From Dehalococcoidia bacterium (lineage in GTDB: Bacteria > Chloroflexota > Dehalococcoidia > Plut-88900): a stretch of 64,000 nucleotides of DNA. This document shows, piece by piece, positions 1-64,000 of the stretch. Under the pieces are notes generated by a model that saw only the letters and a list, made by a program, of their open reading frames with translations, was not told where the DNA came from and searched no databases. Within the stretch, counting starts at the first letter, position 1. Each line of letters begins with the position of its first letter. The translations under genes were made by a program, and so were the position numbers. Location of the stretch: assembly GCA_965249275.1 (NCBI GenBank), contig CBDFLQ010000006.1, forward strand, positions 864,001 through 928,000, given 5' to 3'.

Positions 1-2
1 TC

Positions 3-350
3 CGCACATTCGACGTGCTGACCTCCAACATAAGGCCGGGCCGCACCTGCCACGACGTTGCAATGGAGGCGAAGAAGGCTGTCGGCTCCGTCGCCGAGGA
101 GGCCTTTTTCATAGAGAACTTCGGCTATTCCGTGGGCATAGGCGTACCTTCAATCTGGGGAGAGGACCTGATCTTCATCGCCGAGGGTGTGGACGAGCCC
201 CTCCTGCCGGGCATGACCTTCCACACACCCCTCACGATCCATGTGCCGGGGAAGCGGGGAGTCGGCTTCAGCGAAACCGTCCTGGTCACCGAGACCGGTT
301 GGGAGTCACTGACTGCCCAGGAAAGGTCTCTTCTGGTGGTTCCCCTCTGA
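3..350 (+). CDS. M24-family metallopeptidase/creatinase-like protein, C-terminal part (5'-truncated by window edge)
   Basis: Pita-bread fold C-terminal motifs (GYSVGIG...LLPGMTFH...GFSETVLVTETGWESLT); frame is open from the window start; its TGA overlaps the next ATG. Confidence 0.8.
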   Translation, partial: RTFDVLTSNIRPGRTCHDVAMEAKKAVGSVAEEAFFIENFGYSVGIGVPSIWGEDLIFIAEGVDEPLLPGMTFHTPLTIHVPGKRGVGFSETVLVTETGWESLTAQERSLLVVPL

Positions 351-1567
351 TGTTTCAGCTATTCAAAAAGGAGCGGATGTGGCGGGACCCGCCCCTCAAG
401 CCCCGGTACGACATTGTCATAGCCGGGGCCGGGGTGCACGGCCTTGCCATCGCCTACTACCTCGGGCAGCGGGGTATTACAAACGTCGCCGTCCTGGACA
501 AAGGGTATCTGGGGGGCGGGGCCAGCGCCCGGTCCACGGCCATCATCAGGGCCAACTACGTGACCCCGGAGGGCATCCCATTCTTCTATGAAAGCGTCAA
601 GCTCTACGAAGACCTCTCGCAGGACCTAGGCTACAATCTGCTGTTCAGCCAGACTGGTCGACTTGAGCTCGCCCACACCGAGTCCTCCGTCTACGCTCTC
701 CGAACTCGCGCCGAGGCCAACGCCGCCCTGGGTGTCGACAGCAAGATTATCGGCACCGACGATATACGCGAGCTCGTGCCCGTTCTCGACATGCGCGAGG
801 GCAACGACCTCCCAGTCCTCGCCGGCCTCTACCATCCGCCCGCCGGAGTCATCCGCCACGACGCGGTAATCTGGGCCTACGCCCGCGCCGCCGACCGCAG
901 AGGCGCAGAGATTCACCCCTTCACCGAGATCACCGCCATCAACCAGAGCAATGGACGGGTCACGGGTGTCGAGACCAGCCGCGGGCCCATTCAAGCCGAC
1001 CTGGTCATCAACTGCACCGCCGGGTGGAGTTCCACCATCGCAGCGATGGTCGGGCTTGACCTGCCGATGATTACTCACCCCCTGCAGGCCATGGTCACCG
1101 AGCCCCTGAAGCCCATACTCAAGCTCGGGGTCTCCTCCACCAACTTCCACGTCTACGTCTACCAGACCGACCGCGGGGAGCTCGTCATGGGCGGCGCCGT
1201 CGACCATTACACCAGCTACTCTCAGAAGTCGACCTTCCCGATGATGGAGGAGCTATCTGCCGGGGCACTCAGGATGTTCCCCTTCCTCAAAGACGTGAAC
1301 ATCCTCCGGCAGTGGACCGGCATATGCGACATGACCCCCGACTACGCGCCGATCATGGGTCCGGTCTCGGGGCTGGATGGATTCCTGCTCGACTGCGGCT
1401 GGGGCACCTACGGTTTCAAGGCCGCCCCCATTTCCGGGAAGATGATGGCGGAGCTTATCGACACCGGCCAGACCCCCGACCTGATAAAGCCCTTCTCGTT
1501 AGACCGCTTCAAGGACGGCAGGTTGGTGAATGAGAAGGGTGCGGCTTCGTCGGCGGCGCTGCATTGA
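350..1567 (+). CDS. soxB: Sarcosine oxidase subunit beta-like FAD-dependent oxidoreductase
   Basis: YDIVIAGAGVHGLA FAD motif, RSTAIIRANY, RHDAVIWAYARAA, CGWGTYGFKA, C-terminal EKGAASSAALH; ATG at 350 is coupled to the upstream stop (TGATG). Confidence 0.85.
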   Translation: MFQLFKKERMWRDPPLKPRYDIVIAGAGVHGLAIAYYLGQRGITNVAVLDKGYLGGGASARSTAIIRANYVTPEGIPFFYESVKLYEDLSQDLGYNLLFSQTGRLELAHTESSVYALRTRAEANAALGVDSKIIGTDDIRELVPVLDMREGNDLPVLAGLYHPPAGVIRHDAVIWAYARAADRRGAEIHPFTEITAINQSNGRVTGVETSRGPIQADLVINCTAGWSSTIAAMVGLDLPMITHPLQAMVTEPLKPILKLGVSSTNFHVYVYQTDRGELVMGGAVDHYTSYSQKSTFPMMEELSAGALRMFPFLKDVNILRQWTGICDMTPDYAPIMGPVSGLDGFLLDCGWGTYGFKAAPISGKMMAELIDTGQTPDLIKPFSLDRFKDGRLVNEKGAASSAALH

Positions 1568-1652
1568 CAGCCAGTACTCAACGTCGATCTCAGGCATGCA
1601 CACCCGGCGGTTCCCTGTAACTTAGTTAGGGGCGGGTTACCGATGCATCGAG

Positions 1653-1796
1653 TCAATAGCCTACTAGGAATGCCTCCATCCTCTTAGACAGGACGTCCAG
1701 GTTGGCTCCCAGCCACACTTCGTCAACAATTACTCCTCTTTCAAGAGCCATCGGGGAAGTAGGTAAAGCAGTGATAATATTTGGGGGAACCCTTCC
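1653..1796 (-). pseudogene. Detached C-terminal fragment of the IS-interrupted ABC substrate-binding protein
   Basis: Removing the IS and one TTCC copy restores the frame: ...LTPG-RVPPNIITALPTSPMALERGVIVDEVWLGANLDVLSKRMEAFLVGY*, a typical PotD-like C-terminus; stop at 1653-1655. Confidence 0.85.
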
Positions 1797-3452
1797 GAGC
1801 CTGTCTCAAAAGGGAGTGGAGGTTTATGCATGAGGGTAAACTAGGAGGGGAGAAGCTCTGAGTGGAGGTTATGGAGATGCCACTGAGACCGATGGGACGA
1901 GAGCAGGTGTGGATGCTGCCACCGACCCTGGATGAGATGGTGCCGGAAGATCATCCTGTGCGGTTCGTGGCGGAGTTCGTCGATGCACTGGGACGGGAGG
2001 ACTGGGCAGAGATGGGAGTAGACATTGACGGAAGCTGGACGGGAGCGCCGGCGTACCATCCCAGGGCAATGTTGGGGGTGTGGCTGTACGGATTCATGAC
2101 GGGGGTAAGGTCGAGCCGCAAGCTGGAGGGGGCCTGCCGTGACCAGATACCGTATCTATGGTTGACGGGATGGCAGCGTCCAGATCACAACACGCTGTGG
2201 AGGTTTTACAAGAGCAATCGCCAGTCGATGCGTAAACTGCTGAAGCGCACAGTGCAAACGGCGCTCGGGATGGACCTTATCGACCTGACGCTGCAGGCAG
2301 TGGACGGCACGAAGGTGGGTGCGAATGCGACGGGAGACAGGAGCCTGGATGGAGAAGGATTGGAGCGTCTGCTGAGGCGTGTGGAGCAGTCGCTGAAGGA
2401 ACTGGAGGCTGAGAACGAGACGGGGGAGGATGCCGCACCCGTCCATCTGCCTGATGAGTTGACCGAGAAGACGGCGCTGAGAGAGAAGGTGCGCCGAGCT
2501 ATGGACGAACTCTCGGAGCGCAGTGAGATCAAACAGATAAACCTCACGGATAAAGACGCACGTCTGATGAGGACTCGCCGGGGGATAGCGCCCTGCTACA
2601 ACGCACAGGCGATGGTATCGCCGACGAAGACCGACACAGGCGGGAAGGGCATGTTGATCACTGCAGTAGAGGTAGCCGATGATCCCGACGACCATTCCCA
2701 ACTCGTTCCAATGCTTCAGAGGGCGGAGGAGACCACCGGCCTCAGGTCTGAGACGACGCTGGCCGATGCGGGCTATCACTCAGGGAGCAATCTGCAGCAG
2801 TGTGGGCGCAGAGAGCAGAAAGTTGTGATGCCTGAGGCACAGCGTCGGGCACTGGGCCGCCCCTATCACAAGGACCGATTCGCCTACGATGAGGATACCG
2901 ACAGCTACATCTGTCCGCAAGGACAACGACTACGCTTCACCCGAATCAAGCGCACCCGTGGGATGCCGATGAGGCTCTACCGGGCCTCGGGGGCCATCTG
3001 CCGAGGGTGCCCGGTCTTCGGGGTGTGTACGAGGGACGGCCGACATGGGCGAGGGCTTGAGATAGGGCCCCACGACACAGCCTTGCGTCGTCATCGGTCC
3101 TGGATGGGCAGCGATGAAGCCAGAGAGTTGTACCGTCGCAGGAAGGGGCTGGTAGAGCCGGTGTTCGGGATCATCAAAGAGCAACAGGCGGCGCGTAGGT
3201 TCCTGCTGCGGGGCCTCAACAACGTGGCCGCCGAGTGGGGCCTGTTGGCCTCGGCCTTCAATCTGCGCACCCTGTGGCGGGTATGGCACGGCCGGACAAC
3301 CCGCATATGGGGCCGCAATCTCATCCCATCGCTGGTGCGCAACTCAATCATCGGCCACCCGGCATGAGTCGTCGTGACCGATCATTGCTCAAATGACACC
3401 CCATCTAGCCCTTCACTCTTGCCACACCCCACCCCACTTGTGAGACAGGCTC
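1797..3452 (+). mobile_element. IS1182-family insertion sequence, complete
   Basis: Terminal inverted repeats GAGCCTGTCTCA (1797-1808) / TGAGACAGGCTC (3441-3452); 4-bp target duplication TTCC (1793-1796, 3453-3456); encloses one transposase. Confidence 0.93.
1862..3367 (+). CDS. IS1182-family DDE transposase (start may be ATG 1877)
   Basis: AYHPRAML..SSRKLE..PDHNTL N-domain, AVDGTKV, LADAGY, YICPQG..C..C, YRRRK.LVEPVFG.IK. Confidence 0.93.
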   Translation: MEVMEMPLRPMGREQVWMLPPTLDEMVPEDHPVRFVAEFVDALGREDWAEMGVDIDGSWTGAPAYHPRAMLGVWLYGFMTGVRSSRKLEGACRDQIPYLWLTGWQRPDHNTLWRFYKSNRQSMRKLLKRTVQTALGMDLIDLTLQAVDGTKVGANATGDRSLDGEGLERLLRRVEQSLKELEAENETGEDAAPVHLPDELTEKTALREKVRRAMDELSERSEIKQINLTDKDARLMRTRRGIAPCYNAQAMVSPTKTDTGGKGMLITAVEVADDPDDHSQLVPMLQRAEETTGLRSETTLADAGYHSGSNLQQCGRREQKVVMPEAQRRALGRPYHKDRFAYDEDTDSYICPQGQRLRFTRIKRTRGMPMRLYRASGAICRGCPVFGVCTRDGRHGRGLEIGPHDTALRRHRSWMGSDEARELYRRRKGLVEPVFGIIKEQQAARRFLLRGLNNVAAEWGLLASAFNLRTLWRVWHGRTTRIWGRNLIPSLVRNSIIGHPA

Positions 3453-4809
3453 TTCCGGGTGTCAACGGCAGGGCGTGAGTGTTCAATGGCCCGTAGGTGA
3501 TGTAGTTTGAAATCTCTACGTTAATCTCAGGGTACCCTGTCCAAGCAATGAACAGCTCAGCCAATGTCTTGTTGGGGGAACCCTTCGGGATGTAGAACAC
3601 GTCGGTCTGGGTCAGGTGTCCACACTCGTAGCAATAGTGGATGTTGTCTCCACCGTATTCGTTCTGGGCGTTCCAAATTCGCCCGTTCCAAGCTGTGCAC
3701 ATGTCTGCTTCATCGATCCGCAAAGCCCTCGGACAGTCGGTTCCTGAATTCCACCAAGACTGGATGTGAGGTCTTAGCTCTTCCAGCATTGCAAAGGACT
3801 GGTCGACCTGCTCGGGGGTCAGTCTGGCTATCGCGTTCCGGCCTTCGACGGTATCCAGAACCTCCGGCGTACGAGCGAAGTGGGCAAAGAAGATGTTCTC
3901 GTTCACTCTTCTACCCATCCACCTGGTGCCCGGGAAGGCATCGACGTCCCAAAAGGCAGTCCAGTCGTTCGGCTTTTTGCCACCCCAAAGAGTGTTGATC
4001 TTGTCCTTCTGATAGGCGAGACCGGTGGACCAGACCACCCCTCCTCCACCACTCCACGGCGTTATAGCTACTTCAGGATAACCGGACAAGTATCCGTTGT
4101 GGATCGCCGGTGTCAGCCTTTCCAGTTCCCCCCAAGACCCGAGTTGTTGTACCGCCCTAACGCCTGAATCCACCACGTCCCAGGTCACGTTCCCGGTTTC
4201 CACCATGGAACGGATCTTGGCATACTCCACCGGGCTGTCTTCAACCAGTTGGATTCCAAACCTTTCCTGGAAGGGCAGAAAGTAGGCCTGCCGCTGGGCG
4301 GCCTGGTAGGCCCCGCCCCAGGAAGTTACACTCAGACTTTGGCCTCGGTAGTTGCCTAGTTCAGCCTCAATTTCCTCGAAGGTGGCGGGGTTGTCCGCCG
4401 TCCACTGGCTGATAGGTCGACGCGTGCCAGGGGCTGGGGGAGTTGGAGAGGGAAAGGGGATAGGAGTCGGAGGGGGCAGGGAGGTCGCTGTGGGGAGGGG
4501 AGTATCGGGGGGCAGAGGAGTCGTAATCGGCAGGGAAATCGCGGTGGGGAGGGGAGTCGCAGGGGGCACGGGCATGGGAGTCGGGGCGGGCTGAGGCGTT
4601 ATAGTCGCCTGTATCCCGGGTTGGATAGTGGCGTCGATGACAGGGGTGGGGGTCTGGGGCGCAGTCCACAGCGCCTCCGCTACGGCTGTCTGCACTGCAG
4701 CGTTGACGTCCTGGGTGGGAACGGGAGTTTCCATGAGAGGGACACACGCCGCGAGTACGATGCCTATAACCATGGGGCCTAGAAACAACCTAACCTTCTT
4801 CAAGACCAC
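3453..4809 (-). pseudogene. Polyamine/PotD-type ABC substrate-binding lipoprotein, N-terminal part, interrupted by IS1182
   Basis: Lipobox LAAC, Pro/Thr-rich linker, SWGGAYQAAQRQAYF, WDVVD, FWDVDAFPG, AWNGRI, IPKGSPN; the last ~23 residues of the called ORF are read from the IS end. Confidence 0.85.
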
Positions 4810-4964
4810 GGGGCCTCCTCACCACGAAATACGATAAATGCCAGAAAGAGAACTTTGACTCGGGAATTCGGCTCGCCGCTTAAGGACCGCCGGATTGCCG
4901 GATAGCCCTTGGTAACATATTCTGTGCAGAGTATAACAACAAGACTTACCCAGGAGGCCCGACC

Positions 4965-6380
4965 ATGACCCAAGACATCTGCTGGCTCTCGGCGACGGAG
5001 TTGGCCGAAGGCATTAGGAACAAGACGTTCTCTTCGCAGGAGGTCGTGCAGGCGCACTTGGCCCGCATTGCGGCGCTCAACCCGACTCTCAACGCCATCG
5101 TAACCTTCGCACCCGACCCCCTGGCCTTGGCCAAAGAAGCCGACGCCGCAATCGCACGCGGGGATGATCTAGGGGCGCTGCACGGAGTGCCGTTCACCCT
5201 AAAGGATTGCGTGGAGGTCGCCGGGCTGCGGGCCACGCAGGGCTCAAAGATATTGGCGGACAACATCTCCACCGATGATGCCACCGTTTACAAACGGCTG
5301 AAGGGCGCGGGCGGAATCCTCCTCGGCAAGACCAACCTTCCCGAGTTTGCCCTCTGGTGGGAGACGAACAATCTCCTCTTCGGCGCTACCCAAAACCCCT
5401 GGAAACTCGGCTACACTCCCGGCGGCTCCAGCGGCGGCGAGGGCGCGTCCCTTGCGACCGGGATGTCACCGCTGGGGGTCGGGACTGACCTCGGGGGGTC
5501 AATCCGGCAACCATCCAGCTTCTGCGGTTTGGCAGGCCTCAAGCCGACATTGGGTCGGGTGCCGTACACGCGGGTCGTGCCTCAGACGCTATTTCGCGCT
5601 ATTCACGTCGGGCCCATGGCTCGAAACGTCCAGGACGTGGCCTTAGCCCTATCCATCATGGCCGGCCCCGACGGCGAGGACATCTACGCCCCGCCCGTCC
5701 CCGTCCCCGATTACACAGACCTGGATGGTCCTTTGCCCAAGCTACGGATCGGGTGGAGCCCAACGGGCGGGACGCCGGTAGAAGAGGAAGTGCAGAAGGT
5801 GGTGGCAAAGGCGGCAGACGCACTCTCGGTGCTGGGGATGGAGGTGGATCCGGTGGAAATACCAGGGCTGGGGACCAATGATGCGCAAGTGATCTCATCA
5901 GCAGTTTACACGGTGGAAGGAAAAGCGTTTCTAATGGACGTAATCAAGGGACGGGAGTCGGAGCTGACACCGTTGCTGCGTAAGCGCTACATCGACTCCC
6001 CGGCCAAGACGTTCGACGAGTATTTAGAGGCGAGCTTCAACTGGGAGTCGCTGAAGTGGGAGGTCGGCGAGTACTTCACCCGCTACGACATCTTCCTCTG
6101 CCCGACCGTCCCCATGCCTGCCTACGAGGCAGGTCGAGAAGAGTTCGTTATTGACGGCAAGACCATGGGCGCGAGGCACAGCCTCCGGGCCACCGTCCCC
6201 TGGGACCTTACCGGCTCCCCCGCCATGAACGTTCCTTTCGGCTGGAGCGATGAGGGTCTGCCCATCGGCGTGCAGCTCGTGTCCCGGCACTTCGATGAGC
6301 ACACCCTTCTCAGGGTCGCCAAGGCCCTGGAAGGCTGCCAGACGGACAGGCGTCGTCCCGCCATCGCCAACCCGCAATAG
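4965..6380 (+). CDS. Amidase (amidase signature family)
   Basis: GVPFTLKD, GKTNLPEF, TPGGSSGGEGA, GTDLGGSIRQP Ser-Ser-Lys signature. Confidence 0.93.
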   Translation: MTQDICWLSATELAEGIRNKTFSSQEVVQAHLARIAALNPTLNAIVTFAPDPLALAKEADAAIARGDDLGALHGVPFTLKDCVEVAGLRATQGSKILADNISTDDATVYKRLKGAGGILLGKTNLPEFALWWETNNLLFGATQNPWKLGYTPGGSSGGEGASLATGMSPLGVGTDLGGSIRQPSSFCGLAGLKPTLGRVPYTRVVPQTLFRAIHVGPMARNVQDVALALSIMAGPDGEDIYAPPVPVPDYTDLDGPLPKLRIGWSPTGGTPVEEEVQKVVAKAADALSVLGMEVDPVEIPGLGTNDAQVISSAVYTVEGKAFLMDVIKGRESELTPLLRKRYIDSPAKTFDEYLEASFNWESLKWEVGEYFTRYDIFLCPTVPMPAYEAGREEFVIDGKTMGARHSLRATVPWDLTGSPAMNVPFGWSDEGLPIGVQLVSRHFDEHTLLRVAKALEGCQTDRRRPAIANPQ

Positions 6381-6480
6381 CATAACCCTCCATCATTCAC
6401 CGAGAGGATTTGACACTGCTTACCAGTAGCCTTACCATCCTCTACAAATGTGACTACAGCGTAGACAAGGAGAGGTAACC

Positions 6481-6711
6481 ATGAGTGTGTTTGGACAGGC
6501 GCTTAGATTCTTGTTCGTCGGCATGATAATCGCCGGGGCCGTCATATCATTCACTGGATGGATGGTAGACTCCGATCCGGATAGAGGATCTCTACTGGCC
6601 GGCGAACCCGGCTTCGGTAACGAGTTGAGCTTCCTGCTCGTCCTCTTCGGAGCCATTGGACTCTTCGGAACCTTAACTCTTCGCAACTTGCCCTTTCCCT
6701 GGGAGAAGTAG
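6481..6711 (+). CDS. Small two-TM membrane protein of unknown function
   Basis: AAGGAGAGG RBS before ATG; two hydrophobic segments. Confidence 0.65.
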   Translation: MSVFGQALRFLFVGMIIAGAVISFTGWMVDSDPDRGSLLAGEPGFGNELSFLLVLFGAIGLFGTLTLRNLPFPWEK

Positions 6712-6719
6712 GGCTAGCT

Positions 6720-7012
6720 CCCGAGGCATACGCGCGACGAGGGTCCCGGTCCCGCTCGGTTGATAAAGTGCGAAATTGCAGCAAGCATCCTTGCTGGTTC
6801 GCCAAGGGAACCGATCAAGAACTAACGCACTCCGAATCGGACCCGCAAAGACGGCCAAGCGTGGACTTCCGCATACCAGACGCACGAATCAAACGCATCG
6901 GAACACAGTGACCGTAACGTAGGCAACTACGAGGTACGCTCAGTTGGGCGCATTGAAGCACCCAAGCCGTTTCCAGGGCCTTGAATTGGCTCAAACTGAA
7001 TGGCTTGGGTGC
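6720..7012 (+). ncRNA. Candidate structured non-coding RNA (unassigned)
   Basis: Dense series of hairpins, including CGTAG-GCAA-CTACG (6918-6931) and a 14-bp stem (6958-6971/6999-7012); G-U pairs favour the + strand; no credible ORF. Confidence 0.45.
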
Positions 7013-7080
7013 ATGTCATAAGGGGAGAAATTCGGGGGTTCCTGAACAGCACAGGTCCCATTGGAGATAGGAGCAGCGCT

Positions 7081-8190
7081 ATGGTTGCAGAGCTCACCGC
7101 CGTCTCGGCCCTCAATCGCACCCTCCCGAGCCCCTACTACTACGATCCCGGCATCTACGAGCAGGAGAAGGAGCGCATCTTCTACCGCTCCTGGATCTGT
7201 GCCGCCCGAGTCGAGGAAATCCCCAACGTGGGTGACTACCTGCTCCGTGAGATTGCCGACGAAAGCATAATCGTCGTCAGGTCTAAGGGTGGCGAGATCA
7301 AGGCCTTCTACAACGTCTGCCGACACCGCGGCAACCGGCTCTGCTCCGCCGAGTCTGGGAAGGCCAGGGGCAAGGCCTTCGCTTGCGGTTACCACGGCTG
7401 GACATACAATCTGGACGGCGATCTCATTGCCACGCCCAACATCGCCACCCGGCCCTCCCTGAACGGCGACCCCCTCTCCCTGTATCCCGTCGCCGTCCAA
7501 CTGTGGGAAGGTTTTATATTCTTGAACCTCGCCCCCGATCCCGAGCCATTTGTCCCGGAGCTCGGCGTGCTTGCGGAAAAGCTGCCCAAGTACAACCTCG
7601 CCAACCTCAGGATCGGGCATCGCAACGTCTACGACATCAATGCCAACTGGAAGCTGGTACTGGAAAACAACGTCGAGTGCTATCACTGCCCCGGCGTCCA
7701 CCCCGAACTCTGTGAAATCCACCCTACATTCAGGGGCGGCGCAATAGGCCAGGAGGCCCTGGACGGTGCACCTCTTATCGAAGGAGCGACGACCTATTCG
7801 GACACGGGTATCGGGCCCCGGCCCATCATCAGCACCCTCTCCGAGGAAGACGTGGCCAAGTTCCGCAGTGTCACCATCTACCCCAACCTTTTCTTCGGCC
7901 TGCTCCCGGACCAAGTCTTCGTCTTCTACAAGTGGCCCGTATCCTCGACCACCTGCCGCCTCACCGTAGACTGGCTCTTCGAGAAATCGGTGGTCGAGTC
8001 ACCGGGTTTCGACCCCTCAGACACGGTCGGTTTTCTCGACCGTGTTTTAAAGCAGGACTATGACATCTGCGAAGAAGTGCAGAAGGCGCTCAGGTCTCGG
8101 GCGCACCGGCAGGGTGTTTACTCCGCCCAGGAGCACCTGCCCTACAAGTTCAACCAGTGGATACTGGATAGGCTGGGGTCGGTCGAGTAA
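7081..8190 (+). CDS. Rieske non-heme iron oxygenase alpha subunit (choline/glycine-betaine/carnitine monooxygenase-like)
   Basis: CRHRG...CGYHGW Rieske ligands; NWK..ENNVECYHCPGVHPEL mononuclear Fe site; QDYDICEEVQ; AGGAG before ATG 7081. Confidence 0.9.
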   Translation: MVAELTAVSALNRTLPSPYYYDPGIYEQEKERIFYRSWICAARVEEIPNVGDYLLREIADESIIVVRSKGGEIKAFYNVCRHRGNRLCSAESGKARGKAFACGYHGWTYNLDGDLIATPNIATRPSLNGDPLSLYPVAVQLWEGFIFLNLAPDPEPFVPELGVLAEKLPKYNLANLRIGHRNVYDINANWKLVLENNVECYHCPGVHPELCEIHPTFRGGAIGQEALDGAPLIEGATTYSDTGIGPRPIISTLSEEDVAKFRSVTIYPNLFFGLLPDQVFVFYKWPVSSTTCRLTVDWLFEKSVVESPGFDPSDTVGFLDRVLKQDYDICEEVQKALRSRAHRQGVYSAQEHLPYKFNQWILDRLGSVE

Positions 8191-8199
8191 CCGGGCGGG

Positions 8200-9264
8200 C
8201 TACGCCCCGTTTACCCCATACATAGCCAGGCAGTTGTCCCTCAGGATCTTCCTCTTAACGTCCTCCGACAGGTCTTCCCGATTCCAGAAATGCGCAACGC
8301 TCTCCGGGTATTCGTTGTCCCAGTGCGGCCAGTCCGAGGCGTAGAACAGGGAGCCCTCTCCGAGGATGTCGATCACCTGGGGAACGAGGGTCTCGCTGGG
8401 CTCGGCGTGGAACCACACCTTGTCGCCCTTCAGGTACTCGCTGGGCTTGCGGGTGCAGTCCGGGGTCTCGAGCCAGCCCCGCTTCTCCCATTCCTCGTCC
8501 ATCCTGTCGAGGAAGAAGGGCACCCACGTGCAGCCGGTCTCCAGGTATCCGACCTTCAGGTCAGGGAATCGCTCGAAGACACCACCGTAAACCATGTGCA
8601 CCGACTGCAGCATGTTCGATATGGGAAATGCGGTGGTGTGGCGCTGGATGAACTTGCTGTACTTCATGTATTCGGACGTGCCGCCGTGTACCGCCACCAG
8701 GCACCCGAGAGACTGGGCCTCTTCGAAGAACGGGTCGAACTTCCGCTCCCCGAAACCCCCGAACCCCACCGCCGGCAGCATCACACCCGAGAAGCCTGCC
8801 TCCGTCACCGTCCTGCGCATCTCCTTCGTTCCCGCCTCCACGTCGGTCAGGGGGACCAGGGACACGGCCTTCAGTTTAGGGCTAACGCTCATCCACTCGT
8901 CGGCCATCCAACGGTTGTAGGCGCTGGTAACGGCCTTCAGATAGTCCGGGTCCCAGATGGTTCCGTAGGTCAGCAGCGTCGTCGGGAAGAGGAAGGTCAT
9001 CTCCATGCCACCCCATTCCAGGGCGTCGAGCCAGTCCTTGGGAAACGGATAGCCCGCAGGCCCGATACCACCCATCCTACCCCCAAGCGTCGAGTCCGCA
9101 AATGCCCGGTTGGTTATCGCACTCCCGTGGCCGACCCTGCCCTGGGCATCGGGGAGGTTGTCCATCAGGAATTCGTTGTAGGGTTCCGGCATGTACTCCC
9201 TGATCCGGGCCTGGTCTTCAACGATATGCCCGTCCGCGTCTATCACCCCGAATGGAAGTTGCAT
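8200..9264 (-). CDS. Amidohydrolase family 2 protein
   Basis: IDADGH, AVHG, GVFERFPDLKVGYLETG, YASDWPHWD. Confidence 0.9.
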   Translation of the reverse strand: MQLPFGVIDADGHIVEDQARIREYMPEPYNEFLMDNLPDAQGRVGHGSAITNRAFADSTLGGRMGGIGPAGYPFPKDWLDALEWGGMEMTFLFPTTLLTYGTIWDPDYLKAVTSAYNRWMADEWMSVSPKLKAVSLVPLTDVEAGTKEMRRTVTEAGFSGVMLPAVGFGGFGERKFDPFFEEAQSLGCLVAVHGGTSEYMKYSKFIQRHTTAFPISNMLQSVHMVYGGVFERFPDLKVGYLETGCTWVPFFLDRMDEEWEKRGWLETPDCTRKPSEYLKGDKVWFHAEPSETLVPQVIDILGEGSLFYASDWPHWDNEYPESVAHFWNREDLSEDVKRKILRDNCLAMYGVNGA

Positions 9265-9398
9265 GGCTATCCTCCGCCTCTATTGATAGGTGCCGTTAGT
9301 TTCAAGCAGTCTAGCCCCGATACGGGAGACGTGCAATCGCGGCTTCGGCGCGCCCATCCGCTATAATCCTCCCAACCTTTCCCCTCTCGGAGGCCCCT

Positions 9399-11111
9399 AT
9401 GCCCAGTTCACCTCATGGCGTGCAGTTTGAGTCCCACCGGCCCGACATCATGGGCCGCAACGGCATGGTCGCCTCCGGGCATCCGCTGGGTTCCCAGGCG
9501 GGCATCTCCATCCTGCAGCAGGGCGGCAACGCAATCGACGCTGCCATAGCCGTGGCCGCTGCCGTCAACGTGGTGGAACCCCAGATGTCCGGCATAGGCG
9601 GCGATGGGTTCATCATGGTCTACCGACGGGACCTTGGTAAGATCGAGGTTGCCAATGGCACGGGCCCCGCGCCTTTTGCAGCGACCTGGGAACGCTACGC
9701 TGACACCGGCATTCCCGAAAAAGGCATCCTGTCCGTCTCGGTTCCCGGCCTACTGGACGCCTGGCTCTCTGCCCACGAGAAGTACGGCAACCTACCCCTC
9801 GCTGATGTTCTGGCTCCGGCGATAGGTCTCGCTCGGGACGGTTTCCCGGTGAGCCGGAAGCTGTCGGGGGATATCGCCGCTGACATTTTCCTGTGCAACC
9901 ACCCTGCCTCGGGGGCCATATTCGCGCCTGGGGGTCGGGCCCTGGGCCCCGGTGAAATCCTGTACCAGTGTGACCTCGCCGACACCTTTGAACAGATCGC
10001 CGTCGGAGGCGCAGAAGTCTTCTACCGCGGCGAGATTGCCGCAGCTATTGCCCGCTATCACCGTGTGAACGGAGGCCTACTCTCCCTTGAAGACCTTGGT
10101 CGGTTCCACGGTGAGTGGCAGGACCCCATATCCACCACATATCGCGGCCACACCGTCTTCGAGGCGCCGCCAAACTCCAGCGGCCACGTTTTGCTCCAGG
10201 AGCTGAACATCATCGAGCAGTTCGACATCCAGGGGCTCGGGTGCAACACCTCGGAGGCCGTCCACGTTATGGTCGAGGCGAAAAAGCTCGCCTTCGCCGA
10301 CCGCGAGGCCTACGTCGCGGACCCAGGCTTCCTCGACATTCCCATGGTAGGCATGCTTTCCAAGATGTACGCCTGGGAGCGCGCCTCCCTCATCGACAGG
10401 CAAAGGGTCAACCCGAATGTGGCCCCCGGCAACCCCTATATCTACCAGGACGGCCCTGCCCCACCGCGTTCCCCAAAGAAGACTCACGGCTCCGAAAAAG
10501 GCGGGGACACCACCTGCTTCGTCGTCGTTGACCGGTGGGGGAATGCCGTGAGCCAGCTACAAAGCCAGCAGAGCGCATTCGGGTCGGGGGTGGTGGTGGA
10601 GGGGACGGGGATTCTGCTCAACAATCGCATGACCTACTGGCATCTCGACCCCGATCACATCAATTGCCTGACACCCGGCCACCGGGTCCGGCACACCATG
10701 AACCCCGTAATGGTATTCGCAGGCGAGGATGACACTGCCGCCAACGGCGAGCTCGTCCTGGTCTGCGGCACCCCGGGCGCCGACACCCAGGTGCAGACTA
10801 ACATGCAGGTAATCACTCACGTCCTGGATTTCGGCCTCAACGTTTCCGAAGCCGTGGAGGCGCCCAGGTGGAGGCACCTGCAAAACCAGACGGAGTCCAC
10901 CGAACCCCGTAAGTTCGCTGACCGGCTCCAGCTGGAAGGGCGCTTCTCCGAGGAAGTGAGGGCGAGCCTCGAGGCCAAGGGGCACACGCTTCAAATTCTC
11001 CCCGACTGGGGGGCTTCCGGCAGCGAGGTGATGATTCGCCGGGACCCGGCAACCGGGGCATTGTTCGGGGCGGCTGACCCCCGTCGGGACGGCTACGCTA
11101 TCGGTTGGTAG
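9399..11111 (+). CDS. ggt: Gamma-glutamyltransferase family protein
   Basis: GGNAIDAAIA, GIGGDGF, GDTT nucleophile, GTPGAD, GAADPRRDG. Confidence 0.92.
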   Translation: MPSSPHGVQFESHRPDIMGRNGMVASGHPLGSQAGISILQQGGNAIDAAIAVAAAVNVVEPQMSGIGGDGFIMVYRRDLGKIEVANGTGPAPFAATWERYADTGIPEKGILSVSVPGLLDAWLSAHEKYGNLPLADVLAPAIGLARDGFPVSRKLSGDIAADIFLCNHPASGAIFAPGGRALGPGEILYQCDLADTFEQIAVGGAEVFYRGEIAAAIARYHRVNGGLLSLEDLGRFHGEWQDPISTTYRGHTVFEAPPNSSGHVLLQELNIIEQFDIQGLGCNTSEAVHVMVEAKKLAFADREAYVADPGFLDIPMVGMLSKMYAWERASLIDRQRVNPNVAPGNPYIYQDGPAPPRSPKKTHGSEKGGDTTCFVVVDRWGNAVSQLQSQQSAFGSGVVVEGTGILLNNRMTYWHLDPDHINCLTPGHRVRHTMNPVMVFAGEDDTAANGELVLVCGTPGADTQVQTNMQVITHVLDFGLNVSEAVEAPRWRHLQNQTESTEPRKFADRLQLEGRFSEEVRASLEAKGHTLQILPDWGASGSEVMIRRDPATGALFGAADPRRDGYAIGW

Positions 11112-12084
11112 CCGTCCGCCTGTCCGGGTCTGCGGCGTGTGACTCGTCGGCGTGCAGGTGCATGTAGTCTTCCACCCTGAAGGGAGGCATCAACGGGTTG
11201 GTGGTGAGCCTCGCCGCCTTCAAGGTGTTGACCATCAGCATGGCCACGGTCATCACCCCGACCCCGCCCGGTACCGGAGTTATGGCCTGGGCCTTCTCCT
11301 TGACTGAATCGAAGTCTACGTCGCCCACAAGCCGGTAGCCTCTTTTCTTGGTAGGGTCCGGTATGGCGTGGATCCCGACGTCTACCACCACCACCCCCGG
11401 CCTCACCATGTCCCCCGTTATGCCCTGGGGGTTGCCTGTCGCGACGACAAGGATGTCGGCCATTCGGGTGATGCTGGGCAGGTTCCTGGTCCCGAGGTGG
11501 CATATCGTCACCGTCGCGTTGGCCCACGGCTTCTCCTGGAGCAGCAGCGCAGCCAATGGTCGGCCCACAATCAGGCTGCCCCCGACCAACACCACGTGTT
11601 TCCCCTCCGGGTGGTGCCCCACCGACACAAGCATCCGGTGTATCCCTGCCGGCGTGCACGGCACAAAGCGCGGCTCCCCCGCCATCAGCCAGCCCACGTC
11701 AAGGGGGTGCAACCCCTCAATGTCCTTAAGGGGATCGACGGCGTGTATGACCTTCAGCATGTCGATGCCGCGGGGCACTGGGAACTGGACCAGGATGCCG
11801 TGGAACCTATCGTCCGAGTTCAGCTGATCGATCTTCCTGAGCAGTTCGGCCTCGGTTGTGTTGCCGGGCAGCCTGAAGGTCTGGGAGTAGATGGCCGACT
11901 CCGCCGCCGCCTTCTCCTTCGCGGCTACGTATCTCCCAGAAGCCGGGTCATCCGATACAAGCACCACTGCCAAGCCGGGCACCACACCCGTCTGCGAGCT
12001 AAGTTCCTCCACGGCGTACTTCACGCCCAATCGGATGTTCTCGGCTATCCAGCGGCCATCGATTATCACTGCGGTCATAGCCAA
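11098..12084 (-). CDS. folD: Bifunctional methylene-THF dehydrogenase/cyclohydrolase
   Basis: IIDG, PGLAVVLV, HGILVQFP, PCTPAG, ITPVPGGVG. Confidence 0.92.
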   Translation of the reverse strand: MAMTAVIIDGRWIAENIRLGVKYAVEELSSQTGVVPGLAVVLVSDDPASGRYVAAKEKAAAESAIYSQTFRLPGNTTEAELLRKIDQLNSDDRFHGILVQFPVPRGIDMLKVIHAVDPLKDIEGLHPLDVGWLMAGEPRFVPCTPAGIHRMLVSVGHHPEGKHVVLVGGSLIVGRPLAALLLQEKPWANATVTICHLGTRNLPSITRMADILVVATGNPQGITGDMVRPGVVVVDVGIHAIPDPTKKRGYRLVGDVDFDSVKEKAQAITPVPGGVGVMTVAMLMVNTLKAARLTTNPLMPPFRVEDYMHLHADESHAADPDRRTATNR

Positions 12085-12290
12085 TCACCAAGCCTCCACC
12101 GATACTGCCATCAAGCCGCTCGGGCCCCGAGGCCCGGACGCCGCGAATGATACTCGCCGCCCGCGTTTAGTGCGAGTAGCAGCCACCTGAGAATATTTGT
12201 CTTTCCCCCCTCCCATTTTGTCTCTGGACTTGTCCCTCCTCTCCTATGCCGGTATCATTGTCACCGGCCACGCGAGCCAGGAGGAACCAC

Positions 12291-13460
12291 ATGCGATTTA
12301 ACTTCACCCCGGAAGAACAGGCCTTCAGGCAGGAGGTCAAGGACTTCCTTGCTGCGGAATGGACAGAGGACCACGACCTAGTACCCGGCAGCGAAGAGGC
12401 ACATGCCGTGGAAATGGGCATGCGCAAGAAGCTCGCCGACAAGGGCTGGCTGGCACTCTCCTGGCCGGAAGAGTACGGCGGCTCTGACGCCTCCGTAATG
12501 CAGCAGGTCATCTTCACCGACGAATGGTCCTACGCCCACGCACCAGGCCGCGACGGCGAGGGTATCGGCTACATCGGCCCGGCCATAATGGTGCACGGGA
12601 CCGAGGAGCAGAAGAAAGAGCACATCGGCGGCATAGCCCGCGGTGAAGTTGTCTGGGCACAGGGCTATTCGGAGCCCGAGTCGGGTTCCGACCTCGCTTC
12701 CGTCCGGACCCGCGCTGTCCTAGAAGGTGACGAGTGGGTCATCAACGGACAAAAGATCTGGACCTCCCAGGCCCACGTCGCCGACTGGATCCTCCTCCTG
12801 GCCCGCACCGACCCCAATGCCCCCAAGCATCGGGGCATTACTATGTTCCTCGCCGACATGAGGACGCCCGGCGTTTCCGTCAGGCCCATTGTCGACATGA
12901 CCGGCGGCCACCACTTCAACGAGACCTTCTTCGACAACGTGCGCGTGCCCAAGGGCAACGTAGTCGCCGAGGTCAACCGGGGCTGGTATGCCGGAATGAC
13001 CCTGCTGGACTTCGAGCGTTCCGGCGTCGAGTACGCCGCCCTCGCCCGTCGGGCCCTTGACGAGACCCGGAAGTTCGCCAGCGAGACCAAATATAACGGC
13101 AAGAATCTCATCGACCTTCCCATGGTCCGCAACACCCTCGCCGAGATGGCCGTCAACGTGGAAGTCTCCTACATGATGTCCTACCAGATTGCTTACATCC
13201 AGAGCAAGGGAGAGGTACCGAACAAGGAAGCCTCCATGGGTAAGAGCTTCGGCTCGGAGGTCGAGCAGCGCATACTGCAGATGGCCATGCGCATCCTGGG
13301 CCTCCATGGTCAGCTCACCCCCTCCTCCTCACGCACCCCTCTGCACGGTTGGGTCGAGACCAACTATCTGAAGAGCGTCTCGGACACCATCCAGAGCGGA
13401 ACTTCGGAGATTCAGCGCAACATCATCGCCACCCGAGGCCTTGGCCTGCCTCGGCAGTAG
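12291..13460 (+). CDS. Acyl-CoA dehydrogenase
   Basis: GYSEPESGSDLAS, INGQKIWTS, FNETFFDNVRVP, GTSEIQRNII; AGGAGG before ATG 12291. Confidence 0.92.
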   Translation: MRFNFTPEEQAFRQEVKDFLAAEWTEDHDLVPGSEEAHAVEMGMRKKLADKGWLALSWPEEYGGSDASVMQQVIFTDEWSYAHAPGRDGEGIGYIGPAIMVHGTEEQKKEHIGGIARGEVVWAQGYSEPESGSDLASVRTRAVLEGDEWVINGQKIWTSQAHVADWILLLARTDPNAPKHRGITMFLADMRTPGVSVRPIVDMTGGHHFNETFFDNVRVPKGNVVAEVNRGWYAGMTLLDFERSGVEYAALARRALDETRKFASETKYNGKNLIDLPMVRNTLAEMAVNVEVSYMMSYQIAYIQSKGEVPNKEASMGKSFGSEVEQRILQMAMRILGLHGQLTPSSSRTPLHGWVETNYLKSVSDTIQSGTSEIQRNIIATRGLGLPRQ

Positions 13461-13538
13461 TCCCCACACCATAAGACCGCAATTGCCGCGCCGCTCCGTG
13501 AACACGGAGCGGCGTAGTAATTCATAGGAGAGGAACTC

Positions 13539-15020
13539 TTGAATATAGCTGACGTAATTGTGGTTGGGGCAGGCAACGCGGCTCTTTGCGCCGCACTTTC
13601 CGCCCGGGAGAACGGGGCTCGGGTGCTGGTTCTTGAAAAGGCGCCCGAGCACATGCGCGGCGGCAACTCCTATTTCACGGGCGGCGGCTTCCGTTTCCCC
13701 TACGACGGCCTCGAGGACATCCGGGGCCTAATCCCCGAAATGGCCGACGAGGAGGCCAACTCCATCGAAATCGGCTCTTATCCCCAGCCCCAAATGTACG
13801 ACGATATCATGCGCGTCACAGAGGGCCTCTCCGATGCCGACCTCATCGAGACCCTCGTCACCCGCGCCTATCCGACCGTCCAGTGGATGAGGGAGCAGGG
13901 GCTCCACTGGGTCCTGATGTACGGCCGCCAGTCCTTCGAGGTTGGGGGGAAGCAGCATTTCTACGGCGGCCTGATCACGGAGGCGGTGGGGGGTGGCAAG
14001 GGCCTCGTCGACTCCCTGTTCGACGCTGCCCAGGCCCGAGGCATCGACATCGCCTACGGGGCCAAGGTCACGGGCCTCCTGACCGACGATATAGGACGCG
14101 TGACCGGGGTATCGGCACGCACGCCTGAAGGAAGCCGGGACTTCGAGGCGAGGGCCGTGGTCCTAGCCTGCGGCGGCTTCGAGTCGAACCCGGAGATGCG
14201 GACCCGCTACCTGGGCCCCGGGTGGGAGCTGGCCAAGGTGCGCGGCACTCGGTATAACACGGGAGACGGCATCCGCATCGCCCTGGACGCGGGGGCACAG
14301 TCCCACGGCCACTGGAGTTCCTGCCACGCGGTCGCCTGGGATCTCAACGCACCCACTTTCGGCGACCGCAACGTCGCCGACCTATTTCAGAAGCACTCCT
14401 ACCCCCTCGGCATCGTAGTCAACGTTGAGGGCAAGCGCTTCCTCGACGAGGGTGCTGACTTACGCAACTACACCTATGCCAAGTACGGACGAGAGATATT
14501 GAAGCAGCCCCACCGCGCAGCTTTCCAGATCTTCGATGCCAAGGTCTCCGGGAAACTTCGGGACGAGTATTACATTGCCCGTGCCACGAAAGCGGAGTCG
14601 GACACCATTCCGGGCCTTGCGGACGCCCTCGGCATCGACAAGCAGAAATTCATCGACACCGTACAGAGCTTCAATGCCGCCGTTACGGAAGGGGAGTTCA
14701 ATCCCGCCGTTCTCGACGGCAAGGGGACCACAGGAATCGAGCCGCCCAAGTCCAACTGGGCTCAGAGGCTCGATTCTCCGCCATTCATCGGCTACGCCGT
14801 GACTTGCGGCATTACCTTCACCTTCGGAGGTCTCAAGATCAGCCCCGACGCCCGTGTCCTGGACACCGAGGACGCGCCCATACCGGGCCTGTACGCTGCG
14901 GGGGAACTTGTCGGCGGACTCTTCTACTACAACTACGCCGGTGGGTCCGGATTGATGGCGGGGTCGGTTTTCGGTCGGATCGCAGGGGCGGAGGCGGCGA
15001 AGGCGGCGGGCTCGGCTTAG
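13539..15020 (+). CDS. tcuA: FAD-dependent tricarballylate dehydrogenase TcuA-like
   Basis: VVGAGNAALCAA, RGGNSYFT, HSYPLGIVVN, YTYAKYGREIL, CGITFTFGGL, GLFYYNY.GGSGL. Confidence 0.85.
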   Translation: MNIADVIVVGAGNAALCAALSARENGARVLVLEKAPEHMRGGNSYFTGGGFRFPYDGLEDIRGLIPEMADEEANSIEIGSYPQPQMYDDIMRVTEGLSDADLIETLVTRAYPTVQWMREQGLHWVLMYGRQSFEVGGKQHFYGGLITEAVGGGKGLVDSLFDAAQARGIDIAYGAKVTGLLTDDIGRVTGVSARTPEGSRDFEARAVVLACGGFESNPEMRTRYLGPGWELAKVRGTRYNTGDGIRIALDAGAQSHGHWSSCHAVAWDLNAPTFGDRNVADLFQKHSYPLGIVVNVEGKRFLDEGADLRNYTYAKYGREILKQPHRAAFQIFDAKVSGKLRDEYYIARATKAESDTIPGLADALGIDKQKFIDTVQSFNAAVTEGEFNPAVLDGKGTTGIEPPKSNWAQRLDSPPFIGYAVTCGITFTFGGLKISPDARVLDTEDAPIPGLYAAGELVGGLFYYNYAGGSGLMAGSVFGRIAGAEAAKAAGSA

Positions 15021-15030
15021 ACGCCTATTG

Positions 15031-15885
15031 CTAAGTGCCCTTGGCCCCAGTGATGTCTCGTCTCTGGAACATGAACAGCGCCGCGCCGCCAAATATTATG
15101 CTGTAACCCAGCAGGACCAGAAACGCCTGCACCGTATTTGGCAATTCACCGTCGCCAAGGGTGGTGACAAGGAAGATAAAGTCCTGAGCGCCCTCCTCGC
15201 TAATCAGGGCGTGGGCACTGATTCCAAGGGTGAATCCCGCTATTTTATCGAACCCGTCTACGAACACCGTAAGGATAGGAACGACTATCTGCTCCGCTAT
15301 GTGGTAACCCACAGTTATTGCCAGTCCGACGGTCGCGGAAGACGTCAAGATAGTCAGGGCTGTGGCCAAAAGTGCGTACGGTATCAACGCAAAAGCCGCT
15401 TTGAGAATTGTCAAAATGGCTTCCGACCACTCGCCGGACGAAGTCAATTCGCTACTGTTTTCCGCAAGTCCAGTGGTAACCAGGCTGCTAATCCCGATGA
15501 AAACAGCAGCGATAATCAGGCCGCCAAGTCCCGCCAGGGCGGAGATTCCGAACTTTGACACCAGAAGCTGCCACCGCCCCGGGCCCCGTGCCAGAGCCGT
15601 ACGCAGTGTCCCCCAACCGTACTCCGTCCCCATCATTGACGACGATAGAGTCACAATCAGCACTATCGCCAATCCAAACATCGATCTGAGACCCAGAGTC
15701 ACGCTGCCCGGCAGGAGGAATAAGTCGGCTGCTCCAACCTCTCCTTCGCCGCGATATACCAGATAACCAATCCAGACAAGCATCTGGGTAAACAGAGTGA
15801 AGATAACCAGCAGCACCCAGGGGAACCACCGATGCCGCAGCTTGAACCACTCCCACCTCATCAACGACAGAAGGTGCAGTATCAA
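15031..15885 (-). CDS. ABC-2 type transporter permease
   Basis: Six TM segments, EYGWGTLR motif, C-terminal FQRRDI; overlaps the ATPase stop. Confidence 0.85.
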   Translation of the reverse strand: MILHLLSLMRWEWFKLRHRWFPWVLLVIFTLFTQMLVWIGYLVYRGEGEVGAADLFLLPGSVTLGLRSMFGLAIVLIVTLSSSMMGTEYGWGTLRTALARGPGRWQLLVSKFGISALAGLGGLIIAAVFIGISSLVTTGLAENSSELTSSGEWSEAILTILKAAFALIPYALLATALTILTSSATVGLAITVGYHIAEQIVVPILTVFVDGFDKIAGFTLGISAHALISEEGAQDFIFLVTTLGDGELPNTVQAFLVLLGYSIIFGGAALFMFQRRDITGAKGT

Positions 15886-16796
15886 GCAGAGTCTCCGTTT
15901 GCTCCCCCGGTTACTTCAAGGAAGTACTGCTCCAGACTCTTCGCTCTAGGCCGCATCTCGGTGACGTACACGCCTGCCCCGCTCAGCGCCGCCGTCAGCT
16001 CACCCGACCTGCTGCTCGGGGCAGAGGCCACCAGGTATCCTTCTTCTTCCTCCACTTCACTGACCCAGTCCACCATCGAAAGCACCTCTTTGGCCTTGGC
16101 GTCATCCGTCGTCCTGAGTTGAACCTGCTCACCCGACTTCACCAGCTCCGACACATCACCCTGTGCGATTAGTTTGCCCCTGGAGAGGATCGCCACGCTG
16201 TCACAGACTGCCTCAACCTCGTGGAGGAGGTGGCTGGAGAGGAGCACGGTCCTGCCACCGGTGCCTAGTCTACGGACCAGGTCCCGGATCTCGGCCATGC
16301 CGGCTGGATCCATGCCATTGGTCGGCTCGTCGAGAATAAGGATCTCGGGGTCGCCGAGAAGGGCGTAGGCGAGGCCCAAGCGCTGCTTCATACCGAGGGA
16401 GTAGGTGTGGAACTTGTCGTTGGCCCTCGTGCCAAGGCCCACGGTGTCCAGAAGCGAATCCAGCTCGGCCCGGTTGCCCTTTCCCGTTATTCCCTGAAAA
16501 TAGGCGAGGTTCCTTCGGCCCGACAGGTAGGGGTAAAAAGCCGGAGTTTCCACGATTGCGCCGATGCGGTGCAGAGCCTCGGTGTGGGATCCTCCCCCTC
16601 CAAAAAGACTGAAGTTGCCGGAGGTCTGCCTCGTAAGGCCGAGAAGAATGCTGAGGGTTGTGGTCTTACCCGAGCCATTGGGCCCCAGCAGCCCGAATAT
16701 CCGACCCCTGGGCACTTCCATCGACAGGCCATCAACAGCCACGATTGAACCGTATCTCTTGGTTAGGCCCTGGGTGCGGATTACGGAGTCGTTCAT
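15882..16796 (-). CDS. ABC-2 transporter ATP-binding protein (BcrA-like)
   Basis: GPNGSGKTT, YSLGMKQRLG, ILDEPTNGMDP, SSHLL. Confidence 0.92.
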   Translation of the reverse strand: MNDSVIRTQGLTKRYGSIVAVDGLSMEVPRGRIFGLLGPNGSGKTTTLSILLGLTRQTSGNFSLFGGGGSHTEALHRIGAIVETPAFYPYLSGRRNLAYFQGITGKGNRAELDSLLDTVGLGTRANDKFHTYSLGMKQRLGLAYALLGDPEILILDEPTNGMDPAGMAEIRDLVRRLGTGGRTVLLSSHLLHEVEAVCDSVAILSRGKLIAQGDVSELVKSGEQVQLRTTDDAKAKEVLSMVDWVSEVEEEEGYLVASAPSSRSGELTAALSGAGVYVTEMRPRAKSLEQYFLEVTGGANGDSA

Positions 16797-16806
16797 ACGC
16801 TGGGCA

Positions 16807-16932
16807 TTATCTGCGCCTGCGCAACAGGAAGTCCAGTATTTTCTTCAAGGGGTTGCCGCCCTGTCGTACACTCTGCAACCTACGTTGGGTGCAACTGACA
16901 CACGTGCAGGCCGAGGGATGTCTCCCCACCAT
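16807..16932 (-). CDS. 41-aa Cys/His small protein (below the ORF-track cutoff)
   Basis: MVGRHPSACTCVSCTQRRLQSVRQGGNPLKKILDFLLRRRR*; fills the gap between the BVMO and ABC ATPase genes, co-oriented with both. Confidence 0.6.
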   Translation of the reverse strand: MVGRHPSACTCVSCTQRRLQSVRQGGNPLKKILDFLLRRRR

Positions 16933-16968
16933 TTCCTGGCTTCTGAACTCCCGCTCTTTCACCGTGCT

Positions 16969-18615
16969 TTATCCGACGGCCGCGCTTTTGGTAGGCACTG
17001 CATCGAGCACAAACCCCTGATAGCCGTTCTCTGCAATCTCGTCGCACCTTTTGCGATATGTACCCATGCCGCCGGTGTAGGGCATGAAGACTCGGGGCTT
17101 GCCCGGTATGTTTGCGCCGAGGTACCAAGAGTTGGCTTGCATATATAGGGTCTTGTTGGCTTCTTCCTGGACGTGGGCATCCCAGTCCTTTTCGGCCTGT
17201 GGGTCGGCTTCAGCGGTTTCGAGACCGTAATTACGCATCCAGTCTATGAAGTCGGCTACCCACTCTATATGCTGCTCGATGGCGACGGGCATATTGGTCA
17301 ATACGGAAGGGCTCCCGGGGCCTGTCAGCATGAACATGTTGGGGAATCCAGCGACCTGTAGGCCGAGGTAAGTCTTCGGGCCCTCGGCCCATTTCTCACG
17401 CAGGGTCAGTCCGTCGCGTCCCCGGATGTCGATCTTCATGAAAGTCCCGGTCATGGCATCGAATCCCGTGGCGAAGACTATCGCGTCGAACTCGAAGTCC
17501 TTCTCGGAGGTCCTTATCCCCTTGGCGTTGATCTCCTGGATAGGCGTCTGGCGCAGGTCTACCAGGTTGACGTTCTCACGGTTGTAAGTATCGAAGTAGT
17601 TGGTGTCTATGAGGGCTCTTTTGGATCCGAAAGGATGGTCCAATGGCAGCAGTTTTTGGCAGGTCTCGGGGTCCTTGACCATCTCCCGAATCTTGGAGCG
17701 TATGAACTCGGAGGCGGTGTCGTTGGCCTCCTTGTCGATCATGATGTCTTCGAAGGAGCCATAGATGAAGTCGTTCCCGCCGACACTCCAGACCTGCTCG
17801 AAAACCTTCCTGCGCTCCTCCTCCGTAACGTCAAACGCCGACCGGGCCACCGGGGTTTGAGGTGTGCCGCCGTGGGTCCATTTCGCTTTTTCGATGATCT
17901 CGTCGTAGTTCGGTTTGACCTCTTCCTCAATGAACCTCTTGTCTATGCTGCCGTGCCTTGCCGGTACGGTGTACTGGGGGGTGCGCTGGAACACCGTGAC
18001 ATGCTTGGCCTGTTTGGCTATCACGGGTATCGACTGCACGCCGCTCGACCCCGTGCCTACAACCGCAACCCGCTTCCCGGAAAAGTCCACGGGGTGGTGC
18101 GGCCAATTGCCGGTGTGATACCAGTCCCCTTCGAAGGAGTCCAGCCCCTTGATCTTGGGGATGTTGCCCGTGGATATGCACCCGATACCCGTGATCAGGT
18201 GCCTGGCAGTCACTCGGTCGCCCTGGTCCGTCTCGATCTCCCAGAGGTTTCTGTCCTCAAGGAAAGTGGCGGAGGTGACGCGGGTATCGAACTGGATGTT
18301 GGACCGCAGGTCGAACCGGTCGGCGACGTGGTTGAGGTAGGTCAGAATCTCGGGTTGCTCGGGGTATTTGCCACTCCACTCCCATTCCTGGAGAAGCTCC
18401 TTCGAGAAGGTGAAGCAGTAAGTGTAGCTCTCGGAGTCACACCGGGCGCCGGGATACCGGTTCCAATACCAGGTCCCACCGACCCCGGTCCCCGCCTCGT
18501 AGACCTGGACGGACATCCCCATGTCGTCCCTCAGCCGCCACAGCATCCCCAACCCCGAGAACCCCGCCCCGATCACTACCGCATCGAAGTCGCCGCCGTT
18601 CTTCAAGCTAGCCAT
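16969..18615 (-). CDS. Baeyer-Villiger monooxygenase (cyclohexanone monooxygenase family), copy 1
   Basis: GAGFSG, GGTWYWNRYPGARCD, FEGDWYHTGNWP BVMO fingerprint, GTGSSG, ATGFD. Confidence 0.95.
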   Translation of the reverse strand: MASLKNGGDFDAVVIGAGFSGLGMLWRLRDDMGMSVQVYEAGTGVGGTWYWNRYPGARCDSESYTYCFTFSKELLQEWEWSGKYPEQPEILTYLNHVADRFDLRSNIQFDTRVTSATFLEDRNLWEIETDQGDRVTARHLITGIGCISTGNIPKIKGLDSFEGDWYHTGNWPHHPVDFSGKRVAVVGTGSSGVQSIPVIAKQAKHVTVFQRTPQYTVPARHGSIDKRFIEEEVKPNYDEIIEKAKWTHGGTPQTPVARSAFDVTEEERRKVFEQVWSVGGNDFIYGSFEDIMIDKEANDTASEFIRSKIREMVKDPETCQKLLPLDHPFGSKRALIDTNYFDTYNRENVNLVDLRQTPIQEINAKGIRTSEKDFEFDAIVFATGFDAMTGTFMKIDIRGRDGLTLREKWAEGPKTYLGLQVAGFPNMFMLTGPGSPSVLTNMPVAIEQHIEWVADFIDWMRNYGLETAEADPQAEKDWDAHVQEEANKTLYMQANSWYLGANIPGKPRVFMPYTGGMGTYRKRCDEIAENGYQGFVLDAVPTKSAAVG

Positions 18616-18737
18616 ATAACTCCCCCTGCAACTCTATGACTTCGGCCTTTCCCTCTTCCCCTTCCCACAGAACCGGCCCTATTGTACCAGCAATGGATTT
18701 CGGCGGGGATTAGGCGCCTAGTCCTCAGAACAAGAAA

Positions 18738-18764
18738 CTGGGGAAGCGCTCCGCGCTTCCCCAG
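18738..18764. terminator. Intrinsic terminator hairpin between the BVMO copies
   Basis: CTGGGGAAGCG/CGCTTCCCCAG stem, followed by a T-rich run on both strands. Confidence 0.7.
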
Positions 18765-18795
18765 CTCTTTTCCAGCTGTTCAGGGTTAGGACGGG

Positions 18796-20475
18796 CTATG
18801 AAGCTAAAACCGCCAAGTTATCACCACCCTCTTCCCCGTGAGGAAGTCGATCATCCCCCGCTCCCAGCACGAATCCCTCATACCCGTTCTCCGCTACTTC
18901 ATTGCATCGCTTCCGATAGGCGCCCTGTCCGCCCGCGTATGGCATGAATACCCGGGGTTTTCCGGGAATGTTAGCTCCCAGGTACCAGGAGTTAGCATAT
19001 ACAAATAGGGTCTTGTTGGCTTCCTCGTTGACGTGGTCGCACCATTCTTCCTCGGCGCGGGGGTCGGGCTCCGCGGTTTCAATGTCCCGCTCGCGCATCC
19101 AGCCTATGAAATCTCCAACCCAGTCTATGTGCTGCTCAATGCACACCGGCATGTTGCAAAGCACGGATGGGCTCCCGGGGCCCGTGATCATGAACATGTT
19201 GGGGAAGCCAGCCACCTGCAGGCCCAGGTAGGTCTTCGGGCCCTCGGCCCACTTCTCCCTCAGAGTCATCCCATCCCGGCCCCGGATGTCGATTTTCATG
19301 AATGTGCCGGTCATGGCGTCGAACCCCGTAGCGAAGACGATGATGTCGAACTCGTATTCCTCCTCAGCAGTCCGAATCCCCGTTGCCGTGATCTCCTGGA
19401 TAGGCGTCTGGCGCAAGTCTACGAGATGGACGTTCTCACGGTTGTAGGTCTCGAAATAGTTGGTATCCATAAGAGCCCGCTTGGACCCGTAAGGGTGGTC
19501 CAATGGAAGGAGTTTCTGTGCGGTCTCGGGGTCCTTGACCGTCTCCCGAATCTTGGAGCGGATGAACTCGGCGACGGTGTCGTTGGCTTTCTTGTCACTC
19601 AAAGTGTCATCAAAGGATCCATAGATGAAGTGGTTACCGCCTATGTCCCAGAACTTCTCGAATATGCTGTTGCGTTTCTCTTCGGTAAGAGCCAAGGCTG
19701 AGCCGGAGTCGGGAGTCACAGGTGAGCCCCCACTGGTCCATTTTCCCTTATCAATGATGGCGTCGTAATTGGGTTTGACCTCTTCCTCAATGAACTTCCG
19801 GTCTATGCTGGCGTGCCTTGCCGGTACGGTGTACTGGGGCGTCCGCTGGAACACCGTGAGATGACCGGCCTGCTCAGCGATCACGGGTATCGACTGCACG
19901 CCGCTCGACCCCGTACCAATGACCGCAACTCGTTTCCCTGAAAATTCCACGGGGTGGTGAGGCCAATTGCCAGTGTGATACCAGTCCCCTTCAAAGGAGT
20001 CCAGTCCTTTTATCTTGGGGATGTTGCCCGTGGATATGCACCCGATTCCCGTTATCAGATGTCGAGCCGTGACTCGGTCCCCCTGGTCAGTCTCGATCTC
20101 CCACAGGTTGCGGTCCTCAAGGAAAGTGGCCGACGTGACCTTGGTGTTGAACTGGATGTTGCGCCGGAAGTCGAACCGGTCGGCGACGTGGTTGAGGTAG
20201 GTCAGTATTTCGGGCTGCTCGGGGTATCTGCCACTCCAGCTCCATTCCTGGAGAAGCTCTTTGGAAAAGGTGAAGCAGTAGGTATAGCTCTCGGAGTCGC
20301 ATCGGGCGCCGGGATACCGGTTCCAATACCAGGTTCCCCCCACCCCGCTGCCCGCCTCATAGACCTGGACAGACATGCCCATCTCGTCCCTCAGCCGCCT
20401 CAGCATCCCCATCCCGGAGAGCCCCGCCCCGATCACTACAGCATCGAAATCGCCACCGTTTTTCAAGCCTGCCAT
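18796..20475 (-). CDS. Baeyer-Villiger monooxygenase, copy 2
   Basis: Same motifs as copy 1; start at 20475 (MAGLKNGG) by alignment with copy 1 and the shared upstream GGGGGAG. Confidence 0.95.
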   Translation of the reverse strand: MAGLKNGGDFDAVVIGAGLSGMGMLRRLRDEMGMSVQVYEAGSGVGGTWYWNRYPGARCDSESYTYCFTFSKELLQEWSWSGRYPEQPEILTYLNHVADRFDFRRNIQFNTKVTSATFLEDRNLWEIETDQGDRVTARHLITGIGCISTGNIPKIKGLDSFEGDWYHTGNWPHHPVEFSGKRVAVIGTGSSGVQSIPVIAEQAGHLTVFQRTPQYTVPARHASIDRKFIEEEVKPNYDAIIDKGKWTSGGSPVTPDSGSALALTEEKRNSIFEKFWDIGGNHFIYGSFDDTLSDKKANDTVAEFIRSKIRETVKDPETAQKLLPLDHPYGSKRALMDTNYFETYNRENVHLVDLRQTPIQEITATGIRTAEEEYEFDIIVFATGFDAMTGTFMKIDIRGRDGMTLREKWAEGPKTYLGLQVAGFPNMFMITGPGSPSVLCNMPVCIEQHIDWVGDFIGWMRERDIETAEPDPRAEEEWCDHVNEEANKTLFVYANSWYLGANIPGKPRVFMPYAGGQGAYRKRCNEVAENGYEGFVLGAGDDRLPHGEEGGDNLAVLAS

Positions 20476-20576
20476 ATAACTCCCCCTGCAACTCTGCGTC
20501 TTCAACCATCCGAACACGACGTATTGTATCAGCAGTAGATTCAGATCGGGTGGGGGTTGTGTGCTAACATGACTAG

Positions 20577-20783
20577 GTGAATGGCCGCGAATTCGTGAGG
20601 CGCGCTAGGCGTTACGCCAGGAAGAATCGGTTGGATTTTAGTTTTCGCCCGGATCTTGGTAAGGGCAGCCATGCGAAACTCAGGATTGGAAGCCGTAGCA
20701 CAGTAATCAAATATGGTGAGATTGGGCAAAATATTCTGGCGTCTATGCTAAAGCAGTTGAATATTGATCGCCGGGAGTTCTAG
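20577..20783 (+). CDS. hicA: HicA-family toxin, copy 1
   Basis: 68 aa, basic, GKGSH catalytic motif, ends ILASMLKQL; directly upstream of hicB. Confidence 0.85.
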   Translation: MNGREFVRRARRYARKNRLDFSFRPDLGKGSHAKLRIGSRSTVIKYGEIGQNILASMLKQLNIDRREF

Positions 20784-20785
20784 TT

Positions 20786-21265
20786 ATGCGGTACGTTTAC
20801 CCATGCAACATAGCTCCAGATGAAGAGGAGTTGAGAGAGTCAGGGAGAGAGGCTTATGTGGTGACTTTCCCGGATGTGCCGGAAGCCATAACTGGTGGGT
20901 GGTCTTGGGATGAAGCCGTCGAAATGGCTGAAGACTGCATCGGTGTCGCCCTCAGTTTCTATACCGACGAAGACGAGGAAATACCTACCCCCAGCCTCCC
21001 CACCGAGGGCCAAGTCTTTATTCCCGTACCTCCCCTAGTTGCAGCCAAGCTGGCAATTTATAGCGCCATGCGAGAAAAGGGAATCACCAAACAGACCCTG
21101 GGCCAAAAGCTCGGCCTTGAGTATGAAGCCATCCGCAAGCTCTTGAATCCCACATACCGCACCCACTTCACCCAGATCGAAAAGGCCCTCCGAGTTGTAG
21201 GCCGCTCTCTCATAATCGAGGACGCGTCAATAACTGCGCCTATTCCCACCGCGGTCGCGGTCTAA
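20786..21265 (+). CDS. hicB: HicB-family antitoxin with C-terminal HTH, copy 1
   Basis: YVVTFPDVPEAIT.G..DEAVEMAED, IPTPS, AAKLAIYSAMRE...HTH. Confidence 0.88.
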   Translation: MRYVYPCNIAPDEEELRESGREAYVVTFPDVPEAITGGWSWDEAVEMAEDCIGVALSFYTDEDEEIPTPSLPTEGQVFIPVPPLVAAKLAIYSAMREKGITKQTLGQKLGLEYEAIRKLLNPTYRTHFTQIEKALRVVGRSLIIEDASITAPIPTAVAV

Positions 21266-21294
21266 TCTTCTCCTGCTCGTGCTAACATGATCGG

Positions 21295-21501
21295 GTGAAC
21301 GGCCGCGAATTCGTGAGGCGGGCAAGGCGCTACGCCAGGAAGAATCGGTTGGATTTCATTCTTGATACCGAAAGCGGGAAGGGAAGTCACGTGAAGCTCA
21401 CGGTCGGCAATCGTTTCACGCACGTACCAAGTGGGGAAATAGCCCCAGGAACATTGGCCGACATGTTCAGGCAGCTTGGTATCGACCGCAAGGAGTTTTG
21501 A
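21295..21501 (+). CDS. hicA: HicA-family toxin, copy 2
   Basis: First 22 residues identical to copy 1; GKGSH, EIAPGTL. Confidence 0.85.
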   Translation: MNGREFVRRARRYARKNRLDFILDTESGKGSHVKLTVGNRFTHVPSGEIAPGTLADMFRQLGIDRKEF

Positions 21502-21504
21502 TCA

Positions 21505-21984
21505 ATGAGATATGTCTACCCTTGCAATATAAGACGAGACGAAGAGGAGGCAAACCTAACGGGAAGGGAGGCTTACAACGTTACTTTCCCCGATTTGCCG
21601 GAAGCCATCACATGCAGTTGGTCCTGGGATGAAGCCGTTGAAATGGCAGAGGATGTTCTTGGCCTCTGTCTCGCTCACTATTGCGTGCACGAGGGTTACA
21701 TCCCCACCCCCAGCCTCCCCACCGAGGGCCAAGTCCTCATACCCGTACCCCCGTTGGTAGCCGCGAAACTTATTATCAATTCCGCTATGCGAGAAAATGG
21801 GATCACCAAACAGAACCTGGGCAAAAAGCTCGGCCTTGAAGAAGACGCTGTTCGGAAGCTCCTCGACCCCAACTACCGCACCCACTTCACTCAAGTTGAG
21901 AGAGCACTTAGGGCTGTGGGCCGCTCTCTTATCGTCGAGGATGCACCCATAACCGAACCCGCACGCATCCCTGTAGCAGGGTAG
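21505..21984 (+). CDS. hicB: HicB-family antitoxin, copy 2
   Basis: Paralog of copy 1, same length (159 aa). Confidence 0.88.
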   Translation: MRYVYPCNIRRDEEEANLTGREAYNVTFPDLPEAITCSWSWDEAVEMAEDVLGLCLAHYCVHEGYIPTPSLPTEGQVLIPVPPLVAAKLIINSAMRENGITKQNLGKKLGLEEDAVRKLLDPNYRTHFTQVERALRAVGRSLIVEDAPITEPARIPVAG

Positions 21985-21995
21985 CTTATCGAAGC

Positions 21996-22046
21996 AAGAA
22001 AACGGCGGGGGATGCGCAACGTGCATCCCCCGCCGTTCTTTCTTTT
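21996..22046. terminator. Bidirectional intrinsic terminator between hicB2 and mmsA
   Basis: 17-bp stem (22001-22017/22021-22037) flanked by A-rich and T-rich tails, between convergent genes. Confidence 0.8.
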
Positions 22047-22074
22047 ACGATCTGGGTGTCTTGGGGCTAATTCC

Positions 22075-23565
22075 CTAAAACCACCTTGTTATCACTACCT
22101 TCTTCTCGGTGAAGAAATCTACGGCGTCCCGACCCTGCCCATGCAGGTCTCCGAAGAACGACTCCTTCATCCCGCTGAACGGGAAGAAAGCCATCGGTGC
22201 GGCTACTCCCACGTTGATCCCGACGTTCCCTGCCCGCACCCGATGCTTGAAGTCCCTGGCAGCGCGCCCGCTGGAAGTGAAGATACTCGCAGCGTTCCCG
22301 TAGCGGTTCGCCTCGATGATGTCCATCGCCTGCTCAAGGTCGTCAACCTGCACTATCGAGGCCACGGGCCCGAAGATCTCCTCCTGGGCTATCGTCATTC
22401 CCGGGTCTACCTCATCGAAGATGGTTGGCCCAACGAAGGACCCGTCCGGGAATCCCTCCACAGACACGCTGCGCCCGTCCAGTATCAGCTTAGCCCCTTC
22501 CTTCACTCCCTGGTCGATGTATCCGATCACCTTATCCCGGTGCTTTGATGAGATTACCGGCCCCATGTCGGACGACTCATCCAACGGGTTCCCGACCTTA
22601 ATTGCCTTCGCCGCTTCCAGCAGTTTGTCTTTAATCGGCCCATAAGCCTCGCCCACCGTCAGCACGACCGACCCCGCGAGACACCTCTGCCCCGCGCCGC
22701 CGTACAACGATCCGATCATGTTGTCTATCGTCTTGTCCACGTCTGCGTCGGGCATGGCTACCATGAAGTTTTTGGCACCGCCCTGGCACTGAGCCCGCTT
22801 CCCGTTAGTCGTGGCTCGCTGGTAGACGTATTTCGCAATGGCAGTCGAGCCTACAAAGGAAATAGCACGCACGTCGGGGTTGTCCAAGATTGCGTCGACA
22901 GCCTCTTTTGACCCGTTGATCAGATTGATGACCCCATTCGGGAACCCGGCTCGGTCCATCAGCCCGATGCAGTACGACATGCTGAGCGGCACCTGCTCCG
23001 ACGGCTTCAGCACATAGGTGTTGCCGCAGGCGATGGCGTAGGGCATAAACCAGTGCGACACCATGGCCGGGAAGTTAAACGGCACGATGCCCGCGCAAAC
23101 CCCAAGGGGTTGTCTCACGCAATCCTCATCGATGTTGCGCGCTATGTCTTCCAGGTTGTAGCCCATCATCAGGGAGCTGATCCCTGAGGGCACCTCGACG
23201 TTCTGTATCGCACGCCGGACCTCGCCCCGGGCGTCGCCGATCGACTTCCCGTTCTCGTGGCTCACGATGCGCGACAGCTCTTCCCGGTTCTCTTCCAACA
23301 GGTTCTTGTAGTTCCAAAGCCGCTGCACCCGGTCCGGGGGCGGAGTATCTCGCCACGACTTGAACGCCGACTGCGCAGCGGCGACCGCCGCATTCACCTC
23401 GGCCGCCGTGGAAAGCGGGACTTCCGCGATCACTCGGCCGCTGGCCGGCTCCTGGACGTCCAGCCAGTTGTCTGTCGATGAGTCGACCCACTCTCCATTG
23501 ATATAGTTCTGCAACCTCCCGTAGTACTGCTTGACTTCCAGCAAAGTGGACCGGGACTCAGCCAT
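22075..23565 (-). CDS. mmsA: CoA-acylating methylmalonate-semialdehyde dehydrogenase
   Basis: PFNFPAM, KPSEQVP, FVGST, GGAKNF, GQRCLA, EEIFGPV, FFGDLHGQG. Confidence 0.92.
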   Translation of the reverse strand: MAESRSTLLEVKQYYGRLQNYINGEWVDSSTDNWLDVQEPASGRVIAEVPLSTAAEVNAAVAAAQSAFKSWRDTPPPDRVQRLWNYKNLLEENREELSRIVSHENGKSIGDARGEVRRAIQNVEVPSGISSLMMGYNLEDIARNIDEDCVRQPLGVCAGIVPFNFPAMVSHWFMPYAIACGNTYVLKPSEQVPLSMSYCIGLMDRAGFPNGVINLINGSKEAVDAILDNPDVRAISFVGSTAIAKYVYQRATTNGKRAQCQGGAKNFMVAMPDADVDKTIDNMIGSLYGGAGQRCLAGSVVLTVGEAYGPIKDKLLEAAKAIKVGNPLDESSDMGPVISSKHRDKVIGYIDQGVKEGAKLILDGRSVSVEGFPDGSFVGPTIFDEVDPGMTIAQEEIFGPVASIVQVDDLEQAMDIIEANRYGNAASIFTSSGRAARDFKHRVRAGNVGINVGVAAPMAFFPFSGMKESFFGDLHGQGRDAVDFFTEKKVVITRWF

Positions 23566-23684
23566 AATCTTTCCTCCCCGAAGATGAACGAATGCGCCGT
23601 GGGACGCTCGGAATGTTAACGGGGGGTGGGGAGGGGGTCAAGCGACTGCAAACCAGGGGCCGAGCCATAATGTCTCCCCGGCCC

Positions 23685-25121
23685 CTACCCGAACAACCCC
23701 GGGGTCGCCTTCTCTATCAGCCCGGTTATCGACTGCGGGTAAATGCCGATCAGGAAGACCACACCGACTAGCGTGAGCAGCACTCCCCCGGCTATCTTCG
23801 GCATGGTCAAGGATTTCGAGCCCACCGGCGCGGGTTTGATGTACATCTGCCTGATTACCATCAAGTAGTAGTAAACCGATATCAGGCTGTTCGCCACGGC
23901 GATGGCTACCAGCCACAACAACCCCTCCTTCGCCGCCGCCGCGAATATGTAGAACTTGATGGTAAAACCCGCGAAGAAAGGCAACCCGGCCAGCGAGAAC
24001 AGACTTACGGTCAAGGCCAGGGCGAGCACCGGCGACCGCTTGGCCAACCCCGCGTACTCCTCGATCTTCTCACTGCCTGTCAGGTTGAAGTAGATGATCA
24101 CGCAACTGAAGGCTGCGAAGGTCGTGGCTGCATACCCGACCAGGTACAGCACCATCGCCGTCGAAGCCATCTCCGAAAGCGCCGCTATCCCCACCAGCAG
24201 GAAGCCCGCGTGCCCGATGCTCGAATAGGCCAGCAGTCGTTTTATGTTGCTTTGCGAAATCGCTATGACGTTCCCCACGGTCATAGTCAGGGCCGCAATT
24301 ACCGCAACTATCGGCTTCCAATCGTCGATAACCGGCTGGAACCCGACTGCAAACAGGCGCAGCAGCAAAGCGAAGCTCGCCGCCTTGGAAGCGACGGATA
24401 GGTAGGCCGTCACGGGGACCGGGGCCCCTTCATACACGTCGGGCGCCCACATGTGGAAGGGCACAGCCACGACCTTGAACCCGAACCCGGCAATGAGAAG
24501 AGTCAGACCTGCAAGGAACGCCAGTTGCAGCTGTTCTCCCGAACGCAGGACCTCTCCCATCCCCTCGAAGGTGGTCGTGCCCAGGGAGCCGTAGATCAGG
24601 CTCATGCCGTACAGCAGCACCGCGGAGGAGAATGCCCCGATCAGGATGTACTTTACTCCGGCCTCGTTGGAGCGGGCTTCCCGCTTGGCGTAGGCCGCCA
24701 TCACGTAGAGGCAGAAGCTCAGGAGCTCCAGGGAGATGTAGGCCGTCAAAAGCTCGTTGGCCGAGACCATCATCATCATTCCCAGCACCGACAACATGAT
24801 CAGGCTGTAGAATTCCCCCGGGTTCTCCAGGTGCTTCCTCACGAAGTCCCTAGAAGCGAGCACCATCACCGCCCCGACTATCGGCAGGAACACCTTGAAG
24901 AAGATCGCATAGTTGTCGACGACGTAGATGCCCGCGTACAGCTCACCTTCATTACCGAGCAGCGTAAACGCCGACCCCATGACCGCCAACAGTCCCACAA
25001 CGGCGAGGAAGGGTAGTACACCCTTCTTGTTTTCGGGAATGAACAGGTCCACCCCGAATAGTACAAAGGCCAGCCCGACAAGCAGGAACTCGGGGACCAG
25101 GAGTGCGAAGTCGATATTCAT
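23685..25121 (-). CDS. nuoN: NADH-quinone oxidoreductase subunit N
   Basis: EAGVKY, PFHMWAPDVYEGAP, KRLLAYSSIGHAG. Confidence 0.95.
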   Translation of the reverse strand: MNIDFALLVPEFLLVGLAFVLFGVDLFIPENKKGVLPFLAVVGLLAVMGSAFTLLGNEGELYAGIYVVDNYAIFFKVFLPIVGAVMVLASRDFVRKHLENPGEFYSLIMLSVLGMMMMVSANELLTAYISLELLSFCLYVMAAYAKREARSNEAGVKYILIGAFSSAVLLYGMSLIYGSLGTTTFEGMGEVLRSGEQLQLAFLAGLTLLIAGFGFKVVAVPFHMWAPDVYEGAPVPVTAYLSVASKAASFALLLRLFAVGFQPVIDDWKPIVAVIAALTMTVGNVIAISQSNIKRLLAYSSIGHAGFLLVGIAALSEMASTAMVLYLVGYAATTFAAFSCVIIYFNLTGSEKIEEYAGLAKRSPVLALALTVSLFSLAGLPFFAGFTIKFYIFAAAAKEGLLWLVAIAVANSLISVYYYLMVIRQMYIKPAPVGSKSLTMPKIAGGVLLTLVGVVFLIGIYPQSITGLIEKATPGLFG

Positions 25122-26587
25122 GCCGCTGCAATCCTAGCCAGGATAGGGGCGATGCCCACGTCGATCATGCGGGTGAAGGGCTGCGGGTATACCCCGCCGA
25201 AAATCAGCACAGCCACAAGGGCAAGCATTGAAGCTTTCTCCAGATTCGAGGCGTCGGGGAGCTTCTCCCATCGCTCGTCCAGCGGCCCGAAGAAGACCTT
25301 GGCCAGCAGCCTCAGTATGTAAACCGCAGTAATCGCCGCTCCGATGATGCCGAGCACCGCCAAGGCAGGATACGTATTGAACAACCCCACGAAGACCAGG
25401 AACTCGGCGATGAACCCGCTCAGTCCGGGCAGTCCCAGCGACGTCAGTCCCGCCACTGCGAAGAATGCCGCAGTCACCCCCATACGCTTGGAGAGTCCCT
25501 GGAACACCGAGATGTCCCGGGTGTGGGTCCGGTCGTATACCACACCGACCAGTGCGAAGAAGAGGGCCGTCATTATCCCGTGGGAGAACATCTGGTAGAC
25601 CGCTCCGGTCAAGCCCTTCGGGTCCAGGGTGGCGATGCCCATCAGCACGTAGCCCATGTGGCTCACGCTGGAATAGCCGATGATGAACTTCATGTCCTTC
25701 TGCGCCAGCGCCGACATCGCGCCATACACCACATTTACCGTCGCCAGCCCGACCAATACCAGCTGCCAGTCCTCGGCGCCCTGGGGCAGCAAGTCCAGCC
25801 CGACGCGGATTATTCCGAACGCACCCAGCTTCATCAGGACACCGGCGTGAAGCATGCTCACGGACGTCGGAGCTGCAGCGTGGCCGTCCGGGGACCACGT
25901 ATGGAAGGGCCACAGGCCGGCCAACACCCCAAACCCGAACATCAAGAGTGGGAACACCACTCTCTGGAAGGTTGCATCGAAGCCAGCCTGCTCCAGTTCC
26001 AGAAGGTTGAAGGTCCCAATACCAGCATGAACATAGATCGCTATTAGCCCGACCCACACCAGCACGCTGCTCGCTACCAGGTAAAGGACCAGCTTCAGCG
26101 CCCCGTACTCCTTACGCGTGCTTCCCCATACCCCGATAAGCAGGTACATCGGCACGACGGCCAGCTCGTAGAAGAAGAACAGGAAGAAAAGGTCAAGAGA
26201 CAGGAAGACTCCGTACACCCCGCAGACCAGGGCCATGAACAGCGCAAAGAAGTCCTTGGCCCGAGGCGCTGTGTTCCACGCCATGAACACCGCCGTCACC
26301 ATCACTATGCCCGTAAGCAGCACCATCGGCGTGGCGATACCGTCGACGGCCAGGTGGAAGGTCACCCCGAGCCCCGGAAGCCAGTGGTACTTCTCCGTCA
26401 TGAACTGGTAGCCACCCACGTCGTTGTCGTAGGCGACGAAAACGTAGATGGATAGGGCTAGGGTCACGGCAGCTATCGCCGCCATAGACCACTTCATCAG
26501 CTCGCGCTTGTTCTCGGGCAGGAGGACCGCGATCACTCCACCCGCAGCGGGGAGGAAGAGGAGGGCTATGAGTACGTTGCCGTCCAG
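25118..26587 (-). CDS. nuoM: NADH-quinone oxidoreductase subunit M (probable CTG start at 26587)
   Basis: FFFYE, PFHTWSPDGHAAAP, YSSVSHMG, GLPGLSGFIAEF; in-frame extension DGNVLIALLFLPAAGG follows a GGAG RBS. Confidence 0.93.
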   Translation of the reverse strand: MDGNVLIALLFLPAAGGVIAVLLPENKRELMKWSMAAIAAVTLALSIYVFVAYDNDVGGYQFMTEKYHWLPGLGVTFHLAVDGIATPMVLLTGIVMVTAVFMAWNTAPRAKDFFALFMALVCGVYGVFLSLDLFFLFFFYELAVVPMYLLIGVWGSTRKEYGALKLVLYLVASSVLVWVGLIAIYVHAGIGTFNLLELEQAGFDATFQRVVFPLLMFGFGVLAGLWPFHTWSPDGHAAAPTSVSMLHAGVLMKLGAFGIIRVGLDLLPQGAEDWQLVLVGLATVNVVYGAMSALAQKDMKFIIGYSSVSHMGYVLMGIATLDPKGLTGAVYQMFSHGIMTALFFALVGVVYDRTHTRDISVFQGLSKRMGVTAAFFAVAGLTSLGLPGLSGFIAEFLVFVGLFNTYPALAVLGIIGAAITAVYILRLLAKVFFGPLDERWEKLPDASNLEKASMLALVAVLIFGGVYPQPFTRMIDVGIAPILARIAAA

Positions 26588-26597
26588 GTCTGTCTCC

Positions 26598-28499
26598 TCA
26601 GGCCGCCAGAGTGATGGCTACCACGAATATCAGTGTGCCCACCGTGATCCCGAGAACGTAGTTCGAGACCTGTCCCGTCTGGTGCCGACGCAGTATCCGG
26701 CTCATCTTCGCCGTGAACAGTCCTGTCCCATCGACCCCCGCGTCGTTCACCACGTGCCGGTCGAACCATGCCGTTGCACCGCCTATTCCGAGCACTACCC
26801 TATCGATTGTCCACTGGTAAGCGTCGTCCAGGTAGTATTTATTTGCCGCTAACTTGCGCACAGGCGCCAGCCCGCGTTCCACGCCCCCCGGCAAAGACAT
26901 CCCCTGCCGGTAGAGCGCCAACCCCAAGACTATGCCCACCAGGGCAACCACCGAAGAGACCGCTGCCAAAACCACGTGCTCATGGAAGCTGTCGGCCTTG
27001 TCCAGCACAAAGCTCCCGAATCCCGTGGCCTCTCCGGGCAGGCCGAGCACATTGTCCAGCCAGTCGGGAGCGGTGAACCCGAAAACCAAGGTCAGGATGC
27101 CAAGCAAGGCTATTGGGCCGGTCATCACGAACGGGGCTTCGTGCGCGGCCTCGTTCTCGGGTTTTAGCTTGCCGAAGAAGACCAGCCAGCAGAGCCGGGT
27201 CATGTACAGGGCGCTGAGGAAGAACGCTCCAATGGTAATGACAAGGGTAGCGGGGTTTCCGTCCTTCCAGATGCCCTGCAGGATCTCGTCTTTGCTCCAG
27301 AAGCCGCTGAGGGGCGGAATGCCGGACAGGGCCAGGGCGGCGATGACAAATACGACGCTCGTCACCGGCATCCGAGACCTCAGCCCTCCCAACCGACGGA
27401 TGTCCACGTCCGAATGCTCACCGACCGCATGGAGGACGTTTCCAGCGCCCAGGAACAGGAGCGCCTTGAACAGCGCGTGGGTTGCCAGGTGGAACATCGC
27501 CGCGGCCAGGGCGCCATGCCCCAGAGCAAGCATCATGAATCCGATCTGGCTAACCGTCGAGTATGCCAAGACCCGCTTCAGATCCGTCGACGACAGGGCC
27601 ATTGTGGCCCCCATCACCGCCGTTATCAGCCCGATGGCGATGACCAGCTCGCTCACTGCGGGGGCGGCATCGAACAGGGGCAGCATTCTGGCTACCAGAT
27701 AGACCCCTGCCACGACCATCGTAGCGGCGTGAATCAGGGCGCTCACGGGCGTCGGGCCTTCCATGGCGTCGGGGAGCCAGACGTGGAGCGGGAACTGCGC
27801 CGACTTCCCCATAGCGCCGAGGAAGATCAGGATTGCGCTCAGAGTCATGACGCCGCTGCTCAGCTCCCCTGCCTCGACCGCCTCCAGAATGGTCGGGATA
27901 TGGAAAGTGCCCAACTTGTTGTACAGGAGCAGTATCCCCACCAGCAGCCCCACGTCCCCGATGCGCGTCGTGATGAACGCCTTCTTGGCCGCCTCCGCCG
28001 CCGACCTCCGCTCGTACCAGAAACCTATCAGCAGGTATGAGCATATGCCGACCAGCTCCCACCCCACGTACAGCACCAGAAGGTTGTTCGAAAGCACAAT
28101 GCCTAGCATCGATGCCACAAAGAGAGAGTGGACGGCGAAGTACCACGCGAGTCTCGACTCCCCCCGCATGTAGCCAAGGGAATATATCTGCACCAGCAGG
28201 GAGACGAATGTGATAACTCCCATCATCACCATCGCAACGGGGTCGATCGTCATACCAAGGTCGAACACCCCACCCCCCGCCTCAAACCACGTAGCAGAAA
28301 ACTCGCGCGCCGCTCCATTCAGCAGGTCGTTAAGAAGGAACCAGAACAGTACGAACCCGAAGCCTATGGCCCCGATGGCAATGTACGGGCCCTTCCACGG
28401 GAGATACCGCCCGAAAAGGGCCAACGCAGTGAACGCGCCCACGCAGGCCGCGGGAGCCAGCCATGCCCACTGCAGCCCGATTGCTTCGGTTCCGTTCAT
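26598..28499 (-). CDS. nuoL: NADH-quinone oxidoreductase subunit L
   Basis: GKSAQFPLHVWLPDAMEGPTPVSALIHAATMV, GFWSKDEIL. Confidence 0.96.
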   Translation of the reverse strand: MNGTEAIGLQWAWLAPAACVGAFTALALFGRYLPWKGPYIAIGAIGFGFVLFWFLLNDLLNGAAREFSATWFEAGGGVFDLGMTIDPVAMVMMGVITFVSLLVQIYSLGYMRGESRLAWYFAVHSLFVASMLGIVLSNNLLVLYVGWELVGICSYLLIGFWYERRSAAEAAKKAFITTRIGDVGLLVGILLLYNKLGTFHIPTILEAVEAGELSSGVMTLSAILIFLGAMGKSAQFPLHVWLPDAMEGPTPVSALIHAATMVVAGVYLVARMLPLFDAAPAVSELVIAIGLITAVMGATMALSSTDLKRVLAYSTVSQIGFMMLALGHGALAAAMFHLATHALFKALLFLGAGNVLHAVGEHSDVDIRRLGGLRSRMPVTSVVFVIAALALSGIPPLSGFWSKDEILQGIWKDGNPATLVITIGAFFLSALYMTRLCWLVFFGKLKPENEAAHEAPFVMTGPIALLGILTLVFGFTAPDWLDNVLGLPGEATGFGSFVLDKADSFHEHVVLAAVSSVVALVGIVLGLALYRQGMSLPGGVERGLAPVRKLAANKYYLDDAYQWTIDRVVLGIGGATAWFDRHVVNDAGVDGTGLFTAKMSRILRRHQTGQVSNYVLGITVGTLIFVVAITLAA

Positions 28500-28509
28500 G
28501 AAGCCGGGG

Positions 28510-28830
28510 TTACCATTTCATCCGGCTTAGTTCGTCCACGTTCACCGAGGACCGGTTCCTGTACAACCTGAGCACTATGCCCAAGGCCAGCCCGACCTCC
28601 GCGGCAGCTATGGTTATGACAAAGATTGCGAATATGAAGCCCAGGTGTTTTTCAGTCTCACCCCTCGGTACCAGGTACGTCGAAAAGGCAATAAGGTTAA
28701 TGTTCACGGCCTGGAGCATAAGCTCGATGGACATGAGGATCAGTACGGCGTTCCTGCGTACCAGGACCCCGTAAGCGCCCACGGCAAAGAGAGCGGCGGC
28801 CAGAATGAGATAGTATTCGATCTCTATCAA
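28510..28830 (-). CDS. nuoK: NADH-quinone oxidoreductase subunit K
   Basis: LMSIELML, AAAEVGLAL. Confidence 0.95.
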   Translation of the reverse strand: MIEIEYYLILAAALFAVGAYGVLVRRNAVLILMSIELMLQAVNINLIAFSTYLVPRGETEKHLGFIFAIFVITIAAAEVGLALGIVLRLYRNRSSVNVDELSRMKW

Positions 28831-28841
28831 AGGCTAGGCTC

Positions 28842-29339
28842 CTACTCCTCGGGCCCCGGGCGCGAGATAACTATCGCCCCTATCAGGGCCACCAGCAGCA
28901 CTAGCGACGCGATTTCGAACGGTATGGCCCACTGCTGGAACAGCACCTCTGATATTGCAGTGAACCCCGGACGCTGAGGGTCCTCCACGGGGCCCGGCCA
29001 GTCCGACATCAGGAATATCACCGTAAGCGCGGCGAAGACAGCACCCGTAGCCAGAAAGGCCAGCACGCGCTGGTTGTTGTCCAGCTTCAGCGCCGACTCC
29101 CGGGCCCTGGTCAGCATGAGAGCGAACAGCAGCAATATCGTGATTGCACCGCCGTAGATCAGGACCTGGACTATCGCCAGGAACTCGGCGAGCAGAAGGA
29201 CAAACAGTCCCGACACTGCCAGCAGGGACAGAATAAGAAACAGGGCCGCATGGACCACGTTGCGTGCCGCAACCGTGCCCACAGCCCCGATCATGGTCAT
29301 CGCGGCCAGGATGAAGAAGAAGACCAGTACAGTGGTCAC
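28842..29339 (-). CDS. nuoJ: NADH-quinone oxidoreductase subunit J
   Basis: AEFLAIVQVLIYGGAI, PFEIASLVLLVALIGA; GTG at 29339 overlaps the nuoI stop. Confidence 0.92.
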   Translation of the reverse strand: MTTVLVFFFILAAMTMIGAVGTVAARNVVHAALFLILSLLAVSGLFVLLLAEFLAIVQVLIYGGAITILLLFALMLTRARESALKLDNNQRVLAFLATGAVFAALTVIFLMSDWPGPVEDPQRPGFTAISEVLFQQWAIPFEIASLVLLVALIGAIVISRPGPEE

Positions 29340-29830
29340 TACTCTTCTTCGACCTTCCCTTCCGGCACGGCCTCCGGGTACGCCGGGCCATGCTTTTTTT
29401 CGTAGTCCGACCCCAGGGCGTGGAGGGCGTCCAGGTCGGCCCAAAGACCCCTGCGGCCATACTGTCCTATCTCGTGCTCCTGGGTCATAACTATCGCATC
29501 GAAGTTGCACACCTCCACGCAGATGCCGCAGACAATGCACCGGGACAGGTCCAGCTTGAAGTCCTCGACCATCTTCTTACGCTTGCTCGTGCCCGCTTCG
29601 TAGTTCTCGTTCGGCTTCATGGTCACGTACATGCAATCGGTCGGGCAGTATCGGGCGCAGACCTGGCACCCGACACACTTGGACTCCCCAATCACGTCGT
29701 CCCACAGCAGCCCCGGAAAGCCCATGAACCTGTCTGAAACCGGCAGGTGCTCCTTCGGGTACTGCACCGTCACCGGCGACCTGAGCATCGTCTTGATTGT
29801 CGTGGCGAGACCCTTGATTACACCTATCAT
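29339..29830 (-). CDS. nuoI: NADH-quinone oxidoreductase subunit I
   Basis: TVQYP; two CxxCxxCxxxC ferredoxin motifs. Confidence 0.95.
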   Translation of the reverse strand: MIGVIKGLATTIKTMLRSPVTVQYPKEHLPVSDRFMGFPGLLWDDVIGESKCVGCQVCARYCPTDCMYVTMKPNENYEAGTSKRKKMVEDFKLDLSRCIVCGICVEVCNFDAIVMTQEHEIGQYGRRGLWADLDALHALGSDYEKKHGPAYPEAVPEGKVEEE

Positions 29831-30918
29831 GTCGCCAGCTTCTCCTTACGGACTCTCAAAGCCTCTTCGAACTTCGCCGTCCGTGATTTCTGCCGAATTC
29901 TGATCACCACCCCGCTAACTGCCAACAGCGCCATCGACATCAGGAACATCGACCACGAGGGCCACCCGTAGAATGCGTATATGCCCGTCACCAGGATGTT
30001 GGCGAAGGTCAGGGGAATCAGGAACTGCCAGCATATGGTCATAAGCTGGTCTATGCGGAAGCGGGGCAACGTCGCCCGCAGCCAGAATATCGCCATGATT
30101 ATCGCAGTAGTCTTGATTGCGAACCAGATCACACCCGGGAGGAAAGGCCCGCTCCAGCCTCCCAGGAACAGCACCGTGGCCAGCGCCCCGATGGCGAAGG
30201 TGTTGGCATACTCGGCGAGGAAGAATATGGACCAGTGCATGCCGCTGTACTCGACGTACGGCCCACCGACTATCTCCGACTCCGCAGTCGCTATGTCGAA
30301 GGGCGTGCGTCCTAACTCAGCCAGTCCCGCCACCAGAAAGACGACCAGGCCCAGGGGCTGCAGATAGACGTAGGGATAGCTTCCCTGGCCCAGGACTATC
30401 TCCCGCATGTCCAGGGTCCCGGCCAGCATTACTACCGCAAGTATCACCAGGATTATCGGCAGCTCATAGCTGATGAGCTGCGCCGCGGCTCTGGCCCCGC
30501 CAATTAGGGCGTATTTGTTGTTGGACCCCCAGCTCGCCATGATGATCCCGACAATCGACACCACGGTCACCGCGATGATGTAGAGGATCCCGTACTCCAG
30601 GTTCCTGACGACGAGGTCCTCGGTGAAGGGTATGGTGACCCACAATATGAACGCTGGTACAAAGACGATAATCGGCGCAATCCAGAAGGCTGACCTGTCC
30701 CGAACGGAGGGTGTTATATCCTCCTTGAGGAGCAGCTTCAGGGCGTCGGCGATAGGCTGGAAGATGCCGTGAAAGCCGGTCCGCATCGGGCCCATCCTCA
30801 TCTGGAAACGACCCAGGACCTTGCGCTCGAGGTACGTGAGCAGCAACACCACCACCGTGATCAGCCCGATGATGGCTAGCACCTTCAGAACAGTGAAGAG
30901 GACGTCCAGCCAGCTCAA
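29827..30918 (-). CDS. nuoH: NADH-quinone oxidoreductase subunit H
   Basis: ERKVLG, QPIADALKLLLKED, RTPFD..AESE, PRFRIDQL. Confidence 0.96.
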   Translation of the reverse strand: MSWLDVLFTVLKVLAIIGLITVVVLLLTYLERKVLGRFQMRMGPMRTGFHGIFQPIADALKLLLKEDITPSVRDRSAFWIAPIIVFVPAFILWVTIPFTEDLVVRNLEYGILYIIAVTVVSIVGIIMASWGSNNKYALIGGARAAAQLISYELPIILVILAVVMLAGTLDMREIVLGQGSYPYVYLQPLGLVVFLVAGLAELGRTPFDIATAESEIVGGPYVEYSGMHWSIFFLAEYANTFAIGALATVLFLGGWSGPFLPGVIWFAIKTTAIIMAIFWLRATLPRFRIDQLMTICWQFLIPLTFANILVTGIYAFYGWPSWSMFLMSMALLAVSGVVIRIRQKSRTAKFEEALRVRKEKLAT

Positions 30919-32027
30919 CGGTCGACGTCTCCCAGCACTATGTCTATCGAGCCCAGTATCACTACCGAGTCCGCCAAGTAGGACCCTATGAGCATGTGTC
31001 TCAGCGCCACCAGGTTGCAGAAGGACGGCGTCCTCATCTTTATCCTGTGGGGCTTGTCCTTGCCCTCGCTCACCAGGTAGACGCCCATCTCACCCCGGGG
31101 GTTTTCCGTCCGCACGTACACGTCGCCCTTGGGAGGGCGGAGGGTGCGGGGGGTCTTGGCCATAATCGGGCCAGGCGGCATCTGAGCCATGGCCTGCTTC
31201 ACTATTTTGATCGACTCCCACATCTCCTCCATCCGCACCATGTAACGATCGAAGCAGTCTCCGCTGGCGCCAACAGGTACGTTGAAGTCGAATCTCGGGT
31301 ACAGGAGGTAGGGGTCGTCTTTCCGCAAGTCGTAGGCCAGCCCCGAGGCCCGCAAGTTGGGGCCTGTCACCCCGAAGTCGATAGCCGTCTCCGCGTCGAT
31401 GACGCCCACGCCAATGGTGCGCTCCAGAAAAAGCTCGTTCTTGGACAGCAGGTCTTCGCACTCGGTGATGCCCTTTTCGAGCATCGGGAGGAGGGCGTCG
31501 AGCCTCTGGTTAAAGTCGTCCGGCAGGTCCCGAAATACACCTCCCACGCGGAAGTAGCCGTGCATCATCCGGGCACCGCTCACCGACTCGAAGAGGGCCT
31601 GCATCTGCTCCCTCTCCCGGAACCCGTACAGGAACGGGGTGATTGCTCCGCAATCTGCGCCGAAGGCGCCGTAGAAGAGCAGGTGGCTCGCTATCCGGTT
31701 CAGCTCGCACATTATCAGGCGGATGTACTGGGCCCGCTCCGGGACCTCGAGCCCCATCAGCTTCTCAACCGCCATCACGTAGGGAAGCTCGTTGTTGAAG
31801 GAAGATACGTAGTCGAGCCTGTCGAAGAGGTCGATGATCTGGCGGTAGTCCTCCGCCTCGCACAGCTTCTCCGACCCCCGGTGCAGATATCCGATGTGCG
31901 GCACGACGTCGACTATGTTCTCGCCGTCCACGGTCAGCACCATGCGGAACACACCATGAGTGCTGGGGTGCTGAGGCCCCATGTTCAACATCATGTCGAC
32001 AGTGTCGAGCGGCTGATCGATGGTCAC
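30915..32027 (-). CDS. nuoD: NADH-quinone oxidoreductase subunit D
   Basis: NMGPQHPSTHGVFR, GYLHRG, ELNRIASH, GDVDR; GTG at 32027 overlaps the nuoC stop. Confidence 0.95.
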   Translation of the reverse strand: MTIDQPLDTVDMMLNMGPQHPSTHGVFRMVLTVDGENIVDVVPHIGYLHRGSEKLCEAEDYRQIIDLFDRLDYVSSFNNELPYVMAVEKLMGLEVPERAQYIRLIMCELNRIASHLLFYGAFGADCGAITPFLYGFREREQMQALFESVSGARMMHGYFRVGGVFRDLPDDFNQRLDALLPMLEKGITECEDLLSKNELFLERTIGVGVIDAETAIDFGVTGPNLRASGLAYDLRKDDPYLLYPRFDFNVPVGASGDCFDRYMVRMEEMWESIKIVKQAMAQMPPGPIMAKTPRTLRPPKGDVYVRTENPRGEMGVYLVSEGKDKPHRIKMRTPSFCNLVALRHMLIGSYLADSVVILGSIDIVLGDVDR

Positions 32028-32542
32028 TGGGGCACCTCGATGTCGTCCGGTATCTGTATCTCGGCGAAGGGATACTCCTTGCGGCCCGGGAACCCTTCGA
32101 ACCCATCCCAAAGCAGCAGAGGCCGGGGGTCGGGGTGTCCCGTGTACGCTACCCCGAACAGCTCCGCTCCCTCTCTTTCGAACCATTCCGCGCCCGCCCA
32201 TACCCGTGACACGGAGGCGAAGACCGGATTGTCCCAGGGGGCGCTGGCCTTGAACACGGCCCCATGCCCGAGGCTCGTGGAGTAGAGATGGTAGACGGTC
32301 TGAAACACGTCGTCATATTCGACTACGGAGAGGCAGCTCAGAAAGTCGAACCGGAGCCTCGGGTCTTCCTTGGCCATGCGGCAGATGACATCGGCCTGTA
32401 CCGGCTCTATCGACATCTCCACCTGGTTAAGGTTAAGGGTCGGTTCCCTGCCGGAGAAGACCTCTTTCAGAATATCGAGAGTCGCCAGCGCTTTGGGATC
32501 CGGCTCGGGGGGCGGGGGGCCCTTTTTCCCCTTGGGCGGCAT
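32024..32542 (-). CDS. nuoC: NADH-quinone oxidoreductase subunit C
   Basis: VYHLYS, W.GAEWFERE..ELFG, GHPD.RPLLL. Confidence 0.9.
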   Translation of the reverse strand: MPPKGKKGPPPPEPDPKALATLDILKEVFSGREPTLNLNQVEMSIEPVQADVICRMAKEDPRLRFDFLSCLSVVEYDDVFQTVYHLYSTSLGHGAVFKASAPWDNPVFASVSRVWAGAEWFEREGAELFGVAYTGHPDPRPLLLWDGFEGFPGRKEYPFAEIQIPDDIEVPQ

Positions 32543-32544
32543 AC

Positions 32545-33063
32545 CTAGGTCCCGACCTCGCCGCGCTCGCGCATGATCTTTTCCTGCAGCTTCAGGATGC
32601 CGTCCATAAGCGCCTCGGGGCGGGGGGGACAGCCGGGCACATACACGTCAACGGGGATAATTTTATCCACGCCCATCACCACCGAGTAAGATTTCTGGTA
32701 CGGCCCCCCGGCGCTGGCGCAGCTGCCCATTGCAATCACCCACTTCGGTGATGGCATCTGTTCATAGAGAAGCTTGATGGGCTCCTCCATCTTCTTCACA
32801 ACCGTCCCCGCCACGATCATCAGGTCCGACTGCCGGGGCGAGGGCCACGGGACTATCCCGAACCTGTCCAGATCATGGTGCGACATGAAGGTGCTTATCA
32901 TCTCGATGGCACAGCACGCGAGCCCGAACTGCAACGGCCAAAGGGAAGATTTCCGCGCCATGGCGAATATCTGGTCTGCCTTGGCAGTGATGATGCCGGG
33001 GGCTGCGCTCTTGAACAGGCTCTTCCCCGGCCAGTTGCGCCGGTCGCCGGGGTTTACTTCCAA
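32545..33063 (-). CDS. nuoB: NADH-quinone oxidoreductase subunit B
   Basis: [31 protein letters not shown]; probable TTG start at 33063. Confidence 0.95.
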
Positions 33064-33422
33064 CGGAGCATCCCTTTGCGCCAGCTGTACAGCAGACCGA
33101 AGAGCAGGATGGCGATGAACAGCATCATCTCGTAGAAAATGACGGGGCCGTTGCTCTTGAATATCACCGCCCAGGGAAACAGGAAGGCAGCTTCGACGTC
33201 GAAAATGAGGAAGAGGATGGCGAAGATGTAGTAGCGGATGTGGATCTGGGACCAGAATCGGCCCACGGGAGGGATGCCGCACTCGTAGGGGATGTCTTTG
33301 GCCTCGGACTTGCTCTTCGGAGCCAGGAGCATGGAGCCAAGGAACGCGAAAAGCACCATCAGGGTGCCAGCAATGACGGCGATAAGAACGGCGGTGTATT
33401 CGAGAGAGTACTGTTCCGGCAC
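33054..33422 (-). CDS. nuoA: NADH-quinone oxidoreductase subunit A
   Basis: PYECG, FLIFDVE..FLFPWA, YSWRKG.L.W. Confidence 0.95.
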
Positions 33423-33555
33423 GTGCCTTATTCGTTATCTAGGGCCCTAGCCTAGGCCCTGAGCAAATCCCTTTTAGTCGCGCTTACAGCCCTTCATAAC
33501 AATGCCAAAATCGGAGGTGCTTTTCCGTCCGGCGGCCAAGCGAGATCGGAGTAGC

Positions 33556-33585
33556 AATATACCAATCTCACCCCCTCAACGTCAA
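33556..33585 (-). promoter_or_regulatory. Sigma70-like promoter for the nuo operon
   Basis: TTGACG-N18-TATATT on the - strand. Confidence 0.6.
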
Positions 33586-33674
33586 GAAAAACAACCACAT
33601 AAAGAGGAGCGGTTGGCTAAGCCAACCGCTTATTCGTGTCCATTCTCATAGGGGCGGGGGAGTACCGGGTACAC

Positions 33675-33986
33675 TCACCCTCCCAGAGCCCGCAAGAAGA
33701 GCCCGATACTGTACGTCCCCACAAACACCGGCACCATCCCGATACTCGGGCGGATGTTTCTCTCCGTCTTCTCCAGGTACAGCCGAGCTATCGCCACCAG
33801 CAAGACTATCATGATCAGGAACGCCACTAACGTCGTCACCCCGATGACCACGCCGACTATCAGCCCGCCGAGCGCCCACGCCAATAGCTCCGTGTCGGAG
33901 CGCCTCAGCGGGCCGAATATGCCCTTCTGAGCGTCAGGTTTATCGCTTCTGGCCTGCCTCTTTCCGGACTTTCTTCTAGGACTCAG
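33675..33986 (-). CDS. Small membrane protein of unknown function
   Basis: Three hydrophobic segments; frame stays open upstream to a CTG overlapping the tmk stop (CTGA); start uncertain. Confidence 0.6.
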   Translation of the reverse strand: MSPRRKSGKRQARSDKPDAQKGIFGPLRRSDTELLAWALGGLIVGVVIGVTTLVAFLIMIVLLVAIARLYLEKTERNIRPSIGMVPVFVGTYSIGLFLRALGG

Positions 33987-34717
33987 ATCAACCTTCTATT
34001 CTCCAGGCTGTCCTGGTTTTCGGTTATATGGGTCATGGTTTTGGGCAGCAGCGGCTTTACCCTTTCCCATATCTCTGAGGATACGATATCCGAGGCCCGG
34101 CTGGCATCCACAACGAGCCATGTCCCCGGGTCTCGCCTGGCCTGCTTCAAGTACCCTTCCCGGACCCTCTTGTGGAATGTGATGTTCTCATCCTCGAACT
34201 TTCGGCCCTCTTTGTCCACCCGGCCCCCCTGCCCCGCGTTCTCTTCCATCGAAAGCTCCGGTGCAAGGGCAGCGATGCGTTTCATGGCCTCCTCAGGCTC
34301 CATGTCCAGCAGTATCGTCAGGTCGGGCATGACATCTTTGGTAGCTATCAGATTGACGGCCTGGATCTGCTTTTGCGTCGGCCCACCTTTACGACCCTCG
34401 TACCCGTAGCCCTGGTAAGCGATGGTGGAGTGCACGTAGCGGTCCGCGATTACTATGGAGCCCCGTTCCAACTCAGGCCCGATGTGCCTGGTTACCAGTT
34501 CCGCCCTCGCCGCCGAGAACAGGAGAAGTTCCGCAATTGGTGTCGGGGGGGTCTGGCCCTTGAGGAGCGGCCTGAGTTTTTCTCCGAGGGCCGTTCCACC
34601 CGGTTCCCTCACCAGCGAGCAGACGTAGCCTTCCAGCCTGAGTCTATCCCACAGTTGTCGGGCCTGAGAAGTCTTGCCCGTACCCTCGCCGCCTTCAAAG
34701 GTTATGAAAAGTCCCAT
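33983..34717 (-). CDS. tmk: Thymidylate kinase
   Basis: FITFEGGEGTGKTSQ, REPGGT, DRYVHSTIAYQG, PDLTILLD. Confidence 0.95.
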   Translation of the reverse strand: MGLFITFEGGEGTGKTSQARQLWDRLRLEGYVCSLVREPGGTALGEKLRPLLKGQTPPTPIAELLLFSAARAELVTRHIGPELERGSIVIADRYVHSTIAYQGYGYEGRKGGPTQKQIQAVNLIATKDVMPDLTILLDMEPEEAMKRIAALAPELSMEENAGQGGRVDKEGRKFEDENITFHKRVREGYLKQARRDPGTWLVVDASRASDIVSSEIWERVKPLLPKTMTHITENQDSLENRRLI

Positions 34718-34735
34718 AGGGTTTGACAGCCCAGC

Positions 34736-36280
34736 CTAATAGGGGGCCGGGTTCCTTCTGGTCGGCTGACCGCCGGGCCGCGAGATGTTAACGTGCCGCA
34801 TCGGGTCCGTCCCCACACTGAAAGATTCCAGGTTGGAACGCTCCGCCGTCTGGTGCTGAAGCCGCCGGATGAAGCTGCTCTGGGGGCTCAACGCCACCGA
34901 GTCCTCTCCCGTCTCCACTTGCCGTACAGCGTCCTCAGCCTCCTTTATCGCCGAGTTTAACGGGTCGCCCTTCTTCTCCAGACCGAACACCGACATCAGG
35001 TACTGCTCAATCTGGCTCACGCTGCTGTGGCGCAGCACGAAGACGGGCACACCCTCGGCTTCCGCGGCCCGGAGGGCCTGGGGTCTCTTCCGGTAGAAGG
35101 TCTTCGTGGTTATCACAAGGTCGGCGTCCCGGAATCCCTCCACAAGGCTTACGGGGAGTTTCAGCTTCTTGATTACGCTTTCCATTCGACCACGATTTAC
35201 ACCAAAAGAGTAGATGCGGGAAATCCCTGCCAGCATCTTAGGCCTGGGCTCGACGGACGGGCCAGGCGCCGGAGTCCGAGTCTCTACTTTCTTACTGACG
35301 TTACCTTCCTCGTCCAGCCAGCGCTCTTCCGGGGGCGCGGATCTCTGCCGCAACGTCAAGTCCACCGTCGTCGACACGTCCGTGTGTACTGCCACCTTGT
35401 CCCAGCTCTGTATCTCTACCACTATGTCGAATGTCGGGGGGGCCTTCCGCTCCAGAATGGACTTCTGCGTTCCTCTTCGCCGCGCCTCGTCATCACCCAG
35501 CGTCACCGACTGAATGCCCCCGATCAGGTCCGAAAGCGTGGGGTTCTGGATCAGGTTGTCCAGGTTGTTCCCGTGGGCCGTGGCCACCAACTGCACGCCC
35601 CGCTCCCCTATCGTTCGGGCGGCGGTTGCCTCAAGCTCCGTGCCTATCTCATCGATGATGATCACCTGGGGCATGTGGTTCTCCACGGCCTCAATCATCA
35701 CGGCATGTTGAAAGGCGGGGGTCGGGACCTGCATCCGGCGTGCCCGCCCTATGGCCGGATGGGGAATGTCTCCATCTCCGGCTATCTCGTTGGAAGTGTC
35801 CACGATGACGACCCGCTTCCGCATGTCGTCAGCCAGCACCCGTGCCACCTCCCGCAGCATCGTCGTCTTCCCGACACCCGGTCTCCCCAGGAGCAGAATG
35901 CTCTTGCCCGACTTTACCAGGTCATCAATAACCCGTATTGTGCCGTAGACCGCCCGCCCGACCCGGCAGGTCAACCCAACGATATTACCCTTCCGGTTCC
36001 TTAGCGCCGAGATTCGGTGCAGCGTCCTTTCGATTCCCGCCCGGTTGTCATCCCCGAAGCTGCCTATCCGCTCCGCGACGAAGTCCAGTTCCTCCTGAGT
36101 CACCTCGGTGTCCTGAAGGTATGCCTCTCCGTCAGGGAAGCGGGCCTCGGGCTTCCGGCCCAGGTCCATGACCACTTCCAACAGCTCCTTCCCGTCCTGC
36201 CGTTCCCGCAGCCGCTCCTGCAGGTGAGACGGCAGAGTCTGGAGCAGCGCCCCCAGATCGTCCGTTATCTGTTTTTCCAT
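34736..36280 (-). CDS. Ycf45/SpoIIIAA-like AAA ATPase with C-terminal R3H domain
   Basis: IERTLHRIS, GRPGVGKTTMLRE, DTSNEIAGDGD, EAVENHMP; R3H motif RRLQH. Confidence 0.88.
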   Translation of the reverse strand: MEKQITDDLGALLQTLPSHLQERLRERQDGKELLEVVMDLGRKPEARFPDGEAYLQDTEVTQEELDFVAERIGSFGDDNRAGIERTLHRISALRNRKGNIVGLTCRVGRAVYGTIRVIDDLVKSGKSILLLGRPGVGKTTMLREVARVLADDMRKRVVIVDTSNEIAGDGDIPHPAIGRARRMQVPTPAFQHAVMIEAVENHMPQVIIIDEIGTELEATAARTIGERGVQLVATAHGNNLDNLIQNPTLSDLIGGIQSVTLGDDEARRRGTQKSILERKAPPTFDIVVEIQSWDKVAVHTDVSTTVDLTLRQRSAPPEERWLDEEGNVSKKVETRTPAPGPSVEPRPKMLAGISRIYSFGVNRGRMESVIKKLKLPVSLVEGFRDADLVITTKTFYRKRPQALRAAEAEGVPVFVLRHSSVSQIEQYLMSVFGLEKKGDPLNSAIKEAEDAVRQVETGEDSVALSPQSSFIRRLQHQTAERSNLESFSVGTDPMRHVNISRPGGQPTRRNPAPY

Positions 36281-36303
36281 TCCCGTTTAACCGCCTATTG
36301 CTG

Positions 36304-37239
36304 CTATTCCGCACCTATGGGCACCAGAGAAGGCCGCTTGATCTTGGCCGTAACGTTTCGCACCCCCCTGGAATATTCCTGCACCAATGTGTACCCTCGG
36401 GCCTCCAGGGCTTGCATAAGTGGCGATTCGAACTCTGTGGCCATGCAGTGCACAGTCTCCAGGCCGGCCATCCGACTCTCCACCAGGTGCAGGATGTCGT
36501 CGGGGGATATCGAGGCCCCGGGCCTGATCATGATACTGAAGTAGCCCGCCCTCCCCTGCACCCGAGTCCCCACCCATCCCACCGTCAAACCCTTCTCCAC
36601 AACAAAAAACTGCCCGGAGTTTCGTCCTGTCCAGTTTCCTGCCCGGGTCTGCCTCCAGTAATCAAGGGTCTGGCCCTCCACCACTCTCACGTGGAAAGGA
36701 TACACGGCGTTGTAGAGCTGGAACACAGTGAACTCGTTGGATTGCGTCACCGGTTGCAGTTCAGCGTCCGTTCCACTGCCCGCAGTTTCCGTTCCGGAAC
36801 GTGTGTCCCGACGGTACAAACGCTCCCGAAGATAAAAGGTAAATCCCACGGCCCGGACCCCGTCCCGGCACGGGCTATCTTCCGCAACCCTTATAAACAA
36901 CCTGTCGACTCCCCGCCGGCCTGCGTTGAGGATAAGACCATTGAGCAGGTCCATGAGCGAATGCCCCAGGTCCGGGGAAAGGGCCAGGGAACTCACCTCC
37001 CAAACCGTAGGGCTTCCCATATCCTGGGCCAGGGCCAGTCCCTTCACCTTGAATCCCCTGGTCAGGACGCAGGTGTGCCTACGGGGCGCGAGGCCCAGCA
37101 AGGGCTTGGGGGAGATTACGTCCAGCATGGACAGACGGTCCGAGCCCAGCTTCCTGTGGGGTTTCGCCTGGTTGGGCAGCTTTCCCATGCCGGAAAAGAC
37201 CAGCCTGACCAGATCAAAAGGGCTGATGGTCCTTATCAT
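36304..37239 (-). CDS. Hypothetical protein, possibly a tandem GNAT-like fold
   Basis: Long ORF inside a co-oriented operon; ATG 37239 (MIRTISPFDL); WEVSSL and ..RAVGF patterns resemble GNAT (inference). Confidence 0.65.
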   Translation of the reverse strand: MIRTISPFDLVRLVFSGMGKLPNQAKPHRKLGSDRLSMLDVISPKPLLGLAPRRHTCVLTRGFKVKGLALAQDMGSPTVWEVSSLALSPDLGHSLMDLLNGLILNAGRRGVDRLFIRVAEDSPCRDGVRAVGFTFYLRERLYRRDTRSGTETAGSGTDAELQPVTQSNEFTVFQLYNAVYPFHVRVVEGQTLDYWRQTRAGNWTGRNSGQFFVVEKGLTVGWVGTRVQGRAGYFSIMIRPGASISPDDILHLVESRMAGLETVHCMATEFESPLMQALEARGYTLVQEYSRGVRNVTAKIKRPSLVPIGAE

Positions 37240-37297
37240 AGTCCCCGAGTCTGCTCGCCCGTCATCCGTATATGCGTGTACTCCGAACCGGGCCCCG

Positions 37298-37873
37298 TCA
37301 ACGGCGGCCCATATCCAGGAACAACTTGTGGAACCGGGCATCGTCGGTGAGTTCGGGATGGAATGAGGTTACCAGGACGTTGCCCTGGCGTGCCGCCACC
37401 GGCGTACCGTTTTCCAGCTGGGTAATGAGATCGACTCCCGGCCCCATCCGTTCTATCCAGGGCGCCCTGATGAACACCGCATGAAATGGACTTCCCCCCA
37501 ACGCGGGGACAGGGAGGTCCGCCTCGAAACTGTCTATCTGAGACCCGAACGCGTTCCTTCTCACGTCAAGGTCTATAAGACCCATAGGCACTAGAACGTC
37601 GCCAATCACGCGGCTAGAGGAAACAATCATGCCCGCGCACGTACCCCACAAGGGCTTACCGGACTCTGCGAACTGCTTCACGGGCTCCACGAGCCCGTAA
37701 ATTTCCATGAGCTTCGTGATGGTGGTGCTTTCGCCGCCGGGGATCACCAAGCCGTCGAGTTCGTCAAGTTGCCGCGGCAACCGGACTTCCGAGGTCTCGA
37801 CACCCAGGTCACTGAATATCTTACAGTGCTCGGCGAAGTCTCCCTGGATCGCCAGGACTCCTACCTTCTCCAT
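37298..37873 (-). CDS. pdxT: PLP synthase glutaminase subunit
   Basis: GVLAIQGDF.EH, PGGESTT, GTCAG, FIRAP, FHPEL. Confidence 0.96.
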   Translation of the reverse strand: MEKVGVLAIQGDFAEHCKIFSDLGVETSEVRLPRQLDELDGLVIPGGESTTITKLMEIYGLVEPVKQFAESGKPLWGTCAGMIVSSSRVIGDVLVPMGLIDLDVRRNAFGSQIDSFEADLPVPALGGSPFHAVFIRAPWIERMGPGVDLITQLENGTPVAARQGNVLVTSFHPELTDDARFHKLFLDMGRR

Positions 37874-37897
37874 CAGAGAAGGGACACCTCCGCGAGT

Positions 37898-38779
37898 CTA
37901 CCAGCCCCTGGAGGCCAGGAGAGCCTCCGGCGGCAGGTCCTTTGCAGACATCCCCTTCATCGGCGTTCCCAGGCCTTCCGAGACTCGAGCCACGATGTCC
38001 GCGTCCTTGTAATGGGTCGTCGCCTCGACTATCGCCCGGGCCCTCGGGGCAGGGTCATCGGACTTGAAGATGCCGGAGCCCACGAACACACCCTCGGCGC
38101 CAAGCTGCATGACGAGGGCAGCATCAGCAGGGGTCGCTATGCCGCCTGCGCAGAAGTTCACCACTGGCAACTTGCCGCTTTCCCTGACCTCGGCGACTAG
38201 CTCGCGGGATGCACGCATCTCCTCGGCTGCGATGGTCAGCTGGTCGTCATCCAGCTCACGCAGCCCTTCGATGCCCTCCGTAACAGTACGCAGGTGGTTG
38301 ACGGCCTCTACGATGTCTCCCGTACCGGCCTCGCCCTTGGTCCTGATCATCGCCGCGCCTTCGTCGATGCGCCGGAGGGCCTCGCCCAGGTTACGGCACC
38401 CGCATACGAAGGGGACATTGAAGTTGTGCTTCCAGACGTGATATTTCTCGTCGGCAGGCGTAAGGACCTCCGACTCGTCAATGTAGTCGACAGCGATTGC
38501 CTCAAGCACCTGGGCCTCGGCGAAGTGGCCGATGCGGCATTTCGCCATGACCGGAATCGTGACCGCGTCCTTGATGGCTTTGATTATCTCGGGGTCCGAC
38601 ATCCGGGCAACGCCGCCGTCCCTCCTGATGTCCGCGGGGACCCGTTCGAGGGCCATAACCGCGCATGCACCCGCGTCCTCAGCGATCTTGGCCTGCTCCG
38701 GGGTTACCACGTCCATGATCACCCCGCCCTTCAGCATCTGCGCCAGTCCCGCCTTTACTTTCCATGTCCCCTTGTCCAT
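37898..38779 (-). CDS. pdxS: PLP synthase lyase subunit
   Basis: [43 protein letters not shown]. Confidence 0.97.
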
Positions 38780-38902
38780 CTTAGCCCCTCCTTGGTCCTT
38801 TGCGACGGGATTCCGTCAAGTGCGAAATTCTCATTATGATAACGGAAGATATTCTATCATAACGCAGTTTTGGAGGGACGATCATCCCGGCCGGCCCCGA
38901 CC

Positions 38903-39844
38903 CTAGACCCTGGCCGTCCCCACGATACTGGACAAGGTGTCTACGCCCTGCTGTTCCATGTACTCCCTTAACCCATCCGCCACGTCCACGCAGGCCCGAG
39001 GATTGGTGAAGTTGGCTGTCCCTATCTGGACTGCAGTGGCGCCTGCCATTATGAATTCCAGGGCATCCTGCGCGTTGCTGATGCCCCCCATCCCGACCAC
39101 CGGAACGTCTACCGCACCCGCGGCCCTGTATACCATAGCCAAGGCCAACGGTTTGATTGCCGGCCCCGAAAGACCGCCCGTCACCGTGCTCAGCGTAGGT
39201 CTGCGCTTGGGCACGTCTATGGTGAGCCCTACGTAGGTGTTCACCAGGGATATGCAGTCCGCTCCACTATCCACCACCGCCCGGGATATTTCGGCAATGT
39301 CGGTCACGTTGGGGGTGAGCTTGACCATGACGGGGAGCGACGTGTTTTTCTTGACTGTCTCTGTGACCAGCGCCGCCGCCCGTGCATCGACACCGAACTC
39401 CAGGCCCCCTCGCTCCACATTCGGGCACCCGATGTTCACTTCGAGACCGCTGATGCCCGGCCGGCCTTCCAGTATCCGGGCAATCTCACCGAACTCGGTC
39501 GCGGTCTCGCCGGATATGTTTGCTATGACTTTGATCGGCCACGTTGCCCACTCTGGAGCGAGCGCATCCGCCGCGGCCTCCGCACCGACGTTCTGCAGGC
39601 CGATTGTGTTAAGCAGTCCGGCGGATGTCTCGGCCAGGCGAGGCTGTGGGTTTCCAGCGCGCGGGTATCGGGTTATCCCCTTGCACACTATCGCCCCAAT
39701 ACGGGACAGGTCCGAGACCTCTCCCAACTCCTTGCCGTAGGCCACCGTCCCCGAGGCCCCGATCACCGGATTGCTGATGACCAGGCCCCGCGGATGCAGA
39801 GGCGCCAGATTGACCGAAAGGTCCAGTTTTACGGCTGTCCTCAT
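38903..39844 (-). CDS. pyrD: Dihydroorotate dehydrogenase (class 1B) catalytic subunit
   Basis: ASGT, GNPQPR, CPNV, VKLTPNVTDI, GGLSGPAIKP. Confidence 0.93.
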   Translation of the reverse strand: MRTAVKLDLSVNLAPLHPRGLVISNPVIGASGTVAYGKELGEVSDLSRIGAIVCKGITRYPRAGNPQPRLAETSAGLLNTIGLQNVGAEAAADALAPEWATWPIKVIANISGETATEFGEIARILEGRPGISGLEVNIGCPNVERGGLEFGVDARAAALVTETVKKNTSLPVMVKLTPNVTDIAEISRAVVDSGADCISLVNTYVGLTIDVPKRRPTLSTVTGGLSGPAIKPLALAMVYRAAGAVDVPVVGMGGISNAQDALEFIMAGATAVQIGTANFTNPRACVDVADGLREYMEQQGVDTLSSIVGTARV

Positions 39845-44119
<4,275 letters not shown>

Positions 44120-44122
44120 GTA

Positions 44123-47100
44123 CTACAACACCTCTTTTTCTGATTCTTCGGTTGCGGCTTCGTCCGGCTCGGGGCCCAGCTGTGCAAGTATGTCCAACTC
44201 TCCCTCCACGCCGTCTTCTGTTTCGGCAATGTCTTCATCCAATAGCGTTTCTTCTGCTTCCTCGTTCAGCAGCTCCACCGAGAGCCCCAGGCTCTGCAAC
44301 TCTTTCTGCAGCACCCGGAAGGATTCGGGAACGCCGGGCTGGAACACGTCCTCGCCCTTGACTATCGATTCGTAGGTCTTCACCCGACCCGCCACGTCGT
44401 CCGACTTGACTGTCAGCATCTCCTGGAGCAGGTGGGCCGCACTGTAGGCCTCAAGGGCCCACACCTCCATTTCCCCGAACCTCTGCCCTCCGAACTGAGC
44501 CTTGCCGCCCAGGGGCTGCTGGGTTATCAGGGAGTAGGGGCCGGTGGACCGGGCGTGGATCTTGTCCTCTACCAGGTGAATCAGCTTCATCATGTAGATT
44601 GGCCCCACGGTTATCGGCTGGTCGAAAGCCTCTCCCGTACGGCCGTCACGCAGAAGCATCTTGCCGAAGAAAGGCGGGATGACATCCCGTTCGGACATGG
44701 CCTCCGTCATCTTGGCATTCAGCTCCTCGCGCCCGAAATCGGAAGCATCTATTCCCATATCATCGAACCAGAGCTTCAGGCACACCTCTTTTGCCAGGCC
44801 GGGGCTGTTGTCCCCCATAACCTGCTCCCCGTCGTATCCCTTGCCCTTCAGCCAGTCAATGGCCATGTGGCCGTTCTGGGGGCCGGCGCCGTTCTGGGGG
44901 TCGGAGCCGTTCTCGGGGCCCGGAAGTGCAGTCTCAGCCCGCTGGTTAATCCACATCTTGGACAGGGCATCTTCAATTGACGTGTCGCTCGCTCCGTCGA
45001 ATACGGGCGTCGCGACCTTGAACCCGAGGGCCTGGGCCGCGAGGCCCAGGTGGGTCTCCAGAATCTGCCCCAGGTTCATCCTGGACGGCACGCCGATGGG
45101 GTTTAACACTATGTCTATTGGAGTCCCATTCGGCAGGAAGGGCATCTCCTCCTCGGGCAGGATTACCGCTATGACGCCCTTGTTGCCGTGGCGTCCCGCC
45201 ATCTTGTCTCCCTCGGCTATCTTCCGGGTGTGGGCCACCCAGACCCGGACCAGCTGGTTTACGCCTGGGGAAAGCTCGTCCTTGTCGTCCCTGGTGAACT
45301 TTTTGACGTCAATTACCTTGCCCTGCTCGCCGTGGGGAACCCGCAGGCAGGTGTCCTTAACTTCCCGGGCCTTCTCACCGAAGATCGCCCGCAGCAGCTT
45401 CTCTTCCGCCGTGAGCTCCGTTTCACCCTTGGGCGTTATCTTGCCGACCAGGATGTCTCCCGGCCCGACAACCGCCCCAATCCTGATGATTCCTTCCTCG
45501 TCCAGATCGGCCAGGCTTTCTTCGCCAACATTCGGGATGTCCTGGGTGATCTCCTCGGGGCCAAGTTTCGTGTCCCGGGCCTCCACCTCGTGCTTCTCGA
45601 TATGAATCGAGGTGAACTTGTCCTCCCGGACTATCCGTTCGCTTATTACAATGGCGTCTTCGTAGTTGTAGCCTTCCCAGCTCATAAAGGCACACAGGAC
45701 GTTCTGTCCCAGCGCCAACTCTCCCATGTCGGTAGAGGAGCTGTCGGCCAGGACCTGGCCTCGGCTTACCCGGTCTCCCTTCTGCACAATCGGCCTCTGG
45801 TTTATGCAGGTACCCTGGTTGCTCCGCATGAACTTGAGCAAGGGGTATTCCCGCAGACCGCCCTCGTCCTGCTTAATCATGATTTCATCGCCGGAAACCG
45901 AGACCACCTTGCCGTCAGCCGCAGCCACACACACCTGACCACTGTCCTTGGCAACATAGGCCTCCATTCCAGTCCCGATCAGGGGCGACTCGGGGCGGAG
46001 GAGGGGCACGGCTTGCCTCTGCATGTTGGAGCCCATCAGCGCTCGGTTGGCGTCGTCGTGCTCCAGGAACGGGATCAAAGAAGTTGAAACACTGACTATC
46101 TGCTTCGGCGATACGTCCATGAAGTCGACGTTCTCGGGAATCTCCATCCGCAGAGTTTCGCCGTAGCGGGCCTCGATCCTTTCCGTCGTGAACTGGTTCT
46201 GCTCGTCCAGCCTCAAGTTGGCCTGCGCTATGACGTACTGCTCCTCTTCATCCGCCGCGAGGTAGTCGATATTGGCCGACACAAACGGCTTAACACTGAT
46301 AGTCCGCCCGTTCAGACCAGCGATCCTCTTGGCCATCGCCTTCGTTACTACCTTGCCCTCCCGGGATATCGTTCTCCCCTCGTTCCCCACCACCTTCTCA
46401 GTCAGCGTCTTGCCGACAATCTCGGGGGAATCGCAGGGGACTTCCTTTATGACCCGACGGTAGGGGGTCTCTATGAAGCCGTACTCGTTGATGACTGAAT
46501 AAGTGGCCAGGGACCCGAGAAGTCCAATGTTGGGCCCTTCAGGGGTCTCGATGGGGCATATCCGCCCGTAGTGGGAATGGTGTACGTCCCTGACGTCAAA
46601 TCCCGCCCTCTCCCTGGACAGCCCGCCCGGGCCTAGTGTCGATAACCGGCGCTTGTGGGTCAGCTCCGCCAGGGGGTTGGTCTGGTCCATGAACTGGGAC
46701 AGCTGCGAACCACCGAAGAACTCCTTGATGGAAGCCACTATGGGTCGCACGTTGACCAACGCCTGCGCCATCGCTGTTTCCGCCTCGGTCAGGGTCATCC
46801 TCTCCCGCACCACCCTCTCCATCCGCATCAGCCCGATACGGAACTGGTTCTGAATAAGCTCACCGACACCCTTCACTCGCCTGTTGCCCAGGTGGTCGAT
46901 GTCGTCGACGGTGTCTTTGCCCTGGTTTACCAGGATCACCTTGCGGACTATAGCCAGCAGGTCCTCCTTGTTGAGGGCGCGGTTGCTGAACACCTCATTC
47001 ACCTTCTCGGCCTTCTCCTCCGGCAGGATGGCCTTTACTGCCTCTTCGTCGAAGATGCCCGTCGCCACGATGGGGTGGACCATCGCCGCTTCCTCTTTAT

Positions 47101-48076
47101 CCAGGCCCAGGGCCTTCAGCAGCTCGGTCCCCAGCCGCTTGTTTACCTTGTAGCGGCCAACCTTTCCGAAGTCGTACCTGCGCGGGTTGAAGAAAAGGGC
47201 CTTCAGCAGGTTGTCTGCATTCTCGACGGTGGGGGGCTCTCCGGGCCTGATGCGCCGGTACAGCTCTATCAGCGCCTCCTCCCGAGACTCGATGCCCCCA
47301 TCCTTCTCCAGCGTCCTGTCGATGTACGAGTTTTCGCCTTCCAGGTCGATGTCTTTGAACAGTTCCTTGATAGGTTCATCATTCCCGTACCCGACGCACC
47401 TGAGCAGCGTAGTCACGGGGAGCTTCCTCTTCCGGTCCACCTTCGCCGAGATTATGCCCCGGTTGCTGGTCTCAAGCTCCAGCCACGCACCCCGGTTGGG
47501 GATCAGCTTGGTCGAGCAGAGGCCTCGTCCCGTGGACGGGTCGGTGTCCAGTGTGAAATAGACCCCCGGCGAGCGCACGAGCTGGCTTACAACCACCCGC
47601 TCCGCGCCGTTGATGATGAAGGTGCCCTGGGAGGTCATAAGGGGAATGTCCCCCATGAACAGCTCCTGCTCCTTCACCTCTCCCGTCTGCTTGATTACAA
47701 GCTGCACCTTCACGTACAGGGGAGCCGAGTAGGTTGCGTCGCGCATCCGGCACTCGCTCTCGTCGTACTTCGGGAAGTGCTTCTTTTGGCAATCCGGGTT
47801 CTGCAGAGGACACGGGAGGGGAGTGCCGTCCGGGCTCTTATCCTTTGTCGGGTCCCGGAACTCGTAGTCCAGGAAGTGGAGGTCGAACCTGCCACCTGCG
47901 TAGTCGGATATCGGCGACACTTTTTCGAACAATTCCTTGAGTCCTTCTCTTCGGAACCATTCGTAGGAGTCCAGTTGGACAAGGATCAGGCTGGGTATCT
48001 CAAGGACTTCGGGGAGCTTGGAGAACGACACTCGGCTCCGGTCAAGGGTTTCGGGCGCGGGTAGAGTCGACACCAT
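44123..48076 (-). CDS. rpoB: RNA polymerase beta subunit
   Basis: [34 protein letters not shown]. Confidence 0.99.
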
Positions 48077-48213
48077 GGCGTCTAGAACCTCCAGGATAAC
48101 AGGGTAGTAATGCCTATACCTGTGCTAGGTGAGGTGCGGGTACAAATGGTCAGCTCGGGGGGATGAGCCTTAGAGGGGGAATGGGGCACGGGGAGTACTG
48201 CATTCGACCTGCC

Positions 48214-48242
48214 ATATTAGCACCCGCTAAATGCCCTGTCAA
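48214..48242 (-). promoter_or_regulatory. Sigma70-like promoter for rpoBC
   Basis: TTGACA-N17-TAATAT on the - strand. Confidence 0.7.
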
Positions 48243-48359
48243 TAGAATGCGACCCCTAATTTGGAGCAATTCCATGTTGCCTGGTGAGCGTCCTGAGGCC
48301 AAGGCCCGGGCCATTGGCCCAAAGAGGTCTCGATTCTCTGCCTCCTGTGCCTGTTCAAG

Positions 48360-48389
48360 TTGACAATAAGGCACGCATACAGGTAGGCT
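48360..48389 (+). promoter_or_regulatory. Sigma70-like promoter for the DAHP synthase leader
   Basis: TTGACA-N18-TAGGCT, 9 nt before ATG 48399. Confidence 0.6.
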
Positions 48390-48398
48390 TTATCGGCT

Positions 48399-48494
48399 AT
48401 GACAAGCTGGGATGCTGCACAGGGCTATTATCGCCACTTTATAAGCGTGCCAATGTGCGCCGGTGAGGTCTTGACGCTCTACCCCCAATCATAG
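48399..48494 (+). CDS. Putative 31-aa attenuator leader peptide
   Basis: MTSWDAAQGYYRHFISVPMCAGEVLTLYPQS*; contains W, YY and F codons and overlaps the antiterminator strand. Confidence 0.6.
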   Translation: MTSWDAAQGYYRHFISVPMCAGEVLTLYPQS

Positions 48495-48519
48495 GACAGG
48501 ACAGACAAGAGAACGTTCG

Positions 48520-48552
48520 AGACCTCGACCACAACCGGTCGAGGTCTTTTTT
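48520..48552 (+). terminator. Attenuator terminator upstream of DAHP synthase
   Basis: AGACCTCGACC-ACAACC-GGTCGAGGTCT plus a T run, ending 16 nt before ATG 48569. Confidence 0.85.
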
Positions 48553-48568
48553 GCTGAGAGGTGAGGAG

Positions 48569-49624
48569 ATGGTCCAGATCGAGAAGTCGGTAGTCCATGA
48601 CGTAAGGGTTGAGAGCATCAAGCGGCTGGACCCACCGTCTGCATATTGGAAGCGTTACCCGCTGCCGGACCCCATAAGGGAGCAAATTGCCCGGCATCGG
48701 CGCCAGATAGAAGCAATTCTGAGCGGCCGCGACGCACGGCTGCTCATAATCGTCGGGCCATGCTCGATCCACGACACCGAATTGGGCCTCGACTACGCCC
48801 GGCGCTTGGCAGGGCTTGCCAAAGAGGTCGAAGACCGGCTCATGATCGCCATGCGGGTCTACTTCGAGAAGCCTCGCACTACTGTCGGCTGGAAGGGCCT
48901 CATAAATGACCCTCAGCTCAACGGCACCTACGATGTACAAGAGGGCCTGGCCAAGGCTCGGCAGTTTCTGATAGACGTATGCTCCCAGGGTCTGCCGACT
49001 GCTACAGAGTTCCTGGAGCCGTTCACTCCTCAATATCTCAGCGACATGATCTCCTGGGGCGCTATCGGCGCAAGGACCACCGAGAGCCAGCCCCACAGGC
49101 TCATGGCGAGCGGTCTCAGTATGCCGATAGGGTTCAAGAACGGTACAGGCGGGGGCGTGGAAATCGCAGTTGATGGCGTAGTGTCCGCCATGTCGGAGCA
49201 TGTTTTCCTCGGCATCGATGCCGACGGCATCGCATCCGTGGTAAAGACCATAGGCAACCCTGCCGCCCATTTGATACTCCGGGGAGGAAAGTCGGGCCCC
49301 AACTACGGCGTGGAGTCGGTGGCTACCGCACAGGGATTACTCAAGAAGCGCGGCCTCTCCTCCAACCTGCTCGTGGACTGTTCTCATGCCAACTCGAACA
49401 AGGACCACAAGTTGCAATCCGCCGTCTTCAACGCACTCCTCGATCAAAGGGCGACCAATCCGGGGATTGTCGGCCTAATGCTCGAAAGCAACATCAAAGA
49501 GGGAAACCAGTCCTTGGGAGATCCTTCAAAGCTCGAATACGGCGTTTCGATCACGGATGCCTGCATCGGGTGGGAGGAAACCGAGGAAATCATCCGGTCA
49601 GCCCATGCGCGGCTGGGGAGCTAG
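48569..49624 (+). CDS. aroG: 3-deoxy-7-phosphoheptulonate (DAHP) synthase, class I alpha
   Basis: VGPCSIHD, MRVYFEKPRTTVGWKGLINDP, AIGARTTESQ, DCSHANS, SITDACIGW. Confidence 0.95.
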   Translation: MVQIEKSVVHDVRVESIKRLDPPSAYWKRYPLPDPIREQIARHRRQIEAILSGRDARLLIIVGPCSIHDTELGLDYARRLAGLAKEVEDRLMIAMRVYFEKPRTTVGWKGLINDPQLNGTYDVQEGLAKARQFLIDVCSQGLPTATEFLEPFTPQYLSDMISWGAIGARTTESQPHRLMASGLSMPIGFKNGTGGGVEIAVDGVVSAMSEHVFLGIDADGIASVVKTIGNPAAHLILRGGKSGPNYGVESVATAQGLLKKRGLSSNLLVDCSHANSNKDHKLQSAVFNALLDQRATNPGIVGLMLESNIKEGNQSLGDPSKLEYGVSITDACIGWEETEEIIRSAHARLGS

Positions 49625-49706
49625 GGATTTTGCCTGCCTTGATTGGAGCGCTCAGCCCGGACCCGAGGGACTCGCTAAGCGAGACCTTTGCATAACCTCT
49701 AGTGGT

Positions 49707-49785
49707 GGGGCCGCTCGTGCTGTCGTAGATCCGCCGAGGCGGGAGGCTCTCGAAGTATGAGCGGGGGGCCACGCACTGCCAATCC
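49707..49785 (+). repeat. REP-like palindromic dispersed repeat (similar copy at 55923-56006)
   Basis: GGGGCCGCTC..TGTCG.AGATCCGCC..GGCGGGAG..TCGAAG..GAGCGGGGG..ACTGCCAATCC is present in both copies. Confidence 0.75.
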
Positions 49786-50095
49786 GTCGCAGTTATCCGC
49801 CCTATTTTTTGTGACACGGACCCCTTGCCCCTCCCCTCACCGCCCCATCTATAATGCCGTTATGCGAATGTTCCTCACTTTCCTTCACGGGCCCCGAAAT
49901 CCCTGGAGTTTCCAAACAATCAAACATCGTGCCTGCTTCCTCCAAACAATCAAACGTAAGGCCGGTTTTTTTGGTTGACCGCTTTCTTATTGATTGGCAT
50001 ATGTCAACTAAACCGTATGCTCAGCACCAATTCAGAGGTTTCCCGCCACCTTCCCCTGTGCTATCATCGTCCGGTAGTTTTCCTCCTCTGGTGGC

Positions 50096-50674
50096 ATGTC
50101 TCCCCTTGACCTGAGTCTTCTCATTGAGCCCCCTTACCGCGACAATTTGGATGCCGCATTGATCCAATGTGCCGTGTCAAATGTCCTCGAAGTAGAGGGT
50201 GCCCGATACCCCGCCGAGGTTTCCGTCGCCGTCACTGGAGACGACACGGTAGCCGACCTTAACCTGAGGTTCAGGGGCAAATCGGGCACCACCGACGTGC
50301 TGTCATTCACCATGAGTGGGAGCGAGGTCGGAGAGGGAGGATTCGTCAGCCCGCCCAGCGGCAAGCAGGACCTTGGAGAGGTGATAATCTCCTACCCCCA
50401 GGCCTCCCGTCAGGCCGAGAGTCTGGGCCACGAGACCAAGGACGAAATAGCCTTCCTTACAGTTCACGGCATGTTTCACCTCCTGGGCTACGACCACGAA
50501 GTACCCTCCGAGGCGGACCTGATGAAAGAGATGGAGACCCGAGCATTACGCCTCATGGGTATTGAGCGAAAGGCCCTGTTCCCGGAGCAAAATGATGGGG
50601 AGGGGATGGACTCACGCCTCGGCGCATCTTCGACCGGCTCGGAGGCCCGAATGACGGATTTGGGGAACAACTGA
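50096..50674 (+). CDS. ybeY: rRNA maturation RNase YbeY
   Basis: TDVLSF, LGEVIIS, HGMFHLLGYDH metal motif. Confidence 0.93.
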   Translation: MSPLDLSLLIEPPYRDNLDAALIQCAVSNVLEVEGARYPAEVSVAVTGDDTVADLNLRFRGKSGTTDVLSFTMSGSEVGEGGFVSPPSGKQDLGEVIISYPQASRQAESLGHETKDEIAFLTVHGMFHLLGYDHEVPSEADLMKEMETRALRLMGIERKALFPEQNDGEGMDSRLGASSTGSEARMTDLGNN

Positions 50675-52533
50675 TGGTCTCCGAAGTGCTCTATCGTAAG
50701 TGGCGACCCCAGACCCTCGCCGGAGTGGTGGGGCAGGAGCACGTTACCCGCACCCTCATCAACGCCCTTACCCAGGGCCGGGTCGCCCACGCCTACCTCT
50801 TCTGCGGGCCCCGGGGCACAGGCAAGACCAGCACCGCCCGAATCCTCGCCAAGGCTGTCAACTGCGTCAGGAACGGCAAGGGCGAGCCCTGCAACGAGTG
50901 CCCGCAATGCGTGGCGGTCGGCATGGGCAACGCCCTCGATCTCATTGAGATAGACGCCGCCTCCAACCGAGGCATCGACGAGGTGCGTGACCTACGGGAG
51001 CGCGTCAACTATTTGCCTGCCGAGTCCCCCTTCAAGGTCTATATTGTCGACGAAGTCCATATGATGACCACGCCCGCCTTCAACGCCCTCCTCAAGATTC
51101 TGGAGGAACCCCCGAGGCACGTAATCTTCATTCTCGCCACAACCGAAGCTCACAGGCTCCCCGTCACCATCGTATCCCGCTGCCAGCGCTTCGACTTCCG
51201 CCGTCTCAGCCAAAGCTCCGTCGAGGGCCGGCTCCAGGAACTCTGCGACGACGAGGGCGTAAAGGTCGAGCCCTGGGTGATGAAGTCCATCGTCCGGGCC
51301 TCGGAGGGGAGCCTCCGGGACGCCGAGAACCTGCTGGAGCAGCTCATCGTCTCTTTCGGCGCCAGCATCGAACCTGCCCACCTGCGGGAGCTGCTCGGCG
51401 TATCATCGGGCCTGCCCCTTCAGGAGGTCGCCGCGGGGATGCTCTCCGGCGACCTGCCAGGTGCACTCAGGTCCCTGCACGGTGTCGCCGAGCAGGGGTT
51501 GAACCTGAAGCACTTCCACCGGGAGATGCTCGAATATCTCCGGTCGTTGCTCCTGATCAAGGCCGGGGCCGCCGACGTGCTGGACTTGCCCGACGAGGAC
51601 TTGGTAGGGGCGCGTGAGCAGGCCTCGACATCCGACATCGGACTGTTGCAGCGCGCCCTCGCCCTCTGGAGCAGCGCCAACCTGAGAGCCGATTCCTCGA
51701 GCCCCATGCCCCTGGAAATGGCCATCATTGACGTCGCTCTATACGCCTCCCAACCCGCCTCCACCCCCCAGCAAACCAGGCCTGCCAGGAGCGCTGCTGC
51801 CCCAGAACCCGCAAGGCCGGCGGCACCCGCACCGCGCGCAAGAACCGCCCCGACGCCCGCACCCCAACCTCCAAAGCCACCCGTCCGTGACCCCGAGCTC
51901 CAACCGGTCGCAAAGGCCCCTTCAAACGGTGTCCCGGCACCCGATACCCATTTAGAGGAAACCCAGAGTCCCGCGCCGGTCTCAGAGCCTCAGCCCGAGC
52001 CTTTAGCTACACCCGTGCCGGTATCTGAAGGAACAGGCGACATCTCCGATTTCAAAGAGAGATGGCCGGCATTGGTGGATGCTCTACGAGGCGTCGGGTC
52101 CAAGGGAAGCCTGGATGCGGTTCTCCGCAGTGCCAGCGAGCCCGTGGCCCTTGAGGGCGACACCCTGGTTATCGGTTTCTTCCACGAATTCCACAAGAAC
52201 TGGATCGACAACCCCAAGTATCGCCACTTGGTCGAAAAGAAGGTAAACGAGGTGTTCGGCGGGCCCTATCGGATCCGCTGCGACCTTGTCAGTAAGGATA
52301 GGTCACCTCGCCTCGAATCCGGTCCGGCCATAAGCGAGCCTGCGCCCCCGAACGGCGGCTACGGACAACCCGCCTTGGCAGCGCAACCGGAGCCCCGAGC
52401 CAAGGAACCCCCACTCGTCCCCGCCACCCCCGACTCGGGGCCCGGGCCACTGGTGAAGGCAGCGCTAGAGATGGGAGCCAGGATTATCGAGCGGGGGCCG
52501 GAGAATTCCAGCGTCACCGGGAGCGCATTATGA
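50674..52533 (+). CDS. dnaX: DNA polymerase III subunit gamma/tau
   Basis: LYRKWRPQ, GPRGTGKTS, EIDAASN, DEVHM, SRCQRF; Pro-rich linker. Confidence 0.96.
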   Translation: MVSEVLYRKWRPQTLAGVVGQEHVTRTLINALTQGRVAHAYLFCGPRGTGKTSTARILAKAVNCVRNGKGEPCNECPQCVAVGMGNALDLIEIDAASNRGIDEVRDLRERVNYLPAESPFKVYIVDEVHMMTTPAFNALLKILEEPPRHVIFILATTEAHRLPVTIVSRCQRFDFRRLSQSSVEGRLQELCDDEGVKVEPWVMKSIVRASEGSLRDAENLLEQLIVSFGASIEPAHLRELLGVSSGLPLQEVAAGMLSGDLPGALRSLHGVAEQGLNLKHFHREMLEYLRSLLLIKAGAADVLDLPDEDLVGAREQASTSDIGLLQRALALWSSANLRADSSSPMPLEMAIIDVALYASQPASTPQQTRPARSAAAPEPARPAAPAPRARTAPTPAPQPPKPPVRDPELQPVAKAPSNGVPAPDTHLEETQSPAPVSEPQPEPLATPVPVSEGTGDISDFKERWPALVDALRGVGSKGSLDAVLRSASEPVALEGDTLVIGFFHEFHKNWIDNPKYRHLVEKKVNEVFGGPYRIRCDLVSKDRSPRLESGPAISEPAPPNGGYGQPALAAQPEPRAKEPPLVPATPDSGPGPLVKAALEMGARIIERGPENSSVTGSAL

Positions 52534-52841
52534 ACAGACAGATGCGGCGTCAGATGAAACAGATGCAGGATGTCCAGTCCCTGCTGGCCAAGGCCCAGGA
52601 AGAGCTGGCCGACAAGGACGTCGAGGCCAGTGTCGGCGGCGGCGCAGTCAAGGTCGTCATGAATGGCAAACAGGAGATCAAGTCCATCACCATCTCACCC
52701 GAGGTCGTTGACCCGGAGGACGTGGAGATGCTCCAGGACCTTGTCCAGGCCGCCGTCACCGAGGCCATCGAGAAGTCCCAGGGCCTGGCCTCCAGCCACC
52801 TTGGAGGACTCACCGCGGGCCTCAACATCCCCGGGCTGTAG
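52530..52841 (+). CDS. ybaB: YbaB/EbfC nucleoid-associated protein
   Basis: GGGAVKV, DPEDVEMLQDLV; dnaX-ybaB-recR synteny. Confidence 0.93.
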   Translation: MNRQMRRQMKQMQDVQSLLAKAQEELADKDVEASVGGGAVKVVMNGKQEIKSITISPEVVDPEDVEMLQDLVQAAVTEAIEKSQGLASSHLGGLTAGLNIPGL

Positions 52842-52856
52842 GCAGCGGGGAAGTCC

Positions 52857-53462
52857 ATGTCCACCTCGCCCACCTCTCCAGCCGTGACCCGGCTCATAGA
52901 GGCATTCCACCGGCTGCCGGGCATCGGGCCCAAGACGGCCCAGCGGCTAACCTATCACGTGGTGCGCCTCCCCGAAGAGGAGGCCCGAGCCCTCTCCGAA
53001 GCCATCATCGCCGTCAAGGAGCGCACCACCCTTTGCGGCTCGTGCCAGAACATCGCCGAGACCGAGGTGTGCCCCCTCTGCAGCGACTTTCGTCGTGACC
53101 GTAGCCAGATCTGCGTCGTAGAAGAGCCTTTGGACATCCTCCCCATCGAGAGGTCGGGCAAGTTCCACGGACTGTTCCACGTCCTCCACGGCGTGATCTC
53201 TCCCATGGACGGCATCACACCCGACGACCTGAAGGTGAAGGAGTTGCTGCACCGTCTCCGCGACGGCCAGGTGAAGGAGATAATCCTCGGCATCAACCCC
53301 AACATCGAGGGTGACGCCACCTGCATGTATCTGAACGGGCTGATATCGCCCCTTGGGATACGGGTCACGCGGCTGGCTCGGGGCCTCCCCGCCGGCGGCG
53401 ACCTCGAGTATGTGGATGACGTGACGCTGGCTCGGGCCCTGGAGGGTCGGCAGCCGTTTTAG
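52857..53462 (+). CDS. recR: Recombination mediator RecR
   Basis: LPGIGPKTAQRL, C4 zinc finger, ICVVE, LARGLP.GGDLEY. Confidence 0.96.
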   Translation: MSTSPTSPAVTRLIEAFHRLPGIGPKTAQRLTYHVVRLPEEEARALSEAIIAVKERTTLCGSCQNIAETEVCPLCSDFRRDRSQICVVEEPLDILPIERSGKFHGLFHVLHGVISPMDGITPDDLKVKELLHRLRDGQVKEIILGINPNIEGDATCMYLNGLISPLGIRVTRLARGLPAGGDLEYVDDVTLARALEGRQPF

Positions 53463-53569
53463 CGCCCCGACCCGCAACTCCTTCTTTCGGATGCCCAGAG
53501 AAGACACTAAGGCCCTTTTTCGACGTTTCCTTCATCCTTTAATATGAGGCCTCGGCGTATAATCCCCTC

Positions 53570-54340
53570 ATGTCCAGACCCCGAGTCTATAAGTCCGAGG
53601 CCATTGTCCTCCGCCACCAGAACCTCGGCGATGCGGACAAGATTGTCACCGTATACAGCCCATATTTGGGCAAGCTGAGGCTCGTGGGAAAGGGCGTGCT
53701 GAAGCCCAGGAGCAGGGTCGGAGGCCACGTCGAGCCGCTGTCCCGGGTCTCGCTGCTCATTGCACGGGGCCAGAATCTCGACGTCATAAGCCAGGTCAGC
53801 CCCATCGAAAGCTTCGTCGAGCTGCGGGATGACCTGCAGCGCACTGCCCAGGCCCTCTACGCCGCCGAGCTTATCGACCTCTTCACCGGCGAGGAAGATG
53901 CCAGCCCCGAGCTCTACGAGGCCCTTTTGGAAACGTTGAGAGCGCTGACCCTAAACAAGGACGGCGGCCTAGTCCTGCGCCGCTATGAGCTGCGCCTTCT
54001 GGCAATTCTCGGCTACGCGCCCGACCTCGACTCCTGCGTAGTGTGCCGGGCCTCGAGCTTCCAGGGTGGCGCATCCTTCAGTTCCGTCGGTGGCGGCCTC
54101 GTCTGCCCCGACTGCGCCGAGGGAGACGGGGCGGCGCGGCCCATCTCTCGGGACGCCCTGGCATCCTTCCGCTACCTTCGCAACTCAGATCCATCCGCGA
54201 TAGCGGAAAAGGTGACCCCTGAACGGCTGGCCGGGGAGATGGAAATGACCCTGGGCCGCTACATCCGCTATCAGCTGGAGAGGGAGGTGAGGTCGGCGGG
54301 TTTCCTCGACCGGCTTGCGTCATTGCCTTCGAGGAGATAG
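53570..54340 (+). CDS. recO: DNA repair protein RecO
   Basis: AIVLR...GDADKIVT, LGYAP.L..CVVC...GGLVCPDC. Confidence 0.92.
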   Translation: MSRPRVYKSEAIVLRHQNLGDADKIVTVYSPYLGKLRLVGKGVLKPRSRVGGHVEPLSRVSLLIARGQNLDVISQVSPIESFVELRDDLQRTAQALYAAELIDLFTGEEDASPELYEALLETLRALTLNKDGGLVLRRYELRLLAILGYAPDLDSCVVCRASSFQGGASFSSVGGGLVCPDCAEGDGAARPISRDALASFRYLRNSDPSAIAEKVTPERLAGEMEMTLGRYIRYQLEREVRSAGFLDRLASLPSRR

Positions 54341-54477
54341 CAGAGTTGAAAGGCAATGCCTTTTTCTGATTGTGGTCTTGGGCATCGCACGCGAGCGATG
54401 ATCCGAGTTCCTAGCGGCGAAAAAGCCTGTGCTATACTCGCCTAAATCCCGATACCCTCCCCCCTGAAGGAGAATTC

Positions 54478-55782
54478 ATGTCTGACACTCAGCGCAGCTC
54501 GGAGCTCATGGCCCGGGCCTCCCAGTTCCTGGCCGGCGGCACCATGCACCACACCACCCACGGGTCCCTTCCCCAAGAGCTTCAGCCCATCGTGGCCCGG
54601 GGCGAAGGGAGCAGGTTCTGGGATGTTGACGGCAAGGAATATATCGACTATGTCATGGGGTCGGGGCCCCTGATCCTGGGCCACGCCCACCCCGAAGTCG
54701 TTGAGGCCGCTGAAAAGCAGGCCGCCGCCGGGTCCCAGTATTACAACCTCAGCGAGTCCATGATCGATCTCGCCGAGACTATTGTCAGCGCCGTTCCCTG
54801 CGGCCAGCGCATCAAGTTCGCAGGCTCGGGCAACGAGGCCACCATGATGGCCCTCCGCCTAGCCAGGGCGGTCACCGGCAAACCCAAGATCATGAAGATG
54901 GAGGGCGGCTATCACGGCACCCACGACTACACAGCCTGGGCCGGTACCCACAAGGAGCCCTTCGAATATCCCTACCCGCCCAGCGACTCCCGCGGCATCC
55001 CCGACGCCCTTGCAGATCTCGTACTGGTGGCCCCCTTCAACGATATAGAGACTACCTCCCGCCTTATCGAGCGCAACAAGAATGAGCTGGCAGCGGTCAT
55101 CGTGGAACCGGTACAGCGGAACATCCCTCCAAAGGTTGAGTTTTTGGAAGGGCTCCGGGACGTCACCCGCCGGTGTGACGTGGTACTCATTTTCGACGAG
55201 GTGGTGACCGGGTTCCGGCTCGCTTGGGGCGGAGGCCAGGAGTACTACGGCGTCTCTCCCGACCTTGCCACCATGGGCAAGGTTATAGGAGGCGGCTACC
55301 CCATCGGGGCCATAGTCGGCCAGAATGACCTCTTCTATCCCTTCACCCCCGAGGCAGCCGCCCGCGGTGAGTTGGCGATGTACGGCGGCACCTTCAGCGG
55401 CAATCCCGCATCCATGGCCGCAGGCCGAGCTACCCTCAATGTCCTGAGACGGCCCGGCCAATACGAACGGCTGGCCACGATGGGCAAGAGGCTCGGGGAC
55501 GGGCTCAAGGAATTGGGCCAGATGCTCGAGATCCCCATGTTCGTGTGTCAGGAAGGTTCGATAGTCGACGTACTATTCACCGACCAGCCCGTGACCCAAT
55601 ACCGGGACACCTGGTCGGCCGACGCTGACATGGGCCGAAGATTCAAGATGGGCCTCATCCGCCGAGGCGTCTGGAGCGTTCCCGGCGGCCCGAAAATGTA
55701 CGTCTCGCTGGTCCACTCGGAAGAGGACATTGACCACACCCTCGCCGTCGCTGAGGAATCCCTGAGAGACCTCCGGGCTTAG
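54478..55782 (+). CDS. Class III aminotransferase, glutamate-1-semialdehyde aminomutase-like
   Basis: WDVDGKEYID, SGNEA, GGYHG, FDEVVTGFR, MGKVIGGG.PIG, GTFSGNP; substrate not determinable from sequence. Confidence 0.85.
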   Translation: MSDTQRSSELMARASQFLAGGTMHHTTHGSLPQELQPIVARGEGSRFWDVDGKEYIDYVMGSGPLILGHAHPEVVEAAEKQAAAGSQYYNLSESMIDLAETIVSAVPCGQRIKFAGSGNEATMMALRLARAVTGKPKIMKMEGGYHGTHDYTAWAGTHKEPFEYPYPPSDSRGIPDALADLVLVAPFNDIETTSRLIERNKNELAAVIVEPVQRNIPPKVEFLEGLRDVTRRCDVVLIFDEVVTGFRLAWGGGQEYYGVSPDLATMGKVIGGGYPIGAIVGQNDLFYPFTPEAAARGELAMYGGTFSGNPASMAAGRATLNVLRRPGQYERLATMGKRLGDGLKELGQMLEIPMFVCQEGSIVDVLFTDQPVTQYRDTWSADADMGRRFKMGLIRRGVWSVPGGPKMYVSLVHSEEDIDHTLAVAEESLRDLRA

Positions 55783-55804
55783 CCCCCCACCCGAGGGGAG
55801 CCTG

Positions 55805-56006
55805 TCCGCCTAAGGCGGATCATTCCCGTGCCCCGACACGGGCCGAAGATGCGCCGTGCTGAAAGTGGAACATACGCCTCAGGTGGGTCCGCCTTTGGCG
55901 GAGCGTGAATCCATCCCCAGGCGGGGCCGCTCATCTTGTCGAAGATCCGCCTCAGGCGGGAGCCCCGTCGAAGGGTCGAGCGGGGGCGGCCCACGACTGC
56001 CAATCC
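55805..56006. repeat. Cluster of nested REP-like palindromes
   Basis: TCCGCC-NNN-GGCGG three times (55805, 55888, 55946), CCCGTGCCCCGACACGGG, plus segments matching 49707-49785 and the reverse complement of 50602-50655. Confidence 0.75.
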
Positions 56007-56107
56007 ATCACATCCTCCCAAACAACCCACTCCCCTTCTCCCCCATCTCTCCCCACCTTTGACTCTCATTCCGAGCGCCCGGCGCAGTTGGCACACCAGG
56101 AGACAAC

Positions 56108-56404
56108 CTATACCTTGACACGTAGCACGGAACGAACCAATAGTCTGATTGTCACCATCACACCTGCGATTATGGGGGTCGTAGCTAATGCCGTAGCAGC
56201 CACTAGTAGAAGTTCGTCTATGGTCTCGTTGCGCAAATCTAGGTAATAGTCCGCGCATAAGGCGACCAGCCATACTATCAAAGCTGTGTACCAGACAAGG
56301 GCAGCCGTTGCAATACTTCTAAGAAACCCCTTCAAGGATTCCCAGTAGCGTTGTTTGGTGGACGGATCATACATGCCCGCTTCAAACGGGTCGCATAGGC
56401 TCAT
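56108..56404 (-). CDS. Small two-TM hypothetical protein
   Basis: Lower-GC ORF with two hydrophobic helices. Confidence 0.5.
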   Translation of the reverse strand: MSLCDPFEAGMYDPSTKQRYWESLKGFLRSIATAALVWYTALIVWLVALCADYYLDLRNETIDELLLVAATALATTPIIAGVMVTIRLLVRSVLRVKV

Positions 56405-56621
56405 AAGCTCTCATTGTCCTAATGACTGAAAATGACTAGCTTCCGAGAGATTCCGTTTGGTTGTTGGATTTTATCAAATAACTACCGCGCGGACGCTTCA
56501 CGCTGAACGGAAAACCCCACTCCCACCCCCCCTCCCATCCCGAGGCCCCGCGAAGAATCTAGGACTTGCCCACCCCTGTCATTTGTTCCCGAAAGGGGTA
56601 GGTCCAGACGATAAACAAGGG

Positions 56622-56864
56622 CTAAAGGACGGGTTCACCCCTAAGCTTAGCGAGGACATTATGCCCGTTCCAAGTGAGGCCAGTCACATCATCCATATCG
56701 TCTGTAGTTACCAGCCCCGCTTCTTTACAGAGTCGCGCGTGAGCCCGTACAACTCCGTTTGAGTATCCATGGAAGATGGTCGCTTTTAACGTACCCTCCG
56801 ACAAGGCGCTCTGTTCTTCAACGAGTTCTAGCATCTTTTGGATTAAATCTATGTCCCTCTTCAT
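56622..56864 (-). CDS. DUF2513-like small winged-helix protein
   Basis: MKRDIDLIQKML...H..L..EAGLV.....LTWNGHNVL pattern; GAGGA RBS. Confidence 0.7.
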   Translation of the reverse strand: MKRDIDLIQKMLELVEEQSALSEGTLKATIFHGYSNGVVRAHARLCKEAGLVTTDDMDDVTGLTWNGHNVLAKLRGEPVL

Positions 56865-57022
56865 AGTCGTCCTCGTCAGTCTAGAGATTCCCGAATGAGA
56901 AAGACACCGTCAGGCTTTCGGCACTTTCGTTCAACGAGTGCCGACTTAAGCATCTGGCGAAGTTTCAATATGCCACATTTTCATCGCGTTATCAATTTCG
57001 CTCACATTTATCCCCCCACCCC

Positions 57023-58411
57023 CTACCCCCTCGCCGCCAGCCTCACCATCAAATAAGCCATATCCCTGTCCCCCTTGATCGAATTGCACGCCGCGCAAAG
57101 CAACTGAAGGTTCTCCAGGTGGTCCGTCCCTCCCTTGGCCCGAGGCACCACGTGATCAATCGTCAGGTTGTGGATTGGGAACAGAATCTTGCACCCGGCA
57201 CAGTTCCCCGCCTGCTGGCCGAACAGCACGTGCTTCTGCTTCCGGTACGGGATCGGAGCCTCGATATCCATGCGCCGAGGTATATCCGTCCGGGCCGTGA
57301 CGTAGCCGTGGTGAAAGAGGCTGCCCATGGCCTGCTGCAACCGCATGTTCACCAGTTCGACCGCTTTCGGAGAGACGTCTATCCCCACCCACTTCCTCCC
57401 CAACATCTCCGCCGCGACGCACGCGGTTGCACACCCGCAGAACGGGTCCAGAACCATGTCACCGGGATTAGAAGACGCCGAGATAATCCGTTCCAGCAGC
57501 GCAAGTGGCTTTTGAGTCGGGTAGCCAGTTCGCTCTTTTGCGTGGGCTTGGACAGGCTTGATGTCCGTCCACTGATCCTGCAAGGGAACGCCTGGCATTT
57601 CATCGAGATAGCGTTTATACCTAGGGACCGCTCCCGGCTTGCTCTGAACTATGCGACCCTCTTTGGCCAGTTTAGCCATCTGTTCTTGGCTATACCTCCA
57701 GTATCGTATGACCCCAAGTAATTCATAGTGGGGATTTCCTTTAGCGTCACCACCTGGCCCTGTTAAATCGCCAAGTGTGTATCTTCTGCCCGTTTCCGGC
57801 TCTATGTGACGATAGAAGCGGTCTACATAGTCTTGGTCGTATTCCGTATAGATTGGGTTCCACGTCCAACTGTCTCCCTTGGAGTAGAAGAGTAGGGAGT
57901 CACGTATGCGCCCGTGCTGGCGTCGGCCTTGCTTGGTGTCGCTGTGGGCGCTACTCCGCTTCCAAGATATATCGCTGCGGAAGTTGCCTGCCCCGAATAC
58001 CGAGTCCATCAACATCTTGAGATAGTGCCCCGCCGTCGGGTCGCAATGCAGGTAGATAGAGCCGGTGCCCTTCAGCACCCGCCGCATCTCAACCAGCCGC
58101 ACCGCCATCATACACAGGTAGGACTGCATCCCCTTCCCGTGCGTCAGCCCCGCCGCCTCTATCAGCTTGTACATCGCCGGTTGCTCGTCGGCAATCAACC
58201 CCATCCACGCAACATCCAACTCTGAAAGCGTCCACGTGTCCTTAAACGCCGCCCCTGCCGCCCGTGACCCGACCGGTGCGGCATAGTTCCGGTTGGAATT
58301 GAACGGCGGATCGAGATATATCAGGTCCACCGACTCGGAGTTCAACCCCCTCAAAATATCCAGGTTGTCCCCCGTCCAAATCGTCTTGTCTACAAAATTA
58401 GCTTCAGCCAT
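57023..58411 (-). CDS. N6A/N4C DNA methyltransferase (beta class) fused to a C-terminal HNH endonuclease domain
   Basis: IYLDPPF (motif IV), YPTQKP, LDPFCGC (motif I); C-terminal CAGC...IDHVVPRAKGGTDHLENLQLLCAACNSIK. Confidence 0.9.
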   Translation of the reverse strand: MAEANFVDKTIWTGDNLDILRGLNSESVDLIYLDPPFNSNRNYAAPVGSRAAGAAFKDTWTLSELDVAWMGLIADEQPAMYKLIEAAGLTHGKGMQSYLCMMAVRLVEMRRVLKGTGSIYLHCDPTAGHYLKMLMDSVFGAGNFRSDISWKRSSAHSDTKQGRRQHGRIRDSLLFYSKGDSWTWNPIYTEYDQDYVDRFYRHIEPETGRRYTLGDLTGPGGDAKGNPHYELLGVIRYWRYSQEQMAKLAKEGRIVQSKPGAVPRYKRYLDEMPGVPLQDQWTDIKPVQAHAKERTGYPTQKPLALLERIISASSNPGDMVLDPFCGCATACVAAEMLGRKWVGIDVSPKAVELVNMRLQQAMGSLFHHGYVTARTDIPRRMDIEAPIPYRKQKHVLFGQQAGNCAGCKILFPIHNLTIDHVVPRAKGGTDHLENLQLLCAACNSIKGDRDMAYLMVRLAARG

Positions 58412-58578
58412 GCCGCTAGTGTAGATTAACTGTCAACTTCCCCTCCCCCTTGGTAACGACATATCAGCCATGTTGCAGAGCAACATGGCTGATATGTCAA
58501 TAAAACAGGGCGGGGGGGGCGGGACTCAATATATCCCTGAGGGTGGTGAGACATACCTCCAAAAGTGACACGAACCCC

Positions 58579-58608
58579 TTGACCAAACTTGTACACTTGT
58601 ACTATATT
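58579..58608 (+). promoter_or_regulatory. Sigma70-like promoter pointing into the non-coding structured region
   Basis: TTGACC-N18-TATATT; the spacer contains a tandem ACTTGTAC x2 (58587-58602). Confidence 0.6.
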
Positions 58609-58797
58609 CACCTCCGATAGGCCAATCACTCACCCTAAACCCAAAGGAGGTACCAAAAACTAGGGAAGCCCACCCGACCCACCCGAGGACTCAACGCCCC
58701 AGCCCATCCCAACGGCCCTCGCGCAGACCCGCGGCACAAGCGAAAGTCGCCATCTCCTCATCCCCACCGGGTCCCGTGCCCCCTTCCCTGTCCCCCA

Positions 58798-59281
58798 GGC
58801 GATGGAAAGACGCCCTGGTTCGCTTATGTTCCATGTGAACCCCCTCTAAGACGCCCTCAGCCTCTTACAGGGAAACCCTCCCTCGGGAGGAACACGCTCT
58901 TTCGAGCGGAATAGCGGTCGGATAGACCCGGCGCTGAGGTCCTCTCGGTACACCGTCCGCTTAATGAAGCCGGGAGCCGGTGGTCTACGCGCTCCTGGTC
59001 GCACCGGCAAACTCGGACACACTACGCCTGCAGAGGCCCGGCGTCGGACGCTGGACGAGCCTCCTTGCCGCCCTATAGCGGTGCAGCCAACCCTCGGAGT
59101 CGGACTCGGACCTGCTGGCCCTGAAGGTCCCTGCCCATGTCCGGCGTATACAGGGCCACAGGCCGCAGCAGCGGCAGGCGGCGGTAGTCCGCCCCAGTCG
59201 GGCCGGCGTCCTTCCCCCAGCGCGTCGGAACACCCGAACCACAGGAACGGGGGCAGCGTCCAGCAAGCGTCTTCCATCGCC
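58798..59281 (+). ncRNA. Candidate large structured non-coding RNA (~484 nt, unassigned)
   Basis: 15-bp closing stem (58798-58813/59267-59281), two nested domains, more than 10 hairpins, G-U pairs on the + strand, upstream promoter, no credible ORF. Confidence 0.6.
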
Positions 59282-59472
59282 AACCCACCCCAAACAAACA
59301 GAACACACCGAAACCCCACCACCCATAACTGAATAACCCCCCTCCCCCGGCATAACGCCTTTGCGTAACTGTCATTCCCGAGAAATCAGAGTCCGGAAAC
59401 GGTGTGAAGTGTGGGATGTTCCAGTTGTGACCAAACCCTGCGTGTGGTAGCATACTGCCCCGTCGCACGACC

Positions 59473-60444
59473 ATGATACTTACCGCCGTAGGCGCCTATC
59501 CGAAAATCACTGAAGGGCCCGAGGGACAGAGGCTCCGTAGAGCCATAGCCCGCTCCGATAGAGGAGACATCACCCCCGAAGACCTCGCCCGGGTTGAGGA
59601 CGACGTCACACGGGAGGTCATCGAACAGCAGGTTGCCGCAGGCCTCGACATGGTCACCGACGGCATGATTCGCTGGGACGATGGGCAGACATACATCGCC
59701 CGTAACCTGGAAGGCTTCGAGGCAACGGGCCTCCTGCGCTACTTCGACACCAACACCTATTACCGCCAGCCTGTAGCCACGGGCCCCATCAGCTGGAAGG
59801 GCCCCATCACCGTATCTGACTACCGGTTCGCCGCGGGCTGCACTTCGCTGCAGGTCAAGGCGATTATCACCGGCCCCTATACCCTGGCCAAGCTCTCCCG
59901 CTCCGACCACCACCGGGACCTCACTCACCTCGCTACGGATCTGGCCGACGCCCTCAGGCAGGAAGCCCTTGCCCTGGAAAGCGAGGGCGTGCCCCTTCTC
60001 CAGGTAGACGAGCCTGCCATTGTCAGGAACAAAGAGGACTGGGCACTCTTCCGTGAGGTGATGGACCGCTTCACCCAGGGTTTGAACGTAGAGCGGATGT
60101 TGTACACCTGGTTTGGTGACGTCACCGGGCTGGATGGCTTTTTTGATCTTCCCTTCCACGGCTTCGGCCTGGACTTCGTCAAGGGCCCGGCCAACTTTGA
60201 CCTGCTGGACCGGTTCCCCGCAGACAAGACCCTGGGCCTCGGCATCCTGGACGCCCGCAACGTCCGCCTGGAAACGGTCGAGCATATTTCGAATACTCTT
60301 ACGGAGACCTCGCGGCGGGTGTCTCTGGCCCGCATTCACCTGACCCCCAGCTGCGGGCTCGACTACCTGCCCCGGGACACGGCAATAGCTAAGCTGAGGC
60401 GCATGTCTGAGGGCGCAGCGGCGCTGAAGGAGGCGGTAAGTTAG
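59473..60444 (+). CDS. Split cobalamin-independent methionine synthase, N-terminal-like half
   Basis: VGAYPK, TDGMIRWDD, YFDTNTYYRQP, ITGPYTL, LQVDEP, TPSCGL; lacks the HxC zinc motif. Confidence 0.85.
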   Translation: MILTAVGAYPKITEGPEGQRLRRAIARSDRGDITPEDLARVEDDVTREVIEQQVAAGLDMVTDGMIRWDDGQTYIARNLEGFEATGLLRYFDTNTYYRQPVATGPISWKGPITVSDYRFAAGCTSLQVKAIITGPYTLAKLSRSDHHRDLTHLATDLADALRQEALALESEGVPLLQVDEPAIVRNKEDWALFREVMDRFTQGLNVERMLYTWFGDVTGLDGFFDLPFHGFGLDFVKGPANFDLLDRFPADKTLGLGILDARNVRLETVEHISNTLTETSRRVSLARIHLTPSCGLDYLPRDTAIAKLRRMSEGAAALKEAVS

Positions 60445-61416
60445 ATGGGAGCCTTGTTGACGACCTCCGTAGGAAGCTTCCCCAAGCCTCCTTACCTGAG
60501 AAAGGCCAGGGGACGCTACTCCCGCGGCGAGATGGACCGGCAGGAGCTCCGGGAGCTGGAGTTGCAGGCAACCCGCGAGTGGATCGAGGCCCAGGAGGAG
60601 ATCGGCATCGACATCCTTGTCGACGGGGAGATGGACCGTGGCGACATGGTCACTTATTTCGCCGAGAACCTGGACGGGTTCGCAATCAGCGGCCTGGTCC
60701 GCTCCTACGGCAACCGCTACTACCGCAAGCCAATTGCCACCGGCCCCATTAAAAGGCGTCAGCCCGTCACCCTTGACACCTGGAAATACGCCCAGAGCCT
60801 CACCGAAAAGCCGGTCAAAGGCATGCTCACCGGCCCTTATACCATCTGCGACTGGTCTTTCGACGAGTACTTCCCCAACCGTGAAGCCTTCATTATGAAC
60901 GTGGCTGAGTTTGTGCGAGACGAGGCCCGGGACCTGGAAGCCGCCGGCGCCACCTATATTCAGATCGACGAGCCCGCCCTCTCTACCCGCCCGGAGGAGA
61001 TCGACGTCGCCATCCGGGCCATGGGCGTCGTCACCGAGGGCCTCACCGCCACGACCATTACCCATATTTGCTACGGTGATTTCGCCAAAATATATCCCCG
61101 GATGCTGGATATGCCCGTAGACATCTTCGACCTGGAGATGGCCAACAGCGGCTACCAGCTCATGGATGTGTTCGCCTCCCACCCCTTCAGAAAGATGTTG
61201 TCCGCCGGCGTCGTCGACGTGCACAGCCACCAGATAGAACCCCCCGAAGAGGTTGCCGAAGGTGTGCGCCGGGTCCTGACCCAGTTCTCCCTCGACCAGA
61301 TCCTCGCCGACCCCGACTGCGGGCTCAAGACCCGAACGGTGGAAGAGGCCAAGGCCAAGCTGAAGGCCGTCAGGATGGGAGTGGACCTCGTCAAAGAGCA
61401 GCTGGGCGTCGCCTAG
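60445..61416 (+). CDS. metE: Split cobalamin-independent methionine synthase, catalytic C-terminal half
   Basis: TTSVGSFP, VDGEMDRGDMVTYF, VRSYG, KGMLTGP, IQIDEPA, HICYG, PDCGLKTR zinc ligands. Confidence 0.9.
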   Translation: MGALLTTSVGSFPKPPYLRKARGRYSRGEMDRQELRELELQATREWIEAQEEIGIDILVDGEMDRGDMVTYFAENLDGFAISGLVRSYGNRYYRKPIATGPIKRRQPVTLDTWKYAQSLTEKPVKGMLTGPYTICDWSFDEYFPNREAFIMNVAEFVRDEARDLEAAGATYIQIDEPALSTRPEEIDVAIRAMGVVTEGLTATTITHICYGDFAKIYPRMLDMPVDIFDLEMANSGYQLMDVFASHPFRKMLSAGVVDVHSHQIEPPEEVAEGVRRVLTQFSLDQILADPDCGLKTRTVEEAKAKLKAVRMGVDLVKEQLGVA

Positions 61417-61503
61417 GGTCCAACCGGCCCTCAAAGCAGAACGCCTGGCTCCCCCAGCAAGCTTCCTGTAGGGTGCAAGCTAAGTAGAGAAGGGCAGGCC
61501 GGT

Positions 61504-62529
61504 TTGAGAGCGGTATCGATAGAGGAACACGGCGGCCCCGAGGTCCTGCAGGTCCACAAGGTGCCCAACCCGGAGATCGGGCCCCTGGAGGTCTTGATCA
61601 AAGTCTGGGCCTGCGGCGTCAACCACGTCGACCTCTATCTTCGACAGGGAATCATCGGCGCTACCATACCCCTGCCCGCGATCCCCGGCCGAGAGGTTGC
61701 CGGAGAGATCGTCGAAATGGGTGAGTTGGTCACCGACTTCTCCATCGGAGACAGGGTGACGGTCATCCCTCGCTTCCCCTGCGGCAACTGCGACCCGTGC
61801 CGCATCGGGGAGGAGGGCATGTGCCTCAAGGCGGCCAGCATCCCCGGCGGTTATGCCGAGCTCACCAAGGCTCCCGTCTCCAGCCTCATTCTTCTCCCGC
61901 CGGAGGTTTCCTACGACATGGGCGCCAGCGTCGCTCTCGCCTATCTCACGGCATGGCACATGCTGATCACCCGGGCCAAGGTGCGGAGTGGGGAGGACGT
62001 GCTCGTTCACGCGGCGGGCAGCGGAGTCGGCAGCGGGGCGATCCAGATAGCAAAGATGGCCGGGGCCCGCGTCTTGGCCACCGCATCCTCGGACATCAAG
62101 CTGGAGCGGGCCCGCCAGATCGGCGCCGACGAGACCATCAACTACTCCACTGAAGACTTCAGGGACTCCGTGATGGGCCTCACCGAGGGCCGCGGCGTAG
62201 ATATCGTAGTGGAGCACATTGGCACCGATACGTGGCAGAGCAGCATCGGGTGCCTGGCCTTCAATGGCCGGCTGGTGACCTCCGGGGCACACACCGGGGT
62301 TTACGGCAGGATCAACATCCAGGAGCTGTTCATCAAGCAGCTAACCATCATCGGGTCCTACCTGGGCTCGCGCCACGAGCTGGCCCAACTGCTCAAGGTA
62401 GTGGCCCAGGGCAAGGTCAAGCCTGCCATAGACAGCGTCTATCCCCTGGAGGGCGCCAAAGAGGCGCACCAGATGATGGAGGAGAGGCGCCAGTTCGGCA
62501 AGCTGCTGATCAAACCCTGGCTCCGATAG
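61504..62529 (+). CDS. Zinc-binding alcohol dehydrogenase / quinone oxidoreductase (MDR family)
   Basis: HGGPEVL, CGNCDPC..C structural zinc, AAGSGVG, QFGKLLI. Confidence 0.88.
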   Translation: MRAVSIEEHGGPEVLQVHKVPNPEIGPLEVLIKVWACGVNHVDLYLRQGIIGATIPLPAIPGREVAGEIVEMGELVTDFSIGDRVTVIPRFPCGNCDPCRIGEEGMCLKAASIPGGYAELTKAPVSSLILLPPEVSYDMGASVALAYLTAWHMLITRAKVRSGEDVLVHAAGSGVGSGAIQIAKMAGARVLATASSDIKLERARQIGADETINYSTEDFRDSVMGLTEGRGVDIVVEHIGTDTWQSSIGCLAFNGRLVTSGAHTGVYGRINIQELFIKQLTIIGSYLGSRHELAQLLKVVAQGKVKPAIDSVYPLEGAKEAHQMMEERRQFGKLLIKPWLR

Positions 62530-62661
62530 ACTTTCCCGTTTCGTTCCTCATTCGATCTCTCTATTAAGAGAGAGCCAGGATGATCCCCAGTCCCCACACC
62601 CCTTGAAACCATTATTGGTGAATGCGCATAGCGCATTCACCAATAACCTATAACTCTTCGG

Positions 62662-62697
62662 AAAGAACAACGGGCCGGCGCTGAGCGCCGGCCCATT
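62662..62697 (-). terminator. Intrinsic terminator after groEL
   Basis: GGGCCGGCGC/GCGCCGGCCC stem followed by GTTGTTCTTT on the - strand. Confidence 0.7.
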
Positions 62698-62732
62698 ATT
62701 ACTATTCGGTTGTGAATTGCCGTCCTGTTGGA

Positions 62733-63998
<1,266 letters not shown>

Positions 63999-64000
63999 CC

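Follow-up and report, generated by a model that had tools for sequence, protein, structure and literature searches.

The window, a stretch of 64,000 nucleotides from the genome of an uncultured Dehalococcoidia bacterium (G000, 2.9 Mb, 87% complete; its relatives are given as G001-G005), contains a region that lies next to a gene encoding an HNH nuclease fused to an N6/N4 methylase and upstream of a metE-like gene. This region, 58556-59336 (perhaps from 58437), is best explained as a single copy of a mobile DNA element that holds no protein gene and is restricted to one genus. The unit measures about 0.75-0.9 kb and consists of a promoter, a C/A-rich leader, one arm of a 15-bp clamp (P1), a body, the second P1 arm and a C/A-rich tail (Table 1). 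The body is the exchangeable part, with a length of 350-540 nt and at least 10 types in the family, of which the window copy carries type A. The palindromic repeat ahead of the promoter also occurs alone elsewhere in the genome (C6:57319, C6:128599, C6:222157 and C5:507393), is joined to the leader in four further copies, and accompanies the leader at the orthologous loci in G002, G005 and G003.

Table 1. Parts of the window copy, in positions of the window
Feature	Position	Strand	Remarks
Palindromic repeat, 19-bp perfect stem	58437-58543	.	Separate repeat, upstream of the promoter in the 5' variant of the window copy
Promoter module	58565-58608	+	GTGACAC 58565-58571; -35 TTGACC 58579-58584; 18-nt spacer; -10 TATATT 58603-58608
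C/A-rich leader	58615-58797	+	Conserved among copies
P1 5' arm (58798-58813) and extension P1a, CTGG (58815-58818)	58798-58818	+	
Type A body, multi-helix fold	58798-59281	+	484 nt here; 420-486 nt in relatives
Core common to body types A, C, D and G	58953-59094	+	Match to model R1
Hairpin GGACC/GGTCC, loop TGGCCCTG pairing with CAGGGCCA (pseudoknot)	59108-59158	+	
P1a 3' side, CCAG (59260-63), and P1 3' arm (59267-59281)	59260-59281	+	
C/A-rich, G-poor tail, ending in CATAACTGAATAA	59282-59336	+	No terminator hairpin after it

The promoter proposed in the first-pass annotation, TTGACC-N18-TATATT, is the sole promoter-like site found on scanning 58350-59500 (0.3 expected), and the same scan returned no terminator-like site. 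The pattern TTGAC-N16-18-TAnnnT stands at a fixed place in 51 of the 54 copies, with a variable spacer, as against one of 54 on the minus strand, and transcription would be expected to start near 58615. The leader (about 54 copies, 74-95% identity) varies over its first 30 nt or so, and this variable stretch falls into a few lineages and is not specific to each copy. It is followed by a box, AAGGAGG (58644-58650), which has no start codon behind it and is present in 53 of 54 copies, 29-36 nt past the -10 hexamer in all except one (111 nt). Further along, a small hairpin whose stem varies lies at about 58716-58740, and CGCCATCTCCTC at 58748-58759 is an invariant block. The flanks are C/A-rich as had been described, G making up 19% of the leader and 6% of the tail, and the tails of types A and B finish in CACAAYNNA-like words. 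In metatranscriptome data that consist of assembled contigs only, where carried-over DNA may play a part and a repeat present in 10 copies is covered more readily for that reason alone, run X20 has contigs over 58730-59176 and none over 59328-59915, so that the body is covered and the flanking gene is not. In run X19, the leader contains the start of a 649-nt contig, and the body has no cover at 58824-59243. Together with the conservation of the promoter, these contigs, which in neither run establish that a transcript is present or absent, hint at transcription, presumably of the plus strand from the element's own promoter.

The structural reading of the body held in its outline and failed in several of its parts. 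The closing stem was found as annotated, GGCGATGGAAAGACGC of the 5' arm pairing with GCGTCTTCCATCGCC of the 3' arm, and so were the hairpin at 58817-58841 and the hairpin GGACC/GGTCC (59108-59112/59126-59130), whose loop TGGCCCTG (59116-59123) is complementary to CAGGGCCA (59151-59158). The arm said to close domain II, CGTCCAGC, is present in sequence and lies one base away from the position given for it, at 59258-59265, and the further pairing GCCTCC/GGGGGC clashes with a covarying helix, GAGGC 59033-37/GCCTC 59059-63. The pairings GACGCC/GGCGTC and CTCAGC/GCTGAG, which had been taken to build domain I, rest on an insert of about 40 nt that, as we read the alignment, occurs in fewer than half of the 40 family-A bodies, and where the insert is present in the loci L120-L127, the partner GGCGTC is absent. 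The sevenfold TCGGA motif is confirmed (0.48 expected over 2000 shuffles); since the 10 type A bodies of this genome contain 43 copies of TCGGA and none of its complement TCCGA, the motif is strand-specific. Folding of the plus strand (-233 kcal/mol, z = -4.05) was not equalled by any of 100 shuffles, and the minus strand of the same copy gave z = -2.2. Over 39 distinct family-A bodies, the 14 pairs of P1 are formed in 99.3% of cells. For the type A structure as a whole 95% of cells pair, a share that drops to 30-48% with the partners slid, and double changes are seen in 6 of 43 pairs (2.2 +/- 0.9 in the control). The pseudoknot is paired in 88.5% of cells, with 2 of 8 pairs double-changed. 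Covariation inside type A is modest. The proposed large multi-domain fold with a promoter of its own is supported.

The locus had been taken for a single unassigned ncRNA gene. This reading, which by the annotation's own standard would fall if many copies with target duplications turned up, is not supported, and at least 54 copies are present in the 2.9-Mb genome. The search gave 57 genome matches, BLAST gave 64 for the leader and 31 for the tail, and 54 units were extracted, 10 of them with type A bodies and 50 of them outside called genes. At 0.7-0.8 kb each, these 54 units would amount to an estimated 1.3-1.5% of the genome. Matches were present in all eight other genomes of the genus and in none of three other genera of the family, and 29 other genomes of the class yielded one weak match (E 9.6e-4). 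The core model R1, which scores 139.2 bits at the window copy and recognizes 30 copies in the genome, was found in three of four sampled genomes of the genus, in none of 147 other genomes in a class sample and in none of 150 in a phylum sample. The leader motif was found in no viral contig.

The fold is real despite its repeat nature. In the core common to body types A, C, D and G, the pairing of three helices and of a pseudoknot persists through sequence change. The helices are Hz (58976-82/59002-08), Ha (59033-37/59059-63, loop CUGGAC) and Hb (59067-71/59078-82), the last followed by the single-stranded CAGCCAA (59084-59090); the core also contains CGGCAAAC and UACGCCUGC. The compensatory changes by which the annotation had proposed to judge the structure were found above controls both within type A and across types. 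In the cross-type alignment A5, which was fitted to the model and whose sequences are akin, a kinship that inflates shuffle tests, 12 of 19 pairs are double-changed (102 cells against 42.1 +/- 5.9 after shuffling, a value reached in 0 of 500 shuffles), and the covariation score of 0.314 falls to 0.134 or less with the partners slid. The suspected loop-loop pairing is, as read by eye, kept with different sequences in four body types, with GUAUG/CAUAC in type C, UGCCCU/AGGGCA in type D and GCCCC/GGGGC in type G at the pseudoknot position. In P1, GGCGATGGAAG is kept in every body type, and the inner stem likewise changes on both arms (GACGC/GCGTC as against GGTCC/GGACC). For P1a, types A and C have CUGG/CCAG, and UUGG/CCAA is found in type G and at the locus L113. 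The claim that G-U pairs are possible on the plus strand only fails family-wide, as helices predicted for both strands contain 18 G-U cells against 30 A-C cells on the plus strand, and in consensus folding over all types the minus strand does about as well as the plus. As the wobble pairs indicate no strand and the minus strand folds as well, it is possible that the hairpins act in DNA.

Insertion of the element is shown by two filled sites that face empty ones. Among 79 loci of relatives screened against G000, two insertion polymorphisms were found, both with the LE/RE type of ends: an 874-bp insert at L031 faces an empty site at C7:435882-435884 of G000, with a 3-nt overlap (AAT), and a 2077-bp insert at L061 faces an empty site with TGC duplicated. 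Copies with LE/RE ends therefore insert as a block of DNA, bounded by putative imperfect terminal repeats and with a duplication of about 3 bp. Because both polymorphisms are of this type and such ends are absent from the window copy, which differs at its 5' end and lacks the RE word, we infer from these kin that the window copy is itself mobile. The ends, TGATCCCGTTCACATAGAGGGGTGACA and GTGTCACTAAYCTNNCGAACGAGTACAC, share TG.., CGTTC, ATAG and GTGACA in inverted order when compared by eye, at only about 60% likeness. The annotation had held that many copies with target duplications would point to a MITE with 15-bp terminal inverted repeats; the copies and the duplications are there, but any terminal repeats are the imperfect outer ones and not the 15-bp stem, which sits 300 nt inside the left end and so cannot be a terminal repeat. 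The LE word has 23 matches in G000, of which, as we read them, about 18 coincide with element copies, and LE-RE pairs matched by eye are 0.74-1.2 kb apart. Among the 79 loci of relatives, eight of nine such pairs are 763-871 bp apart, and the ninth, at 2075 bp, encloses a nested IS with its own ends. No autonomous parent IS with matching ends was found in G000 or in the 79 loci, and the two rve-type IS that were found have ends that differ from those of the element. The 423-aa rve transposase within the 2077-bp insert at L061 was rejected as the mover, as its IS has inverted ends of its own (about 35 bp) and is absent from G000, G003 and G004, all of which are still rich in elements; in all 12 of its 12 copies this IS occupies the same position, immediately ahead of a -35 box, and hence it targets this promoter. 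A 1056-bp IS with 12 copies was likewise rejected as parent, having different ends and inserting into another palindrome.

These observations agree in part with an ordinary MITE, that is, selfish DNA whose stems act in DNA, as transposase sites or single-strand hairpins, or arise by chance, and whose RNA is functionless. The many copies without an ORF, the putative imperfect terminal repeats, the short duplication and the confinement to one genus are all typical of such DNA, and the indifference of wobble pairs and consensus folds to strand is in keeping with it. So is the conservation of the bodies, which relative to the neighbouring genes is mixed, sometimes higher and sometimes lower: in eight non-independent orthologous pairs with the same body, body identity is 81.6-98.2% and that of neighbouring coding sequence 92.3-95.7%. 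However, the ends alone would suffice for a MITE, yet the promoter hexamers are kept while their spacer drifts, AAGGAGG is held at a set distance, and internal helices and a pseudoknot pair across four body types of unrelated sequence. In addition, TCGGA is confined to one strand, the clamp is internal, and usual MITEs are well below 0.75-0.9 kb. It is thus unlikely that the element is merely a MITE.

The orthologous loci bear upon a second alternative, in which the element, as a mobile promoter joined to a long 5' leader, drives or regulates the downstream gene, the body acting in cis as a Rho-dependent attenuator or a sensor. The next gene is co-oriented in 42 of 53 copies (two-sided binomial p ~2e-5), and in 31 of the 53 the upstream gene is divergent as well. 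A terminator is wanting past the tail, leader and tail are G-poor and C-rich, as are Rho loading (rut) sites, and the promoter module also precedes a tRNA gene and protein genes. However, 11 of 53 copies face the other way, and different species carry different bodies at one orthologous locus behind the same leader, which would be odd for a gene-specific regulator. Upstream of the metE-like gene (87-95% identical), the leader is joined to other body types in G002, G005, G003 and G001, and body differences at orthologous loci recur at L021 and L025/L026. G004 has no element upstream of this gene and is the only genome without one at the window locus, where it is too diverged for a duplication check. 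The metE-like gene possesses a conserved promoter-like stretch of its own between element and start codon, and as this stretch is kept in the element-free G004, the element is not needed for its expression. A mobile promoter is for these reasons quite unlikely to be the whole explanation.

In a third alternative, the RNA works together with a protein whose gene lies elsewhere, guiding or scaffolding a nuclease or recombinase that mobilizes the element, in the manner of omega, HEARO and bridge RNAs, or it is a ribozyme that processes its transcript. A large, conserved and pseudoknotted RNA on a mobile element, with a constant scaffold of leader, clamp and tail around variable parts, would fit such a role, and HEARO-type RNAs reportedly remained orphans until their protein was discovered. 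The analogy to HEARO and omega RNAs had been raised in the annotation; however, the TnpB-type zinc-ribbon domain (PF07282) has no match in the 87%-complete G000, although 8 of 14 control genomes are positive. Nor has the reverse transcriptase domain (PF00078), and with no intron match in Rfam either, a group II intron or retron-like retroelement was set aside. The suggested link to the methylase-HNH gene does not hold, as this gene adjoins the orthologous loci in none of the five related genomes checked and is located elsewhere in all five, and no protein gene regularly adjoins the copies in this genome. Rfam 15 contained no HEARO, group I or II intron or small-ribozyme match, and the variable first 30 nt of the leader are not unique to each copy. 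The partnership is accordingly given only a slim chance. Apart from this question, the proposal that the RNA is unassigned stands: Rfam 15 gave no match at the gathering threshold over the whole 64-kb window, where allowing E values up to 10 brought only chance-level hits, and 12 loci (72 kb) bearing other body types had no match at that threshold either, the best sub-threshold match to the body being Chloroflexi-1 on the minus strand (18.3 bits against 80 needed, E 0.82). A sponge of the CsrB/RsmZ type was also rejected, as CsrA (PF02599) has no match and GGA is not in excess over 49 bodies (530 against 627 TCC); CGGA is in excess only in type A (77 against 20). The portions of the full-text literature that were accessible held nothing on the family, and its combination of features matches no described RNA family. 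Finally, a family of protein-coding genes in which a conserved N-terminal leader precedes a variable core has next to no probability and is judged refuted, for although the 5' part is conserved and the middle variable, AAGGAGG resembles a ribosome binding site and ORFs of 122-158 aa overlap the body, no ATG, GTG or TTG stands at the usual distance past AAGGAGG, stops occur in all three plus frames of the leader with no open frame that has a start codon, close copies differ by single-base or non-triplet indels in leader and body, and the two longest ORFs have no Pfam match.

Taken as a whole, the evidence favors, with a probability of roughly two in three, a mobile non-autonomous element whose cargo is a promoter-driven transcription unit of about 0.7 kb for a structured ncRNA. 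As a best guess, this RNA, far from being a by-product, is what the element functionally produces, acting as a scaffold or as a catalyst on behalf of either the element or its host. Within this model, the 15-bp clamp would bring the ends of the body together, in a manner similar to the leader-trailer helices of ribosomal RNA; it may either serve as the signal for a double-strand RNase to free the body or be protective. In precursor rRNA (PMC11404451), flanking sequences form a long helix that closes the structured RNA; the clamp of the element differs in that it comprises only 15 + 4 bp and is invariant across unrelated bodies, and its role in processing is putative. The AAGGAGG box could act as a stabilizer, or as the partner of the UCUCCUC block further on (58753-58759). 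The G-poor tail may bring about a Rho-dependent end, or transcription may run on into the next gene, in which case it is proposed that copies survive mostly where they are co-directional with that gene. Exchange of bodies would occur by recombination between the constant flanks.

The element shares traits with several known systems and departs from each. Like MITEs and the Correia, ERIC and REPIN/BIME repeats, it is multicopy, intergenic, without an ORF and narrow in taxonomic range, with putative imperfect terminal repeats and a short duplication, and some Correia-, ERIC- and REPIN/BIME-type repeats carry promoters or RNase III sites. It differs from them in its length of 0.75-0.9 kb, in its conserved internal promoter and 180-nt leader, and in a modular body that is exchanged at fixed loci, comes in at least 10 types and has a pseudoknot as well as covarying helices, and no parent IS with its ends was found. 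Omega RNAs (TnpB/IscB; HEARO, RF02033) and the bridge RNA of IS110 are also structured RNAs within transposable elements, of which many orphan copies are possible, and measure 150-400 nt. However, the element lacks an Rfam match and an adjacent protein gene, no TnpB-type domain was found in the genome, the RNA is driven by a promoter of its own, and movement involves putative terminal repeats and a target duplication, whereas to our knowledge the omega and IS110 bridge families make no target duplication with terminal repeats. In size (400-800 nt), multiple domains and pseudoknots it is reminiscent of OLE, GOLLD, ROOL and raiA, RNAs whose function is not known and which are single- or few-copy and widespread, GOLLD and ROOL often residing on mobile DNA. 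In contrast, the present RNA occurs in some 54 or more copies per genome within one genus, is framed as a cassette by constant flanks, and is itself the mobile unit. Lastly, the SD-like AAGGAGG box, close to the 5' end and not followed by a start codon, recalls STAB-SD, a Shine-Dalgarno-like box that stabilizes the 5' ends of Bacillus mRNAs, although the box of the element may instead pair with the UCUCCUC block.

For practice, the locus carries the warning that a convincing RNA candidate at a single locus may be a repeat, and that a repeat may still hold a real fold. The dozens of natural paralogues allow the structure to be approached by covariation, and the constant flanks around an exchangeable fold present a natural cassette design. 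A bolder extension, offered tentatively and with doubt, is that the element represents a new class of RNA-centered mobile element, comparable to HEARO before IscB was understood, in which the RNA is a ribozyme or the subunit of an unrecognized protein machine and the body types, at least 10 in number, are functional variants of one scaffold. Were this true, the machine would move the element, swap body cassettes at fixed loci or benefit the host, for example in defense. If the RNA is functional, the family would constitute a class of large structured RNA that spreads as the cargo of a transposon without genes and diversifies by swaps of its middle part, and it raises the question of why a small genome keeps some 60 promoters firing into noncoding RNA.

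The candidate RNA is a real structured element and belongs to a large family of mobile elements that carry no gene. When 58640-59340 is searched against the organism's 2.9 Mb assembly (G000), 57 matches come back; BLAST gives 64 leader and 31 tail matches there, from which 54 repeat units were extracted. The candidate is one of them, and its locus is not unique. One build is common to all units: a promoter (GTGACAY, then TTGAC-N16-18-TAnnnT; 51/54 units), about 30 variable bases, AAGGAGG (53/54 units; 29-36 nt past the -10, with one exception), a C/A-rich leader, a 310-542-nt body between the clamp arms GGCGATGGAAG (5') and CTTCCATCGCC (3'), and a C/A-rich tail. Bodies cluster into types A (10, that of the window included), B (13), C (10), D (6), E (5), F (3) and G (2), with five singletons, and the inner clamp differs between types on both arms (GACGC/GCGTC vs GGTCC/GGACC). 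Close copies are separated by indels of one base or of other lengths not divisible by three, AAGGAGG has no start codon after it, and the longest ORFs of the element lack a Pfam match, which rules out a protein-coding unit.

In the window copy, the stem arms, hairpin and loop complement first read by eye are all present, the promoter claimed for it is the only promoter-like site returned by the scan of the locus (which returns no terminator-like site), and both the seven TCGGA words in the body (0.48 expected) and the C/A-rich flanks on its two sides are confirmed. The plus-strand fold stands up to shuffling, beating 100 of 100 (z = -4.05), and the minus-strand fold is weaker (z = -2.2). Rfam 15 yields nothing at gathering score across the whole window and only chance-level matches in 58400-59480 at E up to 10, and neither this body nor the other types has an Rfam family.

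Features of the window locus (bare coordinates) and of related repeats (C5, C6 and C7, own assembly; L031, a locus from a relative)
Feature	Position	Strand	Remark
N6/N4 DNA methylase + HNH nuclease fusion	57023-58411	-	
Palindromic repeat	58437-58543		19-bp perfect stem
Extended promoter module	58565-58608		
Promoter	58579-58608	+	
Stem (clamp) arms	58798-58813 and 59267-59281	+	read in sequence
Hairpin	58817-58841	+	read in sequence
Loop TGGCCCTG	59116-23	+	complement CAGGGCCA at 59151-58
UCGGA	58918, 59013, 59044, 59094, 59100, 59106, 59225	+	window copy
Tandem genes, 323 aa each	59473-60444, 60445-61416	+	cobalamin-independent methionine synthase domains
Second repeat family	C5:156945, C5:272098, C5:477201, C5:735580, C6:141657, C6:841637, C6:946494, C7:453337, C7:724391		
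Mini-repeat carriers	C6_148368p, C7_805008m, C6_293818p, C7_586013m, C7_236073p, C7_556561m; L031:4830-4890		

Repeat or not, the fold is real. A core common to types A, C, D and G, described by the covariance model R1, comprises CGGCAAAC, UAC(G/U)CCUG, helix Ha (loop CUGGAY), helix Hb, ACAGCCAACC as a single strand, GGAGYC, and a hairpin whose loop pairs downstream. Pairing is kept in different sequences in Ha (GAGGC/GCCUC, GGGG/CCCC, GGGGCC/GGCCCC), in Hb (GCCGC/GCGGU, CUGC/GCAG, UGCC/GGCA) and, as read by eye, in the pseudoknot (GGCCCUG/CAGGGCC, GUAUG/CAUAC, UGCCCU/AGGGCA, GCCCC/GGGGC), the loop-loop pairing proposed from the window alone. Among 45 core sequences, which are related and were aligned by fitting to the model, both partners are changed in 12 of 19 pairs, in 102 cells vs 42.1 +/- 5.9 in shuffles (0/500 reach 102), and the core covariation score is 0.314 vs at most 0.134 for slid partners. 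When 40 type-A bodies, likewise related sequences, are compared with the structure drawn up here, 95% of cells are paired vs 30-48% when slid, and both partners are changed in 6 of 43 pairs vs 2.2 +/- 0.9. Other helices drawn earlier must be given up, as GACGCC/GGCGTC and CTCAGC/GCTGAG are built on an insert missing from many relatives and GCCTCC/GGGGGC clashes with a covarying helix. Two results count against an RNA reading: G-U pairs, once taken to mark the plus strand, carry no strand signal (18 vs 30 cells), and consensus folding is equally good on the minus strand; the strand assignment therefore rests on the promoter. The word UCGGA, about four per type-A body, is strand-specific there (43 in 10 copies vs 0 for the reverse complement), its excess is missing in other body types, and it may serve in protein binding or a tertiary contact.

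Comparison of 79 loci from relatives with the own genome yields two filled-versus-empty sites, an 874-bp insert at L031, where G000 C7 is uninterrupted (3-nt overlap AAT), and a 2077-bp insert at L061, with TGC duplicated. Both start with TGATCCCGTTCACATAGAGGGGTGACA and finish with GTGTCACTAA..CGAACGAGTACAC, ends that are imperfect inverted repeats, and the promoter lies within the inserted block; therefore, the element moves as DNA. The left-end word of the block has 23 matches in G000, about 18 of them, by our own reading, at element copies. No ORF lies inside the G000 copies, and neither G000 nor the relatives' loci yielded a parent IS whose ends match. The window copy has a different 5' variant, with the palindrome in front, and because it is without the L031/L061-type ends, we infer its own mobility from family membership only. 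Bodies may also be exchanged in place. Downstream of the locus, the metE-like genes of the related genomes G002, G005, G003 and G001 are 87-95% identical, and in these genomes the palindrome and/or leader (~69-82% identity) precedes them with bodies of types other than A; in G004 no element lies upstream. The same pattern of differing bodies recurs at L021 and L025/L026, and promoter variants and body types form mosaic combinations in the own genome, for which recombination between the constant flanks would be the simplest cause.

A separate IS, with ends of its own and a 423-aa rve transposase (distant IS481/IS3 matches, below cut-offs), accounts for the extra 1.3 kb in L061. This ~1.3 kb IS is seen at L149-L160 (G005, G002, G001) and L061:3345-4640; G005 has 11 intact copies and G002 and G001 a single one each, and it is missing from G000, G003 and G004. 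In 12/12 copies it occupies an identical site, with GTGACAY..CCCC on one side and the TTGAC -35 box on the other, and it always diverges from the promoter; the leader and clamp of the RNA element follow in 9/12, and the IS appears to target this promoter. A second IS (1056-1071 bp, 329-aa rve transposase, ends TGTAAGTGTTAGGTAATTCGTTGACAG) occupies C7:999567-1000637 and 11 other places in G000, and none in the window; its 12 copies, 90-99.8% identical, are inserted in GTCATTCC...GGAATGAC palindromes, and several adjoin RNA elements. The palindrome at the window locus, with weak chance matches to microRNA models, stands alone at C6:57319, C6:128599, C6:222157 and C5:507393, and four other element copies have it upstream. 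Some leaders contain, and some tails are followed by, mini-repeats of ~22-45 nt (GGAACATCCGCCTCTGGAGGAC-like, 1-3 units). G000 has 65 instances of the extended promoter module, GTGACAY-N5-9-TTGAH-N17-20-TAnnnT: 46 before the RNA element, nine before a second repeat family and 10 elsewhere, among them one immediately in front of a tRNA gene (C5:117381) and some before likely protein genes. In this genus GTGACAY may serve as a factor binding site or UP-like element. The second family, nine copies in G000, has a different conserved leader, whose word GGAGTCCCATGAGTCGC could be read as SD plus ATG; its copy at C6:141657 runs on into clamp and body.

By our own codon-usage gene calls, 50 of 54 copies lie between genes, with the next gene co-oriented in 42/53 and the previous one divergent in 37/53. 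The once-suggested link to the divergent MTase-HNH gene is lost, as that gene is away from the locus in 5/5 relatives checked; these relatives have the fusion gene elsewhere, in one or several copies, full or partial, and it therefore looks mobile itself. The tandem methionine synthase genes are 77-95% identical in five relatives, and past the element the metE-like gene has a conserved promoter-like stretch of its own, which is present in G004 too. Assembled RNA-library contigs give a weak hint of expression, covering 58730-59176 and not 59328-59915 in metatranscriptome run X20; in X19 one contig of 649 nt begins within the leader and continues into another body type. DNA searches find many copies in 8/8 other genomes of the genus, none in 3 other genera of the family and one weak match in 29 further genomes of the class, and the R1 core has 30 copies in the own genome and occurs in 3/4 sampled genomes of the genus, 0/147 others of the class sample and 0/150 of the phylum sample, so that, on these samples, the family outside the genus is "not found" rather than "absent"; the leader motif matches no viral contigs.

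Readings as an omega RNA, a retroelement or a CsrA sponge are rejected, since the 87%-complete genome has no TnpB-type domain, reverse transcriptase or CsrA and the bodies have no general GGA excess. The cargo of the family is a promoter-driven modular RNA, with putative roles for its parts: the clamp would be a helix for processing or protection, the SD-like AAGGAGG box may be a 5' stabiliser or pairing partner, and the G-poor tail could provide a Rho site or read-through zone.
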